DNA of 64,000 nt. Source: Oopsacas minuta. Its lineage: Eukaryota > Animalia > Porifera. The notes beneath the pieces were generated by a model. The model was not told the origin of the DNA and ran no database searches. It saw only the letters and a list, made by a program, of their open reading frames with translations. A program made the translations under genes and the position numbers. The stretch is from contig JAKMXF010000012.1 of the NCBI GenBank assembly GCA_024704765.1, forward strand, positions 42,397 to 106,396. Direction: 5' to 3'. Positions 1-64,000 of the stretch are shown here, piece by piece (positions within the stretch are counted from its first letter, which is position 1; every line of letters begins with the position of its first letter).

Positions 1-237
1 TTAGTCGTCTCTTCGCTTATTTGGCCGAATACACTTGGATCAAATTGGCCCAATAATAATTGTAAGCAGGGTTTCATCCAGGTTCTCAGGGTTATACGCC
101 TAAAAATGGGTTCTAATTCATTTCATAAGCTTAGGCTATAAATTTTTGCATTATAATCTAGGAGTTTCTGCCCCTAGAGAGAAATTTCATACCTTGACTG
201 TAAGGTGTGGAAATATGATTAATCGGTTCCTGTCTAG

Positions 238-3200
238 GTAAATACGGAGTACAGAAGGACAGGATGGATAAGTCAGCTGTAGGACATGATTACCAATCTG
301 ACCTCTCAGCTCATGAGTCACAGACAGATCACTCTAAAGGATTTGGAGGTTAGTTCAAATTGGAACTAAGTAAAGATTCTTTTCTAACGAAATTCCTCTG
401 TTTATATGTATAACAAACTATACACACAGGTGTGAAAATATGATTAATCTGTTCTTGTATAGGTAAATACGGAGTACAGAAGGACAGGATGGATAAGTCA
501 GCTGTAGGACATGATTATCAATCAGACCTATCTAAACACGAATCACAGACAGACGCAGCTAAAGGGTTTGGTGGCAAGTGAGTAAATATATGATTAATCA
601 TATTGTAACACCTCTGTGTAGCATGTGGCTATTCCTGTAGTTCCCATAATCTCTAGAAAACTCCCACATATCATGTAGTTATGCATACATTATAGATATG
701 GTGTAGAGAAGGATAGGATGGATAGATCAGCTGTTGGACACGATTACCAATCAGACCTGTCCGCTCATTCATCACAGACAGACCACTCTAAGGGTTTCGG
801 AGGGCGGTACGGGGTAGAGAAGGATAGGATGGACAGATCAGCTGGAAGCTTTTCTGATATGACAGATGTTAAATCTGTTCCCAAACCAGAGGTTGTTGTT
901 GTGCTGACTATGATACTTACAGGACAGTGAGGACACATTTTTATCTGACACAATACGCCACTTTTAAACACGTGTTTACAACTAGCAAAATATTTTCATA
1001 CAATTACAGTCAACTCTTGTTTTATCTAACACAAATATATAGAAATTCCCGCTCATATCGAAGTGTGAAGTTGTACACATTAATTATTATTATTATTATT
1101 ATTATTATTTACGTTTATAGGTTCGAACAAAACCCAAAGGCGCCAAGTCAGGTTTATTCGCTAAATTCGAACAAATGTCAGTAGAGCAAGACAGTACTAC
1201 TCAGCAGGGAGCAAATGAAGCGAAGGAGAGGAGAAGACTCCAAGAAGCAGAAGAGGCCGCTAGACAAAGAGAGATTAATGCTACCTTACCTGTTGATGAT
1301 GATACAGAAGAAATTAGTGTTGATGAACCAAAGATTGTTAGGTAAATACAAACAAACAAATAACAAATAAACAATTAAGCTAGTTTGCTGTAACCTCGTA
1401 AATACAAACAGCAACAGATTATGAACGAATTTCCCGGAGTAATACCTGTCCACTTTTCTCATTACATTTCTTTGATAATAAACAAATAAACAAACAAACA
1501 AACAAATAATGTGTATTTCTAGACCACTTCCATCTAAATTAATTCAAATGGCAACACCTCCCAAAATGGCAGATATGCAATCACAAGAACCTGAGGAACC
1601 AATACGAAGACCTCCTTCTATAGTTCCAATTTCTGTTCCAGGTCAGAGAATGGAACCGGAACCAATTCCAGATAGTGAAGTACTTTATGACACCTCTGAA
1701 GACGCATACGAGGTTAGAATTCAAACTTACTTCCTTAAGTACAGCCATCTTAATTCTGATACCATATGACATCCGTTTACAACCTGAACCATGGAGGACA
1801 GCAAGTTGTCCACTGGACCTCAAATATGGGAGGATACACATAATGTGTTATAATTAGTATAGGGGTACACGTGTGGAAACGGTTAGGAATGGTAATTTAT
1901 AGAAAAGGACAAGTGTGAATATAATAATTTAATAAATAATAAACAAACAAGTAAATAACAACAATAATATAATTAATATATATTTATTACTTTATCACTC
2001 AAACTAGCACAAATAATATCAAAGTTATTATTAACAATTATTCCTGAAGGTTTATTACATGTAATATTGTGTATCAGCTGTCCATCTTCAGTAAATATAT
2101 TAATTGAATTTCCCTTATTATCGCTAATAATAATATTATTACACAAATCAAAACACAGAAAAATGAAATTTATTCCATTTTCTAATTTTATGAAACTTTT
2201 CAATAAATCACCTGATTTAGAGAATATGTGTATATTATTAATCTTATTATTGTCTGCTACAAATATATTATTATTATTTATTTTGACGTCATGCGGTTCT
2301 ATAAGTTTGTCTTTTCCTATTTCTCTAATATATTCTAAATCAGAGCTGAATACTGCAATTCTATTATTACCCAAATCTGCAACTAACACTTCTCCATTTG
2401 TGTCAGTTGTTAGACCAAAAGGGACATTAACACTTCTCTTAACACTCTTAATTAATTTGTAATTTGTTTTAGAGAATTTAAATATAGCACTAAGTGTCGA
2501 ATCACTTATAAACACCCATTCCTTATTTAATGCTATACTGTGTGGATCCTCTAGCTCCCCTTTACCAAATTCATGAATGAACTTACCTTCTGTAGAGAAG
2601 ATCTGTATTCTATTATTGCCTACATCTGCTATATAGATCTTATCTCCATCTAGAGCTAGTCCATTAGGGTAATACAGCTCTCCTTTCTCACTTCCAGGTT
2701 TTCCTATCCTTCTGATTGGCTCAGTCTTGTTTCTGTAGACTTGTTGTACAGCTATATCCTGAATAGACCCCAACTTCTCCAGCTGTTCTAGGAGAGAGTC
2801 TAGACCCTCAGGGTAGAAGGAAGGGATTGGGATAGGTGTTTCTATTTCGTATTTCTTTTGTTCCTTTTTCCAATTCTTTATTTGATCTTCTTGGAACTTT
2901 ACTACTTCATTCTGTTGAATGCTAGTTTCCATTAATTGTCTGATCATCTTCTCCAGTTCTGCGAATTGTTTCTTTCTCGTATTCTCCTTTCTTAGATAGT
3001 CCTGCTTCATATCGAACAGCTGGACAAGCAGCTGATCTCTCCTCTCTGTCGCAATCCGAATTATCTTCTCGAAGGTGGAATGGATCAGCTGTTCCGTTAG
3101 TTCGAAATGGTTGGTAGAAATTTCTTCTGAGTATTTGGTGGCCATTTGTTTGTTGTTCTGTTTATGATTATTCTCATTTATACAGACTGTATTTATACAA

Positions 3201-4788
3201 ATTCATACATTAATTATTCAGGTGTTAAGTGATGAAATAGAAACTTACAACTAATCACATTTCCTTAAACTCTACCACGAGACTATTGTCTCACAGAATT
3301 ACGGATGTGTTAGGTCAGATAGCTTTCAATATGTAAATTAGTTCCAGTTATAACTAGCCACATTCCTTGTATAGAATTAGTTGCTATGCTGTATTAGCTA
3401 TTAGTTCCAATTTGTGTAGAATTTAATAATCTAAGAAGTTTGCATTTTAAGTAATATTTCGTTGTTTATTATTATTTATTCGTGTTTGTTACTAGTAAAC
3501 AATCCCTTGATTACTCACATATACAATTTCCGGTGGCTATACTTCCTGTGACGTAATATCTGTTTGCTATTACATGTGTTGTCAGTATTGTTATCGTTTC
3601 TTAAACTGTACTTTAATATTCTATAATACTTATTGTTTCAATTCATTCTATAATCTTAAAGAATGGAAATTTCTGTTCGTATTAGCGACGGTGTATGTAT
3701 GTTCACCAATTTACTCTTTTAGACTCCAATAGAAACTGTCCAAGCCCCAGCCCCAGTATCACAACCCCGACTGCCGTACAACCCCCCTCTCCCTCCTATA
3801 CCGACACAACAACCAATTGATGACCCAGAGGCTCTGTACGAAGAACCACCAGTAACCCAAGAGTAAGATTAGTTATTTACACACAGTGTAACCTCTATAT
3901 ACGGAGTCCCAGAGACGCCGAAAATGTTACACCGTATGTGGAGGTTACACTATACACATAACTCCTGTATTATTTCTTAATGTAAGGTGTTAAGTATTAG
4001 TGCTGCTACTTTCAGTTCGTATTGCGAATTCTTTCACGATTTCCTTAGTTACCATATGTTATTAAAATATTTACAGTTATATATAAATACCCGCTTATAT
4101 TCAAGTGTGAAAATTGTACTAAAATAAGTAACAAATATTCCATCGGTATATTAACTAATTATTACGGTCCCTTGAGATTTGGTATAACAGGAGTTTACTG
4201 TTTTCGTTGCAACTTTGTTTATGTTTACTTTCTATGTGTCAGATATCCAAATGAACAAACATATTTTGAGCCAACAGCTGACAACGAAGAGGCTACATAT
4301 GAATCCGTTCCTGAGCCACAACAAACGATACAACAACCTGATGACATAGCTAGTGGTAGTACTACTGCAAGAGCAGTTTTTGATTATCAGGTTTGATTAC
4401 TAATATTTATGGATTATTAATAAACAAATAACATAAACAACAAATAAACAACAGATAAACAACAGATAAACAGGCGAATAAACAAATACACAAGCAAACA
4501 GACAAACAAACAATTACTAACACAAATACCATAAACAACAGACGAACAGGCAAACACACAAATACACAAACAAATAAACAAACAGACAAACAAGTACATA
4601 AATAAACAAACAAACAAACAATTACCAACACAAATCCAATCTCTATCTAGGCTACAGATGAAGATGAACTAACTTTTGACGTGAATGACGTCATAAATAA
4701 CATTGAGCAAATAGATGAAGGTTGGTGGGTAGGTGAGTTCAATGGGGTGAGAGGACTGTTCCCCGCTAATTATGTAGAATTAATTTAA
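238..4788 (+). CDS. CTTN: Cortactin (Src substrate), 3' portion; 5' exons lie upstream of the window. Exons about 238-348, 463-577, 696-891, 1121-1341, 1523-1712, 3723-3862, 4243-4390, 4651-4788
   Basis: 37-aa HS1/cortactin repeats ([20 protein letters not shown]...TDHSKGFG), then a helical region (LFAKFEQM), a Pro/Tyr-rich region and a C-terminal SH3 (ARAVFDYQ|[45 protein letters not shown]). GT-AG sites and exon phases are consistent throughout. Confidence 0.93.
1973..3145 (-). CDS. Coiled-coil + six-bladed NHL-repeat protein (TRIM-NHL-like, no RING/B-box), copy 1, nested antisense in cortactin intron 1713-3722
   Basis: Intact 390-aa intronless ORF. N-terminal helical region, then repeated NHL motifs (P-x-G-I/L-A...IYIAD..NNRIQIF). 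Confidence 0.88.
   Translation of the reverse strand: MATKYSEEISTNHFELTEQLIHSTFEKIIRIATERRDQLLVQLFDMKQDYLRKENTRKKQFAELEKMIRQLMETSIQQNEVVKFQEDQIKNWKKEQKKYEIETPIPIPSFYPEGLDSLLEQLEKLGSIQDIAVQQVYRNKTEPIRRIGKPGSEKGELYYPNGLALDGDKIYIADVGNNRIQIFSTEGKFIHEFGKGELEDPHSIALNKEWVFISDSTLSAIFKFSKTNYKLIKSVKRSVNVPFGLTTDTNGEVLVADLGNNRIAVFSSDLEYIREIGKDKLIEPHDVKINNNNIFVADNNKINNIHIFSKSGDLLKSFIKLENGINFIFLCFDLCNNIIISDNKGNSINIFTEDGQLIHNITCNKPSGIIVNNNFDIICASLSDKVINIY
3884..3952. mobile_element. Short MITE family G (CAGTGTAACCTC...GAGGTTACACT, core GGACGCCGAAAAATGCTACCCC). Related copies near 15875-15945, 38506-38655, 40008-40075, 48768-48830, 54920-55037
   Basis: Terminal inverted repeats and a shared internal core in several dispersed copies. 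Confidence 0.6.
4410..4630. repeat. Degenerate (AAAC/AAAT)n intronic simple repeat. Similar tracts at 1345-1510, 12250-12375, 17950-17995, 51750-51900
   Basis: Directly visible. These tracts produce the spurious MFVCLFV-type ORFs in the track. Confidence 0.9.
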
Positions 4789-5060
4789 CATCTGTGTTTA
4801 CTGGATAGATATTATTGTTGTTTGTTGTTTGAGCTTTGCTTTTATACTGAATAGATTGTGGATTTGTTTATTTTGTTGTTTACTAGATGTAGATCTTATT
4901 TTGTTATTATTTATCTTATTTGTTTGTTTGTTTATATGATTATTCACTAGCCAATTGAACTGGGACTATAAATGTGAATATTTCGCATATATTGAATCAT
5001 ATTTTCACACCTTTAATTCTGCTGGACTTGTTGTTATTTACGAATAGCTTTTCTAAACTA

Positions 5061-8000
5061 ATGAACTTCGCAAGAGCCTCGCATTCCTTTAAAGCAGAAC
5101 AAGACTATGAACTCACTCTATCACAAAATGACGTCATCGCTGCCGTTGAAATTGTAGATGAAAGTTGGTGTAAAGGTATCCTAGTTACCAACGGGGCCAT
5201 TGGGTATGTACCTGTCGCATTCGTTGAATTCTTTCAACCTGAATCCGTTGTTGCAACTGATGAATTGGACACGGGACAGCTGGATGATTTGAATTTCTCC
5301 ATCGGCGATATTATCTACAGATTGTCTCGTGTGGATGAGAATTGGTCGATTGGGTTTACGAATGGTAGAACTGGTCTCTATCCTAATTTATATGTAGCAC
5401 CCAGAACGAATAAAGGTTAGCGAATATTTGTATGAAATTCTATATACAGAGCTGAGCTCTTGTAGAGCTTTTATAGCGCATTCTATCGGTGTTAATCATT
5501 GTTATTAAGATCAGTTGCTTATAACTTGCTGCCTTCGGTTCGCTTCCCACGCCAGCATTTCCCTTTTCGACTGTAGATTACCTAATATGGAATAACTCAA
5601 CTTGATTCTTCAAATTTTCGTGATTTTAATGTACGTAACACTAAACTGTGCTCTAGTAGAGCTGAGCTATGAATATATTATCTCTATCTGTATATTGTCC
5701 TGCTTTTTCTGAGTGCCAAATCCTGTATAATTTCGATAGGTGATATCAGCCGCCAAGAATCCCGCTATCCCGCTATTACTTATTATTACCTCAGAAAGGT
5801 GTTAAGTATATAACAAATTCTCTATTTTAGGTCTGGATAGCCCAAAAGATAAACTCTCCCCATACGCTAATTCACAGATGTTCGCACCGGGACCTACCGA
5901 CCCGGTGTATGCCAACTTCCCAGTCACTAATGAACACACGAAAGACTCTAACCTATCCCAATTCGACCACTTAGAGCCACTATCACCTGAATTCGACCAT
6001 CTAGACGACACCGGAGATATGTTGAGACAATTGGAGAAGGAATTAGAATTGAATGAAGCGAGATTAAAGAGTTTTGATATTAAACCAAGCGAGGAGATCA
6101 CGACAAGTCAGGTGATTTCTGAATCACAAATTCGTAAACAAGATATAAAGTTGAATTTGGAATTGGATTCTGTCATTGGAAATTTGGAGGAGAATTTGGG
6201 AGATTTTGACAATAGACTGGTTACACCTGTATATGCCAACGGTCCACAGACTCACATATATAATCTGGACAAGCCGAAGCCCCTTGAGTACAATAATATC
6301 GAGACGACTGTCCCTAGCAACGAAAAATCTGAGAAGAATGCGATTAAAACTGAACTTAAATTAGAGAAGGCATTAGGAAAATTGGAGAAGAAATATCAAC
6401 CATCTAGTAAACTTGATGTTTACGAGGGAAACAAAAGTAAACAAGGACAAACAAACAAACCACAACCAGCTGTTAAACGAAAACTTCCCAAAACACCTGA
6501 AAAGGCTTTTTCACAGCCAAATTTAATTATGTCAAAAATTGCAATACAAAATTCTAGAAAACTTCCGAACGCAAAGCCGCACATCCCTTCCCCCTTCACT
6601 AAGCCCATTAAAGTGTTACCTACTTTGGACCAACATGACCCCATGGGGTCATCTGGTGGTCCTATCCCAAAGAGAATAGCTCCACCTCCTCCAGCCAATC
6701 AGAATCCTCTCTCTGTTGATGTTACTCAATCACTGTGTGATATGAGACAGAGAACCAATCAAAATGCTGAGTGTAAGTTATACATATGTATATTGTAAAC
6801 AAACAAACAAACAAACAATATTATCATATAGATCCCCCGAGTGAGTACAGCTTCAAAACAGACTCCTTTTGCACCCTAACCCCCTCCTTAATAGAGGAAC
6901 AAATAAGACTCTCTCCTCCTCTAACACCTCCCAATCACTACCCTCAACCCTTCAGAAGGGTCAAGAGTAGCAACGAAGATATTAACCTATTTCCTAACAT
7001 TCCACGACAGTCTCCTGTTGCTAAGAAGAGTGATTTTAGTCCAAATATCAAAGTTAGTTAAGAATGTTTATTTCTTTGTTTGTTTATTTGTTTAGTTATT
7101 TACTTGTTTAGAAAGTTAATACACATAAGAAGGTAACAATAAGGAGCAGAAGTCTTGGTTCATGTTCCTCAGATGACTCCAGGAAATCTCCTATTGACTT
7201 GGAGTCTATAGAAGATCCATTCACAGGGGTAATTATAAATGAGAATATCTTATACGCTTACACAGCAACCAGTATATCCTTTAGGAATGTTATTTTATTG
7301 TACACAGTGTAACTTTCATAAACATGCTACCCCTGTCCCCCGTACCGTTTGTGGAGGTTCACAATATTTCATACAACTTTCTAGGGAGAGCAGCGTTCCT
7401 CAAGAAGACGGACTGTCAACGGTCTAACCTCCTTCTCATCTCCTGTTAGCTCCACCAAACAGAGACACTTCCCTCAATCAGAGATAGACCTTAACGAATA
7501 CCCCGGTGTTATTGAGCTACAGCAACAGATTAATGAAATAGAACGGAAACTAGAAGTATGTTTTGACACCTATTAATTATATATATGTACACATCGACCC
7601 GAAAAGTAGTCCTCATTCGATGATCTCCTCCCTCACTGAGGGGTGTAGCCAAATACCAATGAGGTAACCATGGAAACTGGGACATAACACGTCACTGAAT
7701 CACGTTAGGGAGTCGGTGAATATATATTATGTCCCCGTTCAAAGGTGTTAAAATATGAATAATCACCCCTTAATATATTTGTTTACTTGTTTTGTAGGTT
7801 GAAGAAAAGATGCATTCTTGTTTACAAACAATGCTACAGGTAAACAACTAAACAGCAAACATATATACACTTTGTTTACATGTTTATTTCTTTGTTTCTT
7901 TGTTATTAGGTTGTAACAGGTTGTGACGCGGCTAAAGAAGAACAATTAGAAGTTCGACAAGTAGCCTGTGAACATGAAATACAAGAATTACAGAATAAAC

Positions 8001-11000
8001 TTCAAATATTGAAAGGTGTGATATACTTACATTTCTTATATTACTAAATCTGTAGGATAATTTGAATTACATGGAAAATGTATTAAAATATGATTAACCC
8101 TTCGAAAACTTGTGGAAATATTAATAATTATGAACTTAGGTGAGAAAGATACAATATTCACAGACCAAGTTAATGAATCACCAAACTTCTCCTCTCCCTA
8201 TAGCACCCCTAAGCGATCCAAGAATGGATCTCCTGACAGAGTAATGCAGTCTATCGCTGCTATAGATACACAATTGGAGGTATGGAATGTTGTGTTAATA
8301 TTTTAATTGAAAGAATTCGTTCCCATCATGAGTCTTGGTATAAGGTGTCCACGGGTGAAAGAGGTTGGGGACTACTATATGAAAATTGTTACATATTTGT
8401 TTGCTGTTTCGTTGTTAGGCAGAAGAACGTGTTTTGATTGGTTTGGAGAGTCAGTTAGAAATTCCTCTCGATCCTGTTGTTAGGCAAGAGGTGTTATGCA
8501 AGATACAACAAACACAGAGCAAAATACAAATATTACAGATAGAATTACAGAATAGAAAAGGTAAACAAACTAATAAACAAGTATCAAGTAAACAAGCCAA
8601 CAAACAAACAAACATGCCAAAAGGCAGTTAATAAACAAACAAACAAATATATTTTTCCTGTAATACCATCTAAAGACATTCCTTCAGCTACCATAGCAAC
8701 GTCACAAGACCCCCGATTAACACGTCTAGAACACAGACAGTACGTCCTTGACGAGATAGTCCAAACAGAGAGAGACTTCTCTAAACACATGTACCTTACA
8801 TGTACATATGTGCTACAAGCTTGTAGGGACGCTAACATATCACAAATGGAGATGAATATATTATTTGGGAATATGGAGGCTATCTCCAAGGTCTCAGAGG
8901 TACTGTTAGTTGGACTACAGGACACTTTAAGGAATGTTATCGAGAAACAAACAATAGGTAAATATGTGTACTTTTGTTGTTGTTGTTCTGGTTTACTGTT
9001 TATTAAATATAGGTTTGTGTTTTCTAATGAATGCCAGAGATTTGAAAGACACCTATGCCAATTACTGCAGAAACCTAGACGAGGCTCTCACCCTATTGGA
9101 CAAGGTTGGTTCCTTTCACACCGTTTATATCTCCAACTTTGAATACTTTAAATACCATTATTTACAATCCGTTACTATGCTAGTTTGATGAAGAACATCC
9201 TATACACGGGGTGTTAGAATATGGCCTCTCTCAAATACGGTCTCATGTCCAATGCTGGGACCTACCCTCTATCCTAATTAAACCAATGCAGCGGATCCTG
9301 AAATATCCTCTCCTTTTGGGGGACCTTGTGAAGTATACGGAAGATGACCATCCGGACAAGAAACACCTAATTAGCGCGTCTAAACTAATGGGAGAAGTAG
9401 CTAATCAGATTAACGAGGTTAAGAGGAGAAAGGATTTAGGTGATTAATCATATTTTCACACCTTTTGACGTATATATTTCAAAATGATACTACCCTGTCT
9501 TATTATTATTCTTATTATTTGTTTGTTCTATTTTTAGTACTAAAGTATCACGTCAATGAACAGGGCCTCAAAAGCAAGCTTGAAAATATGAACTGGCATT
9601 CTGTTATTAAGAAAACTAGAAGAGTTAATCAAATAATATTAAAATCAGCTGGCATTAACACCTCAGTAAGTTTGTTGTTTTCCTGTTGTTCTTGTTGATT
9701 TGTTGTTGTTTTACTTCAGACAGTAGATGAAGTATTCCAAGCAGAAGAGAGGAGATTCAAAGAACTGGAAAAAACTCTGAAATCAGTTGTTAAAAGTATT
9801 ACAACTCTTGTAACATATATGCAGGTAATATTATACTAAATATCTATAATTCACACCTATTTTGAAGTCATTGAAAATGGGCGCCGAAAAACCCCTAGGT
9901 CAGCTGTTCCCAACATTTTTCACCCTGTGGGCCCCCTATACCAATAGTAACACATTCTGTGGACTCCGGGTTGGGAACAGCTGCCCTAGGGTCTGTAACA
10001 AGTGTTAAAGGGATCACTTGTCCGTAAACAGAACAATACAAAATTGGCCTGATCTTCATGTGACCCAATTCTACCAACATTCCTTATAGGAAGGCCTTGA
10101 CAACAGACTAATAGTATGTGAAGGATTAACTGAGTTATGTAATGGTAAAGATCTACAGTGTGTTACAGCTTATAATAAAGTATACAGACAAACTATATCT
10201 GAACAGATATTCCCGCAATTAGTAAGTGAGATTAATGTTCACTTCTCAGCTCAAGGAACCGCGATAATCGGTATAACCCATGGAATATTCAATCGACTCA
10301 CGTTATATCGAATACCCGCTCATATCGAAGTGTGAATTGTACAAATATGGTCCCAAATCGTTAAAATGACATATATTCCATTGGTTATATCGGAGTACTT
10401 ATCATGGTCCCTTCAGCTGAGATATAATAGGAGTTTAGTGTATATTACAAACAGAAATGTATATTTTCCATTTATAGTCAGACTCCTTGAACTTAAGAGT
10501 CCTCCAACCTATTCAGAACCTCCTTGGACTGTTCCAAGGTCCCTTACACTTAATTCAGAAGCGAAATGACAAACTTCTGGACTATGACGCTTGTCTTAAT
10601 AAAGCTGAGAAGACGCGAGATGTTATGAAGCTTAAAGCTGTATGTTTGATCCTTTTATATGAATTGTAAGATTAGCTATCCAATCAGTTACCTTCTTAGA
10701 AGGAATATTTAAGCCTACTAAGGCTGTTATTTTATTGGCCAATTGGAATTCTCCTTGGGTGAGTGTTCCGAACAAATCCAGAGACACTCTGACAGGGGAC
10801 CATTCGTGCCAACCACGCGGGCGCCAACTACAGGTTCGGTCTGGCTACTCGAGGGCAGGATTTAAAACCCGTGGCAAATCCCCCGTCTGCCCGCTGGAAC
10901 CACCACTAACCAACTGTCTTCAAATATCATTTAATCATATACCCCTTCACATAGATGAAAGATGAGCTACAATTAGCTAAATTGAATTACGACGCCCTTA

Positions 11001-12543
11001 ATCAACAGCTGTTAGATGATATCCCTAAATTCTGTTCAATGGCAGAAGACTATTTACAGAAGTGTCTGTCAGCTCTGATTCACTCAATATCTGGATTCTA
11101 CACTAGGATGGAGTTAGCCTTCAAAAAAATAGCAAAACCTCTCGTAAGTGTCTTTCAAGTATTTTACTTTCCATTTGTTCCCCTATACCGATGTGTGTCT
11201 CTGTATTGGTGACTAATCATATGATACTATTTCTAGCCAAGTGATTTATCAGAAATAGAGAAAGTACATTTAGAGAAGCTACATAGGGCGTGTTGTGCTA
11301 TGTGTAATCTACACTTCATTCCTGCTTCCTTCTCCGTTGTTAGGATAAACAGATTACCCGCCAAACCTGATGTTATTGGACCAATCAGACCGGTGAGTTA
11401 TTTGTTTATTTCTGCTTGTAAACAACGAGAAATTATATTGTATTTGCTTGCAAGGTGTGAAAATATGAATATACAATGTAACAAACGGGTTATGCTCCCT
11501 CCTCCCCCAGTGGAACAAAATTGGTACAAAATTGGTTCCATAACATATATTATTTATATTATAGCTACGACCAATCGCTGGAGTTGGCCTCAATTCACAA
11601 CCCCAAAGGAACATGAACCTCTTCTCAAATTCTAATCTTAGTAGTCCCCAATCAAAAGACTATATAGTCAAGCACCAGTATATATCTACTAATGCTATTG
11701 AGCTTACAGTTAATCCAGGTAAATACTCAGCCTCATAAGGTGTTAGAATGTGAATATAAAATGTAACTGTGCATTCAGTTAACCAATAGAATAGCAGGCT
11801 GCATATGTTGGGTAAACCCTCCAATCTGATAGGTGGAGATATTCACACCTTTTCTCAGAGATGAGTCATAATTTTATTAGATATTATAATATATGTGATG
11901 AATTACACCATTTCACACCTTTTTGCCAAATTTCAAGTTTATAACTCTTACGAATTCCTAAATATATATATTTATTAATTCACACCTAGGCGATATAATA
12001 AAAGTGATAGAGCCCCATGATACAGTGGGAAATACCGAATGGTGGTTCGTGTTGTTAGGCAACCAGACAGGGTATGTACCAGCTAGCTACCTTGCGGAAT
12101 GTACTGAGGATGAGTTAGCTAGGATGGAAGAATTAGAAACTGAACCTAGATACGCTAAAGCTGCGGAGGAATTCTATTTTTCAGAATACCCATTCGAAGC
12201 TAGAGAGAATATTGAAGTTAGTTCTTGTTATTTGTATAGAGGTGTTAGACCAACAAACAAATAAAAAAACAGACAGACAAACAAGTGAATCAACAAACAA
12301 ATAACCAACCAAACAAACGAACAAATAACCAAACAAGCAGACAAATAGACAAACAAACAAACAAACAAATAACGATATTTACATACACATCTCGTCTAGG
12401 TGTCACTAACAGAAGGTCAAGTTGTATCAGTAATTAGGAGAAATGACATGGAAGGAAATACAGAATGGTGGCTAATAGAAGCAAATGATAAAATTGGATA
12501 TGTTCCTTGTTCATATTTAGTTCCAATTGAAGCGAACTGTTAG
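5061..12543 (+). CDS. DNMBP: Dynamin-binding protein/Tuba-like RhoGEF (2xSH3 - linker - DH - BAR - 2xSH3), about 20 exons, e.g. 5061-5415, 5831-6772, 6832-7052, 7112-7228, 7385-7555, ... last about 12400-12543
   Basis: Two N-terminal SH3 domains. DH motifs RQYVLDEIVQTERDF and LPSILIKPMQRILKYPLLL. BAR-like segments (IQKRNDKLLDYD, YDALNQQLLDDIPKF). Two C-terminal SH3 domains (GNTEWWFV...GYVPASYL; GNTEWWLI...GYVPCSYL). Early exon phases were checked by hand; some middle boundaries are approximate. Confidence 0.85.
7605..7727 (+). repeat. Dispersed about 120-bp repeat family D; inverted copy at about 57838-57960
   Basis: CCTCATTCGAT..CCCTCACTGAGGGGTGTAGC..GGTAACCATGGAAACTGGGACATAACACG..GTTAGGGAG matches the reverse complement at 57.9 kb. 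Confidence 0.8.
9901..9983. mobile_element. 83-bp hAT (Charlie-type) MITE in a DNMBP intron
   Basis: Perfect 14-bp TIRs CAGCTGTTCCCAAC / GTTGGGAACAGCTG, with 8-bp flanks CCCTAGGT / CCCTAGGG (7/8 TSD, central TA). Confidence 0.88.
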
Positions 12544-12842
12544 TTCTAGTTCCAATATATATGAGGTGTAATTCTTGCATTTACTTTTGAGATCTTTTAA
12601 CTGTCCAGTACATATCTTATTCTTTTATCAGCTTTTAATTAAACTAATATTTTTATATAAATATTTTGACACCTTTCTATGTCACAGGGGACAGGCAGGT
12701 CCTCTGAGAGGAGGACAACGTGGGTCCTTTGGCCTGGACCTCAAAATCAATCAATCAATATATTTGGGGGAGATTTACTCATTTTAGGAAGATAATAAAT
12801 CTCCAGGGCCTCTCCATCCAGTCAGAGGCCCTGCATCCAGGA

Positions 12843-12898
12843 GCATGGATTTGACACCTCCAAAAGACCCCCGGGCGCAAGAGGTCAAATCCTATGCT
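12843..12898. repeat. Small hairpin/MITE-like inverted repeat between the convergent DNMBP and ARP8 3' ends
   Basis: GCATGGATTTGACACCTC ... GAGGTCAAATCCTATGC are imperfect inverted arms. Confidence 0.5.
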
Positions 12899-12964
12899 TG
12901 GTTATTTATATGAATAAGAGAATATGCTATTTTAATCATCAACAACAACAACAACAACACATTT

Positions 12965-15900
12965 TCACCAAATGAATGGTGATCGTTCTCTAATTAACCT
13001 AACACCGCTATTAATCCATTCTTCTCTCTTTATCCATACCTCACTGAATATGTCGAGTGATGCCACTATTCTGCCACCTGTCCAGCTTAGTTTTGATATG
13101 TCACCTTCTCGTGGAGGTGTGAAAATCTCAACTTGTAGCTTTTTTAGAGCAGAAGGCAAAGTTTCCTAAAATGTTCAAAGTAACATACAGTCAGCTCCTG
13201 TTATATCTAAGCTCAAGGGACCGTAATAATAATTTCCATGTAATCCGATGGAATATTTGTTACTTTGACGGTTTGGGACCATATTTGTACAATTCACACT
13301 TCGAGATAAGCAGGTATTTCTATATATCCATATTAGATATAACAGGAATTGACTAATATACCTTGAGTCTATTCTGCAGGAAACTTAAACTCTTTGGGAA
13401 CTGAAACCCAGCTCCCGTTATAACTATATTCTTATATATTTTCTGTTTATTCTGTTCATTAGAACAGTTTATTGATAAATGTATTGCTTCTTCAATACTC
13501 AATAGTTTTGCTTTAGTATCTGCTCCACCAATAGATTTCGTGTTTAGAAGCTTGGTTATTAGTGGCAGCTGTAGTTCTGTTTCTTGCTCGTCAATATGCG
13601 TACCTACGGTATAAATACGAATATTTTATTTGTCAGTAGACTCTGCCTAATAGAACCACCGGGTAATCAGGTCACTTAGCCAGAAATGACCTATAGCCAG
13701 TGGTTCTCAAACCCCTGAAGACTCATACGAGGTTAGAATTCAAACTTATTTCCTTAAGTACAGCCATCTTAATTCTGATACCATATGACATCCGTTTACA
13801 ACCTGAACCATGGAGGACAGCAAGTTGTCCACTGGACCTCAAATATGGGAGGATACACATAATGTGTTATAATTAGTATAGGGGTACACGTGTTGAAACG
13901 GTTAGGAATGTTAGTTTGTAGAAAAGGACAAGTGTGAATATAATAATTTAATAAATAATAAACAAACAAGTAAATAACAACAACAATAATATAATTAATA
14001 TATATTTATTACATTATCACTCAAACTAGCACAAATAATATCAAAGTTATTATTAACAATAATTCCTGTAGGTTTATTACATGTAATATTGTGTATCAGC
14101 TGTCCATCTTTAGTAAATATATTAATTGAATTTCCACAACAATCGCTAATAATAATATTATTATACAAATCAAAACACATATGAATATATCTTTCTCCAT
14201 TTTCTAATTTTATGAAACTTTTCAATAAATCACCTGATTTAGAGAATATGTGTATATTATTAATCTCATTATTGTCTGCTACAAATATATTATTATTATT
14301 TATTTTGACGTCACGCGGATTTATAAGTTTGTCTTTTCCTATTTCTCTAATATATTTTAAATCAGAGCTGAATACTGCAATTATATTATTACGATAATCT
14401 GCAACTAACACTTCTCCATTTGTGTCAGTTGTTAGACCAAAAGGGAAACTAACACCTTTCTTAACACTCTTAATTAATTTATAATTTATTTTAGAGAATT
14501 TATATATAGCATTAAGTCCCCTATCACTTATAAACACCCATTCCTTATATAATGCTATACCGTATGGATGCCATAGCTCCCCTTTACCAAATTCATGAAT
14601 GAACTTACCCTCTGTAGAGAAGATCTGTATTCTAATATTGATTGTATCTGCTATATAGATCTTATCTCCATCTAGAGCTAGTCCATGAGGGTAATTCAGC
14701 TCTCCTTTCTCACTTCCAGGTTTTCCTATCCTTCTGATTGGCTCAATCTTGTTTCTGTATAGTCCAGCTATTTCCTGAATAGACCCCAACTTCTCCAGCT
14801 GTTCTAGGAGAGAGTCTAGACCCTCAGTATTGAAGGAAAGGATTGGGATAGGTGTTTCTATTTCGTATTTCTTTTGTTCTTTTTTCCAATTCTTTATTTG
14901 ATCTTCTTGGAGCTTTACTACTTCATTCTGTTGAATGGTAGTTTCCATTAATTGTCTGATCATCTTCTCCAGGTCTGCTAATTGTTTCTTTCTTGTATTC
15001 TCCTTTCTTAGATGGTCCTGCTTCATATCGAACAGCTGGACAAGCAGCTGATCTTTCCTCTCTGTCGCAATCCGAATAATCTTCTCGAAGGTGGAATTGA
15101 TCAGCTGTTCCGTTAGTTCGAAAGGGTTCATAGGAATTTCATCTGAGTATTTGGTGGCCATTTGTTTGTTAGTCTGTTTATGATTATTCTCATTTACAGA
15201 CTGTATTTATACAAATTCATACATTCATTATTCAGGTGTTAAGTGATGAAATAGAAACTTACAACTAATCACATTTCCTTAAACTCTACCACGAGACTAT
15301 TGTCTCACAGAATTACGTATGTGTTAGATCAGATGGCTTTCAATATGTAAATTAGTTCCAGTTATAACTAGCCACATTCCTTGTATAGAATTAGTTGCTA
15401 TGCTGTATTAGCTAACAGTTCCAATTTGTGTAGAATTTAATAATCTAAGAAGTTTGCATTTTAAGTAATATTTCGTTGTTTATTATTATTTATTCGTATT
15501 TGTTACTAGTAAACAATCCCTAATTATTCACATATACAATTTCCGGTGGCTATACTTCCTGTGACGTAATATCTGTTTGCTATTACATGTGTTGTCAGCA
15601 TTTTTATCGTTTCTTCAATTCTACTTTAATATTCTATAATACTTATTGTTTCAATTCATTCTATAATCTTAAAGAATGGAAATTTCTGTTCGTATTAGCG
15701 ACGGTGTATGTATGTCACCAATTTACTCTTTTAGACTCCAATAGAGACTGTCCAAGCCCCAGCCCCAGCGTCACAACCCCCTCTCCCTCCTATACCGACA
15801 CAGCAACCAATTGATGACCCAGAGGCTCTGTACGAAGAACCACCAGTAACCCAAGAGTAAGATTAGTTATTTCACACAGTGTAACCTCTATAAACGGAGT

Positions 15901-18900
15901 CCCAGAGACGCCGAAAATGCTACACCGTATGTGGAGGTTACACTATACACATGACTCCTGTTATTATTTCTTAATATATATCATGACAACCATATTGGGA
16001 TTAGGAATGTATTTCAAACAATCATTTACAGTATTTCACCTCTCAAATCTGATTGGCTACCTTTTAAGTTGTATGTGAATATTTCGCTTGAAAATTCTAA
16101 AGCTTTATTTGCCATAAGGTGTTAAGTATTTGTGCTACACCTTCACCCACGGAACCCCTGCCACTAAACAACATATTGAATTATTGATCCTCACATCCTG
16201 TATTAATTTGGATCAAGTGTTAAACACTTTGGGTCCTTCATGGCTGCTGAACTAGCCTTTTAGATACCCACCAAACACCTAGATAAAATACGGACCCCAG
16301 GGAGAAGACCACTGCTCTATGGGGGTCCTTGTTCCAATCCCCTAAAAGTAATTTCTCGGATTATACAACTAAATATTAACCTGAAACCAAATCTTTCTTA
16401 GTTTCCAATAGATTCATGTCATCAAGATAATCTTCAGAATGTGGCTGCTGTATTTTATGAGATATACAATTATCACCAGTAACCATGGTAATGAAACTAG
16501 GACAAAAGAATGTTAGTGGCGCTAATATTGGCTCATCATATAGAAATATCCTAAATTGTATTGCATTTGAATCTGGTGGATTCACACGGAATGGATATTC
16601 TTTCACGCCTGTTAGTTCCATATCCAAGTGGCACATATCTTCTTTCAACTCATCCATCAGACATCTGTCCACACGGTCTGTGATGTCCCAATTCTTGTAA
16701 GGAAAACCTAAATGAATAGTAGTACGATGAATAGCGAATATTTTGGCGAGAGTTCATTTGATTATTATTCTATTGAATTTGATATAGTCAACTCCAGTGA
16801 TATAGAAATACCCGCTCCTAAACCGTCAAAGGTAACAAATATTCTATCAGTTATATCGAGTAATTATCACGGTCCCTTGAGCTTCGATATGACAGGAGTT
16901 GACTGTCCAATTAATATTTCAAAATCCTACAACCTGATTGCTTGATGAGCCACCAGAAAGCCCGCGTGACGTCATTCCCTCCATAATTAAGTCTCAATCT
17001 AGTGTTAGGATTTGAAATTCCATCTTCCACACAACACACACTAATAGTCTGATCGCCTACATCTACAATACAACCAGAACTAATACCAGAACTATACATA
17101 GCACATACCGAGCTCTGTTGTATAGCAACCGAGCCGAACTTCAATCTGGTTAGTAGTACATCTACCATACTCTTCACTTCTCTGTGAAAAACAGCTGATT
17201 AAGCTAGTAATTTGTCAGCAAAATTCGACGGACAAAATCGTATATTTTCGTTTCTAGTTGGCTGAATATTTTCATATCCTTGGCAGCCAGTTTTTGTCAA
17301 ATTTATGTTACAGAAAGGCCAGAAAATGATTTTTTGGACAATAGTACAAGTTCCTCAAGTCTATGGGACATGTGGAACGATAACCTGATGCACTGGGTGT
17401 CTGGCCATGTTGGAGTATTAGGAATGATCCAATGATGACCCTCTCTAATTATCAATTACAGCCAACTCCCATTATATCAAAGCTCAAGGGACCGTGATAA
17501 TTACTCGATATAACCGAGGAATATATGTTATTTTGACGGTTTGTGACCATATTAGTACAATTCACACCTCAATATAAGCAGGTAATTCAATATATCCATG
17601 TTAGATATAACAGGAGTTGAAATATAACTCACGTTCTATCAAACAAATCTGGAATTAACAAGAGTACTTTATACTCTCCAAATTCATTTATGCCACATAA
17701 ATCTGCCACCACGCGCCCCCAAATATCCTCCAAACTTTGTAACACCATTTCATGTGATTGTGTCGCTGTTACATTAAATCTCCCGCGTTTTATTGGCCAA
17801 TGTATTGAGTATGGCGCCTTTTTTGATAAATGTAGCGCGTCTTCTCCAATATAGAATTTATTCGGCGGATTTATAACTGTTGAAGTTATCTCTGAAGGTT
17901 CTGATAATTCCGTTGGGGCAATTGTCTCGTTCTTTTCACGTAACCTTTTGTAAACAAACAAGTAAATAAATAAACAATAAACAAACAAACAAACAGTTAC
18001 CTTTTAGGTAGTACTGTATTTGTTGTTTTAGTTCTCACTTCTTGTATGAAACTTAACAGCTCTCCTAAATGTTCCTCTCTCCACTCGTTATATTTGTTTA
18101 TATTCTCTTCTTCAAGATTATATAGCAATGTTTCGTCGACGGTTTCACCTAAATGAATACAGCAGAGACCGGTTATAAGAACACCCTTAGGAGTAGCAAT
18201 ACAAGTTCTCATAACCGGTTAAGATTCCGTGTATGACTATCAGCAAATGACTTAGCATCCTGAAAAAATGTTTCGGGAAGAGGACAGTTTTCGAGATATG
18301 ATTATGCTAAGTGGTTGTGTCACTTCCAATTGCAACAAGGTACCTCAGAATGTTCTCCTCCCGAAAATAATGTCTCAGGACGCTACGTCATGGATAGAGT
18401 AGAGTACCTATTGCCTCATAAGTTGGAAATTATTAATAATTCTACACACATGTCTATACATACAAATCTAATAGGAATAATACAATCTATACGCGAGATT
18501 CTGATTGGCTCTTGAGATGAAGCGGGCAATTTAATAAGAATATGCATACGCGTGATTTTCTATATAATAGAGAATTTGTGTGAAGTTTAATATTTGTAAT
18601 TCTATCTTTTGTATTCTTACATTGTGACCCTTATAGGGTACAGATTTTTGTTAATAATACATGGTAGGATTTGGTCACTGGCGTCGTGTGGTTTGTAATA
18701 CCAGTAGTATAGTATGGTGTCTGAAAGCATCCAGTGAAACTCCTGGTAGATGAAAAATTTGATTTGCAATTGGCACAGAAATTTCATATATGGAGAATAC
18801 TTTTGGGAGCTAGCCCCCCCCCCCCCACTTGCCGTATGGCACGACGCCACTGTTGTATTCAGAAGCTTCAGAAACCTGGGTTAATGGACCCTTGGTGGTC

Positions 18901-20262
18901 CACAGAATGTGTTACAATTAGTAATATATTCAGCTTCCTAATATATCTGATATTAATTTAATATTAATTAGAATTTTAATCAACAACTATTGATTGGTAT
19001 ATCAGTATCAGTTATGTATTGTAACACCTATTGAATAGAATGAGTTTTCATTTACAAATTATAAATGCGTCAATCCAATTCAAAACAGGGAATAATTATC
19101 AAATTCTTAGAAGGAAAATCCATTCATGAATGATTAATTACAAAATCTATTACACATGTTTACATCATGAGAACTATTAGCTTATTTCGGACTATTCGAG
19201 GGTATCCACAAGAAGTGTTAAATTAGTATAAAGGGTCCACGGGGTGCAAATTCGATACATTATCGTTAATCTACGATTCTCACATTCTGAATTTCAGTTA
19301 GAAAAGTGTTTGTTTTAAATATTTTAGAGTAATTATATGAAAGTAAAATTGAAATAAGAGCTAAAGGGAAATATTATTCCAAATAGTCCAAAATATGAGA
19401 ATAGATAAAAGACTAAATTACATTTCAAAGTTTTGTATAAATGATGGGTGCATTTTAAGAGATTAATTTCAATTGAATTAACTTTCAATATTTTCTGCAA
19501 ACGTTAATATTATGTAACTAAATTTGTGATTATTCAATATTATTAGAATTGGAAGTTTATTAAACTCTCAATCCAAAAATAATACAATATCACCTTATAT
19601 TGATTATACATATGTATAATCACGTTATATTGTATAATTTATATTTATTTATAACTCATAAAATAATTGATTTGCAGCAAAGTTTAGGCATTTGTGTATA
19701 ATTTAAAAATTACCCTACAGTTAGTTGGAAATTGTTTCAGCTCCACCGCCTGCATCAAGTTTACCTGTCACATGAATTTTGTCATTATTTCACTATTTTA
19801 TCAGTGAAATTCAAATATACAATATATTTACTAACTAACGAGTGAATAGCAGTAACAGACCTCCTTTAACACGCTTAATTATACATATTTAGAAGTAGAA
19901 TCATTGAAATATTTTCCATGAATTGGACAGTTTGTATTATGATGACGTCATATCATAATGAGATATGAAATGCCCTCAGATAGACACATGTGGAGCTGAA
20001 ACAAGTTTCTCATTGACAGGGGTCTTATTAACCTACTTTTACTTCTTTGCTTATAAGCAATGACATGCGGAATTACTTCTGGAACTGAGTCCGTAACTCT
20101 TCCCAGTCTAAGGTTAGCAGATCCGATCTGTAACACCAGGACCAATTTAGCCTCATTCTCAGCTCCGAATTTGATTGGGTCAGAGGACTGATTGGATTCA
20201 ATGAATTCTGTAGCTGAATCCATGAAATTTGGTTCACTTGAAGCTATTTCATATTCAGCCAT
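12965..20262 (-). CDS. ACTR8: Actin-related protein 8 (INO80 complex), 7 exons: 20262-about 20036, 18148-18001, 17944-17633, 17181-16934, 16707-16381, 13603-13362, 13165-12965
   Basis: Motifs matching ARP8: VLQIGSANLRLGRVTDSVPEVIPHVIA, IGEDAL..HWPIKRGRFN, SSGCIVDVGDQTISVCCVEDG, YGGNDVTRAFWWL, C-terminal WIKREEW..GVRLIRERSPFIW*. Exon phases join consistently. Confidence 0.92.
13188..13355. mobile_element. About 168-bp Tc1/mariner-pogo-like MITE family A. Other copies about 4085-4200 (partial), 10290-10440, 16785-16905, 17459-17623, 63182-63348, 63477-63643, fragment about 1045-1075
   Basis: TIR CAGTCAACTCCTGTTATATC(T)AA and shared internal words AAGCTCAAGGGACCG and ATACCCGCT(C/T)ATATCGAAGTGTGAA. 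Confidence 0.85.
13995..15161 (-). CDS. Coiled-coil + NHL-repeat protein, copy 2, nested in ARP8 intron 5 on the same strand as ARP8
   Basis: Intact 388-aa ORF, about 86% identical to copy 1 at protein level by manual count. Confidence 0.88.
   Translation of the reverse strand: MATKYSDEIPMNPFELTEQLINSTFEKIIRIATERKDQLLVQLFDMKQDHLRKENTRKKQLADLEKMIRQLMETTIQQNEVVKLQEDQIKNWKKEQKKYEIETPIPILSFNTEGLDSLLEQLEKLGSIQEIAGLYRNKIEPIRRIGKPGSEKGELNYPHGLALDGDKIYIADTINIRIQIFSTEGKFIHEFGKGELWHPYGIALYKEWVFISDRGLNAIYKFSKINYKLIKSVKKGVSFPFGLTTDTNGEVLVADYRNNIIAVFSSDLKYIREIGKDKLINPRDVKINNNNIFVADNNEINNIHIFSKSGDLLKSFIKLENGERYIHMCFDLYNNIIISDCCGNSINIFTKDGQLIHNITCNKPTGIIVNNNFDIICASLSDNVINIY
15735..15856 (+). pseudogene. 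Orphan duplicate of cortactin exon 3723-3862 with an 18-nt in-frame deletion
   Basis: Near-identical sequence with AG acceptor and GTAAG donor retained. The deletion lies between ACAACCCC direct repeats. Confidence 0.8.
19720..20010. mobile_element. MITE family C (TIR core TTGTTTCAGCTCCAC). Copies at about 46618-46890 and 63885-64000 (internally deleted or truncated)
   Basis: Inverted TGTTTCAGCTCCAC / GTGGAGCTGAAACA ends and shared internal CCGCC(T/C)GCATCAA..TTGTCATTATTT. Confidence 0.75.
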
Positions 20263-20389
20263 TCCGGCTAAATTATACTTCCAGTTATATATTGGAACTA
20301 AGTGAAAATATATTATTTGTGTTTATTTAATGTTGTACACAATTAATTAAATGGAAAAATATATTTGCGAAAAGTATTTGGTCGAATTA

Positions 20390-21301
20390 TTAAAAAGCTT
20401 CAATCCCATTTTCACACTCAAAACTAGAACTTTTTGATTTGCTAAGAACCTTTCTGAATTTCTTTAAAACTTTTCGTGTGTCTTTGCCAGTTGTGGCACT
20501 AGTGGTGATAACTTTAACAAAGTGTCCTTGTTCCCTGATCTCATCAAGTTGCAGCAATTCTTCCAGTTCCAAACTGTTACGAGCTGTCGGCAAGTCTTGT
20601 TTGTTTGCCACTACCACAAGTGGCACGCTCCTCATTGTCCGATTTGACACTATTTTATGGAGGAGATTACGTGACTCTTGGATACGACACAATCTAGAAC
20701 TGTCCACCACCCACACTAAACAATCCGTGCCACTTAGATAATGCTTCCAAAGGTCTCGTGTGAGAGGACTACCCGAAACATCCCAGAGGGTGCAGGGGCG
20801 CCCGTCGAAATCTAATGACGTCACGTTATAAGCTATAGTCGGCTCATTGGGGACCTTCGTGTGTATTCCTTTCTTCGTCTCTCTGATTCTTTGGAAGAGA
20901 GTGCTCTTTCCTGCACCGTCTAGTCCTAGCATTAAAATTCTCTGTTTACGAGATGGGGTTATACTAATCAAATGTAAATCTGGCTGACTGGAAACTAATC
21001 TATGTCTGTTTGGAGTAAGTGAGTATAATTGCTGACATGATGAACGCATTCGTTGATAAGTTGGTGATTGCAGTTCGGGGGCAGATTGTGTGGTGTGAAG
21101 GCCTAATCGTATTTCAGGCGTGAGATTCGATTCATGGTAATTGTCCTCCAATTCGGGGCCGGATGTAGATTTCCTTTCAAGGATTTTTGCAATAAAGTGT
21201 TGGTCAGATTCGCACAAAGTTGTTGGAAAACCGTAAGTTGGTACATGATATTTTGGAGTAAATTCTTGATAACAATCCGTCTTGGATATTTCTTGTCCCA
21301 T
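20390..21301 (-). CDS. Atypical ARF/ARL small GTPase A with about 110-aa N-terminal extension; likely start MGQEISK at 21301
   Basis: G1 GLDGAGKST, PTIAYN, WDVSGS, NKQD, TSATTG; N-myristoylation-type MGxxxSK; intronless. Confidence 0.88.
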   Translation of the reverse strand: MGQEISKTDCYQEFTPKYHVPTYGFPTTLCESDQHFIAKILERKSTSGPELEDNYHESNLTPEIRLGLHTTQSAPELQSPTYQRMRSSCQQLYSLTPNRHRLVSSQPDLHLISITPSRKQRILMLGLDGAGKSTLFQRIRETKKGIHTKVPNEPTIAYNVTSLDFDGRPCTLWDVSGSPLTRDLWKHYLSGTDCLVWVVDSSRLCRIQESRNLLHKIVSNRTMRSVPLVVVANKQDLPTARNSLELEELLQLDEIREQGHFVKVITTSATTGKDTRKVLKKFRKVLSKSKSSSFECENGIEAF

Positions 21302-22158
21302 TTTGAATTTCAATTTTCGTTTGGCATTAGTAATCTCATTCTGTATTTATACTCTCATGAGATCATTTTTTCACTTCATGATATAGTATATTACGTTAAC
21401 CACTTATCTTTATTAATTATTGGAGAGAAATAGTATCAATACCTCGGGTGGTCATATAACATATTGCGTTGGATATATTCATCATAGATCTTACCTTAGC
21501 AACCAATCTCGTGGCTGGAATGTGACTCATTTACTACTAATTCGAAGTAAATCGTTTCTATTTTTGAACATTGATGTTGTTTCATAATTAAATCATATCT
21601 CATGTTTGCTTTCCTCAAAAATTAGAACACAACATTTCTGGCTACTTTGTTGCTAGGGAAGTAAGCGAATCCGGCATTCCCGATTTGCTTACATCCCCAG
21701 CAACGATAGACAATAAAAGAATATATGTTCTTCCCAAATTATTGCTTTCAACAAGATTTCTATGAGAAACAATCATGGTGCTAAAAATTCCGAAAATGCT
21801 ATCCGCTCTATTCATTGTTTTTTTGGTATTTAGATAGCGTTTATAAAAGATTCCTTACGTGGTTCTGTTCTTGACAACTAGACTCCATGTAAGGAATGTA
21901 TATTTCAACCCGAGAAGCAAACGTGATCAGCTGCAATAGGGTTTCATTATGAAAATACTATTAACAGTTCATAAAGCTAAGATATCAGAATTGATAATTA
22001 GAATGTTATAATTAAAATCCTGTGTCGAAAGGAAATATATTTTGACACAATTAAATTTGTCCACGATGTAAAATTCTCTTCAAAAATTACAATAAATGAC
22101 AAACAGATAAACAGATAAACAGATAAACAGATAAACACAACAACAGCAGGAAAAATAT

Positions 22159-22707
22159 TCAATATTCTGGAGAGACTTCTCTCTTACAATGTTGACAGGT
22201 TTGTTGATCAACAATGAAATAAGACTTCTGAGATTCCCATGAATTTCCACATGGACAGAAAAAAATACCAATATATTCTTCAGGAGGCTCCAAAGGTATT
22301 TCAGGTTCCGGTACCATAGTTTCAGTTTCAGTTTCCGTAAACATGGGTGTTAAATGGGCAGCAGTCTGGAACACGTTTAAGCTATCCATAAATTCTCTGT
22401 AAGTGGGGGAATTAGTGAAAGATACGTTGGTGATAGTTGGGCGAATTGATGAGGAATGTGCTCTTGGCACTGTTTGTCGCCTTTTAGGCTCAGAAACTTG
22501 AGATGTCCCGTCTGTACGTATTTTCAAAATATCTTGAAAGGGTGATTTACAAATTGGGCAGTATTGAGTTTGTTTGTTTCCCCTCCATTCCTTAATACAG
22601 GTTATACAAAACGTATGCATGCACTCAATTACCCCCTTTGTTCGTATCTTTGTTAAGCAAATTGGACATTCATTTGTTTCATTTAAAGTAGAACTTGCTT
22701 CGGCCAT
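22159..22707 (-). CDS. C3HC4 RING finger protein with a C-terminal Cys cluster resembling zf-3CxxC
   Basis: CPICLTK...CMHTFCITCI...CPIC. The C-terminus GIFFCPCGNSWES....QQTCQHCKREVSP fits the G.F.C..C...W.S....Q.C..C...V.P pattern of 3CxxC-type domains. Confidence 0.8.
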   Translation of the reverse strand: MAEASSTLNETNECPICLTKIRTKGVIECMHTFCITCIKEWRGNKQTQYCPICKSPFQDILKIRTDGTSQVSEPKRRQTVPRAHSSSIRPTITNVSFTNSPTYREFMDSLNVFQTAAHLTPMFTETETETMVPEPEIPLEPPEEYIGIFFCPCGNSWESQKSYFIVDQQTCQHCKREVSPEY

Positions 22708-23470
22708 TTTAAACCAATTCTAAAATTAGAAACATTGATTCATAGAATAATTAAACAATTACTTATTTGGTTTAATAGACTGATAAATAATAACAATATT
22801 GAAAGTAACTGGTTAATCATAATAAAATGACAATATATAACATTTGAGAATTCAACACATATTCTATGTGTCTTGATAAGTGAAGTCTTAACAATACTAA
22901 AATAACCAGAGATAATCTAGAATTTGAGATTTTTGAATTCAGGATTATTTTATATTTCTGCAACAAACCTATGAATGCAGCTTTTGGCATTAAAGTCACG
23001 GTTTCGGACAAATGTTGAGCATCATTTCGCGCCCAATAACATCCCAAAAAGTGGAAGTATCCCAGTAAAAATACAAGATTTCATAAAGCTATACCTTCAA
23101 AGTTGTTAGAAAATGATTTACATTCTTATTCTTAAAATATATACTAATTAGGGCAAACTATTATAATACAAAGTATAAACGCCTTTACAAGAGAGAGAAA
23201 CTCTAGAAAATCTTACAAATAATTACACAATCATTTTCAGTAAAATGAATAATTAGAATTTAGAATTTTCCAACAAAACAGGTAAAAATATACTTTTGTG
23301 TATAAACCAAAGAATAGAATAATATAAACCACTAATACATGATAATTGATTTGTAATTCATTTTTATGATTTCCAAGGAAGTTAAGCTCAAATATTGAAA
23401 GTTTATGTGTAACATTTACTACAAATACTGCAATAATTCATCAAAATATTAAACTGTAAAATATTGTAAA

Positions 23471-24388
23471 ATGGGTCAAGAATTTACTAAGACTGATACT
23501 ACTGTATTAAGAAAACGATCTTCCCAATCAGAATGCTCAGATTTGGAGGAAAATAGGCTTAAATACAGTCACGGGATATTAGATTACAAATATAAATTCA
23601 GCCACCCACTTATGGAGACGAGATCATATTCAAATCACCCAATACCTGACCGGAAATTCAGCCATCCAATTTTCTTAGACCATACACATGCTTCTAGCCA
23701 ATCAAACCAGTCACTGTTAGATAGTAGGCCTTCTTCTAGTCAATCAAATCACGGCTTTCTAGACATGTTCCCTTCATTATCGAATCCCCGCCTAAGATTA
23801 GTTTCCAGTCAGCCAGACTTGCATTTGATTGATCCACCTCGTAAACAGAGAATTTTAATGCTAGGACTAGACGGTGCAGGAAAGAGCACTCTCTTCCAAA
23901 GGATCAGAGAGACGAAGAAAGGAATACACACGAAGGTCCCCAATGAGCCGACTATAGCTTATAACGTGACGTCATTAGATTTCGACGGGCGCCCCTGCAC
24001 CCTCTGGGATGTTTCGGGTAGTCCTCTCACACGAGACCTTTGGAAGCATTATCTAAGTGGCACGGATTGTTTAGTGTGGGTGGTGGACAGTTCTAGATTG
24101 TGTCGTATCCAAGAGTCACGTGATCTCCTCCATAAAATAGTGTCAAATCAGACAATGAGGAGCGTGCCACTTGTGGTAGTGGCAAACAAACAAGACTTGC
24201 CGACAGCTCGTACCCTTTTAGAGCTCGAAGAAATGCTGCAACTTGATGAGATCAGAGAGCAAGGACACTTTGTTAAAGTTATCACCACTAGTGCCACAAC
24301 TGGCAAAGACACACGAAAAGTTTTAAAGAAATGCAAAAAAGTTCTTAGCAAATCAAAAAGTTCGAATTTCAATTCGGACATAAATTAA
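23471..24388 (+). CDS. Atypical ARF/ARL small GTPase B, inverted paralog of A
   Basis: Same G-motifs as A, MGQEFTK start, GTPase domain near-identical to A at DNA level. Confidence 0.88.
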   Translation: MGQEFTKTDTTVLRKRSSQSECSDLEENRLKYSHGILDYKYKFSHPLMETRSYSNHPIPDRKFSHPIFLDHTHASSQSNQSLLDSRPSSSQSNHGFLDMFPSLSNPRLRLVSSQPDLHLIDPPRKQRILMLGLDGAGKSTLFQRIRETKKGIHTKVPNEPTIAYNVTSLDFDGRPCTLWDVSGSPLTRDLWKHYLSGTDCLVWVVDSSRLCRIQESRDLLHKIVSNQTMRSVPLVVVANKQDLPTARTLLELEEMLQLDEIREQGHFVKVITTSATTGKDTRKVLKKCKKVLSKSKSSNFNSDIN

Positions 24389-25896
24389 AACATTTGAAAT
24401 ATCACCGCTCAACCTATCGTCACTATATATTTTGCTTACATATTTGTTGTATACTATAGTTGCTATGCTATGCTATGCGCTGTCTGCTATTTAAAATGAT
24501 CAAAAATGGAATAAAATGTATTAATTAAAAACCAAGCTAAAATTACAAATATAATTGGAACTATATATCTACGTAGTTCAATATTGTTCACGTAGAATAT
24601 TTAATTAATTACTGACTACGTCTGTTAGCTTACTTTAGTGACGAACATATATTTGGTGAAATTACAACTAAAAATGTGTACACAAATTCGACAATAAAAT
24701 ATTATGTGATCCATTGTCCAGCCCGCAAATAGTGACCTTGGATAGTATGGTAGTGAGCATGTAACCATGGTTACGGTTACACCTATGCGCCACCGAAGTT
24801 ATACAAAATATTATACGCGTGGATGAATTATTTCAGCTCCTGCAAGCAATGCCTTAATATGGTATTCACATTTTTACGCGCCTAGATTCCGCGCTTATTC
24901 CCTCCGCTTTTTAACTATTCGATTTTCTTTTACATATCACGATGAATCATGTTCTTTTCAAGGCTAGGATAACAATCAGATTCACGCAATATATTAATTC
25001 ACTTTACATCACAAATATTAGATAGATAAGCAGAGTTCCATATCTAATTGCAATGATAACATGCAAAAATCAGATATTTGCAATTTCCTTTTCACATGAC
25101 ACTATTTCTGGCTAATCCACCTGTGTGATTAATCATATTATGGAAGTTTGTATTTACATAATAAATGATTGAATATTGAATAATTTAATCTTTGTGACGA
25201 ATGATTCGTTCCAGAACTATAGTGGATACAAACGATTACCCCACGAGGAAATTGCGGGGAAATGACAAATGAAATATCGATCTACAATAGGCTTAATTAA
25301 TCACTCAAAGAAAGAATGTCATTTGTTATCGAATTTGTTTTCTAGAAACAGTAAGAATTCCTGGAACATGTCTGCTATGAATCATAAAATTAATGAGAAT
25401 TTATTCTTGAAGAAGTTGAAATGAAAAGACTTCAAAGAAAAGTGAAAAGACAAAAATCACTTTTATGAATATATTAATTTTATCTAAGTTATAATGACAA
25501 GACAATGCCCCCTTCAGGCTAATCTCTGGGTGAAATCCAACTCTTTAGAATATGTAGTCTGAAACTTGGAGGTTTGACTGTAATTCAATTAGAGAAAGAG
25601 TCAGATGTGTGTCGGATTTGGTAATTGTTAGAATATATGTATTATTCAATGAGTTTTTATTCGTAGCTAATTATGGCGCTACAAATAAGAACTCTAATTA
25701 AACTATACATAAATCATTTGTATTACAAGAAAATACTGTTTGATTGAAATCATTATTGAAACTTGACAACACATGAGTAACAATGAATTTTAATTTGAGT
25801 TTTATATAATTCTATTATTTTGAGCTAATTTTAGTAATTTCAAAGAGAAACTTATTGATTACACGTTTAAACTTTAATCAAAGAGCAAATCAGGGA

Positions 25897-26410
25897 AATG
25901 GCGCCTAATTACGTTTCCGTTTGCCCAATCAGATCAGAGAGATCACTGTCTGATGGAATTCAGTGTGAGACTAATTATAGACGGAACGTTTGAAGTGTTA
26001 ATTGATAGAAAGACACAATTTATGCCACTTCAGAAAATCATATAAAACTGACACGTTCACAAACATGTCTATAATTGGTTATGAATAATTAAATTTTCAA
26101 AGTACAGCATTTGATTGGCTCCTGTCGAACGAAAATATTTTGTTTTGCACGTAGTGGGTGTTTATAATGTGGCTTCGCATTGAGTGTTATTGTAAGCTAC
26201 AGTTTATGGCTGTGCTCAAAATAGTGACAGACTTGGAAAGGAGATTTTCATTTCTATCAGGTCACGTGTGTTCAAATTGTAATTGGATTCTATGGGAAAG
26301 TTCAGCTATGAAAATAGTGTCGTAATTATGTGGCAGAAATATATATCGTAAGAGTTTTAATCGTTGCAACTTTAAAATACACAAAAATATAAATTCACTC
26401 TTGTGATAAA
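25897..26410 (-). repeat. Left arm of an about 500-bp inverted repeat (3' end and 3' flank of ARL-C)
   Basis: Its reverse complement aligns to 27315-27815: about 90% identity over the inner 280 bp, lower outward. Confidence 0.9.
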
Positions 26411-26964
26411 TCACATTTTCTTTTTTGTCTAATCATCTTATGTATATGTTTTAAACCTTGCTTCACACCTTTTCCAGTCACAGCTGACGTTCCTTGTACA
26501 AGAATTGAATTCCCTTCGATGCCATTCAAATCTAACTTTCTCTTAACATCAGTAGGCTTAAGAGATGTTTTCAAATCTTGTTTGTTAGCAATCACTAATA
26601 CAGGCACCCCGCGCATTTCCTGGTGCGACAAAATCCGTTTTATCTCCTCGCCGGCGTCCGCGAAACGATCAGAATCTGTCGAATCGACAACGTAAATCAG
26701 AGCATCCGTTCCTTGGTAATAATGTTTCCAGAGAGTCCGAATTTGACGTTTCCCGCCCACGTCCCATAGCCTACACGAAAGTTTCCTGAATCTAATCGGT
26801 TGAACGTTATATCCAACAGTAGGCCCTTCTGAAATGAAATCTGATTGACTCGAATTTATTCTGTTGAAAAGTGTCGTTTTCCCTGTGTTGTCTAAACCCA
26901 GCATAAGAATATGAGGACGCTTCTCATTTGGTAATGGTTTGTCTTTGCTAATAATAAATCCCAT
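26395..26964 (-). CDS. ARF/ARL small GTPase C (189 aa)
   Basis: MGFIISK, GLDNTGKTT, PTVGYN, WDVGGK, NKQD, TSAVTG; intronless. Confidence 0.9.
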   Translation of the reverse strand: MGFIISKDKPLPNEKRPHILMLGLDNTGKTTLFNRINSSQSDFISEGPTVGYNVQPIRFRKLSCRLWDVGGKRQIRTLWKHYYQGTDALIYVVDSTDSDRFADAGEEIKRILSHQEMRGVPVLVIANKQDLKTSLKPTDVKRKLDLNGIEGNSILVQGTSAVTGKGVKQGLKHIHKMIRQKRKCDLSQE

Positions 26965-27314
26965 TTTCGTGATCCTTGGATAAATTTGATTATTCTGTCT
27001 GTTATATACGAGTATTTATATGTGAGTAGAGCTCAGTGGCTGTCTATGGTAAAACTCTTATACTATGTTATCCAACTCACCACCAATTGCCGAGTATTGA
27101 CGGCAAATTGACGAATTCTTTGAACTATATTTGAAAGGGTAATAGACAATTTCCTTTCATTCCAACCTGTGGGTAAACCATCAGTTGCAAAATAAATTAG
27201 AAAGTGATAAATATTGAAAACAATAATTTCAAAAAACACACTCTAAGCATTTCATGAAACAGCTGGGTAAGAAATCGATATTTGGAAAGAGTACAACTAG
27301 AAAAGTACTTAATT

Positions 27315-27815
27315 GGATTCATCACCAGAGAAAATTTATATTTTAAAGTTGCAACGATTAAAACTCTTACGATATATATTTCTGCCACATAATTACGACA
27401 CTATTTTCATACCTGAACTTTCCCATAGAATCCAATTACTAATTGACATACGTGACCTAATAGAAATGACAATCTCCTTTCCAAGTCTGTCGCTATTTTG
27501 AACACAGCCATAAACTGTAGCTTACAATAACACTCAATGAAAAGCCACATTTTAAACATATCCAGCACGTGCCAAAACAACATATTTTCGTTTGACAGGA
27601 GCCAATCAAATGCTGTACTTTGTACGCTTAATTATTGATACAGAAATCCCTTTGATTGTGTCCGACTTATGGCAAACAAAGTGGGATACAATTATCGTGT
27701 CCTTTCTAATTAGCAACTTTATTCATTCGCCATATAATTAGACTCACAATGAAATGCATCAGGCGGTAATCTCCCTGATCTGATTGGTCAGACAGTGATA
27801 AAATTAGGCGCCAAT
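27315..27815 (+). repeat. Right arm of the inverted repeat; begins with sequence resembling the last codons of ARL-C
   Basis: GATTCATCACCAGAGAAAATTTATA versus the ARL-C end GATTTATCACAAGAGTGAATTTATA (21/25), followed by a long match to the ARL-C 3' flank. Confidence 0.85.
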
Positions 27816-29865
27816 TTTTAACTCTGGAGTATAAAGCTTGTTCCAAATTCAAAATGATTTAAACATTTTAATCAATTATTGAATTAATTAACGCTTATTT
27901 ATTTATTTATTTATTCCTGAAATTTCTAAGCGAACATCTTTGAACAAATCTCTCCAATTTGCCCAATTTGTTTATGATAGTAATTTTCGCATAAATAATT
28001 AGAAATACTCTTCCACTCCAAATCCTAGAAAAACGAACTTACAATTTCACAAAACATGAATACCTTATGACCGTCTGGTTGTTAGGAAGTTTAAATAATT
28101 CCTATTGGATCAAAAATAAATTTTCTACCTGGAATGAGTTAATGTCACAAATCCTTCCTAGATTTCACAAACAGTTCTAATTTGAAGTTATTCGCCTACA
28201 TCCTCAACATTCCAGAAATTATACTTCACATGGTTAAAGCGTAGGAATGATTTAGAAATGATTGCTTATAAAATGTGGCAATTGTGAATTATTAATTTCC
28301 CAAATTTATGCACAATTATAATTGTGTAATTGCAAGGACAATTTACATATTTTGTGAAACTATAATCCTGCTAAAAGTACTCAAAATATTAGATTCATCT
28401 TCTCTTATATAAAATATGTTATCACATACATAGAGAAAATTCAGCCAATAAGATGCCAGCCTTTTCCCGCGAAAAAGATAGGCATTCACAAAAGGTATAA
28501 ATATTCTCTGAATTCAGTTTACACTAAAATTGTGTTTTGAATTGATTACTAATATTTGTTTTGATTTATTTTATATTATGTAATATTTATCCACAGTTCA
28601 GATTACATACACGCATGTAAGTAAGTTCAATTCGAACGTCAGTTTCCTTTATTGTAACCTATAACATGATATTTGACTATATATGGCCATTTTTGGTTGA
28701 TTCGTTAATAAGCAAATTTACCTACTAAACTAATGCGTAACTTTAATAAGGGAAATTATTGAAATTCCTTTCAGGGTATATTTCTTGTAATATCTGTATT
28801 ATACATAATCAAATTGAGGTTATAGTTCGTAGTCCATATGCACTTAAGGTGTTCTGTAAGTAACAGCCCCCAAAGTTCTATATTATTTGCATTATATTAA
28901 TTATAGGAAGTCAATCTGACCAATTAATATCTGCTTGCTAAGACCTTGGGAACGGCAATCAAGCAGAATTCACAGCTAATTACTGCAAAATAGCATAGAC
29001 AGAGCAACAGAACTACGTACTCTTTGATCTGGTATTGTAAGGCATTGTTCCAAACATATGCCTTGCACAATATATAGTTCTTGCATACAGTATATAGCAA
29101 GGGCAATACATGACCATAATGCATATGGTGAATGAAGAGTAGGGAACAGATGGAACCAGTTTACATAATATAGTTCACAACTCATTTATTTAGGAATTTT
29201 AAACTGAAGTTATGTGACCTCAACAATTTAGTTGTATCAGAACTGTAAGATTTATTAGATAAGGACATTCCAATTGTCCTGAGTGGGAACTTGTTGATAT
29301 CAATTAAAATACAGCTCTTGCATACTTTTACTACCAGATTGTGGAAGGTTGTATTGAGTTCGATCTAGTGGATAGGGATCAGCATATAACATATGCCTAC
29401 TGGAATGCGGGTAATTCCACATTTTCCGCGTATTGACCACCATTTACATATTCTGAAAATGCGGGACTTTCTAGTGCCTACATTCCATTATCAATTACGT
29501 TGTCAGGCAATACTGAATAATAAGAAGCCATCATACTGTTATCAAATGAACCATGGATAACCATTCTAATTAAAATCTCATAGAACATGTATTGTTGTTA
29601 TAGGAAGCTTATTGATCCTAAATACATGATACATTCTAGTTGTATGTTTGGGGCATTCATTACCATATGAGGACCTCAAAATTTGTTCACAGTATGGCCA
29701 CGGGTATTAACCCTCCTGTCCCCCTCCTTGGAGCCTACACTGCTTCATAGGATTAGAGACAATCACCAGATGGTGCTGCATATATATAAATTAATACTTT
29801 TATGTAAAACTAAAATGACACTAATTGTAACACTAATTGTTTTAATATGAGAAATAAACAACAAA

Positions 29866-31026
29866 TTAATAAATATTTATTACACCATCATAACTAGCAC
29901 AAATAATATCGAAGTTATTATCAACAATTATTCCTGTAGGTTCATTACATGAAATTTTGTGTATCAGCTGTCCATCTTTAGTAAATATATTAATTGAATA
30001 TCCCCAATTATCGCTAATTATAATATTATTATACAAATCAAAACACATAAAAATAAGTCCTTCTCCATTTTCTAATTTTATGAAACTTTTCAATAAATCA
30101 CCTGATTTAGAGAATATGTGTATATTATTAATCTTATTTTTGTCTAACACAAATATATTATTATTATTTATTTTGACGTCACACGGATATATAAGTTTGT
30201 CTTTTCCTATTTCTCTAATATATTCTAAATCAGAGCTGAATACTGCAATTCTATTATTCTTATCTGCAACTAACACTTCTCCATTTGTGTCAGTTGTTAG
30301 ACCATGAGGGAAACTAACACCTTTCTTAACACTCTTAATTAATTTGTAATTTGTTTTAGAGAATTTAAATATAGCATTAAGTCCCCAATCACTTATAAAC
30401 ACCCATTCCTTATATAATGCTATACCGTCTGGATACTTTAGCTGCCCTTTACAAAATTCATGAATGAACTTACCCTCTGTAGAGAAGATCTGTATTCTAT
30501 TATTGTATGTATCTACTATATGGATCTTATCTCTATCTAGAGCTAGTCCACGAGGGTACTTCAGCTCTCCTTTCTTACTGCCATGTTTCCCTATCCTTCT
30601 GATTGGCTCAGTCTTGTTTTTGTAGGGTACAGCTATATCCTGAATAGACCTCAACTTCTCCAGCTGTTCTAGGAGGGAGTCTAGACCCTCAGTATTGAAG
30701 GAAGGGATTGGGATAGGTGTTTCTATTTTGTATTTCTTTTGTTTCTTTTTCCAATTCTTTATTTGATCTTCTTGGAGCTTTACTACTTCATTCTGTTGAA
30801 TGCTAGTTTCCATTAATTGTCTGATCATCTTCTCCAGGTCTGCTACTTGTTTCTTTCTCATATTCTCCTTTCTTAGATAGTCCTGCTTCATATCGAACAG
30901 CTGGACAAGCAGCTGATCTCTCCTCTCTGTCGCAATCCTAATAATCTTCTCGAAGGTGGAATGGATCTTCTGTTCCGTTAGTTCGAAATGGTTGGTAGAA
31001 ATTTCATCTGAGTATTTGGTGGCCAT
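29866..31026 (-). CDS. Coiled-coil + NHL-repeat protein, copy 3
   Basis: Intact 386-aa ORF. The 5' flank 31027-31182 matches copies 1 and 2 up to the gap; the 3' flank does not. Confidence 0.88.
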   Translation of the reverse strand: MATKYSDEISTNHFELTEQKIHSTFEKIIRIATERRDQLLVQLFDMKQDYLRKENMRKKQVADLEKMIRQLMETSIQQNEVVKLQEDQIKNWKKKQKKYKIETPIPIPSFNTEGLDSLLEQLEKLRSIQDIAVPYKNKTEPIRRIGKHGSKKGELKYPRGLALDRDKIHIVDTYNNRIQIFSTEGKFIHEFCKGQLKYPDGIALYKEWVFISDWGLNAIFKFSKTNYKLIKSVKKGVSFPHGLTTDTNGEVLVADKNNRIAVFSSDLEYIREIGKDKLIYPCDVKINNNNIFVLDKNKINNIHIFSKSGDLLKSFIKLENGEGLIFMCFDLYNNIIISDNWGYSINIFTKDGQLIHKISCNEPTGIIVDNNFDIICASYDGVINIY

Positions 31027-31182
31027 TTGTTTGTTGTTCTGTTTATGATTATTCCCATTTACAGACTGTATTTATACAAATTCATACATTCATTATTCAG
31101 GTGTTAAGTGGTGAAATAGAAAGTTACAACTAATCACATTTCATTGAACTCTACCACGAGACTATTGTCTCACAGAATTACG

Positions 31183-32085
31183 NNNNNNNNNNNNNNNNNN
31201 NNNNNNNNNNNNNNNNNNNNNNNNNNNNNNNNNNNNNNNNNNNNNNNNNNNNNNNNNNNNNNNNNNNNNNNNNNNNNNNNNNNNNNNNNNNNNNNNNNNN
31301 NNNNNNNNNNNNNNNNNNNNNNNNNNNNNNNNNNNNNNNNNNNNNNNNNNNNNNNNNNNNNNNNNNNNNNNNNNNNNNNNNNNNNNNNNNNNNNNNNNNN
31401 NNNNNNNNNNNNNNNNNNNNNNNNNNNNNNNNNNNNNNNNNNNNNNNNNNNNNNNNNNNNNNNNNNNNNNNNNNNNNNNNNNNNNNNNNNNNNNNNNNNN
31501 NNNNNNNNNNNNNNNNNNNNNNNNNNNNNNNNNNNNNNNNNNNNNNNNNNNNNNNNNNNNNNNNNNNNNNNNNNNNNNNNNNNNNNNNNNNNNNNNNNNN
31601 NNNNNNNNNNNNNNNNNNNNNNNNNNNNNNNNNNNNNNNNNNNNNNNNNNNNNNNNNNNNNNNNNNNNNNNNNNNNNNNNNNNNNNNNNNNNNNNNNNNN
31701 NNNNNNNNNNNNNNNNNNNNNNNNNNNNNNNNNNNNNNNNNNNNNNNNNNNNNNNNNNNNNNNNNNNNNNNNNNNNNNNNNNNNNNNNNNNNNNNNNNNN
31801 NNNNNNNNNNNNNNNNNNNNNNNNNNNNNNNNNNNNNNNNNNNNNNNNNNNNNNNNNNNNNNNNNNNNNNNNNNNNNNNNNNNNNNNNNNNNNNNNNNNN
31901 NNNNNNNNNNNNNNNNNNNNNNNNNNNNNNNNNNNNNNNNNNNNNNNNNNNNNNNNNNNNNNNNNNNNNNNNNNNNNNNNNNNNNNNNNNNNNNNNNNNN
32001 NNNNNNNNNNNNNNNNNNNNNNNNNNNNNNNNNNNNNNNNNNNNNNNNNNNNNNNNNNNNNNNNNNNNNNNNNNNNNNNNNNNNN
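31183..32085. other. Assembly gap (903 N)
   Basis: Run of N. The poly-X ORFs in the track are artefacts. Confidence 1.
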
Positions 32086-32185
32086 TAATTCTTCCCACAA
32101 TCTTCATAAACATAACAAAAGATCTAATTTATAGAATAGACAATATCCAATATGGAACTAACACTTCTCATGGTTCCATTACAAA

Positions 32186-33070
32186 CTAATGTGTAAATAA
32201 TTTCTCCCAAAGTATTGGGCGCCATCTTATAAATGTCAGATAATAGTTTCGTATAATTCCTTGATTGAAAGGACTCATCATGGGCGGGAATGATTGCAGG
32301 TAAGGTATCTTTGCATGTTTTACCATTTCATAAGAAGTTTGAGCGCTGATAATCATATAATTATGGAATAGCATAAGGGCTAGTCCTAGTGGAGCTGTTA
32401 TGGCTAAAATGAGACAACACAGGAGCAGGTACCTATGGAACCAGAACCAATTAGTTACGGTGTCATAGAAGCAGTAATAAGCTGAATATGTAAGTATGAA
32501 AATAGCAAAAGATTGAAAATGAATGAAAAGATGGAAAAATCGATAATTTCGTTCACCGACACAATTTCCAACCCATGGACAATGATGGTCATATCTGCGA
32601 ACACATTTTTCACAAGTTCTACAGTGTATAGCTCGAAGTGGTATGTTCCAGCCACACGGTTCACATTTCGCTCTCTCTGTCATATTCAGAGTTGATCTAC
32701 TCTTCAACTGGTTAAATGCCCTCTCACCTGATTCTATATCAATGTCACTATTTTTAGAAGTAGTATCAGCTTTATCTAACAACATCTCTTCCTTGGTTAC
32801 GTAACCGGGGTCCAGGAATGTGCATAATAAATAAAACACATGTGCAATAATCATGAGAATAACGTATGAGTGAAACAAGGCTGTCCCCCGTAAAAAAGAC
32901 AATCTCAAAGGTGACAACGGTTCGGTGAAACATATAAACGCACAGTATGCATTGAGTGATACATGTGTGATACGCATCATCCAGGCTAGAGTGTGTTTAG
33001 GTGTAGTTTTCATTATTTGCATTGGTATATAGCAAGCAGTGTTTATACATCCTGTAAGCACTCTCTGCAT
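32186..33070 (-). CDS. DHHC palmitoyltransferase (ZDHHC12-like), single exon
   Basis: DPGYV, C..C....[36 protein letters not shown], four hydrophobic segments, TSYE motif. Confidence 0.9.
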
Positions 33071-33549
33071 TTTCTAATTGTATTGCTATTATGGAATAAA
33101 AGTGTTAAATAGAGGAATAGGTATCAACGGGCCTCTTGAAAGGTGTCGAATTAACGAGCATGCATGCTGTATGAGACTATTTATTAAATTATAAGAAATA
33201 AATGAGCCAACATTTTGCCATGATTTCAAGGTGTTAATTAATTGACACATAGTCTAAAGCTAAAAGTGTGCCCTTTAAGTTAGATGGTTTGAGAAGCCAG
33301 AATTGTGGCATAAAAGTTTTAGCCGACCCTTTCTAGCTAGCCTAGATCATCAGGAGTGTGTGAGTGACATCACTTGATTTAGGGGTATAAATATACGAAC
33401 TAACAATTGGTTAGAAACTATTTCGAATAATAGAGCAGTTTTGATTTCTTATAGGTATTCCAATTACAAATGCAATACCAAACCAATGAATAACAAAAAC
33501 AAATTTAAAACATAGGAATGTGATAATTACCGAATTATACTCGATTAGA

Positions 33550-34809
33550 ATGCCAATATTAGTTGATAAAGATTCTCATTGGACAGAGACAGATGAGTAT
33601 ATACAGCTAATTCTCCCGCTCAAAGGAACCGCACCTCAAAATGTGGATGTATTCTGCACGACTGAGTATTTGAAAGTGTCTTATCCGCCATATTTATTCG
33701 AGGCATTATTGAAACATAAAATAGACACACTTTTGAGTAAAATAATAGTCGCGAATGGTTTTATACAAATAAATCTGAAGAAAATTGAATCGGAGCTATG
33801 GATGGAATTCAAATCAGAATTGGGTAAAGATAAAGCAATCATGCAAAGGAAAAGAGAAGAGGCGCTTGTGGAAGCTCAAAAAAGGTGTGAAAATAGTGTC
33901 GCAGAGCGTAGAAGTATTATAGACAGACAGAAGAAGCAAGGTGTTACTGAACAGATGGATTTAGAATCAGGTGTTAGACAAAAAATCGAAAATGCGAAAA
34001 ATAAAGAACGCAAACTAGCGACAAAAGCGTTGGAAGAATTGCAAGAGGAAAATCAAAATAAAATATCAGATTTAGCGCAAAAATGTGTGAAAAATATTTC
34101 CCATAAAAAGAGCGTAACTTTTGAGCAAAAATCTGAAGAACCTTTGCAGAAAGATAAGAAAATTCGGAAAGTAGCACAACAGAGAATTTCGAATTCAGAA
34201 ATATTTCAAACTGGAACTGTAAAAGCACCAATACGGAAACTAGGTATAATTCAGTGTCAATTCACACCAAGAGTGTTTCCAACACCAGAGAGAGAATCTA
34301 AGAAAATTGAGGAAGAGGAATGGCTCGCAAAATTAGCCGAAGCAAGACGTAACCCCAAAATGGAACCAAGCACTGAACCAGAACTAAACAATTACCAAAA
34401 TACTAATCCACAATGGTTGAAGGATAGAGGAGACCAGTTATACAAAAACGGAGATTATGAATCTTCTTATAATGTTTACACACAGGCTGTCGAGCTTAAA
34501 ACTAAGCTGCCCTCCGTCTATGCGAATAGAGCGTTATGTCTGTTAAAAATGGCGAGGTTTCGAGAATGTATTAGTGACTGCGATGAAGCCATAACATTAT
34601 TAGTTCCGGTTATAGAAGCAAATCGTAGACAACGGGCTAATGTATTTGCAAGGAGAGGAGCAGCTAATATGAAACTGGAACTATACCAAGAGGCAGTGGG
34701 GGATTATAAAATGGCGGCACAATTGTGTCCTGACATGGAATCTTTGAAAGTTGATAAGGAAAAACTTGAAATTCTATTGGCTGAGAGAGAAAATAAAGAT
34801 AGGCGCTAG
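33550..34809 (+). CDS. DNAAF4: Dynein axonemal assembly factor 4 (DYX1C1): CS domain + coiled coil + TPR; single exon
   Basis: MPILV...LPLKG...DVFCTTEYLKVSYPPYLFE, FTPRVFPTPERES, WLKDRGD + three TPR repeats. ATG at 33550 (the track start is a non-ATG codon). Confidence 0.92.
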   Translation: MPILVDKDSHWTETDEYIQLILPLKGTAPQNVDVFCTTEYLKVSYPPYLFEALLKHKIDTLLSKIIVANGFIQINLKKIESELWMEFKSELGKDKAIMQRKREEALVEAQKRCENSVAERRSIIDRQKKQGVTEQMDLESGVRQKIENAKNKERKLATKALEELQEENQNKISDLAQKCVKNISHKKSVTFEQKSEEPLQKDKKIRKVAQQRISNSEIFQTGTVKAPIRKLGIIQCQFTPRVFPTPERESKKIEEEEWLAKLAEARRNPKMEPSTEPELNNYQNTNPQWLKDRGDQLYKNGDYESSYNVYTQAVELKTKLPSVYANRALCLLKMARFRECISDCDEAITLLVPVIEANRRQRANVFARRGAANMKLELYQEAVGDYKMAAQLCPDMESLKVDKEKLEILLAERENKDRR

Positions 34810-35049
34810 AATCACTTCTGATTGGATTATTTATGTTTATCGCTTACCACGTATATTGTTGTTATTTACTTAAGTTATTGTGTCAATGATTAAACTATAA
34901 TTCACTTAAGTTAGTCCCTGGCGTATTGTCAGATCAGAAAAATACAATTACCAAATTCTAACTAGAAAACTTCCAAATTATGAAAAAAGATTTTGAAGTT
35001 ACTTATCCATGGTTAGACATAAGAATATAGAAATAAATATAAATATATT

Positions 35050-37203
35050 TCAAATGTTGTTATAATCAACACCTAAAGATAGAACAGTTTTATGAGATTT
35101 CTCAAACATACCTTGTGGAACGCCACTTGACACCTTACCTTTCATAGTTCCAGTTTTAGTTTCAGTTTCGATTGGTTCTGTTTCTTGTGATTTCAGATAT
35201 TTTTCTACCCGAATTTCTTTGTCAGAAAATATTTCTAGAAAGAATTCCCGCTCGATTTTAGGTTGGAATGTGCAGGGTATAAGTAAATATTTTTGTTTAC
35301 TTCCAAGTTTTGTTTGTTTGTGTATCTCTTCTCGGTTTGTAAACACTGTATTGTCGTAAACAAGTTCATTCGAAAGCTCTGAGGAGATGTGTTGGAAATC
35401 TTTTAGAATGTAAAAACCAATTCCAACAATTTGATCCACTGGCTGTGCTACTTTTGGTGCCACTTTGGGTTTAGAGTTAGTGGTAGCTTTTTGTATAAGT
35501 GGCTTAGTTGAAGTTTTCGTAGACATTTTTGGCATTTTTTCTGATTTACCATGGTTACCAACTTTGGTATGTGATTGGGTTGCTAGAATTTTCTGACGCA
35601 TATATATGTCAACTTTTGTCGCTTCCTCGCCAATTTGGAGCTGATAAGACGGATTCTTCAAAAAGCTTGGATGCTTCGGGCCCCCGCCTGCCGAATTTCC
35701 ACTCCATTTCCCTGAAAAAAACCTCCTAGAATGGAATTCGAACTGATACTCTTCAACTTGTAAATTTTGAGAATTTGAATGAACACTTAATACCCATTTT
35801 AGTGTCACATTTGGGAAATATGTCGATGGTATCGCGACACAAATTTCATTAGCTGACAATTGTGGCATTTTGAACTCAACCGACACATTTCTTCGATTCA
35901 CAAAAGTGGTTTTAGCCACTAAATTGTCACCTACAGCCTGCCCAAGGGCAAATCCTGAAAATGGATCAATTCGGATCACAGTGATACCAATTTGATCATA
36001 GTTTAATTGTGGACGAGTTCCTCTTTGATCTTGTTGTGTCAACGTAACTGAAACTATGCCACCAAAAGGTGCTACAATATGGAACTTGGGATTAAACCTC
36101 CAACTCCAATAATTCGAGCAACCCCCAAATTCCTTGTTGCCAGGGAAAATCGAATGAAATGTTCCTGAGAAAGACTTGAATTGGTTTTCCATTGAGAGTC
36201 GACTGATGTAAACACGGTTAAAAAAGGTGATAAATTCATCATATGACATCAAGAAATCTCCAGCTGGTAGTTCATCACCAGGGACACCTACCACTTTAGT
36301 TAGTTCCAATTTCTTAGTTCCATTTTGCCAGATTTCTGAATCGCGGCTAAACAAACCTGAAAATTCTGAATCACATCTCGCATTACGAATTTTCACGAGT
36401 TTATATTCAGCATTTTTGAATAGACCAATCAGAGCATAGGCATGATTTGTTGAAATGCCACTTCGATATTTCACACCTAAATCCACTTCAGCCACCGACA
36501 CACAATATCCAACACAAACCGCATCACCTTTCAAATGCGCATTCCATAAACATTCCCAGTCACATTCCTGCATCGGCTGCTTAGCAACCGTTTTACCACC
36601 ATTTATCGTATAATCTAAAACTGGAACGCCGGTCAGATCGTAGAGAGCTTCGGACATATTTCCACCATGTAAATTCGCATATGATCCATAAATCTTGGCA
36701 TATGCTTTCTCGAGTAAAGACAGCCACCATTCATTCTGACACCTACTGGCTTCATCCACACAACGGGCGAAAATGGGGTAACCATGGAGATCGCAAGGAA
36801 TGTTGTCGTCAATTTCTACACCTTCCCATTGACTGTTGTGAAAAAGTAAGACTGTTAGTTTACCATTTTGTGGGTAGCTTCCCACTTTGGTGAAAATATT
36901 ATAATAAATCCATTTTGGGTTGGCATGGACGATGGCACATATGGCAGCAGTTAAGTAGCAATTAGCTAAACCACCTTGTTTGATTCTATGACACATTCCT
37001 TCTTGTTCTAAAAATAAAATAGGCGGGGAACCTGTTTGGATATTTTCAGAGATTTGGACTGGACGCCGCCATATAATTTCATCTGAGTTATCAGTGAATA
37101 AATCTATGAACGCTTCTTTATTCAAAGTTTTGTAAATTGAGCGGAGGATTGGCGAGAAATTTGTGTCTTCAAATAAATTGGACTGTCCTGTCTGGCTAGC
37201 CAT
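35050..37203 (-). CDS. Calpain-family protease: CysPc + two domain-III (C2-like) units, no EF-hand or MIT seen; single exon; likely ATG at 37203
   Basis: IKQGGLANCY, WLSLLEKAYAKIYGSY..LHGG..SEALYDLTG, NHAY, IRN. Two GGC/GGG..NP motifs (GGCSNYWSWRFNPKF; AGGGPKHPSFLKNPSY) and IPSTY / IPCTF. Confidence 0.88.
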   Translation of the reverse strand: MASQTGQSNLFEDTNFSPILRSIYKTLNKEAFIDLFTDNSDEIIWRRPVQISENIQTGSPPILFLEQEGMCHRIKQGGLANCYLTAAICAIVHANPKWIYYNIFTKVGSYPQNGKLTVLLFHNSQWEGVEIDDNIPCDLHGYPIFARCVDEASRCQNEWWLSLLEKAYAKIYGSYANLHGGNMSEALYDLTGVPVLDYTINGGKTVAKQPMQECDWECLWNAHLKGDAVCVGYCVSVAEVDLGVKYRSGISTNHAYALIGLFKNAEYKLVKIRNARCDSEFSGLFSRDSEIWQNGTKKLELTKVVGVPGDELPAGDFLMSYDEFITFFNRVYISRLSMENQFKSFSGTFHSIFPGNKEFGGCSNYWSWRFNPKFHIVAPFGGIVSVTLTQQDQRGTRPQLNYDQIGITVIRIDPFSGFALGQAVGDNLVAKTTFVNRRNVSVEFKMPQLSANEICVAIPSTYFPNVTLKWVLSVHSNSQNLQVEEYQFEFHSRRFFSGKWSGNSAGGGPKHPSFLKNPSYQLQIGEEATKVDIYMRQKILATQSHTKVGNHGKSEKMPKMSTKTSTKPLIQKATTNSKPKVAPKVAQPVDQIVGIGFYILKDFQHISSELSNELVYDNTVFTNREEIHKQTKLGSKQKYLLIPCTFQPKIEREFFLEIFSDKEIRVEKYLKSQETEPIETETKTGTMKGKVSSGVPQGMFEKSHKTVLSLGVDYNNI

Positions 37204-39232
37204 ATTCAATCTAAAATTAGAATTAAACACGATTTCACTATTATTCCATTTACAAAGCGTTAAGTAGCGACACACAGTGAAACACAATATTATAACTGCG
37301 GAATTTTATGAAACTAAACTGAATTAAAGCAAATCAAAGCGGAACTGCAACTAATTAGACAGAATGAATCCTCTTATCCATTGAAATCCATAGACATTCG
37401 ACATCAATCAATAATTATAACACACATACACAGGGTGGCCAAAGTATTCAAAATTTTATGTTCTTATCCATAGTCCGAAATTCCGTTTTAGAAAGTGTCC
37501 TTGCTGGATTCCAAATTTAAAGAATGTTTAACACCTGAGACCGATTGTAATTCGCCAATTGGTATAAATTAGAAATTTGACCTAAAAACCGCGATTTTAT
37601 TGGTCAAAGAATTACTATACTTGACCAATGAATTTCTACCTTTTGATTGCAGTAATTACAAAATTCAACAAAACTGACTCACTGGAAGCTAGTCAGCTAA
37701 AATGTGGTTATTGATTTGTGATACTTAAGACATACAATATTTGAAATTCATTAACTTTGAAGATAAATTGTCATCGCAGATAAGTTGTTGGGTAGTTTGA
37801 GTTGAAATTATATCAAAACTGAAACGATTAGAAATGATTCATTCACACTACTGGCTTGGCTAATCTACATATTATATATATCGCCATCAGTATATTATCA
37901 AAAACATCAAGTCAAGTCAGTAACTATTTAGCCCAGCATTTGTCATATTAAGTAAGTTGAAATTTTTTGAGAGAGTAATCATAGAATTTTAACTTACTTA
38001 ACTCATACATTCAGTGATTGTAAGAATATGACACTGGGTATATGAAAATTTGTAAATGCAGTGGGTCTTCTCTAATCGTCACTATTCATGCATTAATCAC
38101 TTAAATGTTCGCTTTGAACCCCATTGCCAACTGGTAGACAATTAGAGAGGTCACTTTATCTAATTGAAATCATTTCACACCTATGAGAAAGGTTACAAAT
38201 ATTACATATCTTCATGTAGACTAGTTCTATTTACGTAAATGTGATTTGTATTAGAACGCAATGCTTATTTGAAGCTGCAAATTGATTGGCTATAAACATC
38301 ATCTATGATTTCGGCGCCTGAATTTTATGGCAGAGAATTCGCGGGCCAAAATGTAAGCATCCTACTTCCCGCCTTATTAAATTAAGTGTTAGTTAGACAT
38401 ATTTTAATGTAATGAAAACAAATATTAATATAGCTGTATATTTCTACTCGCTATACTTGCAATGTTTACATAAATAGCACATACTATAACATTACGAATG
38501 AATAATACGTCAACTCCACAAGCGGGGTGTTAGGGACGCCGAAAAATGCTACCCCGTTTCCTCGTTGGTGGAGATACATTTATATGGACCAAGAATTCGC
38601 TCTAAGTATATACACTCCGTTTCCACAGGCCATGTTTGTGGAGGTTTCACTGTAAGTGTGGTTGCATTTTGGCAAAGAAAAGTGTAGCGACCACTTCTTA
38701 TATGACTTACGAGAATTCATGTACATAATCATTTCACCAATCCGAGGAAAATAATCTGTAATATGTAATATGTAACTTTGCCGCGTGAGTTAAAATCACA
38801 TATTTCAAATCTTTTTAGAAATTCTGATAATAATTAGCCCAAAAGGCGCCATTTGGAACCAAATAATTCGTTAGAATTTTGAAAAGGAAATATGATCAGA
38901 AAGGATTTGTGCGGACTGCTAATATGGAGTGCGGGAATATTTTTGTCATATGCACATTATAAACAGCTGTATATAATTATTAATAATAAGCTCTAATTAC
39001 AGATTATAAATATTTTATGGTAATATCAAAGAAGTGATATATTTCTATAGTTCCATATTGCATCAATATAATTTGTTAGAGAATGGTACAGATATACAAC
39101 TGGTCAATTGGAGAGAATAGCGCCAGACGAAAAATAATTCTAACACAAAATATATTTCCTAAAGCTAATGAATATTTGTCTGGTTTATGGGTGAAGAATT
39201 CGCAGCTATAATTAGATTATAATTATCGATTA

Positions 39233-39357
39233 CGGTAGACACCGGTTATAAGAACATCCTTGTGAGTAGCAAGACATGCTCTTATAACCGGTATAAATAT
39301 ACAGGAATATATGAGAACTGTTATCCAGATGATGGTGCTTATATCCGGTATACACTG
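39233..39357. mobile_element. MITE family B (C(A/G)GTAGACACCGGTTATAAG ... CTTATATCCGGTATACACTG). Copies about 46901-47013 and partial about 18166-18220
   Basis: Inverted termini with TA flanks and a near-identical internal sequence in two copies. Confidence 0.75.
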
Positions 39358-42300
39358 TACAGATTAATGTTTGGAGACTATTCTGGTGTCCATATGTGTC
39401 AACCTTGAGACAGAATATAGCCCCAAGGGTCAATTGAGTTGGTCTTGGCAACGAATAGATTTGAACCTGCAACTCTCGATTGCTCTAGCATACAATAGAA
39501 TATCAAATTCATATTTCAAATCTCCAACATGTAACAACAAATTTTCAGCACTTTGTGGGTCAATTACAAATCAAATCGCTATTATCTTTCTTCCAGTGGT
39601 TCCTCCTGTACCAATTGGAACCTACTGCCCCCTTTCGGCCTCCAGGCTCAAATCCGCCATTTTTTTTTTACAATATGTAACACCAAATAATCAATCGAAT
39701 ATTAATAAATTCATGATCTGTCCAACACATCTGTAATTAGCTACATAAAATGAATTTGTACAAAATTTTGTGATGATCTGACATATTTTCGCCAAATCTG
39801 TTCATTTTTCAATTTGCATATTAATATATACTAAGGTGATTATTTCAGTGACATATAACGTCAATAAGATTAAGTAATTCTAATTTTAGAATAAAAATAT
39901 TTCGTAATGTTTTAGCATATTTATTTGTTTGTTTGTTCATAACCTGTAAACCGATTGAAAATATATAGAGTGAATTCCTGGTCTCATAACACGTCCTGCA
40001 TACAAATGAGCCTCCACAAGCGGGGTAGCATTCTTCGGCGTCCCTGACACACCCGTTGGTGGAGGCCAGGCTGTAATTAATTGAAACTACAAATTAGTGA
40101 TCTTTATTCATAAATCTGTTTGTATCTACATGATGTATTTCACGTGTGGCACAGTACTCTCATAATTATAATACTCACACAGATATCACTTAAACATTCA
40201 AATATCTTATTTCACTATAACATTCCAGCAAAATTCTGAATGGAGCAATTACCCACATAATATGTAATCATATGCCCGAATATATGAATATATTAATAAA
40301 CACATTCCTTTATAACTTGTAAGAATTACTTTGGCGCGTGTTCTTCTGACGGGAAAATGTAGATATTGGTTTTTGAACAGAAATAGAAAAGATGATCTGG
40401 CTTACCAGGTGGAAATTCTTGATTATAACGGTGGAAATTTAAAGAATTGTGGCATATATCCGCCACTTTTGCCACTTTATCTACTGCCAATTCATTGGTA
40501 AAACAGTTTCCATGAAATTTACGGGGAAACTGACACTTGGCCTGGTCCAAATGTGATCGTAAAAAGGGAGTCTACTGAGTTTTCTCAGAGCAAACATTAA
40601 TTGATTTTCCTATTTTTCATACTTTTCGATGATTCAATCTAGTATTTTACGTAAAGAAACCAAAAAGGAGAGATTACAAGAATAATTGTAAGAATTCTAG
40701 ATAATTGGTATAATATATTAAACAAAGAAATGACGTAAAATTGTGCAACTATTACTAAATATCTCACAAATATATTCAATATATGTAATGTTTATTTGGA
40801 TTTTTGGCGGGGGAAATACACAAATAAAACACTAAACATATCTAGCTATAAACTTGAAATTCGTTGTAGACTTGAAAAAGTATATGAGTATAAATATGTG
40901 AAAATATCTAAACACAATATTGACATTATTTTTAGAAATCACGAAGAGTCCTCTCCAAACAATTTTGGATATTCTTACTAATAAAAATCTTACAATCTAT
41001 TAGCAAGTAATATATTTCATAGAGAATTAATTAATGATAAAATGGAAAATCTGACAGAAAATATGCTATAAATCATCACACAAAATTATGCAACTAACAG
41101 TTGCGCTAGACTGCCAGATAGCTAATTACTATAATGCAATTTTCTCCATCAAAAGTAGTTATCAAAAGAAACCTTACTCAAACGAGTTGCAATATAATCA
41201 TTTTCAATGACTTATATGAAAATTAGCCCGCCTGGATTGATGGATTACTCAAATTTTTGATTTTCTTTTGAAGATATTGAAATATGTCCAAATTCCAATC
41301 ATTGCTCTTTTCATGAGAATAAAGTTACCTTTTCAATTTTGATTTCTCAGAGTTCAAAGGTTCACAGACGACAGCAGGGGTAGCGACCCGCTGTTGTCCT
41401 CTGTGAAGGGTGCCATGAGTACCAGATTTGGAACCGAAGACTAACCAAATACCAAATTAATTGTTATTCTCGAATGAATACAAATCACTATTCGATTAAC
41501 TAAAGAATATCAGCCTACATACGTTAAACCCTAAAATCTTATTGGGCCAGATGTTATGCCTACATTATTCCCACATCAGAAACAAGCATGTATGCAAAAA
41601 CGTGAATAATTATGACACCATTCTAAAAACACTAGCTTACCTAATAAAATAATCAAAACGGTAATTATATCATGATTGCCTAAAAATTTCCCCGCCCAAA
41701 AATACAAATGAGAATAATTATGTCGTTAAACCATAAAAATTGAATATTAATTAATTTGATTAGAACTTGTGCGTAGAACACTTAATATTTTACAGACTTT
41801 TGAAAATATTCAAACTCTGTCAATCACTGTATGGACACAATTAATTATTGATTTAGACAATTTACAAACTGTCATATATGAAAATATACAATTTAATTCT
41901 GGAACCACGTATATTTATTGCAAAAATCTATGATTAAATTAAAAGTCACCGCTCGTGGGAGATAAATTACATTCTCATATGAGTCCATTTTTGACCACAT
42001 TTTGAAATCCTGAAAATGTAACTGATGCCAAATTCATTGACAATATTCGAAAAATGGTTTCATCCAATTATATGCTTTCTGCCCCCCCCCCTCCTTCCCC
42101 TAGAGATCGAATTAAGTAATTAGACTTATTGCGCACTCAAATTGAAAGTAATATTTTTGTTCATTGTGCGTCGTTCGATTGTGTCACTTAAAAAGACAAT
42201 TTATATATCTGTAATTGTAATTAAAAGCAATGTTGTTTATTGAGCAATTGTGATTTAACATAGATAATTTGGTTAACGACAAATAGTGAAAATTTGCCAA

Positions 42301-43225
42301 ATATTGAAATTCAAATTCGGTTCAATTGTTCAATAAAGAAGCTTTGTTAAAAGTTCCGATCGAATTAGGAACTAATTTGCAGGTGAATCTGATAACTAAG
42401 CAAAATATTACAAACATTTTAACCTATCAGATTTGAGGGCTCAGCCATGTATAGGCTGTTATTCATTGTTAAATAAAATCTGATGTTATGCCTATCTGAG
42501 ACTGTGAATTGATTGGTTGTTGGGCTTATATATTTCTTTGTCGCATCCTTGCTATCTAATGCATATTATTATTTGGCGCATTTTCTATGAATAGAATTTC
42601 GTAATAATACATAAATTGAAATGGTAGATTGGAATTTGTATGTAATTTTAAAATATCTTTAGTAATGATAGGATAAATGAGATATTTTCGCTGAATAATA
42701 TTGGTCAAAATCTAATCAATAATATCCTCTGTAATAAACATCAAAAGTTAATCTTAGTTCACAAAGGAATTATAACAGCAATAGTTCCAAATTATGCATG
42801 TTTGTGTTGAGAAATATTTGAATATTTAGAAATTGTCAAATACGGTAGATTAATTAAATATCAAAAAGGTAGTATTATGGAACCAGAAAAATTTCTCTTT
42901 CTAAATGCGAATTAAACTCCAAATCAGTCCAATTATGTAAAGTACATGCGGGCTTAATGGACATATAGAGTATTGAAAGAATCAACAAATTGTGAACTAT
43001 TCATTACATGAAACTGAATACCTTTGGATAATATCAATTTCAAAAGTGCATTCTACAAAGGATATTACACACACACTATCTTGAAAATGGGGAGGAGATA
43101 ATTTCTCCAAAAGGAGTTCGATTCATAGTTTCATAACTACATATTAGTAAAAGTTCAAATCATGCACAACGTGTGATTTGTTATTTGATGATATGTTATG
43201 ATATATCTTTCCTAGTTCATAGAAT

Positions 43226-43630
43226 ACAGCGGAAACTCATTAATACGAACACCAACGGTTCGCTTTATCCAGAATTCGTTAACTGTGTTCGTACTAACGA
43301 GATTCCAGCATACTTGTGGTTGGAGGTCTTGATAGGTGAGCGCACGCTTTCCATTTTATGCCACAAAGAGCGCGATAGACCGTGAATTTCAAGAATTTAA
43401 AGTTTCATCACGTTTTTATTGCAATTTAAAAGCCATGAAGAGAGAATCAAATTTCACTTCGAAAAATCCCAATAATCGCAGTTGATCATATTCTCTATAC
43501 AGTGGAACTTCGTTAATTTGATCAACAACGGACGGTCAAATTCTGTTCGCTTTATCCAGAGTTCTTATATAACAAAATATCCACAAAAATTCGAGAAATC
43601 CCCCGGTTTATCAGGAGATTCATATTCCAC
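43226..43630. mobile_element. Two short pogo-like MITEs (about 43226-43310 and about 43500-43630)
   Basis: TIR-like ends CAGCGGAAACTC..TACGAACAC / GTGTTCGTA..GAGATTCCAGC and TACAGTGGAA / TTCCACTGTA, sharing GTTCGCTTTATCCAGA. Confidence 0.55.
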
Positions 43631-46600
43631 TGTAATCATACAAGGACATAGTTCTTGTACTAAAATGCTTTATCCAAATTCTATTTAGAATTACAATAAT
43701 TTAAAACCTCAATAATAACAATGATGAATACACCACAAGCCTGAATAAACAAATCACACACTTGTGTACTTAAATCATCATATTATTGACTCACTGACTC
43801 AAGCAAACAAATTTCTGTTAAATTAAAGATAAGATTCAAAGAATATAACCCTCATAATAATTTAATTCAGGACGTATGAATAAATACTAAACTGGCGCCT
43901 AAATTACAGCCACATAAAAGAGATATCGCCAGAATTGGGCGCCAAATAAAATCTGATCCATAAGCAATTTAATACTCGAGATAAATTATTCTTATAATTT
44001 TTATAATAACAGTTTTGAATTTGACCCGCCTGGATATGTGAGAGATCATCACAGAACTGGGAAAGTACATCTGTCCTACGAATTGAAAGTAATTCTGAAA
44101 GTATAGTGAATGTGTAGATATTACAGTTTAATGAAAGTTATCTCATGGGTTCATTTATTTTAATACTATTTCATAATACGTTCTTTGAAATAATTGCATG
44201 AGATACAACTTTTCGTGGATTTTCTTAAAATAGTATCTAAATACACTTGTGAAGGGAGTAACACTATAATGGAACTAAAGAACATTTCAATACAGTATTT
44301 AGTTGCCCCGTGTACATAACTGGTCAATTCCCACACCCGAATCGAGATTGTAGCACTTTTTGACGTCATAAAAGCACACATTTTCTCGGCAGTATTCGGT
44401 TAAGCGTAGTCTACTGTATTTTCAAAGGGATACAACTGCAGTCAAATATATCTGATCGATTAGTGTAATTTGGAGCTTGCCTTGGTTGAAATGACAAAAT
44501 TATTGTGAATATTTCCTAACACCTAATCACACAAAGCTTTGAAAGTAACCAATAGTGATAGAATAATTGTTAGTCAATCAGTTTTGGTTATAAAATCTTT
44601 GGTGTTGTATGAATTGATTTCATCAAATACAAATCTTCAAAAATCTGCATGCCTAAGTCCTGACAGCGTTGCTAGGAAATATCCGCTTACTGCACATGAC
44701 GTTGAATTTAGGAAAGCTCAAAGAGGAAAACATAATTACAAAAAAAATTGTGTACGGCAAAAATGATAACTCAACAAAATATGCGGTAGATTGAAGTACA
44801 CATATGAAGACATGCCTATTGTCCCGACTGTTGTTATGGTAAATATATAGTATTTATTATCGATCTTTTCTTTTGTGAATGTATTAACCATCAATTTACA
44901 GAGATAGATAGGGCAATAACCCTCAAATCTCTTTGGACAAGAACTTTTGTCACCTTTTCTAAGGAATTAAAATTTCCCTTAGATATTAGAAATATTCCTA
45001 GTTTTATCATATTCCATCTACATACCAAATTTCAAATTGGAACCGTATTACCAGTTCTTCAATCAATATTGTGTCAATTGAACGTTAGCATGACGTCATT
45101 AAAATGATGTTTACAATAATACTTGATTCGATAACTGTGATAATATAATTTCTGATTACTCCATTTCCGCTATAGTTGTAAGCACCATATTAATATTAGA
45201 TAATATTCACATAAACGAGCGATATACCATATAACATTATAGAAAGTACAGTTGTGGTGCTGCTTACAAGTATAGGAAATTAAGTTATAGCAAATGAAAT
45301 AATTAATTAGTATTGGAACATAATTAACTCGTATATGTAGTGATATTAGATAATGCACACTCATCTCCGTTAATTAAGTTAAACTACTACCCTGCAGGTC
45401 TCTGAGATGGGGCCAGAAAGGTAGTCATTTGCCCTGACCTCAAGCTCCAAGGGGCATCACAATATTTGGGTAATATGTAATTGGGAAGATTTCAAATCCG
45501 AGACAAAATGTCCCGTTCCCCCACTGTAACCGCCACTGCTGCTATCGTGCATGTCAACGGCCAACCAGACAGGAAAAGTAAATATTAATTAGGTTCATTA
45601 ATTTGATTCATATTGTGTTTGTGGTTGCTTAGAAACAAAACTGACAAAAGGAATTCAGGTATTGTATAGGGAAGAAAAGCAATAATACATTTTATCCATA
45701 AAATATACATTGCACAATCTAACAGCATAACAACCAATTTATCGACAAGGAATGTGGCTTAGCAAAATATATACATAACTTCATAATTAGATTCAAATTA
45801 AAGAATTTTATTGGATATTAATAATGTAAATTATGGTGCAATCTTTACAATTAAATTAGCGGGGAATTAGTGTATTCTGCGAAACGCGGATATGTAGTTA
45901 ATATAAACCCCCGGGTAAATTATCATATTGGCGCCTAAGTTAGTTGAAACAGTTTGAAGATGAAATAAATAATTAAGTTATTTGTTTACTTTAGCTGTTA
46001 ATAAACAGACACCTCTTAACTTGGCCAATATGGGTCCAAATAGTGCTAAATTGGCACAATTATGTGACCCATTTGGAATATTTGTCGTTTTGAGAATATA
46101 GCAAATTTATTAATATTATATTGTAAATGTTTAGTATCCAAAAAAGTCTCTAAATTCGAAATAAAAATTCTAAATTCAATTAGCAAGATTTTATCATATT
46201 TCAACACCTACTGGTTTAATATATTAAGCAATCTTAACAACCAATTGTGCAATAGTTATGCTAGCGATATTATCAAATATAAAATTGCAACTTAAAATAC
46301 AGTTTTGCCAGCTTGTACATTTTCCTTAACGTTTAGATATCCATATACGCGTATATGTAAGTAATCAATATGTCTGTTAATTGAATTAATGCAACTAATC
46401 TGTTTACAATGTCAAAAATTGTTTACGTTTTGTCAATTCAGTAATATATAATATTTAAAACGTATTTTCTAAATCTAATTAGCTGGAGTATCTTAACTTC
46501 TTATATTCGCCAACTATTCTGGCGGAATATTCTGACGTAAGTTTAGTATCATATCAAGCTCAAACGCGGCTAATAGCAGAATTGTTTCTCTTTTGGTTGT

Positions 46601-47449
46601 GAGACTACAGTTATGCCTCTGTTAGTTGGAAACATGTTTCAGCTCCACCGCCCGCATCAAATTCGGCTACCGCACGAATATTGTCATTATTTAACCATTC
46701 ACTAAAAGTGATCAGCTACAAAGTGAATAAACTAGTTCAATGTTAATCACTTTTTCTTCGTCTAGCATATTCTCAAATAAAATGTGGCTTTAGTCATTTC
46801 ATATTTTTTAAGGATGAACCAATTTTCCCACTGATACGATAATGATAATGAGTCACCTGCCCGCATATGGAGCTGAAATAAATTTCTCATTAACAATAGT
46901 CTTATAAGAACACCTTTGGGAGTAGCAATACATGCTCTTATAACCGGTATAAATATACAGGAATATATGAGAACCGTTATCCAGATGATGGTGCTTATAT
47001 CCGGTATACACTGTCTGTATTATCAAAATGCTATGTCCCGCCTAGATATATGAAAGAAAAATATAGATTAAGAATATTAGAACATTTTAGGATGATTATA
47101 AATTACCTCAAAAGGTGTGAAAATATGATTAATTTTTTAAGAAAAATCGTTCAATTTGTTTACCCGATGTAATCAAACACTAGATCTTTGTTTACAAATC
47201 ATTATTATTGATTTTGTAAAGAATCATAATTCTGACCAAACACAATTATACAAATAACAACAATATTGAAAACAACTACGCATATAAGTATTAGTCTAAA
47301 GTTCATATTCTGTAATCACGAGAAGAGTTGGATAATATAGTTTCATATAGTGAAAGCGGTTTCATAATACTCAACGATTTGTATAAATACATTCACTTCT
47401 AGAGGAAAATAACAAAGAAAATTCAAAAAGAATTCAAAGCACAAACAAA

Positions 47450-48052
47450 ATGTCTTTCTCACTAAAATTAAACATTCCTTCTTCACTCAACATGAAATTC
47501 CCATCACCAATACAATCACCAACTTTATGCATTAACTTTGAGGACGATTCAGATTTTGACGAGTCGGAATCTTCGCTTTGCGATGAGATCGTTGAAAATC
47601 CAGAATATTGCGACAAACAAGGACCAGCAAGGATCAACGAATACATATACCTAGGGAGCGAAGCACATGCCTCAGACTTCGATGTTTTGAGGGAAAACGG
47701 TATTGGCTTTGTCCTAAACGTGGCTAGTTGTTGTAAAAATTATTTTGAAGGGGGCGAGCTGGTATACAAAAACCTTCCAGTGCTTGACGTATGCGAGACA
47801 AATATCAGTGAAATATTTAACGAAGCATTCGACTTCATTGAAACCGTGAAACAACGTAATGGAAAAGTGTTGATACATTGCCAAGCCGGTGTTTCAAGAA
47901 GTGTCACAATCACCACTGCATACCTGATGAAAACTGAGAAAATTAGTATGAATGACGCACTCAAAAAGGTGAAAGAAACACGGAAATGTGCAGCACCCAA
48001 TTTTGGGTTCATGGTCAAATTAATGGAATATGAAGATGGTCTATCAATCTAA
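47450..48052 (+). CDS. Dual-specificity phosphatase 1 of 3 (catalytic domain, no rhodanese domain)
   Basis: GPARINEYIYLGS, VLIHCQAGVSRS, AYLM, APNFGF. Confidence 0.92.
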   Translation: MSFSLKLNIPSSLNMKFPSPIQSPTLCINFEDDSDFDESESSLCDEIVENPEYCDKQGPARINEYIYLGSEAHASDFDVLRENGIGFVLNVASCCKNYFEGGELVYKNLPVLDVCETNISEIFNEAFDFIETVKQRNGKVLIHCQAGVSRSVTITTAYLMKTEKISMNDALKKVKETRKCAAPNFGFMVKLMEYEDGLSI

Positions 48053-50426
48053 ACAATCAATCAAAAGAGAGAATTTTAATCACATTAAGCAACTATCTCT
48101 TATATATTTATTTAATAGTTTCTTACAATTAAAATTTTTCTTAAAATTCACATTTTAAATCAATTAAGCGGGGAAAATAGTCATATTTTGGGCGCCAAAA
48201 TCATATCCCGCCAAAAATCATACCACGCTTCGCGGCTTGCGAGCACAACAAGTTGTCCTTTTTGGTATCTCTTGTACTTTTGATAGACTATTTAGATGAT
48301 TGAAATCTTATTCACCAATTATGTTACCTATCTCAGAGAGTTTTTGAGACATCCCTTAAATGTTAGAACCTTTCCTAGATTTGTAACATCCCACACACAT
48401 GCCAAATACCAGATTCTAGCTCTTACCCCAGCTGTTTTCAGGCTTGTGTCAACACATAAGGAAGTTTGATTTTATCGCATAGTAAACAATTTGACATACT
48501 TGTGGTTAACTTTCAATTAATAATAATTCTTATTATTATTATTATCAAAACAGATTTAATTAATATTTCACGGTTAAGTTGCAAAATATGTGAAGTACGC
48601 CAGAAGAGCCTTGGAGAGATCTGTGCTCGTTAATTATCCATTGTACGACGAGTTCACTGAAGTATAATGGAACTGAAACCATAACAGACTGTAGAACTAA
48701 ACCGCTAAAAAGGGAACTTGTGGAAATGGAGTGAAATACATAGAGCGAATTCCTAGTCGCATAGAAATGAACCTCCACAGACGAGGTAGAATTTTTCGGC
48801 GTCCCTTATGGAGATTACTGTTACTTTTGAATCAATAAATGCCTCATAAAAACCGTTGGTTTCATGAAATATAAATTTTGAAAATTCAAATTGAAACTGT
48901 CCTCTAATTTTTGCTGTAGAAAATGCAAAAACGGGGCTAAAACAGGCGCCTAATAAAGATAATTAACAAAATATGCGTCAATTAGTATTATACGCACAAT
49001 GAAGACGTTTAATACGCAATGTCATAGTTAGAAATGAAAACAAAAACTAATTACGGATATTACAAAAATGATGTTATACAATTTCTAAAACACGTAAACA
49101 ACAAATTTGGAATCTGCAAACTGACTGGTAGCTTTCATCACAATTCTGTAATTCTATTTTAGAAAGAATTCGTAAGAAATTCGTCTTTAATTTTGATAAT
49201 TATCAGCGTATCTATGTGACGATTGGAATGTCAGACATTGTACAAATAATTAGGGTTAATTTGAATATGAGTTGTAAAGATTTTAGCTACCCAATGCAGC
49301 GTGGATTTTTCTAGGTCCTTAAGTGTCAGTTCACCGCCCATGAAAAAGGTTGTCAACAGTGGCCTGAAAGGTGATTAATCATTTTACACACCTTTTTGCT
49401 TATCAAAGAACTTTCATCCTATTTTAAATCATATCCTTTAAATCGGAATTTATTTTGGAACATATTAGTAATCAAATCAACTTTGAAGCAATTACTAAAA
49501 TTCCAATTACCTACACAGGTTGTCATGTAGCAGAATGTCACCAAAATGCGTGGCTCGTACAAACAAATTGGAAGTAATACACGAAAATTAATCCGAATTT
49601 TGTGGAAATTCTTTTCCGATTTTGTCATAATTTTTGTTGACAAAACGCTTGACGAATCAATTCCTATATTCCATAAATAATTGAATCAAACAGCTTTGAA
49701 ATATTTCTTGTAAAATATCGAGAATTTAATAATAATAATATCAGTTACTATAAGTGTTATATTATTAAAATTGATAACATATAATTACCAGATTTCTAAG
49801 CAAAATTTTGTGATTACAATCCTATTTAGTGGTTATATGAATAATCGGTCTAACACTGGGATAATAATATCCTATTGTAAGTTGCTTAATAATCAGATTA
49901 GAGGGCTTAGAAGTGTACAGTAGGCGTCAAGTTGTGTGATTCGGATTATTCATATTTCAGCGAAATATTTATGAATCTCCTAGAAAGGTGATAAAATGTT
50001 CTACCAATTATATCACTTTGATATACTCAGTTTTTGAGGAACTGGTAAGAGCTACAAGGTTGAATTTTGGTATGTGTGTAGAAAGTGATAAATCTAGGAA
50101 TATTCCCAAATTTCTAACCGATATCTCAAAATATCTTTGAGATAGGTGACAAAATGTATTGACCTATCAGATTCACGGGTTTACCCATTTCTCTTAGTTA
50201 ATTGTGTACACAAATTACGTAGAAGTTCAAATGATATTAACACCTATCTGAGACTGGAAATTGATTGGTTTATGAGATAGTTTGCGTAGTGTAATATGTT
50301 TATCTAGAAAATTGTAGCCTCGGGATTAATGAATTTGCTAGTGTGAAGTATGAATCGTTTCTTTGATTCAGTAGCAAAAAATGCAACTAGCGTGAAAGTA
50401 AATTGTATTAAGAATATTTATTCAGT

Positions 50427-50579
50427 AATGACAACAGGAAAGACAAACAATAATGATACATCATATAATTAATGACAACAAGAAAGACAAACAATAATGA
50501 TACATCATATAATTAATGACAACAAGAAAGACAAACAATAATGATACATCATATAATTAATGACAACAAGAAAGACAAA
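50427..50579. repeat. 44-bp tandem repeat, about 3.5 copies
   Basis: Unit AATGACAACAAGAAAGACAAACAATAATGATACATCATATAATT starts at 50427, 50471, 50515 and 50559. Confidence 0.97.
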
Positions 50580-51324
50580 TATATAGACTGAAATTTGAAA
50601 TTTATTGGCTTAACTTTGATGTTACCCGCCAAATTTTGATAGTTAAATCGTCAGAATAAAATATTAACGCGCTCAAATTTTGAAATAGACGCGCCTAAAA
50701 CTGATAACTTACCCGCCTAATTTCATTCAATTGATCTTGTGGAAATATTACAAATTAACTGACAAAAGTGTAAATTGATATGTCACAAATATTTCCAATT
50801 ATAACCATATTGAGATTATCAATACAACAGAGCACTGATTTAATCGATGCAATATTAATAAATTACCACCATTTGTAAAATAGGCGCCATCCATATACGA
50901 AATATGATAGCGGCCACAATGTAATCACAAAAAGCAAGATAGGAGTGTTATCTATATGATAAGAATGCTCTCATTTCTTATATTTTAAAAATATTCAATA
51001 TATTTCACGCTTTGTAAGTGGTATACTTCACTTCTGGTTTTTTAATTAAATTAGAGGAATGTGGCATCAGTGCATGTGCTGCCTCTTCTGGTGCACATGG
51101 TAGTTAGTAATCCGACACTTTTGCTCATACAGAGACAAATCTGCCAGGATACAAGATAGTTTAATGGAATGTGACCAGCCCAGTGCAAAGTATTAGAATT
51201 CATGTTCTACATTTTTGTTGATTTAATTAATTGGATAAATCGACGAAACAATTGCACAACAAACTACACAACAAAGATTCACATAAATAAATAAATACTA
51301 ATAAACAACTAAAGTAAACAAAAG

Positions 51325-52007
51325 CTAATTAAACCAATCAGATTTAGACTTAATTAACGATTTCAATTCTTCTAAAATCAATCTCTTCAATTGGCGATTA
51401 TCCAGTGGGACACTAGTGGCACTGAAACTAACAACCCATTGGCTATCAGTTTGCTTAGTGCATAATTTTGAAATCGTTTGGGAAAACGAATCGCCCTCTT
51501 TAATAGCGCCCAAAAGTTGAAGAGAAGTTGGATTAGCCTCGAATGGTGTCTGCATGGAAATTGCCAAATTTGTTAGTAGAAGCGAATCTGATCCAATCCA
51601 TATGAAGTTAGAATTTTTCATTTTTAATATACAAATAAATATTTGTATATTTTCTATTTTAAAACTGTGTTTATATATTTTTGATTGTGGTTCTTTGTCC
51701 AATTTCTGTAATTTTGAACTCTCACCTAAATATGATCAATTATCATACACATGAACAAATATACAAACAAACAAACCTGTAAATAATCAATACATATAAG
51801 ACAATTAAACAAATTAAACGAGACTTGTTTGTTTACTGTAATCACGCAAACAAACAAACAAACATATACATAACAAATATACAAACAAACAAATGAAATA
51901 AATACACTACAAACCTAAAAGAACTGAATTAATTCCATATTGAATAATATGAAACTAAAATATCAGTAAATAATCATAACAACCGCAAATAATAAAATCA
52001 GTACCAT
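51325..52007 (-). CDS. PSMG4: Proteasome assembly chaperone 4 (PAC4); main exon about 51325-51705, start codon probably in a tiny upstream exon (ATG 52007-52005)
   Basis: HSF...ILKMKNSNFIWIG...LTNLAISM...PTSLQLLG...ISKLCTKQT...VVSFS resembles PSMG4. The track start is TTG and there is no in-frame ATG in the main exon. The 5' structure is uncertain. Confidence 0.72.
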
Positions 52008-53884
52008 TTCTATTATGAAACTAAAGAGTGGGTTTCAAGGAATCCACTTCTGTGCGTTAACACAACAATTAAGATCCAGCATAGCAACTGCTGGAATGTA
52101 GAAGTCTACAAAATATGATAAGCAAATTGAAAGCATAACGGAAATTCAATATACGTAGAATAAATACACGAGACTCAGCTTAATAGGGTCACATCGAGGT
52201 CAGAGGGTATTTTGACATGATTAAAGGAACCGAATTGTTTCGAAGCGAATTTTCACACTTCATTGCGAGAACTATGTCCACCTATCAGATTAAGAGAGCT
52301 TATACATTACATGTAGGCTGATATTATATTGGTTGGATTAAATATACAACTCAAATACTATGAATATTATAAATCATATAAAATAAGAATCGATGTGACA
52401 AGAATCAAGGATCGTAGGAATATTCACTCCTTCTGGACTACAGAGTTTGTGAAAACTTGAGCCTAATGTAGGTAACAAAAAGGAGCAGAGTACCAGCGCC
52501 ACCTCGATTATCCGAATGCTTTTGACATGTCCCACGAAACTATTACAACTTGTCAAGAATATTTAACCATCTTTCATAAATTACATCACTAATTACACAT
52601 CTTCTGAACTATTGAGAAATGGGGATATGGATCCTGAAGGGCCCATAGGAAGTATGTCTAAGGGGGGTCGCCCACAACAAATAGGAAATATGTAATCACT
52701 GGTAAAATACTAAAGTTGCATCAGTCATATTTTAAAAACTGGGCAGACTTGAATATGATGCTAAGAAACTGAAAATATTTTGTTGAAAAGTTTCAAGAAT
52801 AATCAAAGTATATATGAAAGTGGATATAAATCTGTTTACCAAGAAAATAGAAAGCTAATTAACCTAATTATGGAAATGCTAAACAAAGTTACATTCAACA
52901 AATCTAAGGATATAATGTAATGAAGAAGGTGTTAACGTAGATCTTCCTGTTCCAAATCACAACTTGTAGAATTCATTTTTATTTATTCTTCCATAGAATT
53001 ATAAACCATTTCCGTTAGAAACAGGATTTGAATTCCACAATTAGCATTAAGTCACCTACGTATGTTTCTAATTTCTAAATCATATATATTTCATCCAGGT
53101 TATGGAATTTCATTGTTACATGCTTATTTCACTTGCGCTGGGCTGCGAGGCTTGAGAACATTCGTGTCCACCGAATACGCCCTTCGTGAACTCATGGATA
53201 TATGCATAAACCAAAACTCGCATACTTGACAACCTGAATGAAGAAAAAAGCGGGACAATTACGGTTTAGGCAAGTTTTGGCGGGACATTAGCCTCGACAC
53301 ATGTCCGAAAAAACTGGACAGTTGGCAAGATGCACTTATGAGACATGAAAATTTCGTAAGATTCTACAGGTGTCGGTTTATGCGGGTTCCAATGTATCAG
53401 TATTTCGGGGCCTATTTAGAAATCATTTCCCCATTCCGACAATTTCAACAGTAGAACTCGGATAAGAGGTACCTCCTACTAACAGAAGTACGTCTTACTT
53501 TCCAAGTTATACTGGTTGTGAATATGCCTAGTCGACCTATCTATTCAATTTTGCCTCATACAAATACGTAAATGTGGTTTGTAATCAAAATCTTGTCGCT
53601 ACTATTGAGTTGTATTTTAGGATTTGCAAATACCGGTCTGCTGACAACCATATTCCTGCGGGATATTAGTTATTCCAAAACTGACTTCGATATTACGTTA
53701 TAAGTCTGGTTGGTTTATAACCTAGTGACGAACTTTAGGATTCAAAGCAAATTGATTATGGGCAGATATTATTTCAAAGTGAAACCAATAAAAGGTAAAT
53801 TCGCATAACATTATGAAACTAAAAGTTTAATTTTAGTATAAATAGCCTTGAATTGAAAAAGTTTTCAAAACAAAAAGTGAAAAA

Positions 53885-54517
53885 ATGGAGACACCAATCT
53901 TAAGGAACAAGCCAACTTTCAGAACATTGCCACATATAAACTCTTATCCTTCAATGTCAATAACAACAACAACGGAATCGGACAACAAGCCAAAAATAAA
54001 CAAATTCACTTCTCTCAATTTCTTACCAGTTGGTGATGATTTTGAATTTGAACAAATTGATGAAGAATATATGGATTCGACAAGGGGGCCCTCGGAAATC
54101 TTGGAGCATTTGTATATTGGAAGTGAAGAACACGCTTCGTGCATTTCCCACCTTGAAGAAAACAACATCACCAATGTCCTGAATGTTGCCAAAGGATGTA
54201 AAAATTACTTCAAGGGGGACTTTAAATACCATAATTTGCCAGTTCTAGATGTATGCGAGGAGGATATATCAGTGATATTTGAAGAGGCAATCGAAATAAT
54301 TGAAAAAGTTCGATTAGATAGCGGGAAAATTCTTGTACACTGCAACGCTGGAATTTCAAGATCTGCAACTGTTTGCGCGGCTTATCTAATGAAGTCACAG
54401 GGCATTTCTATGGATGACGCGCTCAAAATTATTAAAGATAAACGAAGATGTATTGCACCAAATTTCGGTTTCATGCTCAAACTGATGAAGTTTCAAGATA
54501 CGCTGACTCAAGATTAA
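53885..54517 (+). CDS. Dual-specificity phosphatase 2 of 3
   Basis: GPSEILEHLYIGS, ILVHCNAGISRS, AYLM, APNFGF; closely similar to DUSP 1. Confidence 0.92.
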   Translation: METPILRNKPTFRTLPHINSYPSMSITTTTESDNKPKINKFTSLNFLPVGDDFEFEQIDEEYMDSTRGPSEILEHLYIGSEEHASCISHLEENNITNVLNVAKGCKNYFKGDFKYHNLPVLDVCEEDISVIFEEAIEIIEKVRLDSGKILVHCNAGISRSATVCAAYLMKSQGISMDDALKIIKDKRRCIAPNFGFMLKLMKFQDTLTQD

Positions 54518-57500
54518 CTTAGTTCTATACACTTCCGCTATATCGCTTGTTATAAGTTGCTATTATATCTTCATAAATATACATATATTGCAAATTAAAG
54601 AAGGCGCTGCTTATATGTCTAATAATGTTGTGAAATAATAATTGGGGAATGAGTGAGCACAGTTCAATATTTGGATGGTTCTTTTGGAGTTCATGCACTA
54701 TCTGGGAGGGGAAGTTGGGCGATTGCTCGTGCGCTATTTTTGGTGTGCTCAATAGCATAGGTGAACCTTTAGGGGGAAATCATTTACATTAATGATCATG
54801 GAGCTATACTTATCAACCCTCGTTTCCATCCTTCTTTCCTCATAAGTTGTTAAACATCTGAGCAAATATTGTAATGACAGATTAATAATACAAATAAACC
54901 TCTACAAATTGGCTGACAGGAACGCCGAAATGCTTTCACGTTTCTGACAAGCCCCCGTTTGTGGAGATTCATTTGTTTGGGAGAAGTATTCGATCCGTTT
55001 CCAGAAGTTCCAGTTTGTGTGTGAAAGTTTCACTGTAATTCAATCAAAACCATATTTAGACCAAAACGGAAAATCCTTAAGAATCAAAGATGAATGCTTT
55101 AAAAACAAAACACAATTGCCTTTTAGAAATAGTGTTCGTGGTAAGCCAACAAATTAGTGCAAAACAAGCAATAGATTTCTAAATATAGAAAATAAAACAG
55201 ATCATCCTTTCATGAATTTATTTCTGAACTGAAATTATAAGTTAAAATAAAGTGTCAGACGACCAATTAAGTCCTTAAAAGTTCACAATATTCGTCACAC
55301 AATTTTATACTTTCCATTAATGTTTTGTCAGTTTATTGCATAGCAACATCAATATTACTCAGGTATTTGTTGTAGTAATATATACAAATCCTTCAATTGT
55401 TTCTCATCTCCCCTTCGGCTAGATTTTATTTGGATTTTTTGCAAATTTATGGATACTTTTGGTGACAGAATATGTGCCACATTTTACTACTAGTATAAGA
55501 ATATCGAAGGTCCCCTCGTGAAGTACACGAGAGTCTACTGTAATTGAAAGATTCAATATCTTCATGTCCCAGAGAGAATGCGATGAGATAATTGAAGTGC
55601 CAAATGTTTACATATTAAAATTAACGCTAAATTGGATAAATATACGCGCCAGATTGTACAACCATAATAATATATTTTCATCGAAAAGGTGTGAAAATAT
55701 GTAAAGCTATTTTGGTTATACACCTAAAAGGGCATTGTAAATTTGTTACACACCTTGACTACACATTTAGGACAATGATATGCGAGCATTGGCCCTCAAT
55801 CAGCGGTTCCCAAGGGGTCAATGGGTCCCAGGTTGAGACAGCTGCACTATTAGCTGAAGTTCAAGCGTCTGTAGGTTTAAATACACCCATTAAGTTGTCT
55901 TCATATTTATCTAGAATTCTAAAATTGATATTTCAAATATAAAAAAGACTCTAATGTCTATAGGAATTATTTCATGTTGTAATCAGTTGATTACAACGAA
56001 TATTTTTCTAATATTAGTTCCATAAAGAACTATAATTAATGACACTATTACTTTTGCAATTTCAAATCAATATTTGGGCATAATGCACGAATGAAAATGT
56101 GATATTTTAATTACTATAAAGGCAAAATCAATTTTCATATACATAATCGAGCAAATTCAGGCGCCAAATAAGTATGAAAATTATATGCAGCACTATTTAC
56201 TTTCAATTGCAAGCAATGTATACGCAATTCGAACAATCAGATTTTGCTCAAACGGTTTTCGTTGGAATATTGGTACATTATCCAAAAGTGGTATATGAAT
56301 TGCAAGTCACATTTTTTGACGATATATATGGAACTATAAATATAATAGGACACAATTCATAGTTATAATTCCAATTATAGTACCATATAGAGTATATTTC
56401 TAGATTTAACAGCTGTTCTAATTAATTAATAGGAAAATTGTGGTGGTAAGGAATTTGATCCTAATCATTATCATTTTGAAAGTATTTCTAAGATAAATGG
56501 GAATTATGGTTCTGATTTGTGTGTTTGGAACTGGGACCAACTGGTGGTAGTTGTGTTCACACTTTTACGGAATTATATTTGACCATCGCAGACAATGCTC
56601 ATCATCAAATAAGCCAAAAAAATCCAATTTTCACACCTTTTCTTTATCCAAATTATGATATGAATCTAAAATTGAAATGAGTAACCAAATAGGAACAATC
56701 ATTCTTTCCCGATATGATAATCTCTATTGGGTAAATTAAATGTCGTGTGTATACATTCTAACACCTAACTCATCTCTAATCCAGTCAGAGGCCATTGCTA
56801 TACAGCACAAAGTGCCAGCAAGCCACATAGTGCAAAACACGATTGTAATAATCATATGAAGAATGCTGTTAAAAGTATTCTTAATCTAATTAATAGAATT
56901 AATAAATATTTATGAAATCATTGGTAATATTTGTAAGAATCGAAAGACTTCCTCTAATTTGTATGATTAATGTCTCTTTTGGCGCGTAAAATGTTTACTA
57001 AAATTTTGTATTTGTTAAGTTCAATGTCTTCTCAATTAGTACAAGGGTCCCAGCCTTTTTGTGCATTTATCCAGTCATAGGAGTTCGCTGAAAACTTCCT
57101 AAAAACAATACCATATTTATTGTATTAATAATGCCCGCACGCGCTATATTGCGAAACTACACTCTGATTGAAAAGAAATGCGCGCTCGAATGCAGAAAAT
57201 TCTACAAAGCAACAACTTCAATTTCCACAAATATTTTAGAGTAAAATGATTCTCATTTTGGATATGTGAGATTGACAACTATGATTTTTCTTACACGGCT
57301 CTCATGGGATGACACAATTAGACGGTAACATAATTATCTTGTAATAATTTGAGTTTCACTGTCGGCACTTTTAGGCGCCAAATACCTAAAAAACTCCTGA
57401 CTACCAAATTATGAAATAACAATAAATATATATAAATATTTATGTAATACAAATTGTATTTCTAGTTCTCTGTGTATAGTAAATCGATCTTAACAAGGAC

Positions 57501-59650
57501 AGTATTGGATACATCGGCTAGCTAAGTATCCGTCATATAATATTGATGTAGCAAACAACAATGCAATTTGAATACAACAACAAACAAATAAACAACAAAT
57601 ACAATAAAGTTTAAACCTCAATCCACATCAAATTATGAAACTATAATACTTTCAGTTACAATATCAGTATTGAGAATATAATACAACCTTACCTATATCG
57701 GCAAAAGTTAAATTACAATACTACGCAATTGCAACTAAGCTAAAACTGTGGATATATTGGTCAAGTGGATGAATTTGAACACTAGGACATCTATAATCAT
57801 ATATTACATACCATGAATCATAGCATTCTATACATGAATATATTCACCAACTCCCTAACGTGCTTCTGTGGCGTGTTATGTCCCAGTTTCCATGGTTACC
57901 TCGTTGGTATTTAGCTACACCCCTCAGTGAGGGAGGGGATTATCGAATGAGGCTACTATTCTGGTACATAACAAATGCATTTATGACACCTGTGGAATGC
58001 AAAAATTCTTCGATGAGAAATTAGTCTAGGCAATATCTTCATATCCATAGTAAAATATCCTAGCACCCAAATATGTATTCAATTATGCAATATTATCCAT
58101 TGTTGTTGCGAAGTCTCTCACTTTACTAACCGTCACACAGAGCCTAGTGCCTAGAAGTGGTCTCACTTATGAGCGTAGTCCCGGGGGGAGGCAGCCCTAT
58201 AATTGGTATTCAAATATTAGAGGTGGTTGGTAACACCTCCGAAAGATTATATAAAAAAGTCACAAAATATTTGTAAAACTTGAGCCATTTGAATAATCGT
58301 CTTTGCTTACTCTTAGTATTTGCAAGATACTTTAAACTGAATACTGCCGGGAAAATGTGTGATTTTATGACTTCATATAGGTGCAAAAAATCTCCTTTTT
58401 GGTGTGGGAATTGATTGAAACGAAGTGGAAAAATTTTGTGTTTATTTTCATTACGAAAGTAATCAGTTAAACAGAGGAATGTCAATTAAGTATAATTTTA
58501 ACATTTTGGCGTATCATTGTTTCAATTGGCGCTTAAAATTACCCGCCAAAGTAATGAAATTTAAAATTAGCGCCTAAATAATATACATATGTATACAGCA
58601 TGCATATCATGCAATCTGTACGTATTGATATGACACAATAACGATGACGTAATAATTCTAAATATCTTATTACAATTGAGTCATATCAATGAGCTGTAAT
58701 ATTAGATAAGAGTTAAATGGTAATTATGATGTAATTATTATTCAAGGTATACCACGAGTAACATAAGTAGACAATACTAAGAAGTTGTAAGCATCTTATG
58801 ATATGAATTATTTGACAGTGAATGTTTGAATATAGATAGAGTTAGCGTTGCTTAACTGGGTCCACGGAGGACAGCGGTTCGCAACCTGACCCCTTGGTGT
58901 ATACGGAAGACAACAGGGGATCCATGAACCTCCTGTTGTTTACAGGATCTTCTCAAACAACTGTTTATCAATGATATTTGATTATTGTAATAGCACTAAT
59001 GTTGTTGGATTAATCTAAAAATTATTAGAAACTGTATTTTGGGAGACTCAAAAAATTCAATTCATCCTAGCTATAAGTAACTGTTATGTTTATTTCCAAA
59101 ATAAGCAGAAAAGTAATTATTCAAGAAAAATTTTAGTAGAATTCCCCGCTTATAGTGACACCAATTATTGCACTGTACTTTTTTCTATAATTGCTTAATA
59201 AAGTTACATTTTACAAGTATTTAAGTTTCTCATTTATCGTAGTGAGTTTGTGTAAGCAAGAAATGCCAATAAAACTGTGTGAAATAGGATTTTTGTGCGG
59301 GCTTACAATAACGCGGGCAATTCTGAATATTTCGGTAGAATAATTTGGGCGCTAAACTAATATGGCGCCTAAATTAATTATAATTAGCGCCTTTTTATAA
59401 AAATAATGTCTACTAGCATATTGATAACATTCAATAAGACTGAAAAATGGTGTGAATGACATAAATTGCACTATGCAAGTCCTACAACGTGTCAGAAAAG
59501 TGGCACACTAGCTGACCACTTTCAACGGGTTTGGCACACAAAAATATAATAATTAAAAGTCTGTATTTGCTTAATTATTAACTCAAAATCGCAGAAATAT
59601 TTACAAATACTACTGTCAACATAAGTGAAGATCATAAATAATTAAATTTA

Positions 59651-60451
59651 CTATATAGCAAATCCGTTTTGAATCCTTGCAAACCTGTCCTCTGCAAGAA
59701 TGTGACCCAGTGACGGTGATTCAATCCCAGAGGGGATCGTTTTGCTGGCAATGGGGCAGATAGAAAATGATCCATGGAAACTCTTTGCGCGCGACCTTCG
59801 AGCTAACCGTCGTGATTGCAGGATATATTCATAATCCATAAGTTGTGATAAAAATCCGAGATTAGGTGCGACAACTGGCCGACACTTTGCCACCCATCTC
59901 ATAGCGTGTTCGTATTTCATTCCTTCAGTACGCATCAAGTACGCGACACAAATAGTCGTGCTTCTCGACACCCCGGCGTGACAATGGACCAATAATCTCC
60001 GGCCGGATCCCCGTATTTTGTCAATAAATGCGAAACAGGCCTCGAAAATCGTGTAAATGTTTGTGACTGGATTATCCAGCACTGGACAATTGCAATATTC
60101 GATACCTTCATTCGGGAAATAATTCTCTATCTCGATGGTCACATTCAAAATTGCGTCAATTTTGAAATCTCTGAGGGTTGCCAGATTTGATGCGTGATCT
60201 TGTGAACCAAGGAAGAGGTATGGACGAATTTCCGCTGGGCCTTTTTTGTCGTAATCCATGCTCGAGTCCGTTTCACAAATATTCATAAACGTCGGCGTCG
60301 CTGGCTCCTGAGCTGACCGAAGTACCATCGGCTTTATAGAAAGATTTTGCGGTCTCTTTTTGAGCGGCTGGTTTGTTAAATTCAATAAATCAAGCGATTT
60401 CCGATTCTGGAATTTGGGAAATCTATTCACCATCGTGTTTGCTTTTGCCAT
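59651..60451 (-). CDS. Dual-specificity phosphatase 3 of 3; likely ATG at 60451
   Basis: GPAEIRPYLFLGS, LLVHCHAGVSRS, AYLM, APNLGF, plus a basic C-terminal tail. Confidence 0.92.
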   Translation of the reverse strand: MAKANTMVNRFPKFQNRKSLDLLNLTNQPLKKRPQNLSIKPMVLRSAQEPATPTFMNICETDSSMDYDKKGPAEIRPYLFLGSQDHASNLATLRDFKIDAILNVTIEIENYFPNEGIEYCNCPVLDNPVTNIYTIFEACFAFIDKIRGSGRRLLVHCHAGVSRSTTICVAYLMRTEGMKYEHAMRWVAKCRPVVAPNLGFLSQLMDYEYILQSRRLARRSRAKSFHGSFSICPIASKTIPSGIESPSLGHILAEDRFARIQNGFAI

Positions 60452-60798
60452 TTGTATTTTAAATATAACTTTGGAAATCTTAGTCAATAGATAGCCTTTT
60501 TATAGTCAAGCTATACAATAGAAGCTCTGTTAGCAATCATGAGTATTCTAATTTGATTCAAATTAATTCTTGAAGAATCATCCAAACTGGCATTCCGTTC
60601 ATATAGTTGTGTTGCTAGGGAATCGAATGAAATATTTGGATCGTTTTGGTAATTCGTCTGAATAGCAAGTTTGCATGCAAAGAACTCAACTATAATGTAA
60701 CTCTACCACAATTTGGGATTATGAATGAATGAAGAAATATGTGACTATCAGAATTTCTAGAAATATTCACAAATATCAAACTTACCAGAAACTCGAAA

Positions 60799-61248
60799 AT
60801 GGAAGAAATCAAAGAAATAAAACCTAAACAAAAATCTCGTTCAGACATTCGCATTCTTGATTCCGTAACTAGGCAACGAAGAAAGGATATCCACCTCGAA
60901 TCTTTGGAAAAAGATAATTTCGTAGACGACGAATCCATACAAATGTCAGCTGGGAAACAAACCATAAAAGAAATGGTCAAAAAACGCAAAAAAGTGAAAA
61001 CAGGCGAACATTATAAAAAGCGATTCAGGAAAAATTTCTCAAGTCTCCTAGAAGAAATAGAATTTCAGACAGACCAACCGAATTATTTCACCGCCAAAGC
61101 GCCGAAATCTATCCTACCAAAGAGGAAATTCTGCGCAGTTTGTGGCTTTCCAAGCTGTTATAATTGTGTCGTTTGTGGCGGAGTATATTGCACCATAGAA
61201 TGTCAACTGACTCATAAAGAAACAAGATGCAATAAATGGGTTGTCTGA
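60799..61248 (+). CDS. ZNHIT1: Zinc finger HIT domain protein 1 (Vps71, SRCAP/SWR1 subunit); single exon
   Basis: RILD..TRQRR...LESLEKDNF, FRKNF..LLEE, PNY.TA.A..S..PKRKFCAVCGFPS.Y.C..CG..YC...C...H.ETRC.KW. Confidence 0.93.
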   Translation: MEEIKEIKPKQKSRSDIRILDSVTRQRRKDIHLESLEKDNFVDDESIQMSAGKQTIKEMVKKRKKVKTGEHYKKRFRKNFSSLLEEIEFQTDQPNYFTAKAPKSILPKRKFCAVCGFPSCYNCVVCGGVYCTIECQLTHKETRCNKWVV

Positions 61249-64000
61249 TAATTATATCGGGTAACTTAGTTACAGATGAGGTGATTAGATATTTTATTAA
61301 AAATACTGACATTTAGTTTTATAAATTACGCGGGCTCCGAGGGGGATCAAGGACCTATACGGACAAGTGTATTAGCCATTTTTAGGCGAGGAATTCTCAA
61401 ATAAGACACTAAACTATCATGGCGCCTAAATCACTCACAATAGCGCCTTTTGGTATAAAGAATGTCCATATTATTATTTTATGATATTTAACGTAAAATC
61501 TGGCGGTTTTTATCAAATATAAACAGCTGTAGAAAATAAACATTCACTTGAACAAGAAGTGAAAATTCTGGAAATTGCTTATAACATTTCAATGCAAATA
61601 AAAATACAAACATCACTACAAATATACAAAATATGAATTTTCCAGGAAAAGTTATGTCAGCAAAATATATTTATTTGGTAATATTTTGTTACAAATAATT
61701 GAACTTGGAATTATTTCAATTTCCAATGTTGTCATGTTTTATTTTGGCAACAAATCATTATACAAATACGAAAATGTATAATAACCATGATTAGAATGCT
61801 GAAAATATCAAATTGTCCATAGCAACATAATTTGAACTAAGCTATGTCATAGCAAGAAGCTGACAATCAAATTCTGAAAATAAACTTGCATATCAGTGAA
61901 AATAGTTCACAATTTGCAGAGTCAAATTATCGTCCAGAAAAGGTGCTAAAATGTGTGAATAATATCCCTAAATAAATTCCTAAGTCTAGACTACTTATAT
62001 TTCTGGTAACAACTTACATTCCTCTAGCGTAGTGGGGGATATACACATCCACATTCCTTTCTTGGTGATAACTGAACTAATATTAAATCGGAACTAGAAC
62101 TTAAAGTATCATATTTCATACTAGCCTAAACTGAAACTAGCATTTTAAGCTAAAAATAAATGTGTAATTTTTGATAATTCACTAACACCATGAATCTCAT
62201 ATTTTGTAAAAACCACGGTATATCACAATTAAATCAAATAATAGTTTCAATGCTGTCTAACATAGTTCTGGTTTAGTAGACAGTAAGATGAAAAGACATG
62301 ATTATAATATATCTTATGATTGACACCTTGGTCAAACAGGTCTTTTAGATGATAGATATGAATCATAATTATATGTGTGTTATGACGCGTGATTAGGCAA
62401 GTATAGATTTATATATTATCATTGTTTCACACCTCGCGATTTAGGTCAAATCCACAAGTAAGGTGTATTAATACCTAAACCTATATCCATACCCACCTAA
62501 ACACCTGGATCTGCTTACCAGTTTCTTGTATTTTTAGTTTGAAATATGATTAATTCTTCCCTCTATTATGAGAAAAAATATCAAATCACCGCCTGTGCCG
62601 ACTGGAATTTTACCAAATTAGGTTTGGTGGATTATTGAAAGTATAATATTCTAGGAAATTGAATTTTACTAAAATAGAATTCTTCATCACTGATTATTCC
62701 TGTTTAATAAGCGGAAGCTAATCTCTAGGATAATTTTGAAAGGTTCACTAAAGGTGTGAAAATATGATTACAGTGGAGTCTCCCAAAACGGACACTCCGA
62801 AAAGCGGACAACACATCTACAAAGGACAAGCTTGTAGGACCAAATAGGTTAATACCACATGGAAATATCCCTCCTTCAGTTCTGACTAGGAAGTTGATGA
62901 TACAATTAACATAGATGTTACGACAGAAATATGAAAACTTCAAAATGCACAAAAGACAACAAATTTGTTTTGTTGTAATAAGGATAATATATTTCCTCTG
63001 ACATTATATTTTGTAAACAATAACAACAAACAAATAATAATCTCTAAAATAGCTGACAAAACAAAAATTACAAATAATTGCACCGAATCAAACACAAACA
63101 AACAAACAAATAATTCAATATATTTGTAATACAAATATTTCTTGTCTAATAAACAATAAACTTTGACACATAACTATACAACAGTCACCTCTTGTTATAT
63201 CAAACACGGATTTATCAAAATACCCGCTGATATCGAAGGGTGAAATGGTACAAATATGGTCCCAAACCGTCAAAGTAACAGATATTCCACCGGTTATACC
63301 GGAGTAATCATCCGGTCCCTTGAGGTCAGATATAACAGGAGGTGACTGTGATTGAGAATTGTTAAAATCTTCAATAATTCCATATTTAGAGTCCAAGGGA
63401 GTATGATCATTAATTCATATCATAAATACTTGCAAGTCCCCGCGCCAGCGATGTGTTATGAAATTCAGTTTGGAAACAGTCAACTCCTGTTATATCTAAG
63501 CTCAAGGGGCCGTGATAATTACTCCGATATCACCGATGGAATATCTGTTACTATAACGGTTTGGGACCATCTTTGTACCATTTTACACTTCGATATACGC
63601 GGGTATTTCTATATACCCGCGTTCAACATAACAGGAGTTGTGTTCATATTTTAACTGTAGCAATGATCTCATAAAATTATAAAGAATATTAGGTTAGATT
63701 ATTAAACTATAAACCTAACAACCGCCTTACACAATTGGAATTTAAATTAGTCAATGATAATAATAGCTATGAATAATATATCGTAAGAATTCGCCATATC
63801 TTATTGACAACAGAACTTTGGCGTAGAGAAATACACACAGTTGTTGATTATTGTTTCAATATGTATTGAGTATAGGTTTTACAGTTTCTGCCCTACCGCC
63901 CGCATCAAGTTTACCTGTCACATGAATATTGTCATTATTTCACCATTTTATCATGGAAATTCAAATACCATGCCATCAGATAGACATCATGTGGAGCTGA

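Follow-up and report, generated by a model that had tools for sequence, protein, structure and literature searches.

The DNA analysed here is a stretch of 64,000 nt (the window) from the glass sponge Oopsacas minuta (assembly GCA_024704765.1, contig JAKMXF010000012.1, positions 42,397-106,396, forward strand). In an intron of the ARP8 gene, it contains two pieces of hAT-type MITE sequence and, between them, a copy of part of a cortactin locus with an NHL gene nested in it. Copy A of this segment (window 1695-4009) is in a complete cortactin gene, copy B (window 13714-16138) is in the ARP8 intron, and L002 is a cortactin-type locus on another contig. The window was compared with itself by BLAST, and the copies were aligned pairwise (A/B) and three-way (A/B/L002). 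Wider searches were performed on the window and eight loci fetched from the same genome (204 kb in all). The features are collected in Table 1.

Table 1. Features of the filled element, its host intron and the loci used for comparison (window coordinates)
Feature	Position	Strand	Remarks
Parental segment, complete cortactin gene (copy A)	1692..4009	+	Includes ACC (1692-1694) before the copied part
NHL-A, nested in cortactin intron	1973..3145	-	Copy A
Reference MITE of this family, intact, 83 bp	9901..9983		Perfect 14-bp TIR; TSD CCCTAGGT/CCCTAGGG, 7/8
ARP8 intron hosting the element, 2,777 nt	13602..16378	-	RNA-type contig (run X1) joins 13601 to 16379; CT..AC ends
Left MITE end, CAGTGGTTCTCAAACC	13698..13713	+	15-nt terminus CAGTGGTTCTCAAAC plus C; sole match in window
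Captured segment, 2,425 bp (copy B)	13714..16138	+	DNA copy of cortactin-locus piece 1695-4009; third copy of the segment
Cortactin exon end, last 17-18 nt, then GT donor site	13714..13731	+	Antisense to ARP8; aligned to 1695-1712
Related MITE, old relic	13825..13910	-	Matches the 9901-9983 MITE at 74.5-76%
NHL-B, intact intronless ORF, 388 aa	13995..15161	-	Same strand as ARP8; Pfam NHL E=2.7e-14
Upstream region of the NHL gene family, about 280 bp	15162..15444	-	Copied with the gene
Next cortactin exon (proline-rich region)	15735..15856	+	18-bp in-frame deletion, copy B only
Part of the next cortactin intron, 139 bp	15976..16114	+	Absent from copy A; in L002:9030-9168, 95% identical
MITE remainder, 176 nt	16139..16314	+	Begins TTCACCCACGG (ACC, then TTCACCC); ends GAGAAGACCACTG, degenerate TIR

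In the self-BLAST, positions 1692-3981 were paired with 13711-15975 (94.03% over 2295 columns) and, in a second block, 3983-4014 with 16115-16145. Copy B is 94.0% identical to copy A overall and 93.1% identical to L002 (2451 columns). The segment measures 2,425 bp in copy B, 2,315 bp in copy A and about 2,438 bp in L002. A previous description made from the sequence alone (the sequence-only reading) had placed the identity at about 97%, a value that is right for the 1079 non-coding columns (97.2%) and too high for the NHL ORF (93.4%) and for the whole segment. It had also taken about 140 bp near the right end of copy B for an insertion. Since L002 has these bases too, the alignment shows that copy A has lost them. 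Copy B reaches 282 nt into the cortactin intron after the exon at 15735-15856. The relic MITE within the segment was inherited from the parental intron, where it already stood (about 1806-1895 in copy A). The NHL-B protein is composed of a coiled-coil N-terminus and an NHL beta-propeller, and is 85% identical to the proteins of copies A and C.

The cortactin exon at the left edge runs on into upstream coding sequence in copy A and L002 only and is truncated in copy B; cortactin-type sequence is therefore the parent. The introns and exon fragments kept in copy B mark it as a DNA-level copy and rule out that its NHL unit was retroposed. The dispersed NHL units lack a poly(A) tail and end 30-75 bp past the stop. 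The cortactin repeats, the proline-rich region and the C-terminal SH3 domain of copy A were read straight from the sequence, and an HS1_rep Pfam match was obtained on the L002 paralogue. Judged by similarity, the donor is a cortactin-type locus; copy A and L002 (about 93-94% identical) are nearly equal candidates for the parent, and the choice between them is ambiguous. The sequence-only reading, which named the cortactin locus of the window as donor, was thus right about the type of locus and wrong about its uniqueness, L002 being equally similar. Copy A is found 12 kb from copy B in the same orientation; as template it is favoured, though only weakly, by a clock argument and by the cis bias known for such events. 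Capture as a macrotransposon or between neighbouring transposon ends was ruled out, as the parental boundaries (1692 and 4009) are without hAT ends. An abundant TA-type MITE of a different family, located roughly 80-120 bp to the right of the copy A segment, was not copied.

The transposon identity of the flanks was then read from both sides of the cargo. The 15-nt left terminus is identical to both ends of a 2.35-kb hAT element (L002:4593-6947) and to one end of a second element (L007:4404-6730), which has a perfect TSD (8/8, ATGTAGAC). The ORFs of these two elements encode hAT-derived domains (DUF4371, FAM200/ZBED5-like) and are 40% identical to each other. Elsewhere in the 204 kb, the exact 15-mer beside the duplication occurs only as hAT element ends. 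The right part is collinear with subterminal regions of the 9901 MITE, of L002:2619 and of hAT ends, and its end, in reverse complement, agrees with the left TIR at 11/13 positions with a 2-nt indel. The order TIR, 3-4 nt, TTCACCC is common to the 9901 MITE and L002:2619 (L001:3511 has TTCAC there), and TTCACCC starts again 3 nt past the insert, at its place in the related MITEs. Taken alone, the 28-mer gives a weak result in a shuffle-type test (p about 0.04). Chance resemblance was excluded because the 15-mer is confined to hAT ends elsewhere in the 204 kb and TTCACCC is positioned as in the relatives.

Removal of 13714-16138 gives a MITE collinear with its relatives, with zero MITE bases missing. 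The sequence-only reading had likewise found the joined halves collinear with the MITE at 9901-9983, with which they have the TIR, spacing and TTCACCC layout in common. This collinearity suggests that both halves belong to one non-autonomous hAT element. ACC is present at both junctions of the insert and also ahead of the donor segment; the last 3 nt of the left end (ACC, 13711-13713) are assignable to the MITE or to the donor alike. There is no transposase ORF inside the element, and its sole ORF is the NHL gene. No other copy of the right part (16136-16314) or of the joined halves was found in the window, the eight fetched loci or the JGI metagenome contigs, and the uninterrupted MITE foreseen by the sequence-only reading was thus missing from all of these. 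As an unfilled copy of the exact subfamily was not found, the pre-insertion MITE sequence was inferred from relatives. Read depth suggests at most about two more partial MITE copies (at least 85% identity) in the sequenced animal. No 8-bp TSD of the filled element was found: the flanks CCTATAGC and CTCTATGG agree at 2/8 positions in register and at 5/8 with a 1-nt shift, the latter being the value previously reported with the lack of a clean TSD.

The junctions were checked on reads. A DNA-type unitig (13275-13779) bridges the left junction with 0 differences at 85.5x, and a second one (16020-16652) bridges the right junction and the outer MITE end with 0 differences at 90.8x. The unique flanks have the same depth (82-98x); the filled element is therefore present once, without an empty allele. 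Among the joints listed, which are the best-supported ones, none skipped the insert to give an intact MITE or an empty allele (the 16-nt side being too short to place), and no second filled copy was found in the 204 kb. These results bear on the proposal that the structure is an assembly artefact, a mis-joined haplotype (already raised as a concern in the sequence-only reading) or flanks that resemble transposon ends by chance. The region contains a gene family of 100-250 copies, the window has an assembly gap (903 N at about 31.2-32.1 kb), and the supporting runs all come from one sample, possibly the assembly's own source animal, and are therefore not independent of the assembly. Against this, both junctions are bridged by k-mer unitigs without any difference at unique-flank depth, zero-difference unitigs also cover parts of the copy B interior (e.g. 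15428-15839), and an exact 15-mer hAT terminus with a positioned TTCACCC is beyond chance. An artefact is thus extremely unlikely.

The element takes up most of its host intron, the non-element part being only 96 + 64 nt. Once spliced, the ARP8 exons form a single continuous reading frame, and ARP8 splicing over the whole element stays normal. Contigs of another organism (run X5), consulted as an outgroup in the search for an empty site, align at exons and repeats only, with one 30-nt-sided joint of ambiguous meaning at 16170/16351. For the public model P0007, the RNA splice junctions agree with the 3' exons; its 5' part, derived from NHL, is the only one without support. Among the deposited proteins, NHL-B is joined to the final ARP8 exons via a GT donor inside its ORF; the captured copy accounts for this mis-annotation. 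No chimeric NHL::ARP8 splice (14232 to 13601) was present among the joints listed; in these data, paralogues co-map and rare variants are dropped from contigs. The arrangement originally described, hAT MITE halves bracketing cortactin exon pieces and an NHL gene in an ARP8 intron, was borne out by self-BLAST, alignments and RNA splicing.

The NHL family comprises about 100-250 copies as judged by depth, and DNA depth over the NHL upstream region (15162..15444) is about 125x single copy. The NHL unit matches 14 places in the 204 kb and has a boundary common to copies A, L001 and L003. Pairwise dN/dS in the propeller is about 3 for all three pairs. Fast protein divergence is therefore a property of the whole family and is not peculiar to copy B. 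On the copy B branch, omega is about 1 (3 synonymous and 12 non-synonymous propeller changes), which is indistinguishable from neutral drift. The captured gene had been described as intact and quickly diverging: its ORF is indeed intact, while the speed belongs to the family.

This context allows the possibility of a mobile Pack-hAT element to be weighed, in which capture would have taken place elsewhere, followed by transposition into the ARP8 intron, with the element serving to disperse NHL genes. The cargo is bracketed by TIR-like ends, and hAT-transposase-like ORFs occur at 5 kb or less from NHL genes in five of the seven loci fetched around NHL paralogues. However, the flanks lack an 8-bp TSD, the junction unitigs are at single-copy depth, none of the 13 other NHL units sampled in the 204 kb is located between hAT termini, and the other paralogues have shared boundaries of their own, unrelated to hAT ends. 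We consider this history very improbable. MITE capture as a spreading route for the NHL family, put forward in the sequence-only reading, has a single case behind it.

The build of the element, the sequences at its junctions, the hAT nature of its ends, its presence in single copy and its host intron were all observed here; from them we infer an order of events, a template-switch mechanism and the more likely template among the two cortactin-type loci. The locus is probably a single-copy Pack-TIR produced by transposition-independent gap filling or template switching in a resident old MITE. An old non-autonomous hAT element of about 189 bp would already have been resident in the short ARP8 intron. 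At 13-16 nt inside its left end, the DNA would have broken or its synthesis stalled, and the repair would have drawn 2.4 kb of sequence from a cortactin-type locus, most likely copy A, which lies 12 kb upstream on this contig. Via a 3-bp microhomology (ACC), synthesis would have passed into the donor and then returned to the same spot of the MITE. The copied piece would have happened to hold the whole intronless NHL gene and its upstream region, giving an intact sense-oriented paralogue inside ARP8. The evidence points to such filling in situ, because there is no TSD, junction depth is single copy, no MITE base is lost and the microhomology is 3 bp; nothing shows that the filled element ever moved. 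The degenerate right TIR and the absent TSD fit an old MITE that was filled later. Repair synthesis, as the sequence-only reading had proposed, is the right class of mechanism.

A related scenario differs in what opened the gap: the MITE would have been cut out by hAT transposase, and resynthesis from the sister chromatid would have strayed to the nearby cortactin gene as filler before the MITE was completed (excision-triggered abortive gap repair). Taken strictly, this is the mechanism of the sequence-only reading. The genome does contain hAT elements that are potentially autonomous and end in this 15-nt terminus, the breakpoint is just inside the TIR, and a random insertion into a hAT-type element is only about 1-3% likely (share of the 204 kb sampled). 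The same explanation has been given for the filler DNA of maize Ds-like elements (Du et al., 2011, PMC3260210). However, zero MITE nucleotides were lost and synthesis came back to its exact point of departure, which a break within the element explains without coincidence. Abortive gap repair is expected to leave larger deletions (Tan et al., 2021, Nat Commun 12:4280, PMC8277862), and with a degenerate right TIR and no TSD the MITE may have been a poor transposase substrate. Excision repair is thus unlikely, and filling of a resident MITE is preferred; a transposase-related trigger for the break could still have been involved. The breakpoint at position 16 of about 189, near the terminus, counts against gap filling.

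Single-copy Pack-TIRs of animals have been assigned a transposition-independent gap-filling origin (Tan et al., 2021). Their commonest carrier is hAT (208/370 animal Pack-TIRs), and they show a cis bias (<15 kb), microhomology (median 2 bp), a small breakpoint gap and old degenerate TEs, with breakpoints skewed to the TE interior. In that study, a Pack-TIR has 100-5000 bp of non-TE sequence between two parts of one TIR TE, each with at least 10 bp of the terminus. Here, a cargo of 2,425 bp is flanked by 16 nt and 176 nt, whose collinearity suggests that they belong to the same element. The parental copy must have at least 90% identity and a length ratio of 80-120%, and must not involve a retrocopy; copy B shares 94.0% identity with copy A and 93.1% with L002, and introns and exon fragments are kept. 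The filters also include a unique best parental match and 100 bp free of TEs around the parental copy. At this locus there are two near-equal parents, and the TA-type MITE is roughly 80-120 bp from the copy A segment.

The O. minuta case adds a clean, single-copy instance to the Pack-TIR duplications on record for other animals. Like them, it has its cargo between parts of a degenerate hAT element, a cis parent within 15 kb, a short microhomology and little or no TE loss, and it is single-copy, intronic and prone to chimeric gene models with its host. Unlike them, it comes from a glass sponge (no sponge is named in the article text itself), it carries an entire gene together with the upstream region of that gene, and its breakpoint is near the TE terminus. 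Maize Ds2-22 and Ds-l4 (Du et al., 2011) are also hAT elements with little beyond their TIRs and with gene-derived filler that includes exons and an intron. Those Ds-like filler elements that were tested did not respond to transposase, and capture was ascribed to replication errors in break repair (PMC3260210). They differ in being plant elements with 8-bp TSDs, whose cargo is mostly gene fragments and comes from other chromosomes. Plant Pack-TYPE elements (Pack-MULE, Pack-CACTA, Pack-hAT; Gisby and Catoni, 2022, PMC8903248) are likewise non-autonomous TIR elements that carry host coding DNA without transposase. However, they are recognised by TIRs and a TSD, singletons are discarded, and many are amplified; their capture has been proposed to occur via mobilised neighbouring ends, whereas the O. 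minuta parental locus is without hAT ends. By packFinder logic, the element does not class as a mobile Pack-TYPE, having no TSD, single-copy junction depth and no second filled copy in 204 kb.

Repair filling of hAT relics might be a recurrent route that seeds new, independently transcribed copies of the very large, fast-evolving glass-sponge NHL family into the introns of unrelated genes, and the sense-oriented NHL-B could also give NHL::ARP8 chimeric transcripts via the GT donor in its ORF. We regard this as improbable; if it were true, the ARP8 locus would be a case young enough to show both junctions still. The understanding of Pack-TIR-class events is unchanged by this locus. With about 2.8% non-coding divergence the case is young, and its parent is still recognisable, which makes it a useful worked example for setting a break inside a TE against the excision model. 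Beyond fragments, the Pack-TIR route can duplicate an entire gene together with its upstream region. This route of gene duplication operates in Hexactinellida too, among the earliest-branching animal lineages, and its junctions can be read there at the base-pair level.

Self-BLAST of the window paired 1692-3981 with 13711-15975 (94.03% over 2295 columns) and 3983-4014 with 16115-16145. The bounds of the copied block were set at 13714-16138 by base-level alignments; its contents are listed in the table. The parental segment (copy A, 1692-4009) and the duplicate (copy B) are 97.2% identical in non-coding DNA (1079 aligned columns) and 93.4% in the ORF. The gene hosting copy A is cortactin: tandem HS1/cortactin repeats, a proline-rich region and a C-terminal SH3 domain were read directly, and Pfam HS1_rep was matched in its paralogue at L002, one of the loci fetched around NHL paralogues. 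In a protein search, the NHL proteins of the window and their closest relatives were Oopsacas minuta (Hexactinellida) proteins of GCA_024704765.1, in which the window is part of contig JAKMXF010000012.1. The copied intron sequence also contains a short palindromic element (TGTAACCTC...GAGGTTACA) at 15878-15950 (3885-3950 in copy A); the bins containing it have about 7-9 copies by DNA depth.

Features of the filled element, the ARP8 gene model and related sequences (window coordinates unless a locus is named)
Feature	Position	Strand	Domain
Copied cortactin exon end (last 17-18 nt + GT donor site)	start of block 13714-16138		
NHL-B, intact intronless gene, 388 aa, in the whole copied cortactin intron	13995-15161	minus	Pfam NHL
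Copy of next cortactin exon, 18-bp deletion only in copy B	15735-15856		
Part (282 nt) of intron after second copied exon	right end of block		
Parts of P0007	NHL-B 13995-15161; ARP8 exons 13361-13601, 12968-13164		
NHL family members	1973-3145; 13995-15161; 29866-31026; L001-L007		
hAT-transposase-like ORFs near NHL genes	L002:4986-6242; L003:6405-7172; L004:14155-15720; L006:1526-2012; L007:4793-6448		
Further copies of TA-type MITE	17457-17626; 63189-63349; 63476-63640; 10304-10448; 16816-16906; 4126-4201		

The block lies between 13698-13713 and 16139-16314, which the sequence-only reading took for two halves of one hAT MITE. This is well founded. CAGTGGTTCTCAAACC occurs once in the window, and the left-end 15-mer has four more mismatch-free occurrences in 204 kb (the window plus eight loci around NHL paralogues). 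A 2.35-kb element (L002:4593-6947) carries it at both termini. A 2.33-kb element (L007:4404-6730) carries it at one terminus; its opposite end differs at two positions, and its TSD is a perfect 8 bp, ATGTAGAC. The ORFs of both elements, 40% identical to each other, carry hAT-derived domains (DUF4371, FAM200/ZBED5-like). Right of the block, ACC is followed by TTCACCCACGG; the related MITEs at 9901-9983 (perfect 14-bp TIR, 7/8 TSD) and L002:2619 are laid out as TIR, 3-4 nt, TTCACCC. At its right end the filled element has a degenerate TIR: 11 of 13 positions agree with the left TIR, and there is a 2-nt indel. The right MITE part is at about 2.9x single-copy depth, and no unfilled copy of the same subfamily was found in the 204 kb or in JGI metagenome contigs.

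The read runs are from a single sample, and the assembly may have been built from them. Runs X2 and X3 were DNA-like, with a flat 82-98x across unique flanks. The left junction is spanned by unitig 13275-13779 (0 differences, 85.5x), and the right junction with the outer MITE end by unitig 16020-16652 (0 differences, 90.8x); an X1 unitig (15923-16408) added coverage. Since junction depth equals flank depth, the filled element is real and single copy. An artefact is scarcely credible. No sign of an empty allele was seen in the reads of this one sample.

Run X1 behaved like RNA. Contigs in it are spliced from 13601 across to 16379 and from 13164 across to 13361. Each splice has CT..AC borders, which read as GT..AG in minus-strand orientation, and the ARP8 exons so joined give a single open frame with the conserved end ...RERSPFIW stop. 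The filled element therefore takes up all but 160 nt of a 2,777-nt ARP8 intron (13602-16378). Within it, NHL-B has the orientation of ARP8, and the pieces of cortactin exon run antisense to that gene. In the public protein P0007 ('actin-related protein 8-like', 456 aa), residues 1-310 of NHL-B run on into the last two exons of ARP8 through a GT donor within the NHL ORF (~14232). Its 3' exons match RNA; RNA contigs splice 16379 to 13601 in place of the fusion, which was absent among the listed read joints. The RNA-supported 196-nt ARP8 intron 13165-13360 (minus) is mostly a ~170-bp MITE (TIR CAGTCAACTCCTGTTATATC..., TA-type ends; ~600 copies by DNA depth). Only ~30 nt are non-MITE, and the MITE either struck a very short intron or created the intron.

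At the left junction the MITE reads ...CAAACC then CCTGAAG, and the donor ACACC then TCTGAAG; at the right, donor ...GTGCTAC is followed by ACCTTCACCC. ACC is present at both junctions (13711-13713, 16139-16141) and directly before the donor segment (1692-1694). With the block taken out, the two MITE parts join into an unbroken element of ~189 bp; the transposon thus lost no base. Such a pattern points to microhomology-primed copying into a break, or to a template switch out and back. We favour the filling of a resident MITE in situ as the probable origin; excision-linked gap repair is unlikely. The junction pattern does not point to an element that had suffered internal deletion and was then rebuilt following excision. 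As the sequence-only reading held, there is no clean TSD: no 8-bp TSD was found, the flanks matching 2/8 in register and 5/8 with a shift of one. Plant Pack-TYPE elements must have a TSD and be multi-copy (PMC8903248). The filled element is without a TSD and single copy; a mobile Pack element is very improbable.

The donor had been assigned to the cortactin locus on the ground that the exon pieces are in frame only there. However, window 571-9210 is duplicated at ~94% at the locus of protein P0003 (L002, contig JAKMXF010000343.1), which also fits, so the parent is not unique. Moreover, the ~140 bp described as an insertion in copy B are present there (139 bp, L002:9030-9168, 95% identical) and are thus ancestral, deleted from copy A. 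Private non-coding changes number 11 in A, 19 in B and 27 in L002. On a molecular clock, A and B as sisters is the most compatible fit, and copy A, which lies 12 kb upstream and has the same orientation, is the favoured, not proven, donor. The cortactin-side copy on the other contig (L002:415-12564) covers at least 8.6 kb at ~94% and is either a partial paralogue or a divergent haplotig. In it, the 2.35-kb hAT element takes the place of ~350 bp that are exon-like in the window (6006-6358). About 40 bp past the 5' limit of the duplicated region is a TIR element of 635 bp that has an 8-bp TSD (L002:12604-13238).

What the sequence-only reading observed is confirmed, and Pack-TIR-like capture was right in kind. 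Across 100 animal genomes, Tan et al. (2021) counted 370 Pack-TIRs, of which 208 are on hAT elements, and concluded that single-copy ones arise by transposition-independent gap filling (PMC8277862). Parents are mostly cis (within 15 kb), median breakpoint microhomology is 2 bp, the two breakpoints lie close (median 4.6% of TE size), carriers are old and degenerate, and chimeric transcripts are frequent (PMC8277862). The filled element shows each trait: a favoured parent in cis, microhomology, close breakpoints, an old carrier and a chimeric gene model. From the Pack-TIRs of that paper, whose text names no sponge, it differs in four respects: it is in a sponge; its cargo is an entire gene plus the upstream region; its breakpoint is near the terminus; and two conservative filters of that study, a unique parent and no TE <100 bp from the parent, are not cleanly passed. 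Maize Ds-like elements carrying gene-derived filler are the closest plant hAT analogue (PMC3260210). This kind of capture is thus already catalogued in animals (PMC8277862).

MITE capture had been proposed as one route by which the NHL family spreads. Of the 14 NHL units in the 204 kb, copy B is the only one between hAT termini. Dispersed units share boundaries ~280 bp upstream of the ATG and 30-75 bp past the stop codon, where both hAT ends and a poly(A) tail are absent; several units lie in local clusters. A 903-N assembly gap (31187-32089) directly upstream of NHL copy C makes its upstream boundary unreadable. hAT-transposase-like ORFs lie within ~5 kb of NHL genes at 5/7 loci fetched around paralogues, an association only, which may reflect TE-rich neighbourhoods. 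This intronless coiled-coil and NHL-propeller family has ~120-270 copies by DNA depth. A search at E ≤ 1e-10 returned 237 database proteins with O. minuta at the top scores, and most of the 120 listed were a set at 55-60% identity found in ENA only.

The captured gene had been said to stay intact and diverge quickly. Its 388-aa ORF is intact and change is fast, but this is family-wide: propeller dN/dS is ~3.2 for A-B, A-L002 and B-L002 alike (dS 0.027-0.034, near non-coding divergence; coiled coil ~1), which makes fast protein change a family property. On the B branch, 3 synonymous and 12 non-synonymous changes (omega ~1) cannot separate continued function from drift. The pattern of the NHL family resembles that of a diversifying recognition family.
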